64,000 nucleotides of DNA from Candidatus Latescibacterota bacterium (GCA_965198115.1 OZ240241.1:1600001-1664000); one strand, 5' to 3'. Positions 1-64,000 are shown, counted from the first letter of the stretch. The notes: a model not told the origin generated them from the sequence alone. Numbers and translations: made by a program.

Positions 1-876
1 GCGCTCCACCGGCCCTACGCCAAGCAACTGGATGACGGTCGTGTCCTCGTCACCGGACGCCACGTCAACGGTGGGCTCGGGTGCTACGGATGGTGTGGCG
101 ATTTGGAAGAGGAGGCTGGAACGGTCTCGGTCGGAGGTCCACCCAGGGCGTTCGATGCCGAACTCAGGGACGACGCCCTCGTCATCGCAAATCATCCCGG
201 ACACGAATGTCGCTACACCTTGCTCCCGGCCGAGGATGCCAGGAGCGACGTCGACTTCGAGGCAGAAGTCAGGGTCGAAGGACCCGGCGACGAGGCCATC
301 GCCTTCCTCTCCATCAACGCGATCAGCACACGCAAGGACGGACCACCCGTCCTATACCTCTTCCCCGACCGGATCACGCTCAATCGACAGACCGCCGATT
401 TTGGCAAAGCCGTGGACATGACCGTCTGGCGAACCGTTCGACTTCGGCATCGACGCGGCCTCCTCACGGTGTCGGTCGACGGCAACGTCCTGGTCAGCGC
501 GAGCGTCTTTCGCGAACCCCCTCCGATCGTCGACTATCGGGGCGGCGATGTTCAGAAACGGACCCAGTTCGGCCAGCTGGGCTCGACCGGCACCTCCTGG
601 TGGCGCAGCGTCCGGTATCGTACCGGAAACCGCACGCTCCCGGACTACACGTGGTCCTGGCGGGTCGTCGAAAACCGCTGGCCGGACCAGTACCAGAGAG
701 ATCGGCTGATCCAGATACACGCCAACGACCGGCACGAAATGCCCGACCACGGCTACTCCTCCTGGCTTGTGCTCCCCGATGATCGGATCGTCTTCGTCGA
801 CTACACCAATCGGGGTGACGAACTTGGCAAGAGCCATCTGGTCGGTTGTCACATCACAATGGACGACCTCGCATAG
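1..876 (+). CDS. BNR/sialidase-like beta-propeller protein, 5'-truncated by the window edge
   Basis: Frame 1 is open from base 1 (ALHRPYAKQLDDGRVLVTGR...). C-terminal DHGYSSWLVLPDDRIVFVDY resembles exo-alpha-sialidase-like proteins. Confidence 0.55.
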   Translation, partial: ALHRPYAKQLDDGRVLVTGRHVNGGLGCYGWCGDLEEEAGTVSVGGPPRAFDAELRDDALVIANHPGHECRYTLLPAEDARSDVDFEAEVRVEGPGDEAIAFLSINAISTRKDGPPVLYLFPDRITLNRQTADFGKAVDMTVWRTVRLRHRRGLLTVSVDGNVLVSASVFREPPPIVDYRGGDVQKRTQFGQLGSTGTSWWRSVRYRTGNRTLPDYTWSWRVVENRWPDQYQRDRLIQIHANDRHEMPDHGYSSWLVLPDDRIVFVDYTNRGDELGKSHLVGCHITMDDLA

Positions 877-967
877 CCCACCCATTCCGCGGTTGACGTC
901 TCCATACGGCGATGCGAACGTGTAGCCCACCATCCTGAATCAGCCCAACCCAGGGAACCGGTCAACC

Positions 968-3221
968 GTGCAAAGCAAGTCCGATGCAGCACCCGCAACA
1001 GAATTCACACCGGATGAGCGCGGGTTTGTCCGGCACTGGGTCTGCGCCGGCCCCACCGCGACTCCCTCGTCGTCACAAGCACCACTGCGCGAAAGTAGTA
1101 TCCTCGTCACACCACTCCGCCTACCGACGGCCGTGACAGCAGGGGGACCCGGGCCGGAGGGCAGGCGGTGGCTCTTCCACTCACCGGGGTCGAACTGGTT
1201 TCTCGATCGCAGCGGGTTCTATCACAGCCACCACCGCCTCGAACTCTGGGCCGCCACAGACTTCGTCTCAAGCAGTGCCGTCGACTTGAGTTTTCGTGTT
1301 TGGACCCCGAACACGCTCGACCTCTGGTGCGGTTCCTCGCATCGTCTGAGGTTCGAAACGCCTTCACCTGGCAGGACCACGCCCTCAGCCATCAACGCGC
1401 TGCCGCTTCTGCCCGGACGGACACGCATCCTCGTCTATCTACAGGAACTGGCCGTACGCAACACGCCGTTCCAATTCGCCCTGGAAGTGATAGAGGGAGG
1501 GACGCTGAGCATCGCCGTGCCCGGAGACCCATCGCTCACGCCAGCGCTCGCCGCGATCGACGGTTGGCTCGAAACCGTGTCCTCGAATAGCAACCGACTG
1601 GTTGCGACCGCTGTCCCAACCGTTCCCGTCGATGTCATCCTGGATCGTGACGATGGAGCGATCCATCGATCCTGGCCCCACAATGAATCCGAATTGACCT
1701 GGCACGAAGATCGAATCACGGGCATCCAGCTCTCGGCGAGATTCGACGACCACAGACTCGAGCGGAGGTTCGAGCGCCCGATCGGCGATCGGTTGACTAC
1801 CCCGGGAGAGTCGTTGGACGATTTCCGTCTTCGCTATCTCGAGCACCTCGCCTTTACCGCGTCGGGAGACCATTCAGGCCTTGCTCGCCCGATACGCGCT
1901 CGACAAGCTCGATCGAGAAGCCGACGAGGAAGCCCTGCAAAATGCCCTCGACCACGTCGCAAAACGCCTGGACGGATCGGAAGATCACCTCGCCGTCATG
2001 ATCCGTCTCTACGCGCTTGGCTGGGGCCATCCCGAACAGCGCCGCCGGATCGAGCTCATTGTGACCGGCATCGACTGGGACAGCGAACTCGATACGGAAT
2101 CGTGAGGGAGGTCCCGCGAAGGTCAGGACCTGCTGCTCCGAACGTGCCGCTATCTCGCCGCAACACAGTTGCGGGAGGTCGCATTTTCCGATGCTGGAAG
2201 GACGGCCTCGGATCTGGCCGAATCGGGCCTCGAACAGTGCACATCGTGGCTAACGGAGCTGGAATCCAGCGGGTTTGAGACCTTCATGAGTGGGATTCAG
2301 ACGCCGATCACGATTGCCGCTCTGCTCAACGTGTGCGACTTCGCCCCGGATGGACAGCTGAAACAAAAAGCCTCCGCTCTGCTCGATCGTTTGCTGTATC
2401 AACTGGCCGAACACACGTTCGATGGCGTCACCGTCGGTCCCCAGGGAGATGCTGACCGGCGGGTCCTTTACCCGCATACCTCAGGAAGCCAGGGCCTCCT
2501 CTCGTGGGCGCTCGGAGAGGACATCGTCGAGTCGTTCAACCCCTGGGCGACCTTCCTCGCCACATCGGCCGCCTATCGATCGCCCCAGGACCTTCGAACT
2601 CACATCGATCGTCCCGTCAGTCGGACGTATTACGAAGCGGGGCTACCTATCACGATTCACAAAACGACATACGCCATGCTCTCGAGCGTGCGCATCGACG
2701 ATACACATCGGTCCGTAGACCGGAGACGGTCGGGTCACCTCTGGTGCGCCACCATCTCCAGTCGGTGCCACGTCTTCACGAACCATCCGTCGACACCCGG
2801 TGACGGCCACATCGGGCGCCCCGGATTCTGGCACGGGAACGGTGTGGTCCCCCGAGTCGCACAGGAGAAAAACGTCGTCTATCAGGTCTTCGACATCCCC
2901 GAAGATCACCCCATCGGGTTCACGCACGCGCACTGGCCCCTGGATGCGTTCGTGGAAACAGATGGGAAAGATGGGTGGCACTTCGGATTGGCAGAAAAGG
3001 GTCTCATCGGGCTCTGGTGCAGCGAGCCCACGCAGGTCGAAAGCGATATCCTCGTCGAGCGTGAGCTCCGAGCCTGGGGACGCCAGGTCGCGTGGATCTG
3101 CGTCTGTGGAGGGGCCGACGAGGGGCCCTTGACGGCGTTAGTCGATACGTGTGTCGCCAGTCGACCCGAATTCAGGCTTCCCACCCGCCAGCTCCTGTGG
3201 GAAGGCCAGGTCGTCCTGTGA
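968..3221 (+). pseudogene. Large hypothetical protein (possibly heparinase II/III-like), broken by a frameshift (~1880) and an in-frame TGA (2103-2105)
   Basis: ORF 968 turns low-complexity after ~1875. The next frame continues LARYALDKL...DTES*GRSREGQDLLLRTCRYLAA directly into ORF 2169-3221 (VFTNHP, RPGFWHGNGVVPRVAQ, FTHAHWP). Confidence 0.6.
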
Positions 3222-3252
3222 GGGACAGGGTCCGTCACGACAATAATGAGCA

Positions 3253-3304
3253 CGTGGGGATGAATCCCCACGCAACGACAGCGAAGCCCGCTGAAGCGGG
3301 CTAA
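3253..3304 (+). repeat. REP-like double-hairpin unit, copy 1
   Basis: cgtgggga-tgaa-tccccacg, spacer, then agcccgc-tgaa-gcgggct-aa. Same architecture as the copies at 4824 and 5390. Confidence 0.75.
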
Positions 3305-3319
3305 AACCAGGAACCCTTC

Positions 3320-4783
3320 ATGCCGACACCCAACATCGTTTACATCTGTTCGGACCAGCACAGCTTTCGCTTCACAGGCTACGCCGGTCATCCGCTGGTC
3401 CAATCGCCCAGCATGGATGCACTCGCCGAACGGGGAACCGTCTTCAGCAGCGCCTATTGTGGAAGCCCCGTCTGCGTGCCTGGACGTGCCTGTTTGATGA
3501 CGGGGATGTATCCATCCGACTGCAACTCGTTCTGCAACTCGACTGTCTGGGACGGCTCGTATCCAACCTGGGGCACCTTGATGGGCAAAGCCGGATACCA
3601 TTGTGTCGCCACGGGAAAGTTCGATCTGGACGCGGAGCGTGAGCTCGGTTTCGAGTGCATGACTGTCACCAACGGCCACGCGATCGACGCCGACATCACA
3701 TCGCTCTTCAGGCGGCCCTTGCTGGGATTTCGCAATGGTCAGCGGGCGGGTATGGATGGTGGAACGCGAGAAGAGCCCCATCGCGACAAGAAATACACCG
3801 ACATTGCGACAGATTGGATACACGAGAAATCGAGGGGTATCGACGGGCCCTGGCTGCTCTATGCGGGTTTCTCGCAGCCCCACTCTCCCTTTCGCTGCCT
3901 GCCCGAACACTTCGAAAAGTACCCGCTCGATCGCATCGACCTGCCTGACTTCACGAACGAAGAGCGGGAACAGATGCACGAGCCCTATCAGATGCGACGT
4001 TCGAACCCCTCGACCTCCGTTCCGGTCCCCGAACAGAATCTGCGTCGCATGCGAGCAGCCTACTACGGCATGATCACCGAACTCGACGACTACATCGGGC
4101 AGATTGTCGCAGCCCTCGAGTCGACCGGACAGCTCGACGACACGATCGTGCTCTACACCTCGGACCACGGCGAGTCGCTCGGTGAACACGATCTCTGGAC
4201 CAAGGGCAACATGTTCGAGGACTCTGCCCACATTCCCCTCGTGATGGCGGGGCCGGGCATCCCCTCTGGACAGACCGTCGACACCGCCGTGGCCCACGTC
4301 GACCTCGTTCCCACGATGCTCGACATCGCTGGGGGCGACACGCCCGACCACCTCCGCGGGCATTCACTCATCCCGTTAATGTCTGGAGAACCCGGCAACC
4401 ATCCAGGTTTCTCCTACACCGAGAGTCATTCCGGCGGCAATGTGACTGGATCCTACCTGATCCGGGAAGGCGACTGGAAGTACATTCACTTCACGTGGTT
4501 CGATGACCTGCTGTTCAACGTCGCCGAAGATCCGATGGAGAAGATCAACCGCATCGACGACCCAGACGTTTCCGAAATTCTCGACCGGCTGCGCGAGAGG
4601 CTGCACAGCCAAGTACAGCCCGAAGCGCTTACACGGCGCGCTTTCCAGGTTCAGCGGGACTTCCTCGATTCCTACGTGGCCTCGAAGACCGAAGATGAAC
4701 TCACCGCCGCCTTCGAGAGTCGGATGGGACCCGGTTTTGCGCGGGCCATGGCTGTGAAGTGCAAATCGGGCTCGATGGGTTAG
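3320..4783 (+). CDS. Sulfatase (choline-sulfatase-like, Cys-type)
   Basis: PNIVYICSDQH, CVPGRA (CxPxR), SDHGE motifs. Confidence 0.9.
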   Translation: MPTPNIVYICSDQHSFRFTGYAGHPLVQSPSMDALAERGTVFSSAYCGSPVCVPGRACLMTGMYPSDCNSFCNSTVWDGSYPTWGTLMGKAGYHCVATGKFDLDAERELGFECMTVTNGHAIDADITSLFRRPLLGFRNGQRAGMDGGTREEPHRDKKYTDIATDWIHEKSRGIDGPWLLYAGFSQPHSPFRCLPEHFEKYPLDRIDLPDFTNEEREQMHEPYQMRRSNPSTSVPVPEQNLRRMRAAYYGMITELDDYIGQIVAALESTGQLDDTIVLYTSDHGESLGEHDLWTKGNMFEDSAHIPLVMAGPGIPSGQTVDTAVAHVDLVPTMLDIAGGDTPDHLRGHSLIPLMSGEPGNHPGFSYTESHSGGNVTGSYLIREGDWKYIHFTWFDDLLFNVAEDPMEKINRIDDPDVSEILDRLRERLHSQVQPEALTRRAFQVQRDFLDSYVASKTEDELTAAFESRMGPGFARAMAVKCKSGSMG

Positions 4784-4823
4784 CACTCACTTCTGGAGCG
4801 TTCGGTTGCGGTGTTTTCGCCTC

Positions 4824-4872
4824 GTGTGCGCGGGGCTGAAGCCCCGCACACTATGTAGCGAAGCCGGCTCAG
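4824..4872 (+). repeat. REP-like double-hairpin unit, copy 2 (second hairpin degenerate)
   Basis: gcggggc-tgaa-gccccgc ... agcgaagccggctc, ending just before the tnpA stop codon. Confidence 0.7.
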
Positions 4873-4876
4873 ATCC

Positions 4877-5293
4877 TCAATCCTCGGAATCACAGTGTTC
4901 CATTCGGTCAATCGTTGATCCCTTGCTATGATGGAGCTTCTGATTTCGTACATAGCGAATGACGTCTTCTAGATCCCGTTCCGCGAACGTGAAAGCACCG
5001 TATCCCTGCTGCCATTTGAATGACGACTGTTTCATCGCTTTGTTCATGAAATGGGCAGAACTCCCTTTCAATTTTCCGAGCGCTTCCGAAACAGACACCG
5101 TCGCTCCCCAACTCGCTACAACGTGAATATGGTCTTCGGTTCCGTCCACGGCGAATATCCTATATCCGTAGGCTGGCCCCGTCGATCCCACATATTGATA
5201 CAGCCGCTCTTGTGTTGGTGAATGTATGAGTGGCTTACGTCGAGTTGTCGACCAGACCAGATGGTAATACAACTTCGTCCACGCTTTGGACAT
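4877..5293 (-). CDS. tnpA: IS200/IS605-family (RAYT-like) HUH tyrosine transposase
   Basis: YYHLVWST, HUH motif DHIH, KGSS, WQQGYGAF, catalytic Tyr in RYVRNQ. No tnpB adjacent. Confidence 0.88.
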   Translation of the reverse strand: MSKAWTKLYYHLVWSTTRRKPLIHSPTQERLYQYVGSTGPAYGYRIFAVDGTEDHIHVVASWGATVSVSEALGKLKGSSAHFMNKAMKQSSFKWQQGYGAFTFAERDLEDVIRYVRNQKLHHSKGSTIDRMEHCDSED

Positions 5294-5389
5294 TCTGTTC
5301 TCCTGCAAGTTGCTGTTGAAGGAACCTTTCCAGATCTTGGATAGATCAGCCTTGTCACAGGAGACCATTGCATAAACCGTGCCTCACAG

Positions 5390-5444
5390 TTAGCCCGCTT
5401 CAGCGGGCTTTGCTAGGCTGTGCGGGGCTTCAGCCCAGCACAGC
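5390..5444 (-). repeat. REP-like double-hairpin unit, copy 3 (inverted)
   Basis: Reverse complement reads gctgtgctgggc-tgaa-gccccgcacagc-ctagcaa-agcccgc-tgaa-gcgggct-aa. Confidence 0.75.
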
Positions 5445-5459
5445 AGAACAGATCAGGTA

Positions 5460-7091
5460 ATGTCACAATCAACTGACAAAAGCCCATCCAAAGAGCCCCT
5501 CCCCAATTTCCTCTGGATCTCCCTCGAGGACACGAGTCCGCGTTTCGGTTGCTATGGGGACACGCTTGCCCGCACGCCCAACCTCGACCGCCTCGCGAGT
5601 GAGGGGCGACGATACACGAACGCTTTTTCCACGGCGGGCGTCTGCGCGCCGAGTCGATCGGCCATCATCACCGGTGTCTACCAGACGTCGATGGGCACGC
5701 ATCACATGCGAACGACCCACACGAATCCGAACGCGCCGGAGTTGCCGACGCCCTATTCGGCCGTTCCCCCGCACTACGTAAAGACGATCACCGAGTACCT
5801 TCGAGCCGCCGGCTACTTTTGCACGAACAATAAGAAGACGGACTACCAGTTCACCCCACCGTTCACGGCGTGGGACGAGTTGGGCGACCACGCTCACTGG
5901 CGCAACCGAAGGCGACACGACCAGCCCTTCTTCGCGGTTTTCAACCCCACGGTCACCCACGAGAGCGGGATGTGGCCCAAGGAGGATGATCGTCCACCCA
6001 TCACGGATCCCGACAAGGTCGAGCTACCCCCCTACATTCCGGACACGCCGAAGTGTCGCGCGGCCTTGGCCAAACACTACGACAACCTCGAAATCGCAGA
6101 TGGGATTGTCGGAGACATTCTTGCCGAGCTCGACGAGGACGGCCTTGCCGACGACACGATCGTCATGATCTGGAGCGATCACGGCGAGGGCTTGCCGCGC
6201 GGGAAACGATGGCCCTACGACCGCGGCATCCGCATCCCCCTCATCGTACGTTGGCCGGGAGAGATCGAGCCCGGAGACGTATCGGACAACCTGGTAAGCC
6301 TGATCGATCTGGGCCCGACGCTCCTATCGCTGGGAGCCGATGTCCCTCGCCACTTACAAGGTCAGCCGTTTCTGGGGCCCAGAGCCGTAGAACGAGAATA
6401 CGTCTACGCGTCGAGGGACCGCCACGACGAGGCGTACGACATGGTTCGCGCCGTTCGAGACAAACGGTACAAGTACCTTCGCAACTTCTATCCCGAAAAG
6501 CCCTACCTCCTCTGGATCCCGTACCGAAACCGGCATCCTATGCTTCAGGAGATCTGGAGGTTACACCGTGAAGGGGGGCTCGAGGGTCCGCAGCAGCGGT
6601 TGGTGGATACGCATCGCCCGCCGGAAGAACTCTACGACACACACGCCGATCCGTGGGAGATCCACGACCTGTCGAAAAACCCGGCACATCGGGAAACTCT
6701 GATGCGGATGAGGGCCGCCCTAGATGAGTGGCGCCGCGAGGTGGGCGATATGGGCGTGGTGTCGGAAGAGGAAATGGTCGACGGTTGGTGGCCCAATGGT
6801 CGGCAACCGAGGACGGGCACGCCGACCTTCATCCCGATCGATCACGATCACGCAGGGACGGAGGCCGCACCCGAGGAAATCGCCCTAGAAGCGCCTGCAC
6901 TGCTTCAGATGCAGTGCGGGACACAGGGTGCGTCGATCGGCTACACGTTCGAAGAAGGGGACGAGGCTCGTTGGTTGTTGTATTCGGAGCCCCTTCGGCT
7001 GAATCCGGGCACCTACCGCCTCCGTGCGAAGGCCATCCGGATCGGGTATGAGGAGAGCGACGAGCGGGTGGGGACGTTCGAGGTGAGGTAG
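5460..7091 (+). CDS. Sulfatase (N-sulfoglucosamine sulfohydrolase-like) with C-terminal small beta domain
   Basis: PNFLWISLED, CAPSRS, SDHG, RDRHDE, EELYD motifs. Confidence 0.9.
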   Translation: MSQSTDKSPSKEPLPNFLWISLEDTSPRFGCYGDTLARTPNLDRLASEGRRYTNAFSTAGVCAPSRSAIITGVYQTSMGTHHMRTTHTNPNAPELPTPYSAVPPHYVKTITEYLRAAGYFCTNNKKTDYQFTPPFTAWDELGDHAHWRNRRRHDQPFFAVFNPTVTHESGMWPKEDDRPPITDPDKVELPPYIPDTPKCRAALAKHYDNLEIADGIVGDILAELDEDGLADDTIVMIWSDHGEGLPRGKRWPYDRGIRIPLIVRWPGEIEPGDVSDNLVSLIDLGPTLLSLGADVPRHLQGQPFLGPRAVEREYVYASRDRHDEAYDMVRAVRDKRYKYLRNFYPEKPYLLWIPYRNRHPMLQEIWRLHREGGLEGPQQRLVDTHRPPEELYDTHADPWEIHDLSKNPAHRETLMRMRAALDEWRREVGDMGVVSEEEMVDGWWPNGRQPRTGTPTFIPIDHDHAGTEAAPEEIALEAPALLQMQCGTQGASIGYTFEEGDEARWLLYSEPLRLNPGTYRLRAKAIRIGYEESDERVGTFEVR

Positions 7092-7140
7092 GGTATCCCA
7101 CGCGTGGTGTCCGTAGAGTCACGGCATTCCGTGACCCTAC
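7088..7140. repeat. Pair of GTAG-type REP-like palindromes between convergent genes
   Basis: gtagggtatcccacgcgtggtgtcc and gtagagtcacgg-catt-ccgtgaccctac. Both flanking stop codons lie within GTAG/CTAC. Confidence 0.6.
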
Positions 7141-8126
7141 CCTAAAATCGACTCAACCTCCTCCTCCAACCTTCGATCCAACCGCGCCCCCAACTTCGAC
7201 ACGACCTGGGCCCCTGCATAGTTCGCGAGCTGAGTGGCCTGCTCGTTCGAATAACCGTTCGTGATGCCGAAGAGAAACGCCCCCGCGAAAGCATCCCCGG
7301 CACCGTTGGTGTCGACCACGTCGACAGAGTAGCCCTTCACTTCGCGTACGTTTCCCTTGTCCGAAACCACGGCGCCCTCGCCTCCAAGCGTCACGACGTA
7401 GTCCCCGACGACTTTACCCAATACGGAGCACGCTGCCCCCACCCCATCTCGATCCGTATACGTCTTCGCCTCTCCCTCGTTGGCGAAAAGGAGGTCGATA
7501 CCCCCCTTAATCACCGATTCGAGTGGCTCTCGGAAGACATCGATGATGAATCCGTCGCTCAACGTCAAGGCTACCTTCGCCCCGACGGCGTGTGCCTCCT
7601 TCTGCGTCTTCAGAGCCGCTTCGACACCCGTGCCCGAAGATAGCAAGTAGCCCTCGATGTAGACGACACCGCTGTTCTCTATCACCGCACTCTCGACCTG
7701 TTCGGGGCCGAAAGTCGACGTGATGCCCAGAAACGTGTTCATGCTGCGTTCGCCGTCTGGCGTGATCAGAACAAGGCACGTTCCCGTCACACCCTCATCT
7801 CGATTGGAGCGGTTCGATTCTACGCCTGCCTCCGACAGATCATCGAGGTAGAAATCACCCGCCTCGTCGGTCCCCACCTTACACCCATAGTAGGATGACC
7901 CACCAAGACCACTCACCATGATCATCGTGTTGGCCGCCGACCCCCCGGACGTCCGTTGCAGGGGCTCCCCTTCGACGGCATCGCTCAGCGCCTGCTGACG
8001 GCCCTCATCGACCAGGGTCATTCCCCCCTTTTCAACGTCCATTCGACTCAGATACTCGTCATCGACCTGGTATTGAACGTCCACGAGCGCGTTACCGATA
8101 CCGTAGACGTTGTAGCGCTTCGACAT
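7137..8126 (-). CDS. PfkB-family carbohydrate kinase (adenosine kinase-like)
   Basis: GIGNALVD, GGSAAN, DTNGAGDAFAG signature. Confidence 0.9.
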   Translation of the reverse strand: MSKRYNVYGIGNALVDVQYQVDDEYLSRMDVEKGGMTLVDEGRQQALSDAVEGEPLQRTSGGSAANTMIMVSGLGGSSYYGCKVGTDEAGDFYLDDLSEAGVESNRSNRDEGVTGTCLVLITPDGERSMNTFLGITSTFGPEQVESAVIENSGVVYIEGYLLSSGTGVEAALKTQKEAHAVGAKVALTLSDGFIIDVFREPLESVIKGGIDLLFANEGEAKTYTDRDGVGAACSVLGKVVGDYVVTLGGEGAVVSDKGNVREVKGYSVDVVDTNGAGDAFAGAFLFGITNGYSNEQATQLANYAGAQVVSKLGARLDRRLEEEVESILG

Positions 8127-8278
8127 GCAGACTCCTTGTGTAACCGTGATAAAGGCGTATCTTGGGGCCCACGATATAGCAAAGTTGAGATCGGCGCAAC
8201 TGACGACTAGACAACAGGTTGGACGAATCACCGCCTGAACCTCCGAGTCCTTCGCCCGGATCGCCCTCATCCAGAGTC

Positions 8279-9763
8279 ATGCCTCACAAACCTCACCTCA
8301 TCATCCTGATGGCCGACCAGTTGCGATACGATCTGGTCGGCGAGCACACCCCCAACATATCTGCCCTGATGGCCGAGAGTACGCGTTTCTCGCGCGCCTA
8401 CTGTGCTTCACCACTATGTGTACCCGCCCGGGGAGCTTTCTTCACGGGTCGGTATCCTAATGAAAACGGCTCGCTGATCAACCCCTGGGAAAAGAAGGAG
8501 TCCGTCCACGGCGACGTGCGTGCGGGTATCCCCAACCTCTACGGTCTGCTTGAAGACGAATGGGACAGCTGGCACACCGGCAAGCAACACCTGATGACCG
8601 CGGATGAGCTGGATCGCTCGCCCGAGACGAAGACACACTGGCTGAGCCTGAATCGTGGCTACGGGGATCATCTGAAATCTCAGGGCAAGCGACGACCCGG
8701 AGGCCCGGAATTCAAAGGCTTCATGCCCGAGATGGCTTATGGCACCACGACGCGTACCAAGACGTATTCGATCCCTACAACCGGATGCTACGAGCACGGC
8801 CTGGACGATTTCTTCGATGGCTACATCAAGAACACATCGATTCGGGCCATCGACGAGCGCGATCGATCGAAGCCGTTCATGCTGAACGCCATGTTCATCG
8901 CACCCCACCCACCCTACGACATTCCCGAGCCGTTCTACTCGCACGTCAGGGGAATGGACATGCCCGAGAACGTTGGCGTGTGGGGGGCGGGGCAATCCCC
9001 TCTTCAGCTCTACAACCTGACAGGCTTCCTCGGTTCCCGATATTCCCGTGAAGACTGGCAGATGCCCTGGGATGTCTACACAGGACTCGTCGCCCTGCTA
9101 GACCACTGCATCGGCGAAATCGTTCAGAAGCTCAAGGATGAGGACGTGTATGACGATGCCCTTATTCTCTGGACAGCCGACCACGGTGAAATGCTCGGTT
9201 CGCACTGCCTGTTCCAGAAAATGTGCATGTACGAGGAATCCACGCACGTCCCCATGTCCTTCAAGCTGCCCAAGGGTTGGCAGCAGACGGCATCATCCGA
9301 ACAGCTCGTCAGTCACATCGACGTACTCCCGACCCTATGTGACTTTCTGGACGTCCCGATTCCCAAAGGGGTCACGGGCGTCTCCCTGCGTCCCACCATC
9401 GAGTCGGGAGCAAGCATCGATCGGGATGGTGTTTTCATCCAGTTCGACGGAAACGGAGCTCGTGGTAACTTCCAGCGAAGCATCGTGAAGGGTCGACACA
9501 AACTGATTGTCGATCTGTTCAAGGACGAAACCTTCTTCGAACTCTACGATGTCATCGATGACCCTCAGGAAAAATACAATCGTGCCTTCGAGGAGCAGGA
9601 CGTTACACGAGAACTCGCACGCCTCCTGACAGACTGGATGCGTGACACGGGTGACCTCATCAGCATCGATGCAGACGCCTACGACCGGTTTCTGGAAGCC
9701 TACGCAGCTTTCCAGTCAGCCGAACCGACCTACCCCATTGCGCCAAGAGCAGAGCAGTCATGA
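8279..9763 (+). CDS. Sulfatase (Cys-type)
   Basis: LIILMADQ, CVPARG, ADHGEM motifs. Confidence 0.9.
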   Translation: MPHKPHLIILMADQLRYDLVGEHTPNISALMAESTRFSRAYCASPLCVPARGAFFTGRYPNENGSLINPWEKKESVHGDVRAGIPNLYGLLEDEWDSWHTGKQHLMTADELDRSPETKTHWLSLNRGYGDHLKSQGKRRPGGPEFKGFMPEMAYGTTTRTKTYSIPTTGCYEHGLDDFFDGYIKNTSIRAIDERDRSKPFMLNAMFIAPHPPYDIPEPFYSHVRGMDMPENVGVWGAGQSPLQLYNLTGFLGSRYSREDWQMPWDVYTGLVALLDHCIGEIVQKLKDEDVYDDALILWTADHGEMLGSHCLFQKMCMYEESTHVPMSFKLPKGWQQTASSEQLVSHIDVLPTLCDFLDVPIPKGVTGVSLRPTIESGASIDRDGVFIQFDGNGARGNFQRSIVKGRHKLIVDLFKDETFFELYDVIDDPQEKYNRAFEEQDVTRELARLLTDWMRDTGDLISIDADAYDRFLEAYAAFQSAEPTYPIAPRAEQS

Positions 9764-9892
9764 CACAAGTACGCGAAGGATGGTGGCTGCCCAAATGTCC
9801 GGGTTCACCCATCACTCATTCCCGATAGGGTTATGGAGGCTTCGTCGGCTACCCTCAGTGTCCTCAGTGGCTGCCTTTAGGGAGGTATCCCA

Positions 9893-10747
9893 ATGAACTC
9901 ACTCGATCAATACCGCTACGAATACCTTACCTGGCCCGAAATCAACCACGCCGCCGAAGCCCGCAAGGTCGTGCTGCTTCCGATTGGAAGCACCGAACAG
10001 CACGGCCACCATCTGCCGCTCGACACGGATAACTTTCTCGCCACGAGTGTTTGCCTCGAAGCAGCGAAGAAGGCGCCCCAGGAGCTGCTCGTCATGCCCA
10101 ACATTCCCTATGGCTACAACGAGCACGCCCAGGATTTCCCCGGCACGATCCACGTCACCTACGAGCACTTCATCGAGTACTGTCTCGACGTCTGTAAGAG
10201 CGTCGCCTACGTGGGTTTCAATCGAATCGCCATCGTTGACGGTCACGGATCTAACGAGCACCTGTGTGAGTTCATCGCCCGGCGCGCGACGCTCGAAACC
10301 GAAGCCCTCATCGCATCGCTGATGTGGACGAACCTGGTCACGGAGGAATTCGAAGAGATCCGTGATTCGGGCCTAGGGGGTGCCGCACACGCCTGCGAGC
10401 TCGAAACCTCGGCCTATCTCTACCTTGCCGAGGACCGCGTCCAGATGGACAAGGCTCAGGACCACTACGGTGGAGCGGCGGGAAGTGAGGGATCACGCTA
10501 TATGTGGGTCGACATCGGCAAGGGCTGGGGGCCCGTCAAGGTGGTCAAGTGGACGAGCGCGTCGACGCCCAACGGTGTGTCGGGTGCGCCGACTCTGGCC
10601 ACGAGCGAGAAAGGCCAGGTTTTGATCGACGGAGCTGCCGAGCATCTCCTCGCGTTCAGCCGGGAGTTCAAAGACATGCCTGAACCCGTCCGTGTCGACC
10701 ATCGAAAGGTGAAGCCCTCACGCCCGACATTGCCGAACCTGGACTGA
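9893..10747 (+). CDS. Creatininase-family amidohydrolase
   Basis: EQHGHHLPLDTD, GHGSN, HACELETS metal motifs. RBS ggagg upstream. Confidence 0.9.
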   Translation: MNSLDQYRYEYLTWPEINHAAEARKVVLLPIGSTEQHGHHLPLDTDNFLATSVCLEAAKKAPQELLVMPNIPYGYNEHAQDFPGTIHVTYEHFIEYCLDVCKSVAYVGFNRIAIVDGHGSNEHLCEFIARRATLETEALIASLMWTNLVTEEFEEIRDSGLGGAAHACELETSAYLYLAEDRVQMDKAQDHYGGAAGSEGSRYMWVDIGKGWGPVKVVKWTSASTPNGVSGAPTLATSEKGQVLIDGAAEHLLAFSREFKDMPEPVRVDHRKVKPSRPTLPNLD

Positions 10748-10795
10748 CGGAGCGTTCTCAGGCAGAACCTGGAGACCATTGAACTAGGACACAGC

Positions 10796-10891
10796 CCCCC
10801 CGGGCAGAGCCGGGGGTGAGCTGATACGCATTGCTTAAATTCTTTAAGACCAAGTGGCGCGCTCGTCCCCGTGCTCCGCACGGGGCGGCGC
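10796..10891. repeat. Two GC-rich REP-like hairpins in intergenic space
   Basis: cccccgg-gcagag-ccggggg and ccccgtg-ctccg-cacgggg, neither with a U-tract. Confidence 0.45.
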
Positions 10892-10919
10892 TAACTGTCT
10901 GATTTCCTGCGGAGCGCCC

Positions 10920-12380
10920 ATGAAAACCCTCTTCATCATGCTCGACTCGTTGAACCGCCATTACTTGAATACCTACAATCCCGATGCGTGGGTCCAGACG
11001 CCCAACATCGATCGCCTCGCCCAACGCGGTATCGTCTTCGACAACCATTACTGCGGATCGATGCCGTGCATGCCGGCCAGGAGAGAGTTTTACACCGGGC
11101 GGCTCAACTTCCTTGAAACCCCGTGGTCCCCGATCCAACCGTGGGACAACTGTCTACAACCGGAACTCCGGAACCAACGACAGGTCTACTCCCACATGAT
11201 CACCGACCACTACCACTACTACCACAGCGGTGGAGAGTGCTACCACACACGCTTCAACAGCTGGGAGTTCTTGCGTGGCCAGGAAAGCGATGTCTGGCGT
11301 CCACTGGTCGATGAGCCAGAAACACCCGACTTCATCGGTCGCCGACAGCAGCGAGCCTACTGGTCCAATCGGGCCTTCATGGATCCCGAACGTGACGAAG
11401 ATTTCTCGACGCCGCAATGCTTCATCCGAGCGATGGATTTCCTCGACCACAACCACGACGCGGACAATTGGCATCTTCATCTGGAATGTTTCGACCCACA
11501 CGAGCCGTTTGCCTGTCCACAAAAGTATCGCGACCTCTACGATGATTCGTGGGACATGGAGAAGCTCCATTTCAACTGGCCAGACTATGCGCCTATCGAG
11601 GAGGACGAGGAAGCGGTCGCTCACATTCGCAAGTCCTACGCCGGTACCCTCACCATGGCCGACCATTGGCTCGGGAAGCTTCTGGACAAAATGGATGAGC
11701 ACAACCTCTGGAAAGACACCACGGTCATCCTCACGACCGACCACGGCCACCTCCTGGGTGAGCACGGATACTGGGCGAAGAACTACATGTTCGACTACAA
11801 GGAACTCGTTCACATCCCCATGTTCATCTCGACGCCCGATGGAGACGCAGGACGACGCTCTGCTCTGACCGCATCCATGGACCTCATGCCCACGTTCATG
11901 GACCTGCACGACGGTGAACTGCCAGGGGGCGTGCACGGGCGATCGATTCAACACCTGTTCGCGAATGACGGGGACCACAACGACGCCATTCTGTATGGCT
12001 ACTTCGGCAAGGATATCAACCTGACGGATGGCCAATACACCTACTGTCGCCAGGCGCTTCCCGACACCACGCTCTACAACCACCTCGGCAATCCGTGCAA
12101 CTTCAGCGATTTCGAAAAGCGTGATGTGCTCAAGAATGCCGAATTGGGTGTTTTTCTCGACTCGGCCGACGGGATCCCCCACTACAGGATCGAAACGCCG
12201 TCCAAGTGGCATCACGACGCACCGGACTTCAACCCGATCTACGACATCACCAAGGATCCACTCCAGGAGAGTCCCATCAAGGACGACGCGCTCGAGGGCA
12301 GGCTAGCAGCCAAGATGAAGGAACTTCTGGATCGCTTCGATGCTCCCGAATGTCAGTATCCGCGTGTAGGACTAGGTTAA
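10920..12380 (+). CDS. Sulfatase (Cys-type)
   Basis: MLDSLNRH, CMPARRE, FDPHEPF, TDHGH motifs. Confidence 0.9.
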   Translation: MKTLFIMLDSLNRHYLNTYNPDAWVQTPNIDRLAQRGIVFDNHYCGSMPCMPARREFYTGRLNFLETPWSPIQPWDNCLQPELRNQRQVYSHMITDHYHYYHSGGECYHTRFNSWEFLRGQESDVWRPLVDEPETPDFIGRRQQRAYWSNRAFMDPERDEDFSTPQCFIRAMDFLDHNHDADNWHLHLECFDPHEPFACPQKYRDLYDDSWDMEKLHFNWPDYAPIEEDEEAVAHIRKSYAGTLTMADHWLGKLLDKMDEHNLWKDTTVILTTDHGHLLGEHGYWAKNYMFDYKELVHIPMFISTPDGDAGRRSALTASMDLMPTFMDLHDGELPGGVHGRSIQHLFANDGDHNDAILYGYFGKDINLTDGQYTYCRQALPDTTLYNHLGNPCNFSDFEKRDVLKNAELGVFLDSADGIPHYRIETPSKWHHDAPDFNPIYDITKDPLQESPIKDDALEGRLAAKMKELLDRFDAPECQYPRVGLG

Positions 12381-12557
12381 CGCCGTTTTGATCGTCAGTC
12401 GCTGAGCCGGAAGGTCACAGCCTTATGCTTCTTAGCGGGGGCCCATTTTGATCTTCGGCTCGCTACCATACGGAAAAACCAGAATGGTCCCGGCCCGGAA
12501 GCACACCGGGATGACACTGGCTCTCTTCATTTTTGTGATTGTCTGAGAGGAACACCA

Positions 12558-13529
12558 ATGCCTGTTAAAGTCGTTGTCATGGCAGGACGATGGGCCGAAT
12601 GGACCGATGACTACAACGCGGTCTCATCGGAAGTGAACGCTGTCGCTGCACACACGGATGAAGCGCTGCTGGAAGAAATCGTTGACGCGGACGTCGTCTT
12701 CGGTCGTCTGCCAAAAGAACCGTTCCTGGCGGCGAAACAACTCAAGTGGGTCCAGAGTATCGGCGTAGGATTCGAAACCATGCTCTACCCCGAAATGATC
12801 GAGAGCGACGTCGTCATCACCAACACGGCGGGCGCGTTCGACTCGGCCATGGCCGAGCACGCCCTCGCTCTGATCCTGAGCCACACACGCGGCGTGATCG
12901 CCTCCGAACGCCATCGTAGGAACCGGTTCTATTCGAGAGACGTTCCACTCAGTCAGGTCGACGGTCGACGAGCCTGCATCCTCGGACTCGGAACGATCGG
13001 CAGAAACATCGCCATTCGCCTACACGCACTCGGTCTTCACGTCGTTGGAGTCGACGCGCAAGTCACCGAGTCTCCCGAAGGCGTCGACGAGCTGGCCACG
13101 CCTGACCAATCCCTCGACGTCATTTCGCGTGTCGACTTCGTCATCGTCGCACTCCCCTTGACCGAAAACACGAGGGGCCTGGTCAACGCCGAGTGGTTCG
13201 ACCGAATGCCCGACCACGCCTACCTCGTTAACATCGCGCGTGGCCCCATCATCAACGAAGCCGATCTCGTCGTTGCATTGAAAGAGGGTAAAATCGCCGG
13301 AGCCGGCATCGACGTCTTCGAGATCGAACCCCTGCCCGAAGAGAGTCCGCTGTGGGAGCAACCGAACGCCATCATCACCTACCATCTCGCCGGACGGTCG
13401 TCCGAGGGCCAGCGCAACATGAAACAGATCTTCTGCGAGAACCTGCGTCGCTGGGTGAAGGGTGATCCCTTGCTGAACGTGGTGGATAAACAGAAGGGGT
13501 ACGTGCTTCAGGGTTCAGGACAATCGTAG
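12558..13529 (+). CDS. D-2-hydroxyacid dehydrogenase
   Basis: GLGTIG Rossmann motif, NIARG, DVFEIEP, catalytic His in YHLAG. Confidence 0.9.
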   Translation: MPVKVVVMAGRWAEWTDDYNAVSSEVNAVAAHTDEALLEEIVDADVVFGRLPKEPFLAAKQLKWVQSIGVGFETMLYPEMIESDVVITNTAGAFDSAMAEHALALILSHTRGVIASERHRRNRFYSRDVPLSQVDGRRACILGLGTIGRNIAIRLHALGLHVVGVDAQVTESPEGVDELATPDQSLDVISRVDFVIVALPLTENTRGLVNAEWFDRMPDHAYLVNIARGPIINEADLVVALKEGKIAGAGIDVFEIEPLPEESPLWEQPNAIITYHLAGRSSEGQRNMKQIFCENLRRWVKGDPLLNVVDKQKGYVLQGSGQS

Positions 13530-13644
13530 CATCATTGCGAAATAGACGTCGTATTGCTGCCGCACCGTTGGTAACCAGGACGCGGCGATTCGTAATATTG
13601 TTCGACTGATTCCACTGGAAAACACGATCCAACGAGGAGAATTC

Positions 13645-14880
13645 ATGGCAACACTCAACACGCTCGACGCCGTTGAAAAGGCGATCAAGGGCCAGTCCAT
13701 CGTCGACATCCATACGCATCTCTATCCCGCGTCCATGGGGCCCCTTTTTTTGGGTGGCCCCGATGAGCTCGTCACCTACCACTACCTGAAGGCCGAGACG
13801 TCGCGACAACTGCCGTCCGACATCTCGGTCGAGGCGTTCAACAACCTGCCGACCGATCAGCAGGCCGACGTGGTCTGGTCGACGCTCTTCGTCGGTGAAA
13901 GCAGCCCGATTTCGGAGGCTCAGATCGGGGTCGTCACGGTTATGGACACGCTCGGCCTTGACCCACGTGCCGCCGACCTGGCCGAATTCCGCGCTCTCTA
14001 CAACGACCACACCCCCGAGGCCTACACGGACCTGGTCTTCGAGAAATCCGGCGTTGGTACGGTCTACATGACCAACGATCCGCTTGAAGAGGTCGAAGGC
14101 GCATACTGGCAGAACGGGTTCGATCTCGACCCTCGATTCCGCGCGGTCTTGCGGCTCGACAGTGCTCTCATGAACTGGCCTGCCCCTGTCGAAAAACTCC
14201 AGGCTTTCGGGTATGACGTCGAAACCTCCCTGTCGGACAAGACCTTCGCCGAGATCCGACGCTACCTGGCCGATTGGGTCGGGAAGATGGACGCCCGATA
14301 CATGGCCATCTCACTTCCACCCGACTTCAGCTACCCGACCGACGAAACGACATCGGTGCTCATGAAAAAATGCGTTTACCCAAGCGCGGAGGAGCTGGAC
14401 ATCCCATCAGCCATGATGGTGGGTGTCACGCGCCAGGTGAATCCCGTGCTCAAGGACGGTGGTGATAGTCTGGGCAGCTGGGACGTAACCAACCTGGAAC
14501 GGATCGCGAGAGACTGGCCCAACGTCACCTTCCTCACGACCATCCTCTCACGTGAAGATCAGCACGAGCTCTGCGTCACCGCACGAAAATTCCCGAACGT
14601 TTTGCCGTTCGGCTGCTGGTGGTTCCTGAACAACCCGAGTGTCATTCAGGAGATCACTCAGGAGCGACTCGAGCTCCTCGGCACGTCCTTCATTCCACAA
14701 CATTCGGACGCCAGAATTCTCGATCAGCTCCTCTACAAATGGACGCATTCGATCCGTAGTATCGCGCCCGTCCTTGCTCGAAAATACGAGGATCTCCAGG
14801 GCGCCGGATGGCCGCTCACCCAGGAGGACGTCAGCCGCGACATCGGAAGGTTCTTCGGTGGGGGGACGGTGCTCGCCTGA
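13645..14880 (+). CDS. uxaC: Uronate (glucuronate) isomerase, divergent amidohydrolase-fold type
   Basis: DIHTH metal motif, GCWWF, HSDARILDQL. Confidence 0.8.
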   Translation: MATLNTLDAVEKAIKGQSIVDIHTHLYPASMGPLFLGGPDELVTYHYLKAETSRQLPSDISVEAFNNLPTDQQADVVWSTLFVGESSPISEAQIGVVTVMDTLGLDPRAADLAEFRALYNDHTPEAYTDLVFEKSGVGTVYMTNDPLEEVEGAYWQNGFDLDPRFRAVLRLDSALMNWPAPVEKLQAFGYDVETSLSDKTFAEIRRYLADWVGKMDARYMAISLPPDFSYPTDETTSVLMKKCVYPSAEELDIPSAMMVGVTRQVNPVLKDGGDSLGSWDVTNLERIARDWPNVTFLTTILSREDQHELCVTARKFPNVLPFGCWWFLNNPSVIQEITQERLELLGTSFIPQHSDARILDQLLYKWTHSIRSIAPVLARKYEDLQGAGWPLTQEDVSRDIGRFFGGGTVLA

Positions 14881-14902
14881 GTCCACTGTTTTAGGGAAAA
14901 GC

Positions 14903-14935
14903 AAAGGGAGCGCGATCGATGATCGGGCTCCCTTT
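14903..14935. terminator. Bidirectional intrinsic terminator
   Basis: aaagggagc...gctcccttt between convergent genes. Confidence 0.65.
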
Positions 14936-14961
14936 CGCATCTCCCTACGCCGTAGTTGGTA

Positions 14962-15591
14962 CTATTCGGATGACTCCTCCCCTTCCGTCACTTCATCGGC
15001 GACCTCATCGCTGCTATCGGTCCCATTGCCTTCGACCGAGTCTTCATCAGGCAATTCCGGTTCGGTGTCTGACACCGCCAGCTGAGCCTCCGCGAGCTGT
15101 TCCTTCGCCGCGGTCGCATCCGCTTCGTGCTTCTGAACGGCGCTCATCAGAGCATCGACCTTCCCGTTCGCCTCCGCCAGTCGATCCGACAGCTCGGCGA
15201 CAACGTTGCCCAGGATGCTCGCCTTGATGTGCTGGTCGCCCTCCATCAGCTGGTAGATCAGCTCGCGCGCAATCACCAGCCCGGCGCAGTCCCCCTCGGC
15301 CACGACGGTCGCCGAACGCATGTGCCCCGTAAAGACCCCCATCTCTCCGATAGAAACGCCGGCCCCGAGCTCGACAAGCTTCTGACCCGCGGGACTCAAC
15401 ACGGTGAGCTTGCCCATAATCAGGACGAGGAAATCGTCACTCACGTCCCCCGCCGTATAAATCTGTGTATTCGCTGCGTACTTCTGGAACCGGCAGATCC
15501 GGATCAGATGTTCGGCCTGTTCCAGGCTCAGCCCTTCAAAAACCGGAATCTTCTGGAGGATCGACATCAACTGGTGCTGTTGTCGGTTCAT
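14962..15591 (-). CDS. Cyclic-nucleotide-binding domain protein with coiled/acidic tail (no HTH)
   Basis: IPVFEGL, GEMGVF...RSATVVA cNMP pocket; E/D-rich C-terminus. Confidence 0.8.
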   Translation of the reverse strand: MNRQQHQLMSILQKIPVFEGLSLEQAEHLIRICRFQKYAANTQIYTAGDVSDDFLVLIMGKLTVLSPAGQKLVELGAGVSIGEMGVFTGHMRSATVVAEGDCAGLVIARELIYQLMEGDQHIKASILGNVVAELSDRLAEANGKVDALMSAVQKHEADATAAKEQLAEAQLAVSDTEPELPDEDSVEGNGTDSSDEVADEVTEGEESSE

Positions 15592-15642
15592 GTTGCAACC
15601 CCTTTGGAGCGACTACGGGAAAGAACTGCTCCAATAATACGT

Positions 15643-17010
15643 CTATGTGACGGCTTGGTCGACCGATTCCGACAGCACGCCCAGACCCTCTTCCAGTGCC
15701 TCACGCGAAATCGTCAGCGGCGGCGAAATCTTCACCGTCTGGCCCCACGAGCCGACGGGCGCAAAAAAGAGCAAGCCTTTGTGAAAACAGCGCTCTACGA
15801 TGTCGAATGCCAGATCTGGATCCGGTTCTTTCTTCCCCCGCTTGACCATCTGCAGCCCGGCGACCAGACCTTTCCCCGTGCAGTTTCCGACGACTTCGGC
15901 GTGTCGCTTCTGAATCGCCTTCAGTCCCGCCAACAGGACCGGTTCGAGCCGTGCGGCGTTCTCGACCAAACCGTCGTTCACGATTTTCTTCAGACTCGCG
16001 AGGGCCGCAGCCGCGCAGATCGGGTTCCCTGTGTGCGTACTCGTCATCGACCCTGGTGAATACTGGTCCATGATCGCCTGCCGCCCCACGACACCGGACA
16101 GTGGGAGCGAACTGCTGACCCCCTTGCCAAAACAGATCAGGTCCGGATCGACACCGTAGTGCTCGAAGCCCCACATGGTTCCACATCGGCCGAACCCGGC
16201 TTGCACTTCGTCCAAGATGAGCAGGGCGTCGTGCGCCCGACACCATTCGGCCAGAGCCTCGACATACGCGACCGGAGCGAAGTCGGGCCCCACACCTTGG
16301 TACGTTTCGAGCATGACGCCCGCGACCTGATCGGGTTCGAGGCCGCGTTCTTCCACGGTCGTGCAGAACAGATCGAAATCCGTGTTGTCCGTCCAGTAGC
16401 CGTCCGGAAAGGGGACTTGAATGATAGCCGGGTCCTCGTTGACGATCCAATCCTTCTGCCCGGGCATCCCACCGACCTGCTGGGAACCCAACGTCCGACC
16501 GTGAAAGCCCCGCTCGAACCCGACCACACCAATTTTCTTCTCGCCCCCGTGACGGATCCCGTGGCTTCGGGCCAGCTTGATCGCACACTCCGTCGCTTCC
16601 GACCCTGTCGTCAGCAGGAAGACCTTGTCCAGACCATCGGGCGCCAGGCCGACGATGTAGCGGGCCAGCTCCGCGCGCTCCTCACTCGGAAAGCAGTAGT
16701 TGTGAAGCAGCCCGCTTTCTGCCTGTTCGATCACGGCCTTTCGAACCTCCGGCATGCCATGACCGGCATTCGTGACCAACACACCCGAACTCCAGTCGAG
16801 CCACATGTTTCCGTGCTTGTCGTAAACGTTGACGTCTTCTGCGCGGTCCCACACGACAGGCGGCTGGCCCCGCATGGAAATCGGCTCGAACTCTCTCAAC
16901 GTCTCGAGCGTCTCCACCGACTCGGGGGCGGGCAAGGACGTCACGATGCGACGATACTTCGTGTCGACCTTCGGCACGTCTTTCGGTGTGATGTCGAACT
17001 CTTTCCCCAT
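15643..17010 (-). CDS. Class III PLP aminotransferase (GabT-like)
   Basis: GSEATE, FHGRT, DEVQAGFGR, FGKG PLP lysine, HTGNP. Confidence 0.9.
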   Translation of the reverse strand: MGKEFDITPKDVPKVDTKYRRIVTSLPAPESVETLETLREFEPISMRGQPPVVWDRAEDVNVYDKHGNMWLDWSSGVLVTNAGHGMPEVRKAVIEQAESGLLHNYCFPSEERAELARYIVGLAPDGLDKVFLLTTGSEATECAIKLARSHGIRHGGEKKIGVVGFERGFHGRTLGSQQVGGMPGQKDWIVNEDPAIIQVPFPDGYWTDNTDFDLFCTTVEERGLEPDQVAGVMLETYQGVGPDFAPVAYVEALAEWCRAHDALLILDEVQAGFGRCGTMWGFEHYGVDPDLICFGKGVSSSLPLSGVVGRQAIMDQYSPGSMTSTHTGNPICAAAALASLKKIVNDGLVENAARLEPVLLAGLKAIQKRHAEVVGNCTGKGLVAGLQMVKRGKKEPDPDLAFDIVERCFHKGLLFFAPVGSWGQTVKISPPLTISREALEEGLGVLSESVDQAVT

Positions 17011-17048
17011 GATCCCGCTATTGAATCCGAAGGTGGCTGTCCCAGTCT

Positions 17049-17069
17049 TTCAATTCTCGATTCTCGATC
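17049..17069. repeat. Heptamer tandem repeat (YTCRATY x3)
   Basis: ttcaatt ctcgatt ctcgatc, overlapping the stop codon of the Gfo/Idh/MocA gene. Confidence 0.5.
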
Positions 17070-18351
17070 ACAAGGGTCGATCGTAGATCTTTTCAAACAC
17101 AGCGTCAGGACCTTCGCTCGCACGATTCGGATCGACGATCGCAATGCCATCGGGACCGAACGTGGCCGACACAGAAGCTCCCTTGCCTTCCTGCATGTAA
17201 GCGTAGTTCAGATCGCGCACGAGCATCGCGGCGTGAACGATCGCCACGGTGATGCGTCCGTCTTCGGCCGTCGGGTAGATTCCGGCGACGTCCTCGATCG
17301 AATCCCCGTTGAACTTCACACGGCACATGGCCACCAGGCCGACGACAATGCTGTCGACGCCATAGCCGACGTAGGCGTCGTGGCCTTCCGGCCGCTTGAT
17401 GTCTCGCGTCATGTGATTGTTCACCGTGCGGCTGCCGCCTCCGTGGTACCAGAAGCGGAACCCGCGATACTGCTGATCGGACTCGACCTTACCGTCGGCG
17501 CCCACGATTTCGTGCCCCTGGTTGACCGGGCCCTCGAAGTCATCGGGCGTAATCCAATTGTTGTGGAAGTGGATAGACATGCCATTTTCGAAGTCGACCC
17601 GGACCTGAACGGAATCGTAGGCGTCGATGCCGTCTCGAATCAGGCGCTTCTTCTGACCCACGGCCGTCAGCGAAACAGGCTTGCTCCGGTAGTAATTGTA
17701 GATCAGATCGGTCCAGTGAGGCCCCACATAGCTGAACGGGTCGCTCTGCTCCGCCCACTTGAACGTACTCGTCGATACCTCGAGGGGCTCCTCCAGCATC
17801 GCCTGACCGTAAAGAGGATCTCCAATCCGATCCTTGATGTCGTTCAAAATCCTCAGATGATCGGGGTCGTATCGCTTGTGCATGTCGATCGCGACCACGA
17901 GACCCTTCTCCCTCGCCTTGGCGATGATCTCGTCGGCCTCGTGAACGGACAGACACATCGGCTTTTCCATCAGCACGTGCGAACCGTTGTCGAGCGCGTC
18001 GAGAGTCACCTGTGTGTGGAGATGGTCAGGCGTGGCCACCGACATCACGTCGAGGTCAGGATGGTCCGCGATTACTTCTCGCCAGGGCGTTTCGCCGTGA
18101 TACGCCTGGGGACGACGCCCCGTCCACTGCTCGAAAGTGTCGCACGCTTTGGCCGCGGATGCCTCCGACCGTGTCGCGATCGCCACGAGATCGAACTCTA
18201 CGGGCGCGAGTTCCCGGGCGTGCGCATCCAACCCGACGCGGCCAAGCATCCCGGCGATGCCGGCCTTTTGCAGGTCAGCATACGCCCGGGCGTGGACGTC
18301 CCCCCCGAACATCCCCGCCCCGATCAGGGCAATCTTCATCGTCTGTGCCAT
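17068..18351 (-). CDS. Gfo/Idh/MocA-family oxidoreductase
   Basis: IALIGAGMFG, ATPDHLH, HVLMEKP. ATG overlaps the upstream TGA. Confidence 0.88.
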   Translation of the reverse strand: MAQTMKIALIGAGMFGGDVHARAYADLQKAGIAGMLGRVGLDAHARELAPVEFDLVAIATRSEASAAKACDTFEQWTGRRPQAYHGETPWREVIADHPDLDVMSVATPDHLHTQVTLDALDNGSHVLMEKPMCLSVHEADEIIAKAREKGLVVAIDMHKRYDPDHLRILNDIKDRIGDPLYGQAMLEEPLEVSTSTFKWAEQSDPFSYVGPHWTDLIYNYYRSKPVSLTAVGQKKRLIRDGIDAYDSVQVRVDFENGMSIHFHNNWITPDDFEGPVNQGHEIVGADGKVESDQQYRGFRFWYHGGGSRTVNNHMTRDIKRPEGHDAYVGYGVDSIVVGLVAMCRVKFNGDSIEDVAGIYPTAEDGRITVAIVHAAMLVRDLNYAYMQEGKGASVSATFGPDGIAIVDPNRASEGPDAVFEKIYDRPL

Positions 18352-18743
18352 CACTCTTCCTCTTCCTTGCTCCCACCCGGTGGCTTTTCCCATTCCCGGT
18401 ATTCTTTTTCGGAAATGAACCGACCCCGGTCGTCCAGGAAGCTTTCGCTGTCGACCTGATCCACGACGTGCCCCTTTCGATCGATCAGCCCCCATTGCCC
18501 CGCCTCCTTGACTTTGGCAATGCCTCCCGTAAAAACGCGGGCCTGCTCGAACCGCGGCGGAATCACCCACTTTCCCGAAGTGTCGATGAACCCCCACTTC
18601 CCTTCAAAACGTACCCGTGCGAGACCCTCTGAGAAGCTGCCGGCCGAATCGAACTTCGGGTCGATCACAGTCTTCCCGGTTGCGTCCCGAAACCCCCATT
18701 GTTCGCCCTCGGCGAACGGCACGTAGTCGTGACCGATCATCAT
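18351..18743 (-). CDS. WG-repeat (KWG) protein
   Basis: Three repeats WGFRD/WGFID/WGLID with FSEGLARV. Confidence 0.85.
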   Translation of the reverse strand: MMIGHDYVPFAEGEQWGFRDATGKTVIDPKFDSAGSFSEGLARVRFEGKWGFIDTSGKWVIPPRFEQARVFTGGIAKVKEAGQWGLIDRKGHVVDQVDSESFLDDRGRFISEKEYREWEKPPGGSKEEEE

Positions 18744-18744
18744 C

Positions 18745-19368
18745 TTAAGCAGAGATCGCCGGCGCTGCCTCTTGGTCCAGCGTGCGGTAAATCCACGCCA
18801 TCGCGAGTGACGTCACCGGCCAGACGACGATCCATCCCAGGAGCAGTGGGACGGCTCCGACAAGGAACAGCAGGATGCAAACGGCGAGGAAACCGATCAA
18901 CGCGAGCCTGTGCTCACGTGTTGCTCTTGAACTGGCCTTGAGTGCTTCGATTGGCCCCATTTCATATTCGACCATATAGAAGCCCCAGAGACTGAACTGA
19001 GCGCCCCAGATGATGCCGGGAACCAGGAGGAGGAGCAGGCCGACCAGGATGATGACTCCATACATAATCGAACCGAGAAGGTATTTGAACACGAGGTGTG
19101 CTCTGGCAAACAGGTCGGCAAACCCGAAGGTCCCCCCATCGACCAGCGTCACAACGATGTAGATCAGACCAACCGCAGTCACGTAGGAAAGAATCACGGT
19201 CGCGAACACGACCAATCCCCTGATCACGTGAGATCCGGGAAACACCCACTCGGTCGTCATCTGAGGAATGTGTATTAAGAAAACGAAAAGGTGAACGCCG
19301 ATCAGCAGTCCGGCGTTCTCCTTGAATAATTCCCACCCTCTTTTGAGCGCATCTCCAGTGCGGAACAT
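18745..19368 (-). CDS. Multi-pass membrane protein (DUF975/YciC-like)
   Basis: Hydrophobic helices, LLLVPGII, GPIEALKAS pattern. RBS ggag before ATG 19368. Confidence 0.7.
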   Translation of the reverse strand: MFRTGDALKRGWELFKENAGLLIGVHLFVFLIHIPQMTTEWVFPGSHVIRGLVVFATVILSYVTAVGLIYIVVTLVDGGTFGFADLFARAHLVFKYLLGSIMYGVIILVGLLLLLVPGIIWGAQFSLWGFYMVEYEMGPIEALKASSRATREHRLALIGFLAVCILLFLVGAVPLLLGWIVVWPVTSLAMAWIYRTLDQEAAPAISA

Positions 19369-19498
19369 CGCTGTCTCCACCGGGAATCCCAGCACGTCTT
19401 GGCATTCCAGATTCGGCCCGGCGAAAGTATAAAACACGGGGCGGGACCGATGAAGCCCTTTAGGCACCGCTTCGATGTCGTGAGCGTAGGCGACGTCC

Positions 19499-20357
19499 CT
19501 ATCGCGCCCGTAGCGCCCTCTGCCACGCTCCCTTGATCTCATCCTTCGCCACGATGGCATCTTTCCAAATGTCCGGGAAGCACGCCAGTGCATAACCAGA
19601 GCCCTGGGGCCCCAGCTCGGGAACCGCATACAGCGTACTCCCGCTTCGTTGCGCCCTTTACCCAGGCCTTCAGGGCCGGAACCAGATAACCATCTCGCCA
19701 GAGGACGAAATCGCGATCGAGTCTCCCCCGACCGTCCGTGATCGGTGTCTGACAGTGGCTGCCGGTGAAAGGACGGAAGTGAATCAGTTGGCTCATCCGC
19801 CAGATATCCGAGCGGGCTGACAGACTCTTCCAGTAACCGGGAGGACGGATCTGCTTGATAATGGCCGGGTGAGAATGATCGAAGTTCATCCGGAGCTTCT
19901 TTTTGTAGCGCTTCTCATACGCACTGGCCAGCGCGAACGCTTTTTCAGGAGTTTCAGTGCACGTATCCCGGTGCACCTCGATCGCCGGCATCATATCCAG
20001 CTTCTCACCGGCGACGACGACAGCCCGTGCAACCTTCAGTGCATCGGCTGTCTTCGTATCGTGATCGCACAGCTGGACGTTCACGTGGATCGCACCGGCT
20101 TTCTTGAATCGCCTCAAGGTGGGTTCGGCCGACCTGACAGACCCCACATCCACACCGCCCACGAGCTCTAATCCGTGCTTGGCGAGGGCGTTCGCCAGCT
20201 CCGGGTCCGCGCCCGCACTCATGCCGTCGAATCCAGCCTCCTTCACGCGCTTCACTTTCGTTTCGACCGACCACGGTCGCTTTTCCGACGGGTAATCGCG
20301 TAGCGACCAGTCCGCAGCCATGATCTTGATCTTCGGTCGTACTCTTCGTTTCACCAT
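19499..20357 (-). pseudogene. Xylose-isomerase-like TIM-barrel protein with frameshift near 19645
   Basis: IEVHRD, NFDHSH motifs. The likely true C-terminus (YAVPELGPQGSGYALACFPDIWKDA...RAR*) is in another frame ending at 19499. Confidence 0.7.
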
Positions 20358-20387
20358 CTCCCCTCCTCGATGTTCGGTTCACAGCCC

Positions 20388-20415
20388 TACAATTCTCGAT
20401 CTTCGATCTTCAATC
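20388..20415. repeat. Heptamer tandem repeat (YTCRATY x4)
   Basis: tacaatt ctcgatc ttcgatc ttcaatc, overlapping the sulfatase stop codon. Confidence 0.55.
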
Positions 20416-21874
20416 ACATGGGTCCCACGCGATCCGGTCCCAAATCCAGCGCCCGTATCGACGCGTCGAAGCTCTGGTGCAAGAGATCCGCTTTGACCTC
20501 CTGGTGGTCGGGATCATCCCAAAGATTGTCGAATTCGTCGGGGTCCTTTTCCAGATCGTAGAGCTCTCCGAGCCCGTGGCCGTGATAGACGCAGAGCTTG
20601 TACTTCCGATTCCGATACATGGTCGCACGGCTCTCGCCTGGCTGATCGATCGCGTCGAAATACTCGCAGCGCACGGCGTTGCGATGGTGTGAGGGGTCCT
20701 GCTCGCCCAGCAGAATCGGGAGCAGCGACCGCCCCTCCACATACGCTGGAACCGTCTCCCCTGCAAACTCGAGGATCGTCGGCATCACATCCATGATCTC
20801 CACAAGCGCCTCGCTCACGACCCCTTTTTTGATACGTCCTGGACAGAAGAAAACGAGGGGAACGCGAACGAGCCCATCGTAGAATCGACACCCTTTCTGA
20901 ATCAGCCCGTGGTCCCCCAACGTTTCGCCGTGATCGCTCATGAAAATGACGATCGTATTCTCGAGCTGGCCGGTCTCCTCGAGCGCGAAAAGCATCCGTC
21001 CGACCTGATCGTCGATCAGCTTGATCATGGCGTAGTAGGCCGCCTGCAGGGTTTTGTCGTCGCGCCCTCCGGGTCCCTGCGCATCGACGAGCCCGGGCGT
21101 CATCGATCGCGGGACGATCGGGCTGTTGATGTCGAGTTGGGAAGGATCCTGTCCTTTAGATTGAAAATCGACGTGTTCCAGTTTCTTCTGCTGCTCGAGG
21201 TCGGACGACCTGAAAAGCGCGCCCGGCATATCCTTCGGATCGAACTGATCCCGATACGTCTTGGGCGGATTGAACGGAGGGTGTGGATCGTAGATGTTCA
21301 CGCTCGCCAGCCACGGAGCGCCGTCACGGTTCCCCTTGATAAATTCGATCGTTTTTTCCGCACACCACGTCGTCTGGTGGTATTCGGCCGGCACTCCATC
21401 GACGCTCTTGGTGAGCTCGCCCAGTATCTCTCCCTGTTGGCGTACCCAGTCAGCGTAGTCGTGCCCAGTCTCCCAGTCATCCCGCGGTGCGTGGCTGTAT
21501 TGCCAGTAGCGATATCCGTCGTCCGCACGCGGCTCGATGCGGCCATAAGCGCCCGCCAGATGCAGTTTCCCGATCAACCCGCAGTCGTAGCCCGTGTCCG
21601 CCAGCATCCGTGTGACCAGTGGCGGCGCGTCGTTAGGGAATACATCGTTCCCGTTCCGGTTCATGCGGATCGTGCTGGCGTAAAGACCCGTTAGAAAGCT
21701 CGCCCTGCTCGGTGTACAGATCGGGCTCTGGCAGTACGCATAGTCAAAGGCCACCCCGTCCCGGACCAGCCGATCGATATTCGGCGTCGACACATACCGA
21801 TTCCCGAGTGCGGCGATCGAATCGTATCGCTGTTGGTCCGTACAGATCCACAGGATGTTCGGCCGCTCTCTCAT
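20414..21874 (-). CDS. Sulfatase (Cys-type)
   Basis: PNILWICTDQ, CTPSRAS, GKLH, SDHGE. ATGA overlap with the nitrilase gene. Confidence 0.9.
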   Translation of the reverse strand: MRERPNILWICTDQQRYDSIAALGNRYVSTPNIDRLVRDGVAFDYAYCQSPICTPSRASFLTGLYASTIRMNRNGNDVFPNDAPPLVTRMLADTGYDCGLIGKLHLAGAYGRIEPRADDGYRYWQYSHAPRDDWETGHDYADWVRQQGEILGELTKSVDGVPAEYHQTTWCAEKTIEFIKGNRDGAPWLASVNIYDPHPPFNPPKTYRDQFDPKDMPGALFRSSDLEQQKKLEHVDFQSKGQDPSQLDINSPIVPRSMTPGLVDAQGPGGRDDKTLQAAYYAMIKLIDDQVGRMLFALEETGQLENTIVIFMSDHGETLGDHGLIQKGCRFYDGLVRVPLVFFCPGRIKKGVVSEALVEIMDVMPTILEFAGETVPAYVEGRSLLPILLGEQDPSHHRNAVRCEYFDAIDQPGESRATMYRNRKYKLCVYHGHGLGELYDLEKDPDEFDNLWDDPDHQEVKADLLHQSFDASIRALDLGPDRVGPM

Positions 21875-22752
21875 GCAGTCACCTTCACTCGGCGGGCTCG
21901 GCCATTCGTAGCCGGCGGCCGCTCCACCACGTCGAGCCCGGCCCGGAACCAGTCGCGGAGAGCCGTCCGATCGTTGGCGGAACGTCGCGCCACGTGCCCA
22001 CTCGCTGCCGTCAGGTCCAACTTGCAAACGACATCTTCCTCAGAGAAGAACCCCGCTTCGGCCAGCACGTTTCCATCGGGGTGGATCACCTTGGACTCGC
22101 CGTGAGAGGACGACGCCGATTGAAGATCGTCCGCGTGAGCAGGCGCATTGGCCATCACCAGGTAGATCCCGTTCTCCGTGGCTCGGCTGATCGGCATCGC
22201 ACGATAGGCCGAAAGCTTGTATTCGGCCTCGATCGTAGACTCGCAGCTGCAGAAAAAACAAACCTTCGCACCAGCGGCGGCAGGAAGACGGACCAGCTCC
22301 GGATACCTCACATCGTGACAGATGATGAAGCAGCACGGGACGCCGCACAGCCTGTAAATGGGCAGGTGCTGTGAGGGTTCACACCATTTCTCCCCCGCCA
22401 GGTGGATCTTGCCGTATCGCCCCTGAACGGCGCCGTCCCGATCGATCACCAACAGACTGTTCATGCGATCGGCCCCCTCCATATGGGCGGTGCCCAAAAT
22501 GGCGGCGATCCCATACCGCCGGCACGCCCGGATCACACGAGCCTCGGCCGCTGGCAATCTCTTCGGATCCAACCGGTTCCAGAACGAGGGTTTGCTCGTA
22601 TAACCGTAGAGGAACCCCTCCTGGAAGGCAGCCACCTCGACACCTTTCGAAGCCAGCTCCTTCAGCTTGGCAACCGCTCTACCCGCATTCGCTTCGATGT
22701 CCTGACCGACTTGCATCTGAACAGCCGCAACCGTCAACGTTTTCCTGGCCAT
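21871..22752 (-). CDS. Carbon-nitrogen hydrolase (nitrilase superfamily)
   Basis: Catalytic triad E (FQEG), K (YGKIHL), C (ICHDVRYPE). Confidence 0.9.
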   Translation of the reverse strand: MARKTLTVAAVQMQVGQDIEANAGRAVAKLKELASKGVEVAAFQEGFLYGYTSKPSFWNRLDPKRLPAAEARVIRACRRYGIAAILGTAHMEGADRMNSLLVIDRDGAVQGRYGKIHLAGEKWCEPSQHLPIYRLCGVPCCFIICHDVRYPELVRLPAAAGAKVCFFCSCESTIEAEYKLSAYRAMPISRATENGIYLVMANAPAHADDLQSASSSHGESKVIHPDGNVLAEAGFFSEEDVVCKLDLTAASGHVARRSANDRTALRDWFRAGLDVVERPPATNGRARRVKVTA

Positions 22753-22844
22753 TTGGTCTCCCCCTCTCGATGCCCGACAGAGAATTTTGTCTCAGGCATG
22801 TCTGCAGTTCGCTACCCAGTCCTCTGTGCTCCAGAGCATTCTCT

Positions 22845-22879
22845 GGTCAATCATCACTTGTCACCTGTCAATGGTCACT
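22845..22879. repeat. Heptamer tandem repeat (nnTCAny x5)
   Basis: ggtcaat catcact tgtcacc tgtcaat ggtcact, spanning the esterase stop codon. Confidence 0.55.
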
Positions 22880-23380
22880 GCCCAGCGTGTCTCTCAACCA
22901 TTTCAGCTTCCGCTGCTGGTGCAGGGTATGTCCGCCCTCGTGCTTGTTGTAGCGATAAATCTCGATCGACTTCTCGACCGAAGCAGGGAGTCGGTTGTAG
23001 GAAGCAAACACGGTCGATGGCGGACAAATATCATCCCACAAGCCGACGGAATAGTAGGCGTGCGTCACCTTGACCATCTCGACGAGATTCATGTTGTCGA
23101 AGTAGGACAACGTCTCGAACGCGCCGTCGATCTGCTCCGGATGCTTTTTCATAAAGTCCGTAATTTCCTCATACGGACCTACGGCGATGTCGATCGCACG
23201 CTCAAAATGTGACAGCCAGGGCACATCGGGCGCCATTGCACGAACGTGATCCGACAGCGCCGCGCACGCGATCGTCAGCGCGCCACCCTGGCTCCCACCG
23301 ATCGTCGCGATCCGTTCACCATCGACTTCCTCCCTTACCATGATCGCTTCGACCGCCCTGACCGTGTCGAGATAAAAATT

Positions 23381-24800
23381 GGCTCTATCCGGGTTTCTCA
23401 ACGGTGAAACTATAGAATGACAAGGTCATAGATCGTTCCCTACGCTTGGTTGTGTGTGTAGGACAATCAAAGCGAAGGGGGTGCGACCTATGACCGGGAG
23501 CAGATTACTATCGAAACTGCTGAGATTCAAGGGGTTCCGTGTTGTCAGCTGGTGGTTTGAGGGGAGAAGCTGCTTCGTCATCGCCGTAAAGCCACATAAG
23601 AATGGTTGTTGTTGTCCGGAGTGCGGCCGTCGAGGTAAAATCGTCCGCACAATGCCCCATCCGCGTCGGTGGCGTGACATTCCGGTGTGCGGGTGGAGGG
23701 TCTGGCTTCTCTACCATCCTCGGGAGATTCGGTGTCCTACCCACGGTCGTGTGGTCGAGGAGATTCCGTGGGCGGAGCGGTTCTCTCGGGTGACGTATCG
23801 CTTCGAGTATGCCATGCTGCGCTACTGCCAGACCATGACGCAGAAGGCGGCGTCCGAGTTACTGCGCATCTCTGCCTCGACGCTGTCGGATCTCCTTCAC
23901 CGATCCATCACGCGGCTTCGTGAAGGTCATCGTATCCGAGGGCTCAAAACCATCGGGATCGACGAGATCTCCTACGCCAAGCGTCACAGGTACGCCACGC
24001 TCGTTTACGATCTGGACCGCTCCTGCGTGGTGTGGGTTGGCCGCGGCAGGGCGCGTAAAACGATCGATCGGTTCTTCACAGAGGCTCTCAGTCCCTACCG
24101 GAGATCCAAGATCGAGTGGGCCTGCTGCGACATGAGCGAAGCTTACATCGGAGCCATCCAGGAACACTGTCCGAATGCCAAGCTGGTCCTCGATCGCTTT
24201 CACATCGTCAAGGCTCTCAATGCCGCCGTTGACGAGGTCCGTAAGGACCAGTGGCGTAAAGCTGCCCCGGATGAGCGCAAAGCCATGAAGGGCCTCCGAT
24301 GGCTCCTCTACCGGCACTCAGCGACACGCTCCAGAGGGGATACTCGGACACTCAAAGCACTGGAGAAGGCGAACTACCGAATCTATAGAGCCTGGAGACT
24401 CAAGGACGAGTTCGAGCAGTTCTGGGAATACAAAGCGCCCTGGGCTGCCGAACGCTTCCTGAAATGCTGGACGACGTCCGCACTCAGAAGTCGACTTGAA
24501 CCCCTGCGAAAGTTCGTCAGGACCCTGCGACAGCACTTCTTCGGCGTCCTCGCATTCGTGAACACGCGTCTTACCAACGCCATCGCCGAAGGCCTCAACC
24601 GAATCGTCCAAATCGTCAAGAACCGAGCCAGCGGATTCCGCACACTCGACGCATTCAACGATATGATCTTCCTTACCGTCGGAGACATAAACATCCCTGA
24701 GCAGATTCCGAAGAGGTTCCGCACACGCTAACCGCGCCCCCATGCCAGGAACCACGGCACCTTCACCCACTTCATCTCGTTGAGAGATCCGGATATAGCC
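23381..24800 (+). mobile_element. ISL3-family insertion sequence, copy 1 (1420 bp)
   Basis: Imperfect TIRs ggctctatccgggtttctcaacg / ggctatatccggatctctcaacg; 8-bp TSD TAAAAATT (23373-80, 24801-08). Confidence 0.95.
23454..24731 (+). CDS. ISL3 transposase
   Basis: Zinc finger CPECG...CPTHG; DDE motifs GIDE, CDM, DRFHIV, AEGLN. Confidence 0.95.
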   Translation: MCRTIKAKGVRPMTGSRLLSKLLRFKGFRVVSWWFEGRSCFVIAVKPHKNGCCCPECGRRGKIVRTMPHPRRWRDIPVCGWRVWLLYHPREIRCPTHGRVVEEIPWAERFSRVTYRFEYAMLRYCQTMTQKAASELLRISASTLSDLLHRSITRLREGHRIRGLKTIGIDEISYAKRHRYATLVYDLDRSCVVWVGRGRARKTIDRFFTEALSPYRRSKIEWACCDMSEAYIGAIQEHCPNAKLVLDRFHIVKALNAAVDEVRKDQWRKAAPDERKAMKGLRWLLYRHSATRSRGDTRTLKALEKANYRIYRAWRLKDEFEQFWEYKAPWAAERFLKCWTTSALRSRLEPLRKFVRTLRQHFFGVLAFVNTRLTNAIAEGLNRIVQIVKNRASGFRTLDAFNDMIFLTVGDINIPEQIPKRFRTR

Positions 24801-25431
24801 TAAAAATTTCGGTAATAGTACTCTTCCTTACTCATAATCCCGTGCGTGATGAAGCCGCGCATGCCGCCGTGTGTCGACGTCAGGGCCTGTCCTGTCTGAC
24901 CTCCCTGACCTCGTGAATCCATGATGAAGGCGCAGAACCCGTTCAGCACGTGATGCGCGAGGGCGTGCGGGTAGTCGCGTCCCCCCGAATATCCGATGAA
25001 CTGGACCACAGTCGGAAGAGGTCCGCTCAGGTGACCGGGCGTCACGAACCACCCTTTCACCCGAACGCCATCGACACCGTCGAACCCGACATCGTAGACA
25101 TTGGCCTCGGGCAGAACGTCTCCGACCTTTTCGAAAGACGGGTTGAGAGGGACTTCACGGCTTTCCGCGATCGAACCACACCAGAAGGCCTCGAAGTCGT
25201 CCCGGGCCGTCGACGCGGGTTTATAGTCGATCAGCTTCTCGAGCGGCCAGTCAACCGATCCCATTCCGGTTCCTTTCTTTGCTACAGAATGTTTCGTCTG
25301 TCGGTAGAAAGCGTGACGATCGATTCCTCACGGGAATGCGGTACGCGGACTCACGATTGCGCGCCGACTGGTTGCGGTCCTCGAAGATTGTTCTCCACGA
25401 CAGCGACGCGTTTTCGCGCCGGTTCGAAGTA

Positions 25432-25508
25432 CCCAGGGCTGGGCCCGCCTTCGCATAGCTACGGCGGGCTGACGCCCTGGGCTAAGATCTGCCGCCCTTT
25501 CAGGGCGG
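25432..25508. repeat. Nested REP-like structure (30-nt hairpin inside the loop of another hairpin) plus second hairpin
   Basis: cccagggctg[ggcccgccttcgcatagctacggcgggctg]acgccctggg...ccgccct-ttc-agggcgg. Confidence 0.55.
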
Positions 25509-25560
25509 AAACCCTCATCCCCGGTGGCCACCGCGCAACTCGCAGGACATGATCGACGTT

Positions 25561-25595
25561 TTCGATCTTCAATTCTCGATACTCAATTCTCGATT
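25561..25595. repeat. Heptamer tandem repeat (YTCRATH x5)
   Basis: ttcgatc ttcaatt ctcgata ctcaatt ctcgatt, spanning a stop codon. Confidence 0.6.
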
Positions 25596-25836
25596 TCCGG
25601 TCCGACCCTGGCCGAAGCGGCGCCTGCTATGGACCAGGTTTCTCGATCCTGCACGTAAGCGACGATGGTCAGGTGTTCCGTGTCCGCGTCGGGGGGCAGA
25701 TCCAGACGTAGACGCCCGCGCGCAGGCGTCTCCCTCAACCCCACCGTCTTGAAGGCTCGAACGACTTTCGAGTGGGAGAGCGACCGTCCCGCATTCTCTC
25801 CAGATCTTACTTCGGTCTGAATTTCGTCTTCGACTA
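25583..25836 (-). pseudogene. 3' remnant of a DUF1223-like (thioredoxin-fold) gene truncated at an IS630 CTAG site
   Basis: Manual translation LVEDEIQTEVRSGENAGRSLSHSKVVR...IVAYVQD...EIEN*; GENAGR-x-L-x-H-x2-VVR motif. Confidence 0.7.
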
Positions 25837-26032
25837 GTGTCGTGTCCCGCGAATAAGTTTTAGAAGTCTGTTGAGTTTGTCGAGGATCGAGTCAGCGGTT
25901 GCCGTCCACACGAAAGGCTTTGAGTTCTGATTGTATTGGTCTGTGAACTTCTGGATGCAGGTGATCAGATCCTTGACGTTCCGAAAGGTTCCTCGTCGGA
26001 TTGCTCTTTGTGTGATGATGCCGAACCAGATC
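25834..26032 (-). mobile_element. IS630-family 3' remnant
   Basis: Manual translation IWFGIITQRAIRRGTFRNVKDL...YNQNSKPFVWTATADSILDKL...GTRH*, with the stop inside CTAG. Confidence 0.85.
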
Positions 26033-26766
26033 GAGCTATAATCAAAAGGTGTGGAAAAAGAGAAAGGGCGACCCTACCCTTCCCGTGAGATAGTTGATTC
26101 ACACAAAACCGGGTGAGAGGCCCGGTTGGGAAGGAGGATCGCCGTGAAGGAACATACGCATAGAGCCCCATTGAAGTCCATGCCGACGTGGGAGACGGTT
26201 GACGATTGGATCCGTGAAGAGATCCAGGGCCGGTTCCAGTCCATTCTGGAGGAGGAGGCGACCGCGTTCTTGGGCCGGTCGTGGTATGAGCGCCGAGCCG
26301 AGGTCGATAGCTCCACGGGCTACAGGAACGGCTACGGCAAGCCCCGGCGTCTCTCGACGAGCTGCGGAACGATCAAGGTCCGGCGTCCCCGGGTTCGTGG
26401 TCTGGAAGAGCGGTTTGAAAGCCGCATCCTCCCCCTGTTCGCCCGGAGAACCAGGGCCATTGGAGATCTGCTTCCCGACCTTTATCTCCACGGTCTCTCC
26501 CAGGGCGACTTCGAGTTGTCTTTGCGTGCGCTGCTCGGTGATGGCGCGCCGCTTTCGCCGACCTCGATCGCTCGTCTTCGAGGGAAGTGGGAGGTCGACT
26601 TCCAGGACTGGAAAGAAAGGCGTCTGGATAATCGCGAACTGGTCTACGCCTGGGCTGATGGCATCTACGTCAAAGCCGGGCTCGAGCGCGAGAAGGCGTG
26701 TCTGCTGGTCGTGATCGGCGCGATGAGCGACGGCAGCAAGGAGATCCTGGCGATAGAACCCGGCAA
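26033..26766 (+). mobile_element. IS256-family 5' remnant (IRL plus truncated transposase from GTG 26144)
   Basis: End gagctataatcaaaaggtgtggaaa; RNGYGKPR, LYLHGLS, YAWADGIY. Coding stops at KEILAIEPG, where ISAzo13 begins. Confidence 0.85.
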
Positions 26767-26823
26767 GGGTTTGCCACGAAATAAGTGCTGCACTTTTCAA
26801 GGTAATGATCTTACGCTCGGAGT

Positions 26824-28027
26824 GTGGACGTCGAAACTCTCCGAACGAAGTATGAAGCCTTGGCTCCGGTGCTGACGGAACGCACGCGTCGTCTGTGGGC
26901 CGCCACGGAAGCCGAAGCGTTGGGTCACGGTGGGATCGCGATTGTGGCTCTGGCGACAGGAATGTCCAGAGAGCGGATCTTTCGTGGCATTCAGGAGTTG
27001 AGGTCGGACGAACCTTTGGACCCGGCTCGCATCCGGCGTCCAGGCGGCGGTCGTAAGCGGAAGGCCGACACGGACCCGACGCTGTGGCAGGACCTGAATG
27101 ATCTGGTCGAGCCAACGACTGCGGGGTCGCCTGACGACAATCCTCTGAGATGGACATCGAAGAGCACTCGCAAACTGGCCGCCGAGTTGCAAGCGATGGG
27201 GCATTCGGTGAGCCCCAGGATCGTTGCCAATCTCCTGCACGAACACGATTACACGCTGCAGGCGAATCGGAAGACAAGGGAGGGATCTGCACACCCGGAT
27301 CGGGACGCTCAGTTCGTTTACCTCGATGATCGGATTAGCCAGCAGCAGCAGCAGGGCCTTCCCGTTATCTCGGTGGACACCAAGAAGAAAGAGTTGATCG
27401 GCGACTTCAAGAATCCTGGCCGAGAATGGCGACCCAAGGGAGACCCGGAGCGTGTGAAGGTACACGATTTCATAGTGCCTGCTCAGGGCAAGGCGATCCC
27501 TTATGGAGTGTATGATCTGAGCCGTGATGAAGGCTGGGTAAGTGTCGGTATCGATCACGACACGGCCAGCTTCGCCGTGAATGCGATCCGAAGTTGGTGG
27601 AAGAACATGGGACGGCCCGCCTACGGCACTTCGACGCATCTGCTAATCACGGCGGACGCAGGCGGCAGCAACGGCGCCAAGACGCGGCTGTGGAAGTGGG
27701 AGCTGCAGCGCTTTGCGAATCGCACTGGCCTGACGATCACCGTATGCCACTACCCTCCTGGCACTAGTAAGTGGAACAAGATCGAACATCGCCTGTTCTC
27801 CTTCATCGCTATGAACTGGCGAGGCAAGCCCCTGGTCAGCCTGGCTGCAACCGTGAATCTCATTGCCGGAACGACCACTCAAGCCGGTCTCCGAGTACGA
27901 GATCGACAAGCGACCCTACCCTAACGGGGTCAAGGTGACCGATGAACAGATGACCCAAATCGATCTCACTCCGCACGATTTCCACGGCGACTGGAACTAC
28001 ACGATCCGGCCAATGGCTCAACATTGA
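26824..28027 (+). pseudogene. ISAzo13 transposase with frameshift near 27900
   Basis: ISVDTKKKE, TADAGGSNG, PPGTSKWNKIEHRLFS. The C-terminus EIDKRPYPNGVKV...FHGDWNYTI is in a shifted frame. Confidence 0.88.
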
Positions 28028-28045
28028 GATCGACCGTTTATTTAT

Positions 28046-29465
28046 GGCTATATCCGGATCTCTCAACGAGATGAAGTGGGTGAAGGTGCCGTGGTTCCTG
28101 GCATGGGGGCGCGGTTAGCGTGTGCGGAACCTCTTCGGAATCTGCTCAGGGATGTTTATGTCTCCGACGGTAAGGAAGATCATATCGTTGAATGCGTCGA
28201 GTGTGCGGAATCCGCTGGCTCGGTTCTTGACGATTTGGACGATTCGGTTGAGGCCTTCGGCGATGGCGTTGGTAAGACGCGTGTTCACGAATGCGAGGAC
28301 GCCGAAGAAGTGCTGTCGCAGGGTCCTGACGAACTTTCGCAGGGGTTCAAGTCGACTTCTGAGTGCGGACGTCGTCCAGCATTTCAGGAAGCGTTCGGCA
28401 GCCCAGGGCGCTTTGTATTCCCAGAACTGCTCGAACTCGTCCTTGAGTCTCCAGGCTCTATAGATTCGGTAGTTCGCCTTCTCCAGTGCTTTGAGTGTCC
28501 GAGTATCCCCTCTGGAGCGTGTCGCTGAGTGCCGGTAGAGGAGCCATCGGAGGCCCTTCATGGCTTTGCGCTCATCCGGGGCAGCTTTACGCCACTGGTC
28601 CTTACGGACCTCGTCAACGGCGGCATTGAGAGCCTTGACGATGTGAAAGCGATCGAGGACCAGCTTGGCATTCGGACAGTGTTCCTGGATGGCTCCGATG
28701 TAAGCTTCGCTCATGTCGCAGCAGGCCCACTCGATCTTGGATCTCCGGTAGGGACTGAGAGCCTCTGTGAAGAACCGATCGATCGTTTTACGCGCCCTGC
28801 CGCGGCCAACCCACACCACGCAGGAGCGGTCCAGATCGTAAACGAGCGTGGCGTACCTGTGACGCTTGGCGTAGGAGATCTCGTCGATCCCGATGGTTTT
28901 GAGCCCTCGGATACGATGACCTTCACGAAGCCGCGTGATGGATCGGTGAAGGAGATCCGACAGCGTCGAGGCAGAGATGCGCAGTAACTCGGACGCCGCC
29001 TTCTGCGTCATGGTCTGGCAGTAGCGCAGCATGGCATACTCGAAGCGATACGTCACCCGAGAGAACCGCTCCGCCCACGGAATCTCCTCGACCACACGAC
29101 CGTGGGTAGGACACCGAATCTCCCGAGGATGGTAGAGAAGCCAGACCCTCCACCCGCACACCGGAATGTCACGCCACCGACGCGGATGGGGCATTGTGCG
29201 GACGATTTTACCTCGACGGCCGCACTCCGGACAACAACAACCATTCTTATGTGGCTTTACGGCGATGACGAAGCAGCTTCTCCCCTCAAACCACCAGCTG
29301 ACAACACGGAACCCCTTGAATCTCAGCAGTTTCGATAGTAATCTGCTCCCGGTCATAGGTCGCACCCCCTTCGCTTTGATTGTCCTACACACACAACCAA
29401 GCGTAGGGAACGATCTATGACCTTGTCATTCTATAGTTTCACCGTTGAGAAACCCGGATAGAGCC
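28046..29465 (-). mobile_element. ISL3 copy 2 (1420 bp)
   Basis: Same TIRs; 8-bp TSD TTATTTAT (28038-45, 29466-73). Confidence 0.95.
28115..29392 (-). CDS. ISL3 transposase
   Basis: Protein sequence matches copy 1. Confidence 0.95.
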   Translation of the reverse strand: MCRTIKAKGVRPMTGSRLLSKLLRFKGFRVVSWWFEGRSCFVIAVKPHKNGCCCPECGRRGKIVRTMPHPRRWRDIPVCGWRVWLLYHPREIRCPTHGRVVEEIPWAERFSRVTYRFEYAMLRYCQTMTQKAASELLRISASTLSDLLHRSITRLREGHRIRGLKTIGIDEISYAKRHRYATLVYDLDRSCVVWVGRGRARKTIDRFFTEALSPYRRSKIEWACCDMSEAYIGAIQEHCPNAKLVLDRFHIVKALNAAVDEVRKDQWRKAAPDERKAMKGLRWLLYRHSATRSRGDTRTLKALEKANYRIYRAWRLKDEFEQFWEYKAPWAAERFLKCWTTSALRSRLEPLRKFVRTLRQHFFGVLAFVNTRLTNAIAEGLNRIVQIVKNRASGFRTLDAFNDMIFLTVGDINIPEQIPKRFRTR

Positions 29466-29482
29466 TTATTTATTCCGAACCC

Positions 29483-29767
29483 TAAGGGACCATAGATGCC
29501 TCCCTCGACGCTGTAGTCGGGGTCGAGAATCAGGCCAAACTGTCCAGGTGCGAGTGCGGCCGACCCGAGCGGGACGATCTCTTCGGTCGTGCGGCCCTCC
29601 CCCACGCTCCATCCCGTCAGCTCGACTGCGGCAGACCCTACGTTCTGGACTTCGATGTATTCATCCGCGATTTCACTCCCAGCAGGATCGAACATGATCT
29701 CTGTCAGTTTCACCGAACCCGAGGCCGACACAGAAGAGCCCAGGATGAACAGGAACAAACAGAGCAT
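29483..29767 (-). pseudogene. 5' remnant of a secreted lamin-tail-domain protein, truncated at the ISAzo13 end
   Basis: Signal peptide then LTEIMFDP...EYIEVQN...ELTGWS LTD motif. TGATG coupling to the upstream gene. Confidence 0.75.
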
Positions 29768-31863
29768 CAGACCATACCCCGTCTGCGACGCCAAGCCCAT
29801 TCGGCGCAAAGTACGGCCGCCGCGAACCAGAACGGCCAGGTTCCACCCCACGCGTGCTTTCGCATCGAAACCCGGTAAGGCTGGGGTGACAGCACCACGG
29901 CGTCGAGCGCCGCCCCCACCTGCTCCTGATGCACCGTTTGGCCGCCCGAACCTGCCGAAAGGGCCGCCAGACGCGCCGGGTCCACACCCAGATTCTCGAA
30001 TTCCAGGCTGTAGCGACCGACGGTGAGTGTCCCCTGCTTACGCCCGAGCTCATCGTCAGCGCGGCGGGCAACCACGGAATAGGCGTGGCTGCCCTGCGGC
30101 AGGCCTCGCAATCGACCATCGTATCGACCGCCCCCGATCGAACGGAGCGTGGCGGTTCGGGCGCCATCTCCGTCGACCCGAACTTCTACACGGGCGCCGT
30201 CGACAGGCTGCAGCAATGCATCGAACAGCTGGGCGCGAAACTGGATCGGTTCCCCACTCCTGTAGAGCGTCCGATCGGTTTCGACACGGAGCCGGGAGAT
30301 GTCTTCACGCGTCGACAGCCAACGGACACCCGCTCGCCAGAACGAGGCTGGCGCTTCGCTCACGCGATCGTAGCCCAGGGACATCAGCCCGTGCCGCCAG
30401 AACGCCCGTCCAGCAAAAACCATCACTTTCCCTGCTGCGACGGGGGCGACAACCGCGATCGGCTCACGCGTCGAAGTCGTCTGGAGAAGGACTCGAGCGT
30501 CTGCACGTATCTGTCCGAGCCGATTCAGACCTCCCAGCGGCGGCAACGTTCGCCATTCGTCGGAATCAGGGGCCGAGTCACGTCCACCCCGTGCGACAGG
30601 GTGGCTCATCGCGTGCGTCGGAACCTCCACACCGAAGGACCGGGCTTCGTAGGGCCCGCTGCCTGTCGGCAACACCGACGCAAGATCTCCCGGCTCCTCG
30701 AGCACGGACGCTGGGCCGCCGACGACCAACAGCCCCCCACCCTTCCGGACGTACTCACCGAGAACCCCGCCGCGAAGGGGCAGACTCACGTCGTGCAGAA
30801 CGACGACGTCCCTCTCCTCTACGGCGGCCAGCGCCCGAGTCAGCGACGTCGGAAGGCCGTGTCGCACGACGGGAAGGAAGTCGACCGCAAAGTTCGAATC
30901 GGCCTCGATCGTTCTCCGCAAATAGGCCAGATCCGCCGAGGGAGGACCCACCATCAAGACCCGTAGACGTGCATCCAGGATGTTCGCCCGAACAACCACA
31001 CGGTTGTTCCGCAGCTCCCGCTCCTCCATCACTTCGGGCGCCCTGACCTCATACTCGACGAGGCCTGGTCGCTCGGGCGTCACCCCGAGCGACACGGCGT
31101 GGTCGCCCGTTTCGATGTCGACCATCTTCCGAGCCACAGGATTCCCGTCGACCCACACCTCGACGGCGTCTCGGGATTCGACAGCGCCGCTCGCACGAAG
31201 GATAACGTCCAGGTTCAGCGGCTGACCCACGTAACCCAGCGGCTCCGTTCCCCACCACGTAATGGAAAGATCGGTCGGAACGCCCTCCGCTCCGACGACG
31301 ACGGTGTGCACCGGCATACCCAGATCTCCCGCCACCGATTCTGGCGACACACCGAGGTTGTGTGCGCCGTCGCTGATCAACACCACGCCGACCAGACCTT
31401 CGTCTGCGGTCTCGCTCTCGACCGTCTGCAATGCGGTCGCCAGGTCCGTCCCCGGGCCGTCGAAGGCCAGCGTCTGGGGGTCTTCAATCTCCCGGGCATC
31501 CACGTCGAACGCAAACCACCGGATGCGAGCCCTTTCGCGCAGCCGATCCCACGCCGGAGCCTCCAGAATCGCGCGGACCGCCTCTGCCCGGGTCCGGTCT
31601 CCAGAGGCGATCTGTAAACTCTCAGAGTTGTCGATCAGCACCGTCACCAGAGGATGTCGTGTGGCCCCGTAGTTCAACGACAGAATCGGTTCGCCCAGCA
31701 GAATCAGCAAAAGCCCCACGACCGCCACCCGCGCCCACACAAGCAAACGGGCACCCTCCGGGCCCCACAGCCCTCGATACACGAGGAGCAACATCGCCAG
31801 CAGGCCCGCCAGGATCAGAGGCCAGTGCGTGAGATCCAGATCGACGTCGAACCCGTCGCTCAC
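29767..31863 (-). CDS. Membrane-anchored VWA-like / GATase1-like domain protein
   Basis: N-terminal TMs, LIDNSESL MIDAS-like motif, ISDG, GGGLLVVGG, C-terminal EWAWRRRRG. Confidence 0.7.
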   Translation of the reverse strand: MSDGFDVDLDLTHWPLILAGLLAMLLLVYRGLWGPEGARLLVWARVAVVGLLLILLGEPILSLNYGATRHPLVTVLIDNSESLQIASGDRTRAEAVRAILEAPAWDRLRERARIRWFAFDVDAREIEDPQTLAFDGPGTDLATALQTVESETADEGLVGVVLISDGAHNLGVSPESVAGDLGMPVHTVVVGAEGVPTDLSITWWGTEPLGYVGQPLNLDVILRASGAVESRDAVEVWVDGNPVARKMVDIETGDHAVSLGVTPERPGLVEYEVRAPEVMEERELRNNRVVVRANILDARLRVLMVGPPSADLAYLRRTIEADSNFAVDFLPVVRHGLPTSLTRALAAVEERDVVVLHDVSLPLRGGVLGEYVRKGGGLLVVGGPASVLEEPGDLASVLPTGSGPYEARSFGVEVPTHAMSHPVARGGRDSAPDSDEWRTLPPLGGLNRLGQIRADARVLLQTTSTREPIAVVAPVAAGKVMVFAGRAFWRHGLMSLGYDRVSEAPASFWRAGVRWLSTREDISRLRVETDRTLYRSGEPIQFRAQLFDALLQPVDGARVEVRVDGDGARTATLRSIGGGRYDGRLRGLPQGSHAYSVVARRADDELGRKQGTLTVGRYSLEFENLGVDPARLAALSAGSGGQTVHQEQVGAALDAVVLSPQPYRVSMRKHAWGGTWPFWFAAAVLCAEWAWRRRRGMV

Positions 31864-32912
31864 AAAGGCACTCCCGCCTCGGTCCCAGGAAGCGGCATAC
31901 GTGGGTCCGCGTTGAGTGCAAGCCCAGCACGATCACCCGATTCGAGCCGGAAGGCGGCAGCCTCGGCGACCATCGCCGCGTTGTCCGTGCAGAGGTGGGG
32001 CGATGGTATACACAGATCCAGCCCAGCCGTCCGACAGGCCACGTCCATCTCGCTCCGGAGCCGGCGGTTTGCGGCCACCCCTCCCGCCAGCAGGATGCGA
32101 CTTGCACCTGCGCCTTCGCACGCCCGCACGGTCTTCGGTACCAAAGAGGCGACGACCGCCGCTTCGAAACTCGCAGCGACGTCCGCCTTCCGTTCTTCCT
32201 TTTCCCGATCGGACATTTTTTGAAGATGGTAGAGAACCGCCGTCTTCAGTCCGGAGAAGCTGAACGATCGGGGGTCTGCCGGACCCCGAGGGTAGTTGAA
32301 CGCCTGGTCGTCCCCGGCCTCGGCCAACACGGAAATGCGAGGCCCGCCCATCGTCGGCTGACCAGGCGCAAGCAGACCCAGTAGTTTGGCAACCTTATCG
32401 AACGCTTCGCCCGCCGCGTCGTCCAGCGTCCGTGCCAGGTAACGATATCGTCCCTTTTCAACGACTTCGATTAAGTCCGTGTGCCCCCCGGATGCGACCA
32501 AGGCGACGAATGGCGGTCCGAAGCCGGGTTCCTCGAGGAACCCGGAGAACAGATGGCCTTCCATATGATGGACCCCGACGACGGGCAACTGGCTCTTCCA
32601 CGCCAGTCCCTTGGCCACACTGATCCCAACTAGCAGACACCCCACCAGACCGGGTCCGGAGGTGACCCCGATTCCGGCGAGGTCCCCCAGACCGAGGGCG
32701 GCATCCTCCAGCGCTTCCCGAATCACAGGGACCAACGTACGCGTGTGGTTTCTCGACGCGATCTCGGGGACGACGCCCCCGTAGAGACTGTGATCGGTCT
32801 GTGAGAAGATGACGTTCGACGCGATTCGGCCGTCAATCACGACCGACGCGGACGTCTCGTCGCACGACGTTTCTACACCCAGTACAGGTTCTCGCAACTC
32901 AGATACCTTCAC
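31860..32912 (-). CDS. tsaD: tRNA N6-threonylcarbamoyltransferase
   Basis: GVETSCDETS, HHMEGH, DDAAGEAFDK, CTDNAAM. Confidence 0.95.
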   Translation of the reverse strand: MKVSELREPVLGVETSCDETSASVVIDGRIASNVIFSQTDHSLYGGVVPEIASRNHTRTLVPVIREALEDAALGLGDLAGIGVTSGPGLVGCLLVGISVAKGLAWKSQLPVVGVHHMEGHLFSGFLEEPGFGPPFVALVASGGHTDLIEVVEKGRYRYLARTLDDAAGEAFDKVAKLLGLLAPGQPTMGGPRISVLAEAGDDQAFNYPRGPADPRSFSFSGLKTAVLYHLQKMSDREKEERKADVAASFEAAVVASLVPKTVRACEGAGASRILLAGGVAANRRLRSEMDVACRTAGLDLCIPSPHLCTDNAAMVAEAAAFRLESGDRAGLALNADPRMPLPGTEAGVPL

Positions 32913-32925
32913 CAGGCTGAATGGA

Positions 32926-32962
32926 GAAAGAAAGAGCCGGGCGAGAACGCTCTCGCCCGGCT
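32926..32962 (-). terminator. Intrinsic terminator after the small Zn-ribbon gene
   Basis: 12-bp stem agccgggcgaga/tctcgcccggct followed by ctttctttc on the minus strand. Confidence 0.65.
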
Positions 32963-32985
32963 TAGAGATTTCGCGATGCCAAAGG

Positions 32986-33177
32986 CTACTTGTAGGATTC
33001 TGTAATTTCTCTTCCTACGCTGATTTCGCCGTTGTCGATGCGTAGATTGAATCCGCAGTCCGGATTGTTGCACACCCACGCCTTGTACATGATCGACGCC
33101 CCTTCGCGCCCATAATCCGACAGCGGCAGCAAAACACCGGTCCCACACTTCTGACACGATGGAAACGGATGCTCCAT
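32986..33177 (-). CDS. Small putative zinc-ribbon protein (63 aa)
   Basis: CQKC...CNNPDC; RBS ggaggg; own promoter and terminator. Confidence 0.75.
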   Translation of the reverse strand: MEHPFPSCQKCGTGVLLPLSDYGREGASIMYKAWVCNNPDCGFNLRIDNGEISVGREITESYK

Positions 33178-33282
33178 CTTTCCCCCCTCCGCGTGAGCCT
33201 GCCGGCTCAATACACGAGCCCCCGGCGGTCCCCTTTGCCTGTCCACCAGGATGGCAACGGCTCGATCCGAATGAACACCGTA

Positions 33283-33387
33283 AAGCTAAGTGAACGAATC
33301 TAGCGTGTCAATCGCCATTCAGGCCGCTTCGGGCGCCCCAAAATTGACAAAGGTTGTTGATTCCCCTATAGTTGAGATCGTTTCAAC
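33283..33387. promoter_or_regulatory. Divergent sigma70-like promoters with candidate operator
   Basis: Plus: TTGACA(33345)-N17-TATAGT. Minus: TTGACA(33311)-N17-TAGCTT. Inverted repeat GTTGA-N7-TCAAC at 33371-33387. Confidence 0.6.
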
Positions 33388-33525
33388 CCAGTGGCGCCAC
33401 CCTGAAGGACACCTCTGGAAACGGCGGTAAACGAGGTCTCCGTTTCGCTCGCGAGCCCCCTGATCTGGCCAGCGGGCATCCACCCGGTCAAGCATCACCG
33501 TCAGACTGCTCTCTACCCGATTCTG

Positions 33526-35214
33526 ATGAACTACGCAGCCGAAAATCCATTGATCGTTCAGAGTGATCTGAGCGTCCTCCTGGAGGTTAACAGCCCCAAA
33601 TACGAGGAAGCTCGGGATGTGCTCGCCCGCTTCGCCGAACTGGAGAAAAGCCCCGAGCACATCCACACCTACCGCATTACGCCCCTGTCCCTCTGGAACG
33701 CGGCGGCGGCGGGCCTCGATTCAGATGAGATCGGCGCCGTCCTCGAGGCCTACGGCAAATACGAGATTCCGCAGAACGTTACGGTCGAAATTGCGGAAAC
33801 GATTTCCCGATACGGAAGAATCGAACTCGACCGGGATGGCGATCATCTCGTCCTGACCGCCGACGACCCCCTCCTGCTCGTGGAGATCCTGCGTCACAAG
33901 ACCGTTCAGCCCTACATCAAGGAGCGAATCGACGAAACCCGGGCCGCGGTGGAGCCGCTGTATCGCGGTCACCTGAAACAGTCGCTCACGAAGATCGGGT
34001 TTCCCGTCCGGGACCTGGCCGGCTACCTGGCCGGCTTGCCCCTCTCCTTCTCCCTTCGGGATCAGACGCTCTTTGGCGAGCCGTTCACGTTGCGCGATTA
34101 CCAGCGTGAAGCATCCGACATCTTCTTCGCCGGCGGCGGTCCCGACGGCGGCAGCGGCACGATCGTCCTCCCCTGCGGTGCCGGCAAGACGATCGTCGGG
34201 ATGGCCGTGATGCACCGATACCAGGCCCAGACCCTGATACTCACGACGAACATCACGGCCTCAAGACAGTGGATGCAGGAGCTCGTCGACAAGACCGATC
34301 TCCGAAAAGACCAGATCGGCGAGTACTCGGGCGAGCGGAAGGAAGTTCGGCCCGTCACCGTGGCGACCTACCACATCCTGACGTATCGGAGAGAAAAGGG
34401 GGGTGAGTTCCCCCACTTCCGCCTCTTCAACGAGGGTGGGTGGGGGCTCATCATCTACGATGAAGTACACCTCCTGCCCGCCCCCGTCTTCCGATTCACG
34501 GCCGAACTCCAAGCCAGACGGCGGCTGGGGTTGACGGCCACGCTCGTTCGCGAGGACGGTCTGGAGACGGACGTCTTCAGCCTGATCGGTCCCAAGAGAT
34601 ACGACGTGCCGTGGCGCGAACTCGAAACTCAAGGTTGGATCGCGATAGCCGAGTGCAAGGAAATCCGAATCTCGCTACCCGAGAAAATGCGGCTCGACTA
34701 TGCCGTCGCCGGCGGCAGGGCAAAATTCAGGATCTCGTCCGAGAACCCGGACAAGGTGGCACTCGTTCGGCACCTCGTGGAGCGTCACGCCGACGACCAG
34801 ATCCTCGTGATCGGGCAATATCTCGCGCAGCTCGAAGAGTTGGCCAAAGATCTCCACGCGCCGATCATTCAGGGCAAGACACCGAGCGAAGAGCGCGATG
34901 AGCTTTACGAAAGTTTTCGAAGGAAGAAGCTGAAGATGCTGATCGTCTCGAAGGTCGCCAACTTCGCGGTCGATCTTCCCGACGCCAACGTCGCGATTCA
35001 GGTCTCCGGCACGTTCGGATCTCGCCAGGAAGAAGCCCAACGACTGGGCCGCATCCTCAGACCCAAACAGGGCGAGAACCTCGCTCATTTCTACACCCTC
35101 GTCACAAAGGACACACGCGAGCAGGAATTCGCACGAAACCGTCAGATGTTCTTGACCGAACAGGGTTATCGGTATTCGATCCACGACGCCGCTGACCTGA
35201 TGCCGTCCCCTTAA
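33526..35214 (+). CDS. XPB/Rad25-family SF2 DNA repair helicase
   Basis: N-terminal KSPEHIHTYRITPLSLWNA; LPCGAGKT, DEVH, TATLVRED (RED motif), QRLGRILR. Confidence 0.92.
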   Translation: MNYAAENPLIVQSDLSVLLEVNSPKYEEARDVLARFAELEKSPEHIHTYRITPLSLWNAAAAGLDSDEIGAVLEAYGKYEIPQNVTVEIAETISRYGRIELDRDGDHLVLTADDPLLLVEILRHKTVQPYIKERIDETRAAVEPLYRGHLKQSLTKIGFPVRDLAGYLAGLPLSFSLRDQTLFGEPFTLRDYQREASDIFFAGGGPDGGSGTIVLPCGAGKTIVGMAVMHRYQAQTLILTTNITASRQWMQELVDKTDLRKDQIGEYSGERKEVRPVTVATYHILTYRREKGGEFPHFRLFNEGGWGLIIYDEVHLLPAPVFRFTAELQARRRLGLTATLVREDGLETDVFSLIGPKRYDVPWRELETQGWIAIAECKEIRISLPEKMRLDYAVAGGRAKFRISSENPDKVALVRHLVERHADDQILVIGQYLAQLEELAKDLHAPIIQGKTPSEERDELYESFRRKKLKMLIVSKVANFAVDLPDANVAIQVSGTFGSRQEEAQRLGRILRPKQGENLAHFYTLVTKDTREQEFARNRQMFLTEQGYRYSIHDAADLMPSP

Positions 35215-35230
35215 GTCAGCTGAACACGAC

Positions 35231-36058
35231 GTGCCGATTCCGGCAGCCATCGAGCTTCTCCGTCCACTCAACGGCTCGATCACCGTAGGCTCAGTCCTCT
35301 TGGCCTCGTGGCTCGCTACGGGCGACCTCACCACCCCCGCCTATGTGGCCGCCCTGTCGGCCGCCCTCATCGTCAGTTTCGGAAACGCCCACAACGACGT
35401 CGTCGACATCGACGTCGACCGTCGCGCGCACCCCGACAGACCCCTCCCATCGGGTCGTCTGGCAGTGTCGATCGCCCAGAAACTGGCTTGGGGTTGCGCG
35501 ATCGCCGGTCTCGGTCTCGCACTGACTCTGTCGACCGCGTGCCGGGTCCTCGCCGCCACTATCGTTCTCGCACTGTGGGTCTACAATCGCTGGGCGAAGG
35601 GGTGGCCGGCCATCGGCAACGGAGCGATCGCGGCGATCGCGGCTTCCGCTTTCCCATTCGGAGGTTACGCGGTCGGCTCGATTGACAACCTATTCCCCAT
35701 TACGTCCTTCGCTTTCCTCCTCCATTTCGGTCGTGAAATCGTCAAGGACGTTGAGGACCTCCAGGCCGACGCGGAAGCCGGCCGATTCACCCTGCCTGGG
35801 GTCTGGGGGATACAGCTCGCTCGGGGAACCGCGACCACTGTCCTCATCGCCTTACTCGGGACCACCCCCTTACCCGCCCTTTACGGGATCTACGGGTGGC
35901 CCTACCTCACGGTAATCGCCGTTCTGGACATCGCCCTGGTCGGCGTGCTCTACCTGCTCTGGGTGGGTGAGACATCCTACCGATACACCCGGGCCAGCAG
36001 GGTGCTCAAAGTAGCCATGATCGTCGGTCTGGCCGCATTTCTAGTCGAGAAACCCTGA
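35231..36058 (+). CDS. UbiA-family prenyltransferase, DGGGP-synthase-like
   Basis: NDVVDIDVD...RPLPSG and REIVKDVEDLQAD...TLP aspartate-rich motifs. Confidence 0.8.
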   Translation: MPIPAAIELLRPLNGSITVGSVLLASWLATGDLTTPAYVAALSAALIVSFGNAHNDVVDIDVDRRAHPDRPLPSGRLAVSIAQKLAWGCAIAGLGLALTLSTACRVLAATIVLALWVYNRWAKGWPAIGNGAIAAIAASAFPFGGYAVGSIDNLFPITSFAFLLHFGREIVKDVEDLQADAEAGRFTLPGVWGIQLARGTATTVLIALLGTTPLPALYGIYGWPYLTVIAVLDIALVGVLYLLWVGETSYRYTRASRVLKVAMIVGLAAFLVEKP

Positions 36059-36077
36059 TCGACGAGAATCCCGAAAC

Positions 36078-36106
36078 TTGACACAACCCATTGATTATGC
36101 TAATTT
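36078..36106 (+). promoter_or_regulatory. Sigma70-like promoter of the HU gene
   Basis: TTGACA-N17-TAATTT. Confidence 0.6.
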
Positions 36107-36162
36107 AACGCAATGTAGGACGGAGGCTAGGGCCCTCATCTGCACCATCCAGGAGGTATGTC

Positions 36163-36543
36163 TTGGGCACCACCACCAAAAAGGAGTTGGCCCTTCGGGT
36201 CAGCGAGGAGACGGGCTGCAAGAAGAATCTCGCGTCCGAAATGGTGGACACGGTTTTCGAAGCCATGCGCGAAAGCCTGATGCATGCCGAACGGATCGAA
36301 ATCCGTGGGTTCGGTGTCTTTCAAGTCAAAGAAACACGCCCAAAGCCTGCTGCTCGAAACCCTCGAACGGGTCAGGTAATCTACGTGCCCGCGCGCCGTA
36401 AGACCCACTTCCGTCCTGGCAAGCTACTCAAAGAAGAGCTCCATCGACCTGCCGACCAGCATCTCGACCCGGTCGCGCCGGAAACACCACCTGAGAACGT
36501 ACCCCCGAACCCTCCCCGCGCAGATCTCGGTCAGCAACACTGA
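36163..36543 (+). CDS. HU/IHF-family DNA-binding protein with Pro-rich tail
   Basis: TKKEL, IRGFGVF, ARNPRTG, FRPGK. RBS aggagg. Confidence 0.92.
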   Translation: MGTTTKKELALRVSEETGCKKNLASEMVDTVFEAMRESLMHAERIEIRGFGVFQVKETRPKPAARNPRTGQVIYVPARRKTHFRPGKLLKEELHRPADQHLDPVAPETPPENVPPNPPRADLGQQH

Positions 36544-36667
36544 TCGGCCGCCTACGAATGGCCGGGCCCTCGACGAGCGTTCGTCGGGGGCTTTCCTGTG
36601 CCGTCACGACATCCGTTGGTTCGACAACTCACGTCGTCCATCTAAGATCCGGTGAACGGAGAGGATT

Positions 36668-39040
<2,373 letters not shown>

Positions 39041-39051
39041 CATCATTTGTC

Positions 39052-39080
39052 TTGACAGAACTTACGCGGAGGGATAGACT
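39052..39080 (+). promoter_or_regulatory. Sigma70-like promoter of tRNA-Ala
   Basis: TTGACA-N17-TAGACT. Confidence 0.7.
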
Positions 39081-39095
39081 TACGCCCACTTGGAT

Positions 39096-39168
39096 GGGGC
39101 TGTAGCTCAGATGGGAGAGCGCCTGAATGGCATTCAGGAGGTCAGGGGTTCGATCCCCCTCAGCTCCA
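39096..39168 (+). tRNA. tRNA-Ala (GGC), CCA not encoded
   Basis: ggggctg acceptor with G3:U70; anticodon arm cctga-atggcat-tcagg; T-loop gttcgat. Confidence 0.96.
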
Positions 39169-39184
39169 CTTTTTTCGAAGTGAA

Positions 39185-39218
39185 AAGGGTCCACCCTTAG
39201 GTGGACCCTTCCTGTTTT
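39185..39218. terminator. Intrinsic terminator after tRNA
   Basis: aagggtccacc-ctta-ggtggaccctt. Confidence 0.75.
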
Positions 39219-39297
39219 GCGAACCGTTCTGTGATAGGGAACACAGTCGCCGCGCCGTCCGCAGCCCACATTGAATCGGGAGCGGTCCGCGTCGACG

Positions 39298-39663
39298 TCA
39301 GTTATCGATGGCCTCCTTCATCAGGTCCATGAGTTCGGACTTTCTGAACGGCTTCTCCAGCATGTAGCGAACCCCGGCGTTCGTGAGGGTTTCTCGAGCG
39401 TCGCGATTGAGATACCCCGAGATCACAACGACGGGTGTCGACATATCCCTGTCGCGGTAGAGCATCCAGACTTCGGAACCGTCGAAGTCCTCCAGATTCA
39501 GATCCAGTGTAATCAGATCGTAGTCCCCCGACAAGGCTCGTTCGGTCGCGACGATCGGATGCGCGGCGTAGTCAACCTCGAACCCTTCCGACGTAAGAAG
39601 GTCCTTCATCATCTCACAAAAACCCTGTTCGTCGTCGATGACGAGGATACGTTTGCCGGCCAT
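39298..39663 (-). CDS. Single-domain response regulator (CheY-like)
   Basis: ILVIDDE, LDLNL (Asp), ISGY, EKPF. Confidence 0.88.
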   Translation of the reverse strand: MAGKRILVIDDEQGFCEMMKDLLTSEGFEVDYAAHPIVATERALSGDYDLITLDLNLEDFDGSEVWMLYRDRDMSTPVVVISGYLNRDARETLTNAGVRYMLEKPFRKSELMDLMKEAIDN

Positions 39664-39875
39664 GTTCTTCTCCCTGTAGTTGACGGACGTCTGCCCCAGT
39701 CATAAACTTAGGACCGCCCTCACCCGGGTCAAGCAGACCGGTGTGATCGAATGGCAACGAAACGGCTATTTGATCCGAAACTGGAACTGATCGGTCAAAT
39801 TTTTGGGCAGGGCGTGGATGGTGACTTTTCGTCCGACCGAAGATTCACCATATTGTAGTTCAGCAGAGGGCCCTC

Positions 39876-40229
39876 ATGAACATCCCGAACGAATCCGACA
39901 AGCAACTGACGCTCAACCGGCTCGACCGGCACAAGGGGAAGTATACCAAGCGCGACATCAAGGATATCCGCGCCCGCTTCAAGGCCAACTTCATGTTCCT
40001 CGAAGTCGTGAAGGAAGAAAAGTCGGGGATGTTCGGCAAATTCCTGGGCACGAAAACCGTCAGAGGAATCGGCAAGATTGCCCGTCTCGAATATCTCGGG
40101 CCGAATAAGTGGAAGCTTCTCATCTACAAATACGACGTCAACAAATACGCTCCTCATCCGAGTTTCACCGAGGGAACCGTCGAAGAATGCCTCGACGGCC
40201 ACCGTCTTCTTCTGACCATCGATCGCTGA
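39876..40229 (+). CDS. Basic hypothetical protein (distant DUF3024-like)
   Basis: Host-like codon usage; IARLEYLGPNKWKL...KY pattern; terminator follows. Confidence 0.6.
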   Translation: MNIPNESDKQLTLNRLDRHKGKYTKRDIKDIRARFKANFMFLEVVKEEKSGMFGKFLGTKTVRGIGKIARLEYLGPNKWKLLIYKYDVNKYAPHPSFTEGTVEECLDGHRLLLTIDR

Positions 40230-40235
40230 ATGCAC

Positions 40236-40276
40236 GAGAGGGGTCCGTCACAACGTGACGGACCCCTCTCCGTTTT
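40236..40276. terminator. Terminator with perfect 16-bp stem
   Basis: gagaggggtccgtcac-aac-gtgacggacccctctc-cgtttt. Confidence 0.75.
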
Positions 40277-41270
40277 ACGACTGCGCTATCGACGCCGGCT
40301 CCTTCACGAATCGAGCGGCCTCCAGGACAAGTCGCGGGTCGGCGCCTGGCTTGACTCCCTCCTCGGTCAGGTGTCGCCGCCAGGCTCGCGATCCCGGCAT
40401 TCCCGCGAACAGACCTACGATGTGACGTGTCATCCGGTGAAGTCTCACGCCCTGCTGCGTCTGTTTTTTCACGTACCCGTAGAAACCTTCCAGGATTTCC
40501 TGGCGTGACGGCTTCCGCGCATCGCCAAAGATCCTCTCGTCCACATCACTCAACACGTAGGGGTGTTGATACGCCTCTCGGCCGATCATCGTGCCATCGA
40601 CGTGGGACAAATGGTTTTCCACGTCGATGAGCGTTCGAATCCCCCCGTTGATGACGATCTCCAGGTCGGCGCAGTCCCGCTTGAGACGATAAACCCGATC
40701 GTAGCGCAACGGCGGAACCTCGCGATTCTCCTTCGGACTCAACCCCTGCATCCACGCCTTTCGGGCGTGGATGGCGAACACACGACAACCACTCCCAGCC
40801 ACGACCCTGACGAACCGGTGCAGATCCTCGTAGTCGTCCCTGTCGTCGAATCCGATCCGTGTCTTCACCGTAACGGGAACGGTCACAGCCTGTCGCATCG
40901 CGGAGACGCAGTCGCCGACGAGCTCGGGCTCGGCCATCAAGCAAACGCCGAAACGACCGGACTGGACACGGTCGCTCGGACACCCCACGTTCAGGTTGAT
41001 CTCGTCGTAGCCGAAATCCTCGCCTATCCGGGCAGCGGCCGACAGCTTTCGGGGATCGCTCCCACCGAGCTGAAGGGCAACGGGATGCTCTTCCGGGCTG
41101 AACCCGAGCAACCGTCGAAGATCGCCGTGCAGAATGGCCTGCGCCGTCACCATCTCCGTGTAGAGGAGCGCGCGACGTGTCACGAGCCGGAGGAAATAAC
41201 GTTCGTGACGGTCCGTGCAGTCCATCATGGGAGCAACACAGACGCGTCGATCGGGTAGGTTTTTCATCAT
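40275..41270 (-). CDS. dusA: tRNA dihydrouridine(20/20a) synthase
   Basis: APMMDCTDRH, NLNVGCPSDRVQ, HARKAW, PKENREVPPL. Confidence 0.93.
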   Translation of the reverse strand: MMKNLPDRRVCVAPMMDCTDRHERYFLRLVTRRALLYTEMVTAQAILHGDLRRLLGFSPEEHPVALQLGGSDPRKLSAAARIGEDFGYDEINLNVGCPSDRVQSGRFGVCLMAEPELVGDCVSAMRQAVTVPVTVKTRIGFDDRDDYEDLHRFVRVVAGSGCRVFAIHARKAWMQGLSPKENREVPPLRYDRVYRLKRDCADLEIVINGGIRTLIDVENHLSHVDGTMIGREAYQHPYVLSDVDERIFGDARKPSRQEILEGFYGYVKKQTQQGVRLHRMTRHIVGLFAGMPGSRAWRRHLTEEGVKPGADPRLVLEAARFVKEPASIAQS

Positions 41271-41354
41271 CGCTTGATAGGCAAGCACGCCAGAACGAGA
41301 AACGGGCGAATCGGCCGTTGACCGATCCGCCCGTTGCAGTGTTTTCTTTCAGGA

Positions 41355-42503
41355 TCAGCCGCTGTAGGCCGGCAGGTTCAGCTCGTCCCTGTTCACGATA
41401 CTCGGGGCCGCCTTGGGTATCCCGGCCTCGAGGAACGCGAGGATGTCGTTCTGATCCTGCCAGCACCCGTAGCCGTTCAGGATACCGGCCACGTTGCTCG
41501 CCGCCAGGGAGGCCATGCCCGATCGCGTCCAGATCGTAGCCGAAGCGATATGCGGCACGATCACCGCATTGAGGCAACTTTCGAGACCGGGCTTCATCTC
41601 CGGCTCGTCCTCGAAAACGTCGAGCCCGACCCTGAATTCCGGATTCTTTTTCAGGTGGTTCACCAGAGCGATCTCATCGTGCACCGGTCCCCGACTGGCA
41701 TTCACGAGAATCGCGTTGGGCTTCATCAGGTTGAGTCGTTCCTCGTTCATCAGGTGGTGCGTCGTCTCGTCCAGCAGCGGGTGCAGACTGACCACATCCG
41801 ATACCTTCAGGACCTCTTCGACCGAGTCGCAACGGCGCCACGTGATGGGTGTCTGACCTTGTGATTCAAGGAACGCGGCATAGGCTGTCAGGTAGTTTTC
41901 GAGGGGCTCGTTCTGGTAGAGGTCGTAGTAGACGAAGTTCATCTTGAAGCCCTCGACCATCATCTTGGCGTAGGCCGCGCCGATTCGGCCGGCACCGATG
42001 ACGCCGACCGTGTTTCCTGTCATCAGCTCACCCAAATAGAGCGTGGGCAACCACCCCTTGTAGTTGCCGGCCCGCATGAAGACGTCCGCCTCGGCCACAC
42101 GTCTTGCAGCGGAGAAAGTGAGCGAAACGGCCATCTCGGCCGTCGTTTCGGTCAGAACCCCGGGTGTGTTACCCACCGGTATACCGTGTTTATTGGCGTC
42201 GTCGACATTCACGTTGTTGTAGCCGACGGCGTAGTTGGCGTAGACCTTCCCACCGGCGGTCTTTAGGGCCGAAAAGAGCTCATCATCCCACCGTTCTGTG
42301 AGCTGACCGATCACACCGTCGCACTGATCGCCGATTTTCGCTTTGATTTCGTCGACGCTTAGAATGTCGGTGGATGTTCCGACCTCGACTTTGCAGTCGG
42401 CCTCGGTGAGCACCTGAAGCCAGTGATCGCCAGGTAGCTGTTTGGTCACGACCACGCGCTTGCTGCCCGATGGATTGTGAGTCTCCCAATTGCTGGATGA
42501 CAA
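41355..42503 (-). CDS. Hydroxypyruvate reductase / D-glycerate dehydrogenase, plant HPR1-like
   Basis: CDGVIGQLTE, AVGYNNV, GNTPGVLTETTAE, GAGRIG, MMVEGFKMN, PHIASA, PSIVN. Confidence 0.85.
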   Translation of the reverse strand: MSSSNWETHNPSGSKRVVVTKQLPGDHWLQVLTEADCKVEVGTSTDILSVDEIKAKIGDQCDGVIGQLTERWDDELFSALKTAGGKVYANYAVGYNNVNVDDANKHGIPVGNTPGVLTETTAEMAVSLTFSAARRVAEADVFMRAGNYKGWLPTLYLGELMTGNTVGVIGAGRIGAAYAKMMVEGFKMNFVYYDLYQNEPLENYLTAYAAFLESQGQTPITWRRCDSVEEVLKVSDVVSLHPLLDETTHHLMNEERLNLMKPNAILVNASRGPVHDEIALVNHLKKNPEFRVGLDVFEDEPEMKPGLESCLNAVIVPHIASATIWTRSGMASLAASNVAGILNGYGCWQDQNDILAFLEAGIPKAAPSIVNRDELNLPAYSG

Positions 42504-42542
42504 AGCACACCCTCCTCTACGGTTGAACCCGGCGATGCCGAG

Positions 42543-42935
42543 CTAAGGCTGAAGACCGAGCTGCCGAATCGAGTCCCTGCGTTCGACAACCTCCGCTGTC
42601 AAAGTCAGAAGCGAGCGAAACACGTCCACATCGACCGGCTTGGGAATCACCACGTCGGCCGCGTCGAGGTCGTCGTCGTCGATGGCCTCGGTGAAAGCCG
42701 AAACGATGGCAATGATGGTGTGGGCGCTGAGCCCGCGGATCACGGAAATCGCGTCGAGCCCGCTGACGCCCGACATGCGTACATCGAGTGAGACGAGATC
42801 GTAGGGTACCAGAATCGACCGTCCGATCGCGTCCTCGCCCGAACTGACGGCATCGACATCCCACCCAGCCTGTTCGGCAATGTGGGAGAGAAAATCGGTG
42901 ACCTCGGGGTCATCGTCAACGATGATTATTTTCAT
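42543..42935 (-). CDS. Single-domain response regulator
   Basis: IIIVDDD, LDVRMSG, VSAF, PKP. Confidence 0.85.
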   Translation of the reverse strand: MKIIIVDDDPEVTDFLSHIAEQAGWDVDAVSSGEDAIGRSILVPYDLVSLDVRMSGVSGLDAISVIRGLSAHTIIAIVSAFTEAIDDDDLDAADVVIPKPVDVDVFRSLLTLTAEVVERRDSIRQLGLQP

Positions 42936-43284
42936 AGATTTCCGTCGGAATGGGGCCCGTTGTGCGGCCGTCCAATGTAAAGGAATGCCTCGGGGTGGTC
43001 AAGCGGGAAAGCCTTGCAGGACGGGAGTTTAGACACAAAGGTTCGACATCGCACTGGCTGGATGGCCGGCTTATATGGCGAAACCTTACCAGCGAAACAC
43101 GCCGGTCCTATCGAGCGAAATGCGTTCGTTCGGGGCGCCTTCTCGCGCCGGCCTCGCCCGGGTGAACGACAACATTGACGTAGACCCCACTTCCCCGTAA
43201 GGTTACGATTCACCGAGCACCGCACCCTCTTCCCTACGAGGAATGCGGTCTTTCACCCAGCCGAATCGAAAACAGGAGAAACCC

Positions 43285-43959
43285 ATGAATCTCCTATTCG
43301 TCGGATGTGAGTACGCAGGAAAATCGACGATCGCGGCCGAAGTCATGAAATGGGCGGAAACCACGGTCGGCGGGACGAGTCACTTCCACGATCATTTCAC
43401 CGTGCCGTCCAGCGAGTTCTCTCCCGAAGCCCGAGCGTCGCTCAGGGACCTTCATCCGCAGGCACTCGAAACTTTCCAGCGCTATCAGATCGAGTATCAC
43501 GTACGTGACCATTTCTATGTCAACGATGACCACAACCTCATGGGCGTCGCCATAGAAGAGGCCGTCTACGCACCTCTATATTATGGCTACGGTTGCAAGG
43601 ACACCCTCGCCCCCAAGCGGAGTCCCGAGGGCCAGAGAACCGAGATGGCCCGCCGCATCGAAGAAAACATTCTCCGGATGGCGCCGGGCGCGGTCCTCGT
43701 ACACTTCAAGGCGTCACCCGATGTTATCGCGAAACGGATGCAGGAACAGCCTCACGCGTTCCAGGTCGTTCAGGAGAAGGACATCCCGCTCGTCCTGGAT
43801 CGCTTCGACGAGGAAGTCGATGCGTGCCTGATCGAGAGACGGTTCGTCCTCGACACGTCAGAGGCTTCGATCGAGGAGACGATGGAAGAATTCGTCCAGA
43901 AGTACGAGCCTTTCCACACGCAGGCTGATCTCGCCCGCATCAAGCAGGTGGCAGGCTGA
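43285..43959 (+). CDS. P-loop NMP-kinase-like hypothetical protein
   Basis: GCEYAGKST Walker A at the N-terminus; RBS aggag. Confidence 0.7.
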   Translation: MNLLFVGCEYAGKSTIAAEVMKWAETTVGGTSHFHDHFTVPSSEFSPEARASLRDLHPQALETFQRYQIEYHVRDHFYVNDDHNLMGVAIEEAVYAPLYYGYGCKDTLAPKRSPEGQRTEMARRIEENILRMAPGAVLVHFKASPDVIAKRMQEQPHAFQVVQEKDIPLVLDRFDEEVDACLIERRFVLDTSEASIEETMEEFVQKYEPFHTQADLARIKQVAG

Positions 43960-43998
43960 ACCAAAACGGCATCGGCATACGGATCCGACCGAACAAGA

Positions 43999-44027
43999 AA
44001 AGACCCTGGGCAATCTCCAGGGTCTTT
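43999..44027. terminator. Intrinsic terminator
   Basis: aaagaccctgg...ccagggtcttt. Confidence 0.7.
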
Positions 44028-44044
44028 CGCTCATCTATAAAAAA

Positions 44045-45464
44045 GGCTATATCCGGATCTCTTAACGAGATGAAGTGGGTGAAGGTGCCGTGGTTCCTGG
44101 CATGGGGGCGCGGTTAGAGTGTGCGGAACCTCTTCGGAATCTGCTCAGGGATGTTTATGTCTCCGACGGTAAGGAAGATCATATCGTTGAATGCGTCGAG
44201 TGTGCGGAATCCGCTGGCTCGGTTCTTGACGATTTGGACGATTCGGTTGAGGCCTTCGGCGATGGCGTTGGTAAGACGCGTGTTCACGAATGCGAGGACG
44301 CCGAAGAAGTGCTGTCGCAGGGTCCTGACGAACTTTCGCAGGGGTTCAAGTCGACTTCTGAGTGCGGACGTCGTCCAGCATTTCAGGAAGCGTTCGGCAG
44401 CCCAGGGCGCTTTGTATTCCCAGAACTGCTCGAACTCGTCCTTGAGTCTCCAGGCTCTATAGATTCGGTAGTTCGCCTCCTCCAGTGCTTTGAGTGTCCG
44501 AGTATCCCCTCTGGAGCGTGTCGCTGAGTGCCGGTAGAGGAGCCATCGGAGGCCCTTCATGGCTTTGCGCTCATCCGGGGCAGCTTTACGCCACTGGTCC
44601 TTACGGACCTCGTCAACGGCGGCATTGAGAGCCTTGACGATGTGAAAGCGATCGAGGACCAGCTTGGCATTCGGACAGTGTTCCTGGATGGCTCCGATGT
44701 AAGCTTCGCTCATGTCGCAGCAGGCCCACTCGATCTTGGATCTCTGGTAGGGACTGAGAGCCTCTGTGAAGAACCGATCGATCGTTTTACGCGCCCTGCC
44801 GCGGCCAACCCACACCACGCAGGAGCGGTCCAGATCGTAAACGAGCGTGGCGTACCTGTGACGCTTGGCGTAGGAGATCTCGTCGATCCCGATGGTTTTG
44901 AGCCCTCGGATACGATGACCTTCACGAAGCCGCGTGATGGATCGGTGAAGGAGATCCGACAGCGTCGAGGCAGAGATGCGCAGTAACTCGGACGCCGCCT
45001 TCTGCGTCATGGTCTGGCAGTAGCGCAGCATGGCATACTCGAAGCGATACGTCACCCGAGAGAACCGCTCCGCCCACGGAATCTCCTCGACCACACGACC
45101 GTGGGTAGGACACCGAATCTCCCGAGGATGGTAGAGAAGCCAGACCCTCCACCCGCACACCGGAATGTCACGCCACCGACGCGGATGGGGCATTGTGCGG
45201 ACGATTTTACCTCGACGGCCGCACTCCGGACAACAACAACCATTCTTATGTGGCTTTACGGCGATGACGAAACAGCTTCTCCCCTCAAACCACCAGCTGA
45301 CAACACGGAACCCCTTGAATCTCAGCAGTTTCGATAGTAATCTGCTCCCGGTCATAGGTCGCACCCCCTTCGCTTTGATTGTCCTACACACACAACCAAG
45401 CGTAGGGAACGATCTATGACCTTGTCATTCTATAGTTTCACCGTTGAGAAACCCGGATAGAGCC
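44045..45464 (-). mobile_element. ISL3 copy 3 (left member of tandem dimer)
   Basis: TIRs present; left flank ATAAAAAA. Confidence 0.95.
44114..45391 (-). CDS. ISL3 transposase
   Basis: Differs from copy 1 at PYQRS, LEEAN and the terminal L. Confidence 0.95.
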   Translation of the reverse strand: MCRTIKAKGVRPMTGSRLLSKLLRFKGFRVVSWWFEGRSCFVIAVKPHKNGCCCPECGRRGKIVRTMPHPRRWRDIPVCGWRVWLLYHPREIRCPTHGRVVEEIPWAERFSRVTYRFEYAMLRYCQTMTQKAASELLRISASTLSDLLHRSITRLREGHRIRGLKTIGIDEISYAKRHRYATLVYDLDRSCVVWVGRGRARKTIDRFFTEALSPYQRSKIEWACCDMSEAYIGAIQEHCPNAKLVLDRFHIVKALNAAVDEVRKDQWRKAAPDERKAMKGLRWLLYRHSATRSRGDTRTLKALEEANYRIYRAWRLKDEFEQFWEYKAPWAAERFLKCWTTSALRSRLEPLRKFVRTLRQHFFGVLAFVNTRLTNAIAEGLNRIVQIVKNRASGFRTLDAFNDMIFLTVGDINIPEQIPKRFRTL

Positions 45465-45473
45465 TTTTTTATT

Positions 45474-46893
45474 GGCTATATCCGGATCTCTCAACGAGAT
45501 GAAGTGGGTGAAGGTGCCGTGGTTCCTGGCATGGGGGCGCGGTTAGAGTGTGCGGAACCTCTTCGGAATCTGCTCAGGGATGTTTATGTCTCCGACGGTA
45601 AGGAAGATCATATCGTTGAATGCGTCGAGTGTGCGGAATCCGCTGGCTCGGTTCTTGACGATTTGGACGATTCGGTTGAGGCCTTCGGCGATGGCGTTGG
45701 TAAGACGCGTGTTCACGAATGCGAGGACGCCGAAGAAGTGCTGTCGCAGGGTCCTGACGAACTTTCGCAGGGGTTCAAGTCGACTTCTGAGTGCGGACGT
45801 CGTCCAGCATTTCAGGAAGCGTTCGGCAGCCCAGGGCGCTTTGTATTCCCAGAACTGCTCGAACTCGTCCTTGAGTCTCCAGGCTCTATAGATTCGGTAG
45901 TTCGCCTTCTCCAGTGCTTTGAGTGTCCGAGTATCCCCTCTGGAGCGTGTCGCTGAGTGCCGGTAGAGGAGCCATCGGAGGCCCTTCATGGCTTTGCGCT
46001 CATCCGGGGCAGCTTTACGCCACTGGTCCTTACGGACCTCGTCAACGGCGGCATTGAGAGCCTTGACGATGTGAAAGCGATCGAGGACCAGCTTGGCATT
46101 CGGACAGTGTTCCTGGATGGCTCCGATGTAAGCTTCGCTCATGTCGCAGCAGGCCCACTCGATCTTGGATCTCCGGTAGGGACTGAGAGCCTCTGTGAAG
46201 AACCGATCGATCGTTTTACGCGCCCTGCCGCGGCCAACCCACACCACGCAGGAGCGGTCCAGATCGTAAACGAGCGTGGCGTACCTGTGACGCTTGGCGT
46301 AGGAGATCTCGTCGATCCCGATGGTTTTGAGCCCTCGGATACGATGACCTTCACGAAGCCGCGTGATGGATCGGTGACGGAGATCCGACAGCGTCGAGGC
46401 AGAGATGCGCAGCAACTCGGACGCCGCCTTCTGCGTCATGGTCTGGCAGTAGCGCAGCATGGCATACTCGAAGCGATACGTCACCCGAGAGAACCGCTCC
46501 GCCCACGGAATCTCCTCGACCACACGACCGTGGGTAGGACACCGAATCTCCCGAGGATGGTAGAGAAGCCAGACCCTCCACCCGCACACCGGAATGTCAC
46601 GCCACCGACGCGGATGGGGCATTGTGCGGACGATTTTACCTCGACGGCCGCACTCCGGACAACAACAACCATTCTTATGTGGCTTTACGGCGATGACGAA
46701 GCAGCTTCTCCCCTCAAACCACCAGCTGACAACACGGAACCCCTTGAATCTCAGCAGTTTCGATAGTAATCTGCTCCCGGTCATAGGTCGCACCCCCTTC
46801 GCTTTGATTGTCCTACACACACAACCAAGCGTAGGGAACGATCTATGACCTTGTCATTCTATAGTTTCACCGTTGAGAAACCCGGATAGAGCC
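45474..46893 (-). mobile_element. ISL3 copy 4 (right member of tandem dimer)
   Basis: TIRs present; 9-bp spacer TTTTTTATT to copy 3; right flank ATAAAAAA. Confidence 0.95.
45543..46820 (-). CDS. ISL3 transposase
   Basis: Differs from copy 1 at SDLRHR and the terminal L. Confidence 0.95.
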   Translation of the reverse strand: MCRTIKAKGVRPMTGSRLLSKLLRFKGFRVVSWWFEGRSCFVIAVKPHKNGCCCPECGRRGKIVRTMPHPRRWRDIPVCGWRVWLLYHPREIRCPTHGRVVEEIPWAERFSRVTYRFEYAMLRYCQTMTQKAASELLRISASTLSDLRHRSITRLREGHRIRGLKTIGIDEISYAKRHRYATLVYDLDRSCVVWVGRGRARKTIDRFFTEALSPYRRSKIEWACCDMSEAYIGAIQEHCPNAKLVLDRFHIVKALNAAVDEVRKDQWRKAAPDERKAMKGLRWLLYRHSATRSRGDTRTLKALEKANYRIYRAWRLKDEFEQFWEYKAPWAAERFLKCWTTSALRSRLEPLRKFVRTLRQHFFGVLAFVNTRLTNAIAEGLNRIVQIVKNRASGFRTLDAFNDMIFLTVGDINIPEQIPKRFRTL

Positions 46894-46895
46894 AT

Positions 46896-46937
46896 AAAAA
46901 AACAGACGCCAACCTGTGGGTCGCAGGTTAACGTCTG
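46896..46937 (-). terminator. Intrinsic terminator downstream of IOR
   Basis: cagacg..aacctg/caggtt..cgtctg stem followed by T7 on the minus strand. Confidence 0.65.
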
Positions 46938-46977
46938 GTAGGACAGTAGTGATGCCGAATCACTGAAATTACCATCG

Positions 46978-49900
46978 TCAAAAAGACCCGGAAACTTTAG
47001 TCTCCACCTGTTCCACGCGCTGGTTCGGCCCGGCTTCCGACGACACGACCGCCCTGGGTCCTCCAAGCAACTCCGCCGCTGTCCGTCTGGCCGCATCCAT
47101 CTTCGGCCAGATGACTTCCCGATAGCCCCGTACATGGTCTGGCAGCCTGAACGCACGCACGTAGGCCGAATACCGACCGGCGCCCTCGGCCAGAAACCGT
47201 TCGACGAGCCCGCAATACCAGTCTCGGTAGGCCTTCTCCTCTCGATGCCACGCCGGCAGCAGTCCCCTCAAAAACCGCAGCCGTTTGAAGCGTCGCAGCA
47301 TCCAGTCTTTTGTGGGCAGGTCGAACCTGATGTCCATCCCGAACAACTGGAAATGGGGCCGCGTCAGGTGACTGTAGACGATGCGATCGCCCCGCGCCCG
47401 ATCGACGTTGTATCGCTCCTGATCCCGAATCCGCTTTTCTTCGCTCGTCAGCAGATGGGCAACGTAAATTTCGTCCTTGTAGGCCAAGACTCGCGCCAGG
47501 TTCGGAATGAGGGCCCGCGTCGCTTCGAGCCCGAGGTCCTTTGAATCGATGGCCCGAACCGCCTCGACGAGATCGGCATAGCGTGTCGCAACGCCTTCAC
47601 CCCCCCATTGGAAGGTGTCGTAGACACCGAGTGCAAACTGGATTCGGTCGGCTTCGCCCATTTCCCAGGAGTCGGCGCGTCTGACGAGGGTTCGATACGT
47701 TTCTCCCGCCTTGCGCCCGTGCGCACGCGCCAGGAACATTGACTTGGTCGTCGCAAAACCTTCAAGATCGACCTCGGACGTGGGCTTTTCAAAAGCCGCT
47801 GGCTCCAGGGCCGCCTTCCGACCCATGTCGAACGCCTTGAGGTTCGGTTCGATCTCATCGGGACGGATGTTGGCCGACATCGCCCAGGTCAGGTTCTCCA
47901 GACGCACCGGAAGCGCTCCCCGCTGGTAGGCGGCACCCAGAAGGATGCTGTTCGCGTAGATCTTGTTTCCAAGAAATCGCTCCGAGATCTCACCCAGATC
48001 CATACCGAAGAACCGGTCCCGCCGCGTGTGATCTTGGATTCTCTCCGCCAGTTCTGCGGGATCGAAAGCATCGGCACCCGTCATCGTGAGCACGGTTTCC
48101 CGCTTCCCTGTCTCGACGACGGCTGTCGTATGCGCCGGACTCGCCACACACGCCGTACCCCCAGGGTCCACACCACGAACCGCTTCCAGCATGTCCAGCC
48201 CGAGCAACAGGTCCGCGTGACCATATGGCGTCAACTGCGAAATGATCCGATCGTCCTTTGCGAAGCTCACGTGCGAATAGACAGCTCCGTTTCGGATCGC
48301 CAACCCCTTTTTGTTCGTGAACCTGACCCGGTAGCCCTCTTTTGCGCCGGCCGTCGAAATGATGGCGGCGATGGTGTTGACCCCCATGCCGCCCACCCCG
48401 GCGACGTAGGCATACCAGGCCGCATCGAACCCCTCGATTTCAGGATCCGGCAGCGACGAAAGGTCGATCGACTCGGTTCGTAACACGGGAGCCTGGGTCC
48501 GATGCACCGTCGCCTCCTCGAACGAGGGGCAGGTCTTGTCGCCGTTGTTGACGGTCAGCCTCGTGCAGGCCCCGTCCCCCACACACAGAGACAGGTCCGT
48601 CGTAACCTTGGGTCCGTGTAGCGACTCCTCGACGGCCAATCCGGAGCATCCCGTTCCCCGCGTGCATTCGAGACAGTACTCGCAGACCTCGGGCGTGATG
48701 TTGATATATGTCTCTTCGGGAATAAAGCCCTGTTGCTTTTCCACCGCGCGCTGCTCCGACCGCTGGCGGCGGTGGTAGGTGATCCCACACTCCTTGTCGG
48801 CGATGATGATTTTCACGCCGTCCTTGAGCACCGTCTCCTCGACGATCTCCCGATACCGCTCGCGATCGGCCGGGTTCATCCGAACGACGGCGCTCGGACC
48901 GTTTTCATCGTTCCCGGCCATGCCACGAACGACCTTTTCGATGTCCTGCGCAAAAGTCGGCCGTCCCATGATGTCCGTATCCACACCCGGGGTCGGCTGG
49001 TGACCGGTCATGGCGGTCGTCTTGTTGTCCAGGATCACGTAGGTGATGTCCTGACCGTGCTTCATCGAATCCGAGATGGCAGCCATGCCGCTGTGGAAGA
49101 AGGTCGAGTCTCCCATAAAAACCAGCTGTTTGTTCTCGATGAACGGATCGATGCCGGCACCCGTCCCCCCGCCCAGTCCCATCCCCGACAGGTTGTGCAT
49201 CAGCCGGTTGAACGGCTTGTACTTCAGGAGCGAGTAGCACCCGATGTCACCGTGGAAAATGAGATCCCTTTCCGTCGACCCGTGGATGTTTTCCATGTAG
49301 ACCGGATCCATGAAATCGTCGACCATCCGATCCAGAACGCTGGCGCTGTCGCGGTGTGGACATCCCGGGCAGAAAGAGGGCGTTCTCGCCGTCGCCGAAA
49401 TCTCGTAGTGCCGCGTTTCTTCGATGAGCACGACCTCCTCATCGATTCGCCCGCGATCTACGGCTGCATCATCCAGCGACTTGAGGAGGGGTGCCAGTGT
49501 TTCGAGCGTAATCGAAGGGTTGAGACCCCGCGTATCGGGGAAACCGGGTTTGTCCCCGGGAAACGTCTTGCCCCAAACCGGGAGTTCGGCCACCTCGCCC
49601 GATCTGCAGAGCTGGTGGGCCAGCGCCTGGACCTGCTCCTCCAAAAAGGGACGCTTTTCCTCCACGACGACGAGGGCATCGACAAACTGTGAAAACTGTT
49701 TCAGGATGACGCCGTCCAGAGGGTAAGTCAGCCCGTACTTCAGGATCGGAAACCGCCCCGTCAACCCGAGCAATTCGAGCGCGTGCTCCAGGTAGCAGTA
49801 GGCCAGACTGCTCGTCACGAACCCGATGGGACTTCTGGACCCTGAGGGAGCGTGGAGAATCCGGTTCAGGCCCACCTCACGTACGCCTTCGAGCAACGCC

Positions 49901-50601
49901 GGAAAACGCTCGTGGAGGACCTGGTCCTCCTTTTGGGCGGTGCTCGGAGGAATGATCACGCGGTCGTCGACGGGAATGGTCGTGCTGTCGATCGTGAGCG
50001 GGGTATGCGTCGTCAAATCGGGAAAACTGTTGGGCGCGACCTCGACCGTTCCCCCGCCATCGGCCTGGTTCGAGGTGACGAGATACGCCACGTAGAGCCG
50101 CGTCGCCTCGGACAGATCGAAGGCGTGGCCGATCCAGTCCTTGATTTCCTGCGACGTCGACGGTTCCAGGATCGGCATGTAAAGATGTCGGGCTATGAAT
50201 CTGGAGTCGGCGGGAACCTGCGTTCCTTCGGACCAGGTGTCGTCGCCAAAGACGGCCACCGCCGCGCCCCCCGGTGACGTACCGGCCATGTTGCCCAGAG
50301 CCAACGCGTCCGCCGCGACGTGAGCACCCACGCTCTTCATCACGGCCATGGCCCGAATCGGCGCCATTTGCGAACCGTTCAGCCGTGCCGCGCCCAACGC
50401 CTCGTTGTTCGCGATCTGAACAGTGACACCCTTTTCGACCAGGAGCTCGCGAATACGCTCGGCCGCATCGAAAACCTCGGCGACGGGTGAACCCGGATAC
50501 CCGGTCAGCAGCCCGACCCGGTTCTCGATCGCACCCTTGACGATCAGTTCATTCCCCGTGAAGATGCTCACGCCGGATTCTTGTTCGAACCTCGGATCCA
50601 T
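46978..50601 (-). CDS. Indolepyruvate:ferredoxin oxidoreductase-family protein (fused alpha/beta)
   Basis: GYPGSP, FCPGCPH, GDSTFFHSG..DN (TPP), CEYCLEC ferredoxin, GVGGMG, YKDE. Confidence 0.9.
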   Translation of the reverse strand: MDPRFEQESGVSIFTGNELIVKGAIENRVGLLTGYPGSPVAEVFDAAERIRELLVEKGVTVQIANNEALGAARLNGSQMAPIRAMAVMKSVGAHVAADALALGNMAGTSPGGAAVAVFGDDTWSEGTQVPADSRFIARHLYMPILEPSTSQEIKDWIGHAFDLSEATRLYVAYLVTSNQADGGGTVEVAPNSFPDLTTHTPLTIDSTTIPVDDRVIIPPSTAQKEDQVLHERFPALLEGVREVGLNRILHAPSGSRSPIGFVTSSLAYCYLEHALELLGLTGRFPILKYGLTYPLDGVILKQFSQFVDALVVVEEKRPFLEEQVQALAHQLCRSGEVAELPVWGKTFPGDKPGFPDTRGLNPSITLETLAPLLKSLDDAAVDRGRIDEEVVLIEETRHYEISATARTPSFCPGCPHRDSASVLDRMVDDFMDPVYMENIHGSTERDLIFHGDIGCYSLLKYKPFNRLMHNLSGMGLGGGTGAGIDPFIENKQLVFMGDSTFFHSGMAAISDSMKHGQDITYVILDNKTTAMTGHQPTPGVDTDIMGRPTFAQDIEKVVRGMAGNDENGPSAVVRMNPADRERYREIVEETVLKDGVKIIIADKECGITYHRRQRSEQRAVEKQQGFIPEETYINITPEVCEYCLECTRGTGCSGLAVEESLHGPKVTTDLSLCVGDGACTRLTVNNGDKTCPSFEEATVHRTQAPVLRTESIDLSSLPDPEIEGFDAAWYAYVAGVGGMGVNTIAAIISTAGAKEGYRVRFTNKKGLAIRNGAVYSHVSFAKDDRIISQLTPYGHADLLLGLDMLEAVRGVDPGGTACVASPAHTTAVVETGKRETVLTMTGADAFDPAELAERIQDHTRRDRFFGMDLGEISERFLGNKIYANSILLGAAYQRGALPVRLENLTWAMSANIRPDEIEPNLKAFDMGRKAALEPAAFEKPTSEVDLEGFATTKSMFLARAHGRKAGETYRTLVRRADSWEMGEADRIQFALGVYDTFQWGGEGVATRYADLVEAVRAIDSKDLGLEATRALIPNLARVLAYKDEIYVAHLLTSEEKRIRDQERYNVDRARGDRIVYSHLTRPHFQLFGMDIRFDLPTKDWMLRRFKRLRFLRGLLPAWHREEKAYRDWYCGLVERFLAEGAGRYSAYVRAFRLPDHVRGYREVIWPKMDAARRTAAELLGGPRAVVSSEAGPNQRVEQVETKVSGSF

Positions 50602-50603
50602 CG

Positions 50604-51980
50604 CTAGAAATCCAGTTCCCAGTTCGGATTGTAGATCTCACCCGGTCGCGTCGAGTGAACCAGCTCGTAGACACCCAACCCGCGCCGGTCCCTGAAGATG
50701 AAATCGTAGTTTCCGGTCGTTTCGTAGTGCCAGATCTCGAAAGGCTTGCCGCCTTCGTCGTTCGAGCTGACTGCACGATCTGTTGGAGTACCGTACCTGA
50801 TGTAGACTCGCCCCTTGTCCGTCCTCGAACCGTAACTGCCACGAAGGTCGGAAAAATGCTCATCGGCGTAGGCTGACCGCCGCAGGTGTGTCATCAACCT
50901 TTCGTTGATCGGCGTGCCCGGGGACGGATCGATCTTAGCCCAGAACGTCCGGAGATACGTGTCGCGCGCCACCTGATCGGGTAGCTGCTCGTAGGTCCGG
51001 TAATCCTTCTCAAAAGCCACCCAGCGAATGTCACGGTAGTGTCGGAGTCGGGCGGCCTCCTCGGCCGACAGCAGCGACTCCCCTCCAATACCCTTCACCA
51101 CGAAAGGACTTCGACGCACCGTGAGTTGCTTCGTGTCCCAATCCAGGGCCTGGACCTGGAGGTAGTAGGGCCCTTCGTCCAGGCCTTTGGTCGAGATGGA
51201 GTCGACCAACACGGCACTCCCGCCCCCCTTCTTGTAGCGATGGTCGACGGAGCGGGAGACGGAAACGCCCGCAGTGTCGGTCAGCTCGTACTTGACATCG
51301 AACGCGCCCCGCTCGCCGGGAGGGGAGAGATTGTAGATTTCGTGGTAGAAATAGACGGCGGACCCGACTGCGTAGACCCGCGACGCCTCGGGCACGACCG
51401 ACCATCCGTGACGGGAGAACCGCCCCTCCTCGGTGGCCTCGATCTGGCTCGAGAAGATCGGTTCACTCATCGTCAGCGTGTCTTCGTAGCTCTCGACCTC
51501 GATCGTCGCAGCCACGTCACCTCGAACGTCGGCGTGGACGTCCTCCACGGTGTAGCTGAACCGGTATCGTCCCGGGTCCAGCGCGAACCCAACCCTGTCA
51601 CGCACAGGCCCGCCGGCCGCCCGCAGCAGACTCAGGCTCTCTACCGAGAGACCCCGTGTGTGTGTGTCATCCGCAACCCTCTTTCCTGCCAGGTCCGTGA
51701 TCTCGACGGCGATTCGCACCTGCGACACGAAATCATCGTCCTCCTCCACAAACCGCAGTTGCTTGGCGCTCATCAACAGGTAGAATTCTTGCAGCGTCGC
51801 TCCATCTGGCCCCCGGAAACTGGCCGTATCCACGAAGAACCGGAGCCCGTCGTCGTGCGAAAGCGGGCGACTCACAAACCCGGCTGCTGGAGGTAGATCC
51901 CCGTAGCCCTCTCCCGGCCCGAAGGCCAGTAGCGCAACGAGGAAGAAGACGCTCGAAAGACCTCGTTTCGATCCGAACAA
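50604..51980 (-). CDS. GWxTD-domain secreted protein
   Basis: Signal peptide; FWAKIDPSPGTPINE...GSRTDKGRVYIRYG...EIWHY. Confidence 0.85.
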   Translation of the reverse strand: MFGSKRGLSSVFFLVALLAFGPGEGYGDLPPAAGFVSRPLSHDDGLRFFVDTASFRGPDGATLQEFYLLMSAKQLRFVEEDDDFVSQVRIAVEITDLAGKRVADDTHTRGLSVESLSLLRAAGGPVRDRVGFALDPGRYRFSYTVEDVHADVRGDVAATIEVESYEDTLTMSEPIFSSQIEATEEGRFSRHGWSVVPEASRVYAVGSAVYFYHEIYNLSPPGERGAFDVKYELTDTAGVSVSRSVDHRYKKGGGSAVLVDSISTKGLDEGPYYLQVQALDWDTKQLTVRRSPFVVKGIGGESLLSAEEAARLRHYRDIRWVAFEKDYRTYEQLPDQVARDTYLRTFWAKIDPSPGTPINERLMTHLRRSAYADEHFSDLRGSYGSRTDKGRVYIRYGTPTDRAVSSNDEGGKPFEIWHYETTGNYDFIFRDRRGLGVYELVHSTRPGEIYNPNWELDF

Positions 51981-52001
51981 GGTGGTCCTCCGTCCATCGT
52001 T

Positions 52002-52370
52002 TCACGCGTCGTTCGTTTCGGCTGGTCCGAGGAGAACGTCGTTGTTCCGAACTTCGACCGGGTAGGTCGCGACCCGATAGTGTTCGGCCTCGGGGCAGAC
52101 ACCGGACTCGAGTGCGAACCGCAGTCCGTGCCAGATGCAGATCACGTAGGAATCGTCGAAATCGATCGTGCCGATCGGCCGGTTGTTGTGGGGGCAGACG
52201 TTGTCGATGGCCCGAAAGGTCCCGCCGACCCGGAAGACACCGACATCGCGACCGAAGGCGACGACGACCTTGGCGGAGTTTTCCGGAAAATCGTCCAGCG
52301 TGCCCACCTTCACATAACCGGACGTTCTCGTCTCGTTCTTCGATCCCATCCACGACTTGAGATCGAACAC
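52002..52370 (-). CDS. Rieske [2Fe-2S] ferredoxin
   Basis: CPH...CIWH ligands. Confidence 0.88.
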   Translation of the reverse strand: MFDLKSWMGSKNETRTSGYVKVGTLDDFPENSAKVVVAFGRDVGVFRVGGTFRAIDNVCPHNNRPIGTIDFDDSYVICIWHGLRFALESGVCPEAEHYRVATYPVEVRNNDVLLGPAETNDA

Positions 52371-52372
52371 GG

Positions 52373-53266
52373 CTACGTCCGCGAGACGGGTTCGGCCTGT
52401 TCGGCCGCGTGGTATGAACTCCGCACGAGGGGCCCCGATTCGACGTGCCTGAACCCCTCATCGAGCGCCTCGCGTCTGAGCTCGTCGAACAGGTGGGGCT
52501 CGTAGAATCGATCGACGGGAACGTGCGCGGGAGACGGCTGCAGATACTGACCGATCGTCAGGATATCGACCCCTTGGCGGGCGATGTCCCGGATGGTCTG
52601 CACGACTTCGTCCCACGTCTCTCCCGCTCCGACCATGACACCCGACTTGATCGGCAACGCCGCGTCGATGGCACGCGCACGCGCCAGCAAGGTCAACGAC
52701 TGCGCGTAGTTCGCCTGGGGACGCATCAAACGATACAGACGTGGAACGGTCTCCAGGTTGTGGTTCAAGATCTCGGGCCCGGTCTCCAACACCGTCTCGA
52801 GCGCGGCCACGTCTCCCTGGAAATCCGGAATCAGAACCTCGACCGATGTCTCCGGGCAAGCCAGATGGACCTTCCGAATCGTATCTGCAAAGATCGCGGC
52901 TCCCCCATCCTCGAGCTCGTCCCGATTGACCGACGTAATCACGGCGTGGCGGAGACCGAGTGCGGCGACAGCGCAGGCGACCCGATTGGGTTCGTCGAGG
53001 TCCAGACCCTCGGGGCGCCCCGTCTTGACCGCACAGAAGCCGCACCGTCGCGTGCAGACATCCCCCAGGATCATGAACGTCGCCGTTTGGCTACTCCAGC
53101 ACTCGCCGATATTCGGACAGCGCGCACTCTCGCAGACCGTGTGCAGGCGGTGTCGGTCGACGAGCTTCTTCAGCTGGAGGTAGGCCCGGCTCCCCGGCGC
53201 CTGAACCCTGAACCAGGGAGGCAATCGCCGCCGCCGCGGGCGATCGATCTCCATCAATTCGCTCAC
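52373..53266 (-). CDS. lipA: Lipoyl synthase
   Basis: CESARCPNIGEC, CTRRCGFC, RSSY. Confidence 0.96.
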   Translation of the reverse strand: MSELMEIDRPRRRRLPPWFRVQAPGSRAYLQLKKLVDRHRLHTVCESARCPNIGECWSSQTATFMILGDVCTRRCGFCAVKTGRPEGLDLDEPNRVACAVAALGLRHAVITSVNRDELEDGGAAIFADTIRKVHLACPETSVEVLIPDFQGDVAALETVLETGPEILNHNLETVPRLYRLMRPQANYAQSLTLLARARAIDAALPIKSGVMVGAGETWDEVVQTIRDIARQGVDILTIGQYLQPSPAHVPVDRFYEPHLFDELRREALDEGFRHVESGPLVRSSYHAAEQAEPVSRT

Positions 53267-54627
53267 GGGTGCGCCACCGCCTCTCCAAGAAGCGTCTTTT
53301 GCGTAGCGTCCGTGATCCGCACGGGGACGAAGGTGTTGGGCGCCGCATCCGAAGGAAATACGACCGTCTTGAAGCCGTCCGATTTTCCGAACACACGGCC
53401 CTCGCCCTTGCGCGCCGTCCCTTCGACGAGAACGTCCAACACGCTGCCCACGTAAGTTCGATTGACCTCTTTGGAGATCTGGCTCTGGAGCGCGATCAGC
53501 CTTTCCAGACGCCGACCCTTCTCCGCTTCGGAAACCGTGTTCGGAATCTCCCGATGGGCGATCGTCCCGTCCCGCTCGGAGTACTTGAACGTGAAAGCGA
53601 AGTCGTAGCGCACCCGCCTCATCAGATCGAGTGTTTCCTCGAAATCCCCCTCTGTCTCCCCCGGAAAACCGACGATCACATCGGTGGACAACGCAAGCGT
53701 CGGCACGGCGTCACGAAGTCGATCGACGAGCCTCAGGTAGCTCTCCCGGTCATAGGTTCGCTGCATCCGTTCGAGGACCCGTGTGGAACCCGACTGAACC
53801 GGAAGGTGCACGAACTTGCACACCTCGTCGATCTCGGCCATCGTCTGGATCAGCTTTTCATCGAAGTCACTCGGATGGGGGGACGTAAACCGGACGCGAT
53901 CGATACCGGGGACACCGGCGACCCGCAGCAACAGATCCGAAAAGTCACACGCTCCGTCACGATAGGAATTGACGGTCTGCCCGAGTAGCGTGACCTCCCG
54001 GAAACCCTGTCCCGCTGCGACTTCCACCTGTCTGACGATCTCCTCCACACGAACACTTCGCTCGCGTCCTCGCACGTAGGGCACGACGCAGAACGTGCAA
54101 AACTTATCGCAGCCCCGCTGGACCGTAATCCACGCGTTGACCCCGTCGGCGCGCACGGGATCGACTCCGTCGTAGTGCTCTTCTCGATCCAGTCGCACGT
54201 GCAGGGCCGGCTCAGTCTTCGACCGCGTCACCAGGTCGGCCAGCTCGCGATAGGAATCAGGGCCCATCACCAGATCGACGTAGGGCAGTCGGTCCATCAG
54301 TCCTTCGGCCATGTGCTTGGCCATGCATCCGCAGACCCCGAGCAGCACGTCAGGATTCCTGATCTTCAGATGCCTCAGCTGGCCGAGCCTGCCGAGAACG
54401 CGCTCCTCGGCGTGCTCGCGAATGGCACACGTATTCAGCAGAACCACGTCGGCCTCTTCGGGCGTCGCTGCCGTGGAGAATCCGGCCTCGTCCAAAACGC
54501 CACGTATCAGCTCGGAGTCGGACACGTTCATCTGACACCCATAGGTCTCGATGAAAACCGCCCCTGAAGACTTCCCGAACCCGGGCTCGTGGGCGGACGC
54601 AATGTCGACCAATGTGTCCACGTTCAC
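53263..54627 (-). CDS. miaB: tRNA-i6A37 methylthiotransferase
   Basis: TYGCQMN, NTCAIRE, GCDKFCTFC, TRAM domain. GTGA overlap start. Confidence 0.95.
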   Translation of the reverse strand: MNVDTLVDIASAHEPGFGKSSGAVFIETYGCQMNVSDSELIRGVLDEAGFSTAATPEEADVVLLNTCAIREHAEERVLGRLGQLRHLKIRNPDVLLGVCGCMAKHMAEGLMDRLPYVDLVMGPDSYRELADLVTRSKTEPALHVRLDREEHYDGVDPVRADGVNAWITVQRGCDKFCTFCVVPYVRGRERSVRVEEIVRQVEVAAGQGFREVTLLGQTVNSYRDGACDFSDLLLRVAGVPGIDRVRFTSPHPSDFDEKLIQTMAEIDEVCKFVHLPVQSGSTRVLERMQRTYDRESYLRLVDRLRDAVPTLALSTDVIVGFPGETEGDFEETLDLMRRVRYDFAFTFKYSERDGTIAHREIPNTVSEAEKGRRLERLIALQSQISKEVNRTYVGSVLDVLVEGTARKGEGRVFGKSDGFKTVVFPSDAAPNTFVPVRITDATQKTLLGEAVAHP

Positions 54628-55751
54628 TCCGTTCCGATGGCGCTCAACGCATCCTCGATTTCGACGCGTACACACTCATCGCCTTCATCCTTCAACGCCT
54701 CGGTCAGCACGTCTTTGGCTTCATCGCCACCGATCTGCCCGAGGGCCCACGCGGCGTGGCCACGAACGAGGGGTTCCTCATCGACCAGGGCATCTCCCAA
54801 AACAGGGACATCGCCCTCACCTCCCGTGTTGCCGAGAGCGACTGCGGCATTTCTCAAAAGGCCACGGCGCTTCGTCCGTTTGACCGGACTCTTGCTGAAT
54901 GTCCTGCTGAATTCCGCCTGGTTCATCCTCAGCAAGTCAGCCAGGACGGGCCGATCCCGACCTGCTTTCGGCGCCAACGCCGGATCCTCGGTCGTCTGCC
55001 CGTGCTTTTCGTTCCAGGGGCAGACGTCCTGGCACACATCGCATCCGTAGATCCAATCTCCCACGCCCGTCCGCAATTCCTTCGGAATCGCCCCCTTCAA
55101 CTCGATCGTAAGGTACGATATGCACTTGCGTGAATCCAGTTCGTAGGGGGCGACGATTGCGTCGGTCGGACAGGCCTCGATGCAGCGCACACACGTGCCG
55201 CAGTGGTCGGTCGTCGGCGCGTCGCCCTGCAGGTCCAGGGTCAGAAGAATCTCTCCGATGAAGAAAAAAGACCCCGAGCGCTGGTGAATCAGGTTGGTGT
55301 GCTTGCCGAACCAGCCCAGGCCGGCCGCTTCCGCAAAATCCCGTTCGAGCACGGGACCCGTGTCGACGTAGACCTTGCCCTCCGTGTCGGGCCACCTCTT
55401 CCGGATCTCGTCCAGGACGGCCTGGAGACGGGGCGTCATCACGTCGTGATAGTCATCGCCCCGCGCGTAGGACGAGATCTGCCCCGTCGGCTCCGACCCC
55501 GGCCCGTCACTCGGCCCCGGATGGTAGAGCGCGCCCACGCACAGAATCGAGCGTGCACCCGGCAGGATGGCCCTCGGATCGCCCCTCCGGTCGAGGTTGC
55601 GGGCCAGGTAGGCCATTTGGCCGCCGAATCCCCGACCCAGCCAGTCTTCGTAGGCCTGCCAGTGAGTGGGAGGAGCCGCCGAAGCCACACCGACCAGATC
55701 GAAGCCGGCCGCGCGTGCCAGATCCTTCACCTGTTGGGTAACCGGCTTCAA
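54624..55751 (-). CDS. queG: Epoxyqueuosine reductase
   Basis: YARGDDYH, VDTGPVLER, CGTCVRCIEACP, GCDVCQDVCPWN. Confidence 0.95.
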   Translation of the reverse strand: MKPVTQQVKDLARAAGFDLVGVASAAPPTHWQAYEDWLGRGFGGQMAYLARNLDRRGDPRAILPGARSILCVGALYHPGPSDGPGSEPTGQISSYARGDDYHDVMTPRLQAVLDEIRKRWPDTEGKVYVDTGPVLERDFAEAAGLGWFGKHTNLIHQRSGSFFFIGEILLTLDLQGDAPTTDHCGTCVRCIEACPTDAIVAPYELDSRKCISYLTIELKGAIPKELRTGVGDWIYGCDVCQDVCPWNEKHGQTTEDPALAPKAGRDRPVLADLLRMNQAEFSRTFSKSPVKRTKRRGLLRNAAVALGNTGGEGDVPVLGDALVDEEPLVRGHAAWALGQIGGDEAKDVLTEALKDEGDECVRVEIEDALSAIGTE

Positions 55752-55760
55752 TCGATCCCA

Positions 55761-55796
55761 AAGGAAAAGGGCAGAACACGCTTGGTGCCCTGCCCT
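55761..55796 (-). terminator. Terminator-like hairpin between the iscU-like gene and queG
   Basis: agggcag...ctgccct-tttcctt on the minus strand. Confidence 0.5.
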
Positions 55797-55817
55797 GAAC
55801 AGTCGCGTGAATGCCCG

Positions 55818-56198
55818 TCAGCTCGGTGGGGCATCCGCAGCCAACGCCGTCAAGGCAGCGCTCACGGCATCGGCGGCAAGACGAGCAGCGTGACGCCGAG
55901 TCGGGGGCAGTCCACCCAGCGCCTCTTCCACGTCAGCGGCGGTGATGTTCAACCCCTCGATCGGTCTTCCATTCAACAGCTCGGTCAGAATCGACGCTGC
56001 CGCGATCGTTGCCGTACACCCCTGAGCGCTGAATCGCGTCTCCGCTACGCGCCCGTCGGTGATTCGAACGTGAATCTCGAGCACCGCTCCCGTCACCGGA
56101 TTCGTGGCCCCGCCAACGGCGTCGGGCTCCTCGAGCGTGCCGACATTTCTCGGATTCCGAAAATGATCGAGCGCGATCTCGCTATATGGGTCCGACAC
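55818..56198 (-). CDS. IscU/NifU-N-like scaffold homolog lacking two of three Cys ligands
   Basis: YSEIALDHFRNPRNVG, NPVTGA, GCTATIAAAS, LPPTRRHAA. Confidence 0.85.
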   Translation of the reverse strand: MSDPYSEIALDHFRNPRNVGTLEEPDAVGGATNPVTGAVLEIHVRITDGRVAETRFSAQGCTATIAAASILTELLNGRPIEGLNITAADVEEALGGLPPTRRHAARLAADAVSAALTALAADAPPS

Positions 56199-56204
56199 GG
56201 TGTC

Positions 56205-56705
56205 TCAGTAGTGCACGTTGTCGAGTGGGCGACGCGGTGGCGTCAGGGTCACACGCTCATCGACCTCGAGCAGCCGCTCTTTCGTATAAATGAAGTCCGC
56301 CCGGCTCTCCGCTGCAAGTTCGGACCGTTCGGTCATGACGATCGCGTCTTCGGGACACGCCTCGACGCACATCCCGCAGAATATACAGCGGAGCATGTCG
56401 ATCTCGAACCGATGCGGGTACTTCTCACGATCCGGCCACGGAGCTTCGGCCGCCTCGATCGTTATGCAATCGGCAGGGCAGGCCGTCGCGCACATGTAGC
56501 ACGCCACGCACTTCGGGCGACCCTGGTCGTCTTTAGTCAGCTTGTGGAGGCCGCGATACCCCTCGGGTTTTTCCCACGTCTCTTCCGGGTACTGCATCGT
56601 GATCTTCTTTCCGAAAAGATGCTTGAAGGTCAGCGACAGGCCTTTTGTGATTGCCGGAAGATACATCTTTTCGGTCAGCGTCATTTCGTGACCTACTTTT
56701 ACCAT
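56205..56705 (-). CDS. nuoI: NADH-quinone oxidoreductase subunit I
   Basis: TMQYPEE, CVACYMCATACP, CIFCGMCVEACP. Confidence 0.92.
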   Translation of the reverse strand: MVKVGHEMTLTEKMYLPAITKGLSLTFKHLFGKKITMQYPEETWEKPEGYRGLHKLTKDDQGRPKCVACYMCATACPADCITIEAAEAPWPDREKYPHRFEIDMLRCIFCGMCVEACPEDAIVMTERSELAAESRADFIYTKERLLEVDERVTLTPPRRPLDNVHY

Positions 56706-58356
56706 TCTTACGGTCTCCTCTGCGGTTCCGGTTGCGACCCCGGCGCCGCTTGTTGTTCGGCCGGCCCGCCCACTCCGTTGCCACGGTCTGGCGGATCACT
56801 GTCACTTGAATCTCGCCGGGATAGGTCATCTCTTCCCGGATTTTCTGCGCGATATCGAACGAAAGGTTCTTGGCCTGCTCGTCGCTGATGCGACCTGCGT
56901 TCGCCATCACCCGAACTTCGCGCCCGGCGTTGATGGCGTAGGCATCCCGTACACCCTGGAACGCCCGCGCCAAATCCTCCAAATCGCGCACGCGATTGAT
57001 GTAGGCGTCGGCGTCGTCTCGCCTGGCCCCGGGGCGCGATGATGAAATGGCGTCAGCTGCTTTGACGAGGAAAGAAATCGGCGAACTCGGCTCCGCTTCC
57101 TCGTGATGATAGAGGATGGCGTTGATGACCTCGGGTCCCTCGCCGTACTTCTTGGCGAGATCGACACCGATGCCGATGTGCGTCCCCTCTTGCTCGTGAT
57201 CGACCGCTTTCCCGATGTCGTGAAGCAGGGCGCATCGACGTGCGATCTTTTCATCCAGCCTCAGCTCCGAAGCCATAGCCCCGGCCAAGTAGGCAACTTC
57301 CTTGCAGTGCCCGATCATGCTCTGGCCGAAACTCGTACGGTATTTCAGCTTGCCGACCAGCTTGATCATTTCGGGGTGCATCTTCTCCACCCCGACCTCT
57401 TTCACTGCCCTGCGACCCTCTTCCTCGATCACGCTTTCGATCTTCTTTTCACTCGCGGCAACCACTTCTTCGACGCGACCCGGGCTGATTCGCCCTTCCC
57501 TCACCAGCTGCTCCATAGCCAGCCTGGCGACATCACGTTTGATCGGGTCGAAGCTCGACAACACGACCGCTTCTGGCGTGTCGTTCACGATCACCTTGAC
57601 GCCTGCCGCAGCTTCGAAGGAGATGATGTTGCGACCTTCTTTGCCGACGATGCGTCCTTTGATGTCGTCGTCGGGGAGGGGTACGACCGAGATGGAAGAC
57701 TGAACCGTCTGGTCGGTGGAGCAGCGCTCGATGGCGTTCGCGATGATGCGCTTGGCCTCTCGTTCGGCCTGCTCTTTGGCCTGATCGATCTTTTCCCGGC
57801 CGATTTCGGTCGCCACGCGCTGAAGATCGTTCCTGATCTGTTCCAGGAGCATCTCCCGTGCGTGCTCGGCGTTCATGCCGGAAACGCGCTCGAGCTTCGA
57901 TCGTTGCTCGCGCAGCAGGGTCTCGAGATCCTCGTTCTGCCGCTTGAGCCGGTTCTCCAGTCTTTGTGCTTCCTTTTCTCGCCGACCGACACTCCGCTCT
58001 CGATCGCCCACGACTTCGAGTCGACCGGAAGCTTCGGTTTCCTGAGCCTGCAGGTCCGATTCGCGCGTGTCGAGTTCGGCCCTTTTTACGTCGATCGACT
58101 CTTCATACTTCGCCTTGGAATCGTACCAGGCGTTCTTCTCTTCTAAGAATGTTTCTTTCCGTTGTCGGTCGGCTTTTTCGACCAAATTGCCGACACGACG
58201 CTCGTTTTCGGTTTCGATTTCCTTGAGTTGCCGGGTCTTGACGCGGGCACAGAAGACCCACCCCAAGCCGAACAGGAGGATGGCACCCGCCAGGCCGCCT
58301 CCCAGCCACACCACATCCGGTGCCATCGAAGCTCCCTGAAGCCACGAAACGTCCAT
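56533..58356 (-). CDS. rny: Ribonuclease Y (true 3' end possibly ~56708)
   Basis: N-terminal TM, coiled coil, KGRIVGKEGRNI (KH), HDIGK (HD), AGREVRV, YPGEIQVTVIR. Confidence 0.93.
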   Translation of the reverse strand: MDVSWLQGASMAPDVVWLGGGLAGAILLFGLGWVFCARVKTRQLKEIETENERRVGNLVEKADRQRKETFLEEKNAWYDSKAKYEESIDVKRAELDTRESDLQAQETEASGRLEVVGDRERSVGRREKEAQRLENRLKRQNEDLETLLREQRSKLERVSGMNAEHAREMLLEQIRNDLQRVATEIGREKIDQAKEQAEREAKRIIANAIERCSTDQTVQSSISVVPLPDDDIKGRIVGKEGRNIISFEAAAGVKVIVNDTPEAVVLSSFDPIKRDVARLAMEQLVREGRISPGRVEEVVAASEKKIESVIEEEGRRAVKEVGVEKMHPEMIKLVGKLKYRTSFGQSMIGHCKEVAYLAGAMASELRLDEKIARRCALLHDIGKAVDHEQEGTHIGIGVDLAKKYGEGPEVINAILYHHEEAEPSSPISFLVKAADAISSSRPGARRDDADAYINRVRDLEDLARAFQGVRDAYAINAGREVRVMANAGRISDEQAKNLSFDIAQKIREEMTYPGEIQVTVIRQTVATEWAGRPNNKRRRGRNRNRRGDRKNGKSRSRNDADRKDVSSGNHKRPVADLQASFRKEDHDAVPGRDVGKTRGVSRPPQAD

Positions 58357-58593
58357 CGGAGCCTCCGATCATCACACACATTCAGATCCAGGCGTGAAGA
58401 CATCGAGATCGACAGACGCAGGGCGTCGTTTGCCACCCGTGGTACAAGGGTCGTCGGAATCAGACCTGTTAGGAAGCCGTCGATCACAAGCCGTGTCTCC
58501 ACGGCGCCACCGATTGCCGGTCGCGCAGAATGGACGCAGGGGAAAAACCGAAACCGCCTCTCCCCCGCGTGAAGCACGTGGCACGAAAAGTCT

Positions 58594-58917
58594 TCAAACG
58601 CTGAACGACTCTCCGCACCCGCATTGATTCTTGGCATTGGGGTTGTTGATCTTGAACCCCTGCCCCATCAGGCCGTCGTCGAAATCGAGCTCAGACCCGG
58701 CCAGGTAGAGCGCGCTCTTCATGTCGATAAACAGGCGCACTCCGTGACTTTCGACCACGTTCGTGTCGTCTGTCGGTGCTGCTTCGAACTCGAGCTTGTA
58801 CTGCAGACCCGAGCAGCCCCCACCCACGACCCGCATACGCAGCCCGTAGTCGGGTTGTCCCTCGCGTTCGAGCAGGCCCTGGATTTTTTCGGCGGCTGTT
58901 TCCGTCACGGTCAACAT
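58594..58917 (-). CDS. erpA: A-type Fe-S carrier (IscA/ErpA)
   Basis: GGGCSG, NPNA..CGCGESF. Confidence 0.88.
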   Translation of the reverse strand: MLTVTETAAEKIQGLLEREGQPDYGLRMRVVGGGCSGLQYKLEFEAAPTDDTNVVESHGVRLFIDMKSALYLAGSELDFDDGLMGQGFKINNPNAKNQCGCGESFSV

Positions 58918-58941
58918 AACACGTTCTCCCGTCCCTCCCTC

Positions 58942-59421
58942 TCAGTTCAACGAGGTGAGGCACGCCTTTACAGCATCGAAGTCGGGCAACACGCCGGCGT
59001 CTTCGGACACACTGGCGAATCGGACGACGCCATCCTTGTCGATCACGAAAGCCGACCGCTTTGCGACGCCCTCGAAACCCAGAAGATCCTCGTACTTGCA
59101 GTCATACGCGGCGCAGACCTCTTTGTTGAAGTCGCTAAGCAAAGGCACTGCGATGTTACTGTCTTTAGCCCAGGCCTCCTGTGCAAAAGGGCTGTCGACG
59201 CTGATGGCCAGGACCTGGGCGTTCAATCCCTCGTAATCGTTCAGACCGCCGCTCACTGAGCAGAGCTCGTCGGTACAGATCGACGTATAAGCGAGCGGAA
59301 CGAACAGCAATACGACGTTCTGCTTTCCTTTGTAGTCTCCTAATGATACATCGTCCAGACCCTCGTCCGTCTTTCGCTTGAGCGTGAAATCCGGGGCCTG
59401 GTCTCCAACATTAACGGGCAT
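58942..59421 (-). CDS. Peroxiredoxin (AhpC/TSA family)
   Basis: PLAYTSICTDE (PxxxTxxC), SVDS, LSDFN, RSAFVID. Confidence 0.9.
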   Translation of the reverse strand: MPVNVGDQAPDFTLKRKTDEGLDDVSLGDYKGKQNVVLLFVPLAYTSICTDELCSVSGGLNDYEGLNAQVLAISVDSPFAQEAWAKDSNIAVPLLSDFNKEVCAAYDCKYEDLLGFEGVAKRSAFVIDKDGVVRFASVSEDAGVLPDFDAVKACLTSLN

Positions 59422-59455
59422 GGATCCTCCAGATGAAATGTTGTTGCGCGAGACC

Positions 59456-60070
59456 TTACCCAGCGGCCTCGTAGAGCTCGTTCACTTTGTTCCAGTTGAT
59501 CACGTTTTCCCACGCGGCGATGTAGTCCGGGCGACGGTTCTGGTAGTTGAGGTAATACGCGTGCTCCCAGACGTCGAGCCCCAGAATCGGTGTGCCCTCA
59601 CCCGTCATCACGGGGTTGTCCTGATTGGGCGTGCTCAGAATGTCGACCTGGCCCCCACCCGTAGCGATGAGCCACGCCCACCCACTGCCAAACCGGGTCG
59701 CGGCGGCCGTGTTGAACGTTTCCTTGCACTTTTCACCATCGCCAAACTTGGCGTGAACAGCATTCATGAGCGCCTCGGAAGGCTCGCCACCCTCGCCCTC
59801 AGGTGCCATGATCTGCCAGAACAAGCTGTGATTGTAATGACCGCCGCCGTTGTTGCGGACGGCCGTCCGCTTGTCTTCGGGCACGCTGTCGAGATCGGCG
59901 ACCAGTTCACCGATCGGTTTGTCTTCGAGGCCCGTGCCTTCCAGTGCGGCGTTCAAATTGGTCACGTAAGCGTTGTGGTGTTTACCGTGGTGGATTTCCA
60001 TCGTCTGTGCATCGATGTGGGGCGCGAGTGCGTCGTGAGCATAGGGAAGATCGGGCAGCGTGTGCGCCAT
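59456..60070 (-). CDS. sodA: Superoxide dismutase, probably Mn-type
   Basis: [26 protein letters not shown]. Confidence 0.93.
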
Positions 60071-60182
60071 CGGTGTAGCTCCTCTCTGAGGGAAGCGGGT
60101 TCGTTCCCTGAATGGGCCGCGGGGAAATGCGACGCGGACAGGGATCAATAAACAATAGGTATGTTCAGGTGAGAATAGAGAG

Positions 60183-60211
60183 AATATATAGTAGTGGTTC
60201 GGACGCGTCAA
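60183..60211 (-). promoter_or_regulatory. Candidate sod promoter in an AT-rich segment
   Basis: TTGACG-N17-TATATT on the minus strand. Confidence 0.5.
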
Positions 60212-60251
60212 GATCGGCCCAAAAGCGCCCTTTTTCAGAAAAAACCGGGAC

Positions 60252-61130
60252 TTAGACGCGATTTTTCGGGCCAGAATCCGGGCTCAGAATCAGGTTGTCG
60301 ATCAGCCTCGCTCGCCCGAACCGCACGGCTGTCGCCAGCAGTGTGGGGGCCTGAATCCTGGACACGGGCTGAAGGGTCTCGAGATCGACCGCTTCCACGT
60401 AGTCGACGTCTCCCACTCTCTTCAGCGCCTCCCGAACGGCGGCGACCACGCGATCTCCCCGACGCTCCCCGACCTCGACGGTCGCCGCACCCGCTTGAAG
60501 CGCGTGATACAGGAGCGGGGCGACGCGGCGTTCCTCTGCGCTCAGATACGCATTGCGGGAACTCCTCGCCAAACCGTCGCTCTCCCTGATCGTCGGTGAC
60601 ACAAGGACTTCCACGTCGAAACCGAGATCGGCAGCCAAACGCTCGATGACTTTGGCCTGCTGTGCGTCCTTTTGACCGAACACCGCAAAGTGCGGCTTGA
60701 CCGCGATGAACAGCTTGGTCACGACTGTTGTCACACCCGCGAAATGCCCGGGCCGCGACGCCCCGCAAAGGTGGTCGGTCAGCCCGAGGACCTCGACCTG
60801 GCTGGTGAACGCCTCGGGATAGATCTCGGCCAGGTCGGGGGCAAAAATCGCGTCGACGCCGGCTCGTTCGATCCACGCACGGTCGGTTTCAAAGTCGCGA
60901 GGGTAGCTGGCGAAATCTTCTGCGGGGCCGAATTGCTTGGGATTGACGAAAACCGTGGCGACGGTGCGATCCGCCACGCGAACCGCACGCTCGATCAGGC
61001 TCAGGTGGCCGCCGTGGAGCGCCCCCATCGTCGGGACGCAGCCGACGCGGAGACCTTCGCATCGCCACGCCTCGGACAGTCGCTGCATCTCCCGAACCGA
61101 CCGGATCACGCGGAGGGGGTCACGGCCCAC
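60252..61130 (-). CDS. panC: Pantoate-beta-alanine ligase
   Basis: [32 protein letters not shown]. Confidence 0.96.
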
Positions 61131-61875
61131 CGGGGAAACGCCTCTCCTTCACGTCCTCGCGGTAGCGTCTGGCCGCTTTCGCCGTGACCTCGAACAGATC
61201 CGCATACTTCCGTACGAAGGAGGGCACGCTTTCGTGCTGACCCAGCACGTCGGTAATCACCAGCACCTGCCCGTCGCACTCGCTTCCCGCTCCGATGCCG
61301 ATCGTCGGAACGTCGACCCTCGCCGTGATGTCCTGCGCCGTCTGGTGGGACATGAACTCCAGCACGATCGCGTAGCACCCCGCGTCGGCCAGACGCTCGG
61401 CCTGACGACCGATCCGTGCGGCGGATTCGGGTTTCGTTCCCTGACGCACCGTGCGTTTTGCGGTCTGGGGGAGCAGCCCCACGTGCCCCATGACGGGAAT
61501 GTCCGCGGCCACGAGTCTTTCCACAACCTCGACCCTAGGGCCCTCCAACTTGACGCTGTTCGCGCCAGCGTCGATCAACGCCCGTGCCGAAGCGAGCGCG
61601 TCCTCTGGATTCTCGTAGCTGCCGAAGGGTAGATCGGCGAGCAAATGGGTCGACTCGATCCCCCGCGCCACCGCCTCCACGTGATGTAGCATCATCTCCA
61701 GACTCAGATCCGACGTCCGCTCGAGCCCCAGTTCATTCTGCGCAACCGAGTCTCCGACCAGGAGGATGTCCAGACCGCTCGCGTCCAACGCTCTGGCGGT
61801 CGGGAAATCGTAGACCGTCAGCATGGCAACGGGCTCTCTTCCCTTCATGTCCCGAATGTCCTGGGCAGATTTCAT
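61120..61875 (-). CDS. panB: 3-methyl-2-oxobutanoate hydroxymethyltransferase
   Basis: LLVGDS, ADLPFGSY, VKLEG, GHVGLLPQ, IGIGAG..CDGQVLV. Confidence 0.95.
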   Translation of the reverse strand: MKSAQDIRDMKGREPVAMLTVYDFPTARALDASGLDILLVGDSVAQNELGLERTSDLSLEMMLHHVEAVARGIESTHLLADLPFGSYENPEDALASARALIDAGANSVKLEGPRVEVVERLVAADIPVMGHVGLLPQTAKRTVRQGTKPESAARIGRQAERLADAGCYAIVLEFMSHQTAQDITARVDVPTIGIGAGSECDGQVLVITDVLGQHESVPSFVRKYADLFEVTAKAARRYREDVKERRFPGGP

Positions 61876-61883
61876 GGCACCGA

Positions 61884-62527
61884 TCAGACACTCACCTGTG
61901 TCGGCTGATAGTAGCGTGTACCTGCTGGCGGGGCGCTCACCTGCTCCAACAGGGCCTCGAAGTCCTCGGGGCGATGGGCAAAGTCCACCTGCGAGACATT
62001 CACGACCAGAAGCGGCGACTGCCGGTAGTGAAAGAAGAAGTGCGTGTAGGCTTCGTTCAACCGCGCAAGATACGTATCGGTGATGGCGCGCTCGTAGCCC
62101 CGCCCCCGACTGCGAATCCTGCGGGTCAGATTTTCCACCGTATCCTGCAGAAAAATAACAAGATCGGGCCTAGGAATCCGATCGTCGAGGGTCTCGGCGA
62201 GCCGATCGTAGAGCGCCAACTCGGCCTCGCCCAGCGTCACGTGGGCGTAGATTCCCTCCCGGCCGAACAGACACGTCGACACGACCTGCGATCTGAACAG
62301 ATCGAGCTGATGGAGACTTTGCAACTGACGGTGTAGCGATTGAGAAGATAAAAAACCTGAGTCTGGAACCCGAATCGATCGAGGTCCTCGTAGAACAACG
62401 GTAGAAAGGGGTTGTCATCCGGATCTTCGGCCTCGAGACGAGCCCCCATGCGGGTGGCCAGCATCTGCGCCAAATGGCGTTTGCCGACCCCGGTGACTCC
62501 TTCTACGACGACGTATCGAACGGACAA
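61884..62527 (-). pseudogene. Deoxynucleoside kinase with frameshift at ~62332
   Basis: EGVTGVGK, NPFLPLFY, TQVFYLLNRY in one frame; RQLQSL...RGRGYE in another. Confidence 0.85.
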
Positions 62528-62545
62528 CAGGCCACCCTTCGAATG

Positions 62546-63052
62546 TCACGCCTCGATGAGAACGACCTCGGGGACCGGCTCCATCGAAGAAGCGTCCACA
62601 AGGGACAACAAGTCGGCGACGGTGCGCCGCACGATGGGATGCACCAGGTGGGGATTCAGATCGCAGAGCGGCTGGAGTACGAACGCCCGTTCGTGCGCGT
62701 GGGGATGCGGGACGGACAGACCCGGAAGCTCGATGACGGAGTCGCCGTGGAACAGGATGTCGAGATCCAAAACCCGCGGCCCCCACCTCTCCTTCCGAAC
62801 GCGGCCGAACACCAGCTCCGTCTTTAAGAAAACGTCGAGCAGGGCTCTGGGTTCGAGCGTCGACTCCAGCTCGAGCACGCCGTTCATAAAGGCCGGCTGA
62901 TCCTGAGGGCCAATCGGAGGATTCCGATAGACCGGTGAGGCGCGAACAACACGGATGCCGGACTCTCTTTGAAGTGCCGTAGTCGCCGACCGGAGCGTCG
63001 CTCCAGGATTCCCGATGTTGCCACCCAACCCAGCGTAGACGATGGCACTCAA
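62546..63052 (-). CDS. folK: 6-hydroxymethyl-7,8-dihydropterin pyrophosphokinase
   Basis: GLGGNIG, RWGPRVLDLDIL, PHP..HERAFVL. Confidence 0.95.
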   Translation of the reverse strand: MSAIVYAGLGGNIGNPGATLRSATTALQRESGIRVVRASPVYRNPPIGPQDQPAFMNGVLELESTLEPRALLDVFLKTELVFGRVRKERWGPRVLDLDILFHGDSVIELPGLSVPHPHAHERAFVLQPLCDLNPHLVHPIVRRTVADLLSLVDASSMEPVPEVVLIEA

Positions 63053-63441
63053 GAGGGGGTTCGACCCGACCGGCGGACCTCGACCTCGACACCGTCGAAC
63101 TGACCCTCTACAGGGGGATCGGGTTTACGCACGCGCACGACGACGCCACCCACGTCGAACTGCGTCAGAATCGCGTCCGCGATCCGATCGGCCAGCGACT
63201 CGACCAAACCGTAGCGCTCCCCCGTCACGATCTGCTCGGCCAGGGCGAAAACCCCGGGATAGTCGACCACCCCCTCCACGCCCGAAACATCGGGACTGGG
63301 GCCCAGTTCGCGCGTGCCATCGAAGGACGATTCGATTTCCACATCGACCTCGAACCGCTGTCCGAGCCGGCCCTCTTCTGCAAAAAGACCGTGATACCCG
63401 TAAAACCGCATGTTCCGGATGCGAAGCCAATCCCCAGCCAT
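63049..63441 (-). CDS. folB: Dihydroneopterin aldolase
   Basis: FYGYHG..EE...GQRFEVD, VDY, LVESLA, VRKP. Confidence 0.92.
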   Translation of the reverse strand: MAGDWLRIRNMRFYGYHGLFAEEGRLGQRFEVDVEIESSFDGTRELGPSPDVSGVEGVVDYPGVFALAEQIVTGERYGLVESLADRIADAILTQFDVGGVVVRVRKPDPPVEGQFDGVEVEVRRSGRTPS

Positions 63442-63496
63442 AGGTGGAATATTTCGGTCACCCGATGCGGAGTCAAGGACAAACTCTGTCTCGATT

Positions 63497-64000
63497 TCAG
63501 GGCGAAAACGGGAGTTCGGAGACGGTCGCCGACCCATCCTCTCCCAGACGGAGCGGCGTCCCCGGAACCTCGTTCCCCCGCCGAACCGAGGCCAGGGCGA
63601 TCGTGCGGCCGAGGGCTCTCGATCGAGTCGAGGATCGTACGTCGCCCACCTCCTTCTCCCCGTTGAAAACCGGCGTTCCGCGGTTCGGCGGTCGGCCGGA
63701 CCCGACCTCGAGCCCGACCAGATAGCGTCTGGGCTTCCCCAGGTTTTGCATCTTTGCCAGTGTTTCCTGCCCGATGAAACACCCCTTCGTGAACGACACG
63801 GTATCCGCCAGCCCCCCTTCTAGTGGGACGACACGGTCGTCGACATCGACACCGTAGCGGGGATGGCCGCGCTCGATCCTCCGGAGCTCCACAGCTCCGA
63901 ACCCCGCGGGTCTTGCCCCCGCCTCCACGAGTCGGGTCCACGTAGCTTCCCCCTCCTCGGCCGGTAGCCACACATCGAACCCTAGATCGGCCGCGTAGCC
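63497..64000 (-). CDS. YgfZ/GcvT-family folate-binding protein, 5'-truncated by the window edge
   Basis: RIERG, SFTKGCFIGQE motif. Confidence 0.85.
   Translation of the reverse strand, partial: GYAADLGFDVWLPAEEGEATWTRLVEAGARPAGFGAVELRRIERGHPRYGVDVDDRVVPLEGGLADTVSFTKGCFIGQETLAKMQNLGKPRRYLVGLEVGSGRPPNRGTPVFNGEKEVGDVRSSTRSRALGRTIALASVRRGNEVPGTPLRLGEDGSATVSELPFSP

Follow-up and report, generated by a model that had tools for sequence, protein, structure and literature searches.

A single-copy gene for a Y1 HUH transposase, tnpA, lies between inverted double-hairpin ends in the genome of a Candidatus Latescibacterota bacterium, and comparison with related genomes and proteins suggests that the encoded enzyme likely cuts single-stranded copies of these ends and has likely seeded them at 40 intergenic sites, with the neighbouring sulfatase gene as a bystander. 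On the comparative evidence, the reading we favour, and hold to be probable, is that of an IS200-type enzyme at the core of a REPtron-like system. The window analyzed here is a stretch of 64,000 nt from a one-contig genome of 8.43 Mb (G000), and the features of the locus are collected in Table 1.

Table 1. Positions of tnpA, its end units and the neighbouring genes, counted from the first letter of the window.
Feature	Position	Strand	Remarks
tnpA, Y1 HUH transposase, IS200-related subclass 1.2	4877..5293	-	138 aa; motifs DHIH, FKWQ, YVRNQKLHH
Upstream end unit ("left"), CCCGC-type hairpin 2, complete	5390..5444	-	hairpin 2 at 5392-5409, facing tnpA
Downstream end unit ("right"), CCGGC-type	4824..4869	+	inverted relative to the upstream unit; hairpin 1 intact (loop 4837-4840)
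Dispersed singleton unit, commonest (CCCGC) type	3252..3303	+	hairpin 1 at 3253-3272, hairpin 2 at 3285-3302
Sulfatase, resident gene of a syntenic sulfatase cluster	3320..4783	+	Pfam Sulfatase; outside the tnpA element
Second sulfatase, far border of the tnpA slot	5460..7091	+	the G001 slot holds a BNR-repeat gene in place of tnpA

The element is ordered [hairpin1-hairpin2]-tnpA-[hairpin2-hairpin1], and its ends are inverted, with arms at 4827-4850 and 5419-5442. The open frame of tnpA runs intact over 4877-5368 on the minus strand (163 aa); a start at 5293 gives the 138-aa form recorded as the database protein P0001. Hairpin 2 of the upstream unit is full and its hairpin 1 carries one mismatch. 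Hairpin 2 of the downstream unit is cut down to AGCCGGCT, ending at 4869 with its inner half missing; to judge from full CCGGC-type copies, one copy of an internal 10-nt tandem repeat was likely lost by slippage. This leaves tnpA with a damaged right end. A first-pass annotation of this DNA had described a ~50-nt double-hairpin unit in three copies, two of them inverted around a solitary tnpA (4824+ and 5390-) and the third making direct repeats around the sulfatase. The inverted pair is present and the gene is indeed single-copy, and the unit is full at 3252-3303 and, apart from the mismatch just mentioned, at 5390-5444. The 4824 copy, on the other hand, lacks agcccgc-TGAA-gcgggct, and since it ends after AGCCGGCT, the direct repeats on either side of the sulfatase are not both full. 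Allowing up to three mismatches, hairpin 2 was found at 2 sites in the window (4 strand matches) against 0.05 expected, and the two full window units fold far better than their shuffles (z about -5.4 to -5.9). The unit at 3252-3303 occupies the gap between the sulfatase and its upstream neighbour and is no element end; the orthologous gap in G001, a genome of the same genus, does not contain it.

TnpA matches PF01797 (E 9.5e-24) and the IS200/IS605 NCBIfam model NF033573. As defined in the pertinent sections of Quentin et al. 2018 (PMC6006769), subclass 1.2 of TnpA-Y1 has the motifs DH[IV]H, WQ and YxxxQxxHH together with a conserved C-terminal domain (a 30-aa profile), and Table 1 of that paper lists no REP for it. 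All three motifs are present in TnpA, and the YxxxNP motif of RAYTs is absent, TnpA having YVRNQ; start and motifs are kept in 9 homologues. By these motifs, TnpA is an IS200-like enzyme of subclass 1.2 and not a RAYT. An AlphaFold model of TnpA (pLDDT 85.8), in which the C-terminal tail is short and of low confidence, is closest, as is the profile, to the TnpA proteins of ISDra2 and IS608 (E about 2e-9), with the E. coli RAYT 4ER8 further away (E 8e-6). The next tblastn match to tnpA in G000 has 26% identity, in line with the low copy number of subclass 1.2; neither the near-identical multiple copies of subclass 1.1 nor its non-inverted, one-strand end hairpins are found for this gene. The multicopy IS200s of the genome, where PF01797 has 75 matches, are ~25% identical to TnpA and have ends of their own. 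We excluded the possibility that the units are the ends of an ordinary multicopy IS200, tnpA being single-copy and the IS200 copies not being flanked by units: among 44 further tblastn matches, one lies 521 bp from a unit and the others at least 9.7 kb away.

Beyond this genome, the wider protein family, counted together with IS200-like proteins, has 2,097 representatives at E<=1e-10. We computed a quick tree (110 rows, no bootstrap) and left it unrooted; as it contains no RAYT outgroup, we draw from it neither a root nor an order of events. Twelve canonical IS200/IS605 proteins form a separate branch in this tree (SH-aLRT 100), and TnpA groups with L001, L002, L045, L007, L018, L125 and L126 (support 96), the examined members of the group having the same end architecture with different stems. 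Viral contigs yielded 9 candidates, none of which is a relative; matches in phages were limited to 3 weak ones (25-29%), and 19 plasmid records gave only weak matches (<=33%).

The double-hairpin unit, which had been taken for a three-copy feature, belongs to a dispersed family. With a profile made from 21 two-hairpin seeds, the 8.43-Mb genome yielded 49 matches to the ~52-nt unit at E<=1e-3 (two of them being one palindromic site) at 40 loci, and 63 matches at E<=1; the best match in the reversed genome had E=0.01. Wholly intergenic positions account for 38 of the 40 loci, and the other 2 touch a gene end, as judged with a crude gene caller that missed the window tnpA and clipped the start of the sulfatase (97 sulfatase genes were flagged from 154 profile matches). 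In each unit a stem of 8-9 bp is followed, after a short linker, by one of 7 bp, and both are capped by TRAA loops; the loops are 31 nt apart in 27/36 units, and conservation ends at the stem feet. The 27 full-length copies are all different (mean identity 76%), so any activity may be old. Hairpin 1 closes its loop with a C-G pair in 21 of them and with A-T in 6; at pair 3 of hairpin 2, 18 copies have C-G and 8 have G-C. The compensatory change first noted in hairpin 1 is therefore real and general across these copies; the supposedly conserved TGAA loop is instead TRAA (TGAA or TAAA). Template-switch correction of palindromes can be another source of compensatory changes. The strict two-hairpin pattern matches 15 times in G000 and not once in 40 relatives, and the profile detected no unit in 1.07 Mb of G001 (~5.6 Mb), including the 24 intervals syntenic to unit-bearing intervals of G000. 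The only Rfam match to the unit, a sub-threshold one to the CRISPR-DR28 direct repeat, was dismissed: it scores 25-26 bits against a gathering threshold of 35, and the copies are dispersed singles and doublets with no regular spacer array.

Hairpin 2 falls into a CCCGC type (31 copies), a CCGGC type (10) and one other copy, the first two being the types found upstream and downstream of tnpA, respectively. Singletons make up 31/40 loci and doublets 8/40. Every one of the 8 doublets joins a left-type to a right-type unit (random expectation 3e-4), inverted as around tnpA; 8 of the 10 full right-type copies lie inside doublets (right-type copies with a reduced hairpin 2 were read off the profile-search matches), and singletons favour the CCCGC type by 22 to 2. 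Because the doublets always contain one unit of each type in this order and the singletons are so skewed, the doublets resemble a tnpA element from which the gene is missing. Heterodimers could also be favoured if perfect palindromes are selected against. The family also singles out one strand, that with the TTYA loop. On this strand the foot of hairpin 2 is YAG in 41/41 cases. The earlier label "non-GTAG" is apt in that the foot of hairpin 1 is GTAG in only 8/42 cases and inapt in that it is NTAG in 28/42. Non-Watson-Crick pairs on the TTYA strand are G·T in 8 cases vs A·C in 3. The TTYA strand of the singletons lies on the G-rich strand in 22/31 cases (p=0.03, a weak bias in clustered loci), and 22/28 IS200 tnpA copies share that sense. 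Flank capture was rejected: in 861 pairwise comparisons of 5' flanks, shared sequence was found for a single pair, which is a segmental duplicate.

Inverted hairpin ends recur among homologues of TnpA. We sampled 95 homologue loci, namely the best 79 of 582 confirmed metagenome matches and 16 genome loci, of which 88 encode YxxxQxxHH. Among the 78 scorable loci of this sample, those with both flanks present, 48 have inverted repeats upstream and downstream of the gene, compared with 0/78 for shuffled flanks, 0/39 for distant flanks and 1/12 for IS200/IS605 loci; 30/78 have no inverted repeat at the threshold used, and 33/78 also score direct repeats. Hairpins with TRAA/TTYA loops were found at 42/78 loci (shuffled 1, distant 2/39), and since they also occur at 6/12 ordinary IS200/IS605 ends, the loop alone is not diagnostic. 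On the TTYA strand of the family, mispairs are G·T vs A·C by 18:1, with 33 other mismatches, and YAG stands 5' of the TTYA hairpin in 60/77 cases vs 8/74 on the other strand. The homologues are non-independent kin, and these family counts carry no p-value. Stems are family-specific, and the [hairpin1-hairpin2]-tnpA-[hairpin2-hairpin1] architecture recurs across the protein family. The description of subclass 1.2 as having no REPs or terminal structures thus fits neither the window element nor those 48 homologues. Values of dN/dS are about 0.1-0.2 in 6/7 homologue pairs, the seventh pair being near-identical; by this measure the gene is under purifying selection. At L001/L002, tnpA stays in synteny at dS 1.35. 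For L094/L099, L101/L119 and L077/L097, homology stops at the outer hairpins and the flanks are unrelated; as read from these alignments, tnpA is relocated together with its ends in such pairs.

Other genomes carry copies of the hairpins that flank their own tnpA: 22 in G036, where one locus (L231) is an array of inverted units, and 24 in G079. A third type, likewise flanking the tnpA of its host, has 25 copies in G042 and 8 in G041. The 16 hairpin copies of G080 are accompanied by a remnant of a closely similar tnpA and no intact subclass 1.2 tnpA. There are counter-cases as well. Hairpins without a subclass 1.2 tnpA were found in G077 (7 copies; genome 96% complete) and G078 (31 copies; 91% complete), G070 has 8 copies of the third hairpin type and no strong tnpA match, and 5 of the 10 other tnpA-positive genomes of the phylum have no match to the two hairpin patterns tried.

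The first-pass annotation had regarded the sulfatase as mobilized cargo, and a more general version of this proposal is that the units move enclosed catabolic genes as cassettes. It draws on a sulfatase adjoining units in 6/39 gaps, or 4/37 minus the focal gaps, vs a genome rate of 3.0% (p=0.024), on the absence of 3 of 8 bracketed genes (a mandelate-racemase family gene, a methyltransferase and an ECF sigma factor) from the syntenic position in G001, and on a 629-bp duplicate of 84% identity that begins at a doublet. Against local gaps, however, the enrichment next to sulfatase genes vanishes: the rate is 6.6% within 10 kb and 5.7% within 25 kb (p=0.27-0.32), with p=0.075 for gaps within 50 kb and p=0.049 within 100 kb. 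The baseline share of G000-only genes is already 29%, and extra or replaced DNA is found in 9/24 unit-bearing vs 170/646 unit-free syntenic intervals (p=0.24), two of the extra stretches being high-copy repeats with 82-92 BLAST matches. The 5 other bracketed genes, the focal sulfatase among them, are common to G001. There the sulfatase orthologue is 82% identical and collinear with its upstream genes and with the downstream window to at least 14 kb, at a distance of ~75% DNA identity at which intergenic DNA is too diverged for base-level alignment of empty sites. Because the gene is syntenic in a relative that lacks the repeats, an outcome that the annotation itself had named as decisive, it is not cargo; judged by synteny, it is an ordinary resident gene and a bystander of the element. 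Mobilization is refuted for this sulfatase and, as a general role of the units, is highly improbable; repeat-driven shuffling of sulfatases is not supported.

Two further explanations concern the relationship of the units to the enzyme. The units could be host repeats with another job, such as terminators or RNA-stabilizing hairpins, or could have been spread by another enzyme, tnpA having merely landed among them. Several other repeat families occur in the gaps that carry units, the gap of G001 orthologous to a G000 doublet contains a different subclass 1.2 pseudogene, the many other Y1 transposase copies offer alternative enzymes, and the repeats of G077 and G078 are orphans, all of which would suit such an origin. 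Yet the stem sequence follows the adjacent tnpA from genome to genome, the units do not flank other IS200 copies, their orientation relative to transcription is 7 sense and 11 antisense, and 4/40 lie between divergent genes with no significant depletion (p=0.16); we find this explanation quite improbable. An unlikely but more substantial candidate is a slow, still selfish IS with inverted multi-hairpin ends, the doublets being internally deleted MITE/PATE-like derivatives and the singletons debris, so that the same enzyme would act with no domestication and no REP replication at the level of the unit. The occurrence of the whole cassette in unrelated flanks in several homologue pairs speaks for it, as do the different gene in the tnpA slot of G001, the two tnpA copies of G036 (75% DNA identity) and three matches of G042, the left+right order reproduced in the doublets, and a patchy distribution in the phylum (11/168 genomes). 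It has to be set against the absence of near-identical tnpA copies within G000, G036 or G042, the lack of a viral-contig relative and the weakness of the plasmid matches, the long residence in synteny at L001/L002, and a ratio of about 1 gene per 48 units.

Under the REPtron-like reading, a mechanism can be proposed from the strand that the TTYA loop, YAG foot and G·T wobbles single out whatever the direction of transcription. As this strand is the antisense one on the upstream side of tnpA and the sense one on the downstream side, and as singletons show no transcribed-strand preference, these features point to ssDNA rather than mRNA. According to the relevant parts of PMC8266576, IS200/IS605 enzymes are strand-specific and bind terminal hairpins via loop bases, the cut site is chosen by a tetranucleotide 5' of the hairpin, and in one REP system the AG of GTAG selects CT. 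By analogy with IS608/ISDra2 and the RAYTs, TnpA would bind the TTYA hairpin on single-stranded DNA, for example on the lagging-strand template; the AG at the hairpin foot would guide its choice of a cut site near the unit, and a 5'-phosphotyrosine would be formed at Y114. Doublets or single units would be copied into other intergenic gaps, and the whole tnpA cassette only rarely, with singletons arising as decayed doublets or as units that moved alone. The weak strand bias of the singletons fits a replication-fork substrate; their predominance, unlike what is seen in REPIN-dominated systems, is a point against this reading. Among the joints in contigs from 3 runs of one study, two of which may derive from the source, none was informative, as they stem from contigs of repeats or paralogues that have 20-44 letters on a single side, and no circle junction or recent filled/empty pair was seen in those contigs or in comparison with G001, which is too distant for junctions.

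The system resembles several that have been described. Like REPtrons and RAYT-REPIN systems (E. coli TnpA-REP, groups 2 and 3), it has a single-copy HUH gene between inverted palindromes, dispersed intergenic copies, heterodimeric doublets, an AG-ending foot and TTYA loops as in several GTAG REPs; according to the portion of the supplement of PMC6006769 that treats them, TTTA/TTCA loops are frequent on the GTAG strand of GTAG REPs. It differs in its YxxxQ motif vs YxxxNP, in a model nearer to ISDra2/IS608, in its two-hairpin unit of fixed loop spacing, and in lacking a conserved GT[AG]G foot. The first-pass proposal of a REP/RAYT-like system therefore survives for the REPtron-like arrangement around an HUH transposase, with a single-copy tnpA and dispersed intergenic flanks, and fails for the enzyme. 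With IS200/IS605 elements (IS608, ISDra2) and PATEs, as presented in the sections of PMC3119063 concerned with them, it shares the fold, catalytic motifs, hairpin-marked ends, short gene-less derivatives and a similar strand bias. In those elements the left and right hairpins lie on one strand, inverted terminal repeats are lacking and near-identical copies are numerous, whereas the window element has inverted ends, a single-copy gene and conservation that stops at the hairpin feet. With subclass 1.2, as characterized in the pertinent parts of PMC6006769, the system has in common the motifs, short protein, low copy number and a position close to yet distinct from IS200 subclass 1.1; the inverted multi-hairpin ends, found in most homologues tested, and dispersed copies are what sets the present system apart.

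Earlier surveys bear on this family. The portions of Quentin et al. that treat REPs (PMC6006769) report them in five class-2 subclasses and none in 1.2, and the current view, as expressed in the passages of 10.1101/2021.07.10.451892 on this point, is that REPINs occur only with RAYT groups 2 and 3. The "IS200 Group 3" of Bertels et al. 2017 has, in the parts of that paper devoted to it (PMC5581495), no duplicates, no plasmid members and abundant flanking 16-mers, and was termed RAYT-like. This IS200-family group is probably the subclass 1.2 family studied here, and the enzyme-repeat association would therefore have been foreshadowed, statistically, in the 2017 survey; the repeat structure is not described in those parts. 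Quentin et al. remark, in the relevant section, that they had no Group 3 sequences available and that 1.2 is absent from the description by Bertels (PMC6006769). The pertinent sections of PMC3733652, PMC3184786, PMC3119063 and 10.1101/2021.07.10.451892 hold no description of these ends, and neither does the other literature searched, a scope outside which subscription papers, ISfinder and bioRxiv supplements may hold one.

We put at about even the chance that subclass 1.2 as a whole represents a second kind of REP system, widespread but overlooked, in which inverted multi-hairpin ends of the YAG/TTYA kind were acquired independently by an IS200-type enzyme that replicates short left+right doublets, themselves non-autonomous. 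It would then stand between IS200 and the domesticated RAYT-REPIN systems, either as a living intermediate or as a parallel origin, and would comprise many specificity pairs of enzyme and hairpin. The finding bears on the question of how REP/REPIN repeats originated from IS200-like elements and how they spread. An IS200-like enzyme combined with REPtron-like DNA offers a direct test, with a 138-aa protein and a 52-nt substrate whose active strand is predicted, and with further material in naturally occurring left/right variants and in cognate enzyme-hairpin pairs, of which there are dozens. In phyla that have been little studied, it would also explain one class of intergenic repeats.

At three genes bracketed by the double-hairpin unit (see table), the source genome, G000, differs from the same-genus relative, G001. 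Judged from the sequences compared, this difference could reflect either a gain or a loss.

Genes bracketed by units in G000 (coordinates on contig C1)
Gene	Coordinates	Units	Syntenic position in G001
Mandelate-racemase-family gene	1043928-1045034	both sides	without the gene
Methyltransferase	3901819-3902394	both sides	without the gene
ECF sigma factor	3367758-3368342	both sides	without the gene

The sole match to the TnpA query in G001 is locus L010 (G001:C46:165330-165701), a subclass 1.2-type tnpA that has one internal stop and a different type of hairpin. We observed that L010 occupies the same intergenic gap as an inverted pair of units, or doublet, in G000 (C1:3913785-3913898), and this gap is possibly a shared target or an ancestral site. 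Among relatives of TnpA, many proteins of 270-300 aa (P0010, P0012-P0026 and others) each carry two tandem TnpA matches and, from this arrangement, could be single-chain dimers of the HUH transposase.

The source genome is very transposon-rich, with 75 PF01797 hits genome-wide, and its GC-skew sign reversals near 4.8-5.1 and 5.65-5.9 Mb suggest inversions. A high-copy element with 92 BLAST hits (C1:1039835-1041155), which looks IS630-like by eye, is flanked by the two hairpins of what appears to be one split unit. In the window, ORFs 968-2278 and 2169-3221 have no Pfam match and together look like one gene in pieces (968-3221); their G001 counterpart is likewise spread over several frames.

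Five units (C1:915322, 5379252, 5707277, 5772803 and 5792595) have a loop spacing of 55 nt; in the left arm of their hairpin 2, three bases give way to a 27-nt piece similar to another abundant repeat, which has a TTCGAC..CGCTCAG core and 104 genome-wide matches. In the duplicate pair 1772909/5772803, this piece is present in one copy and missing from the other. Related TGAA hairpins with other stem types occur at C1:3895027-3895066, 2600240 and 5396169, and two of the three sit between tandem paralogues of the window's sulfatase, which are 55-56% identical to it, the match of the first being limited to residues 3-342. Hairpin 2 at window positions 3280-3303 and 5391-5414 matches the Rfam CRISPR-DR28 consensus at 25-26 bits, against a threshold of 35, and CRISPR-DR28 may itself be a repeat of the same kind as the unit rather than a CRISPR repeat.
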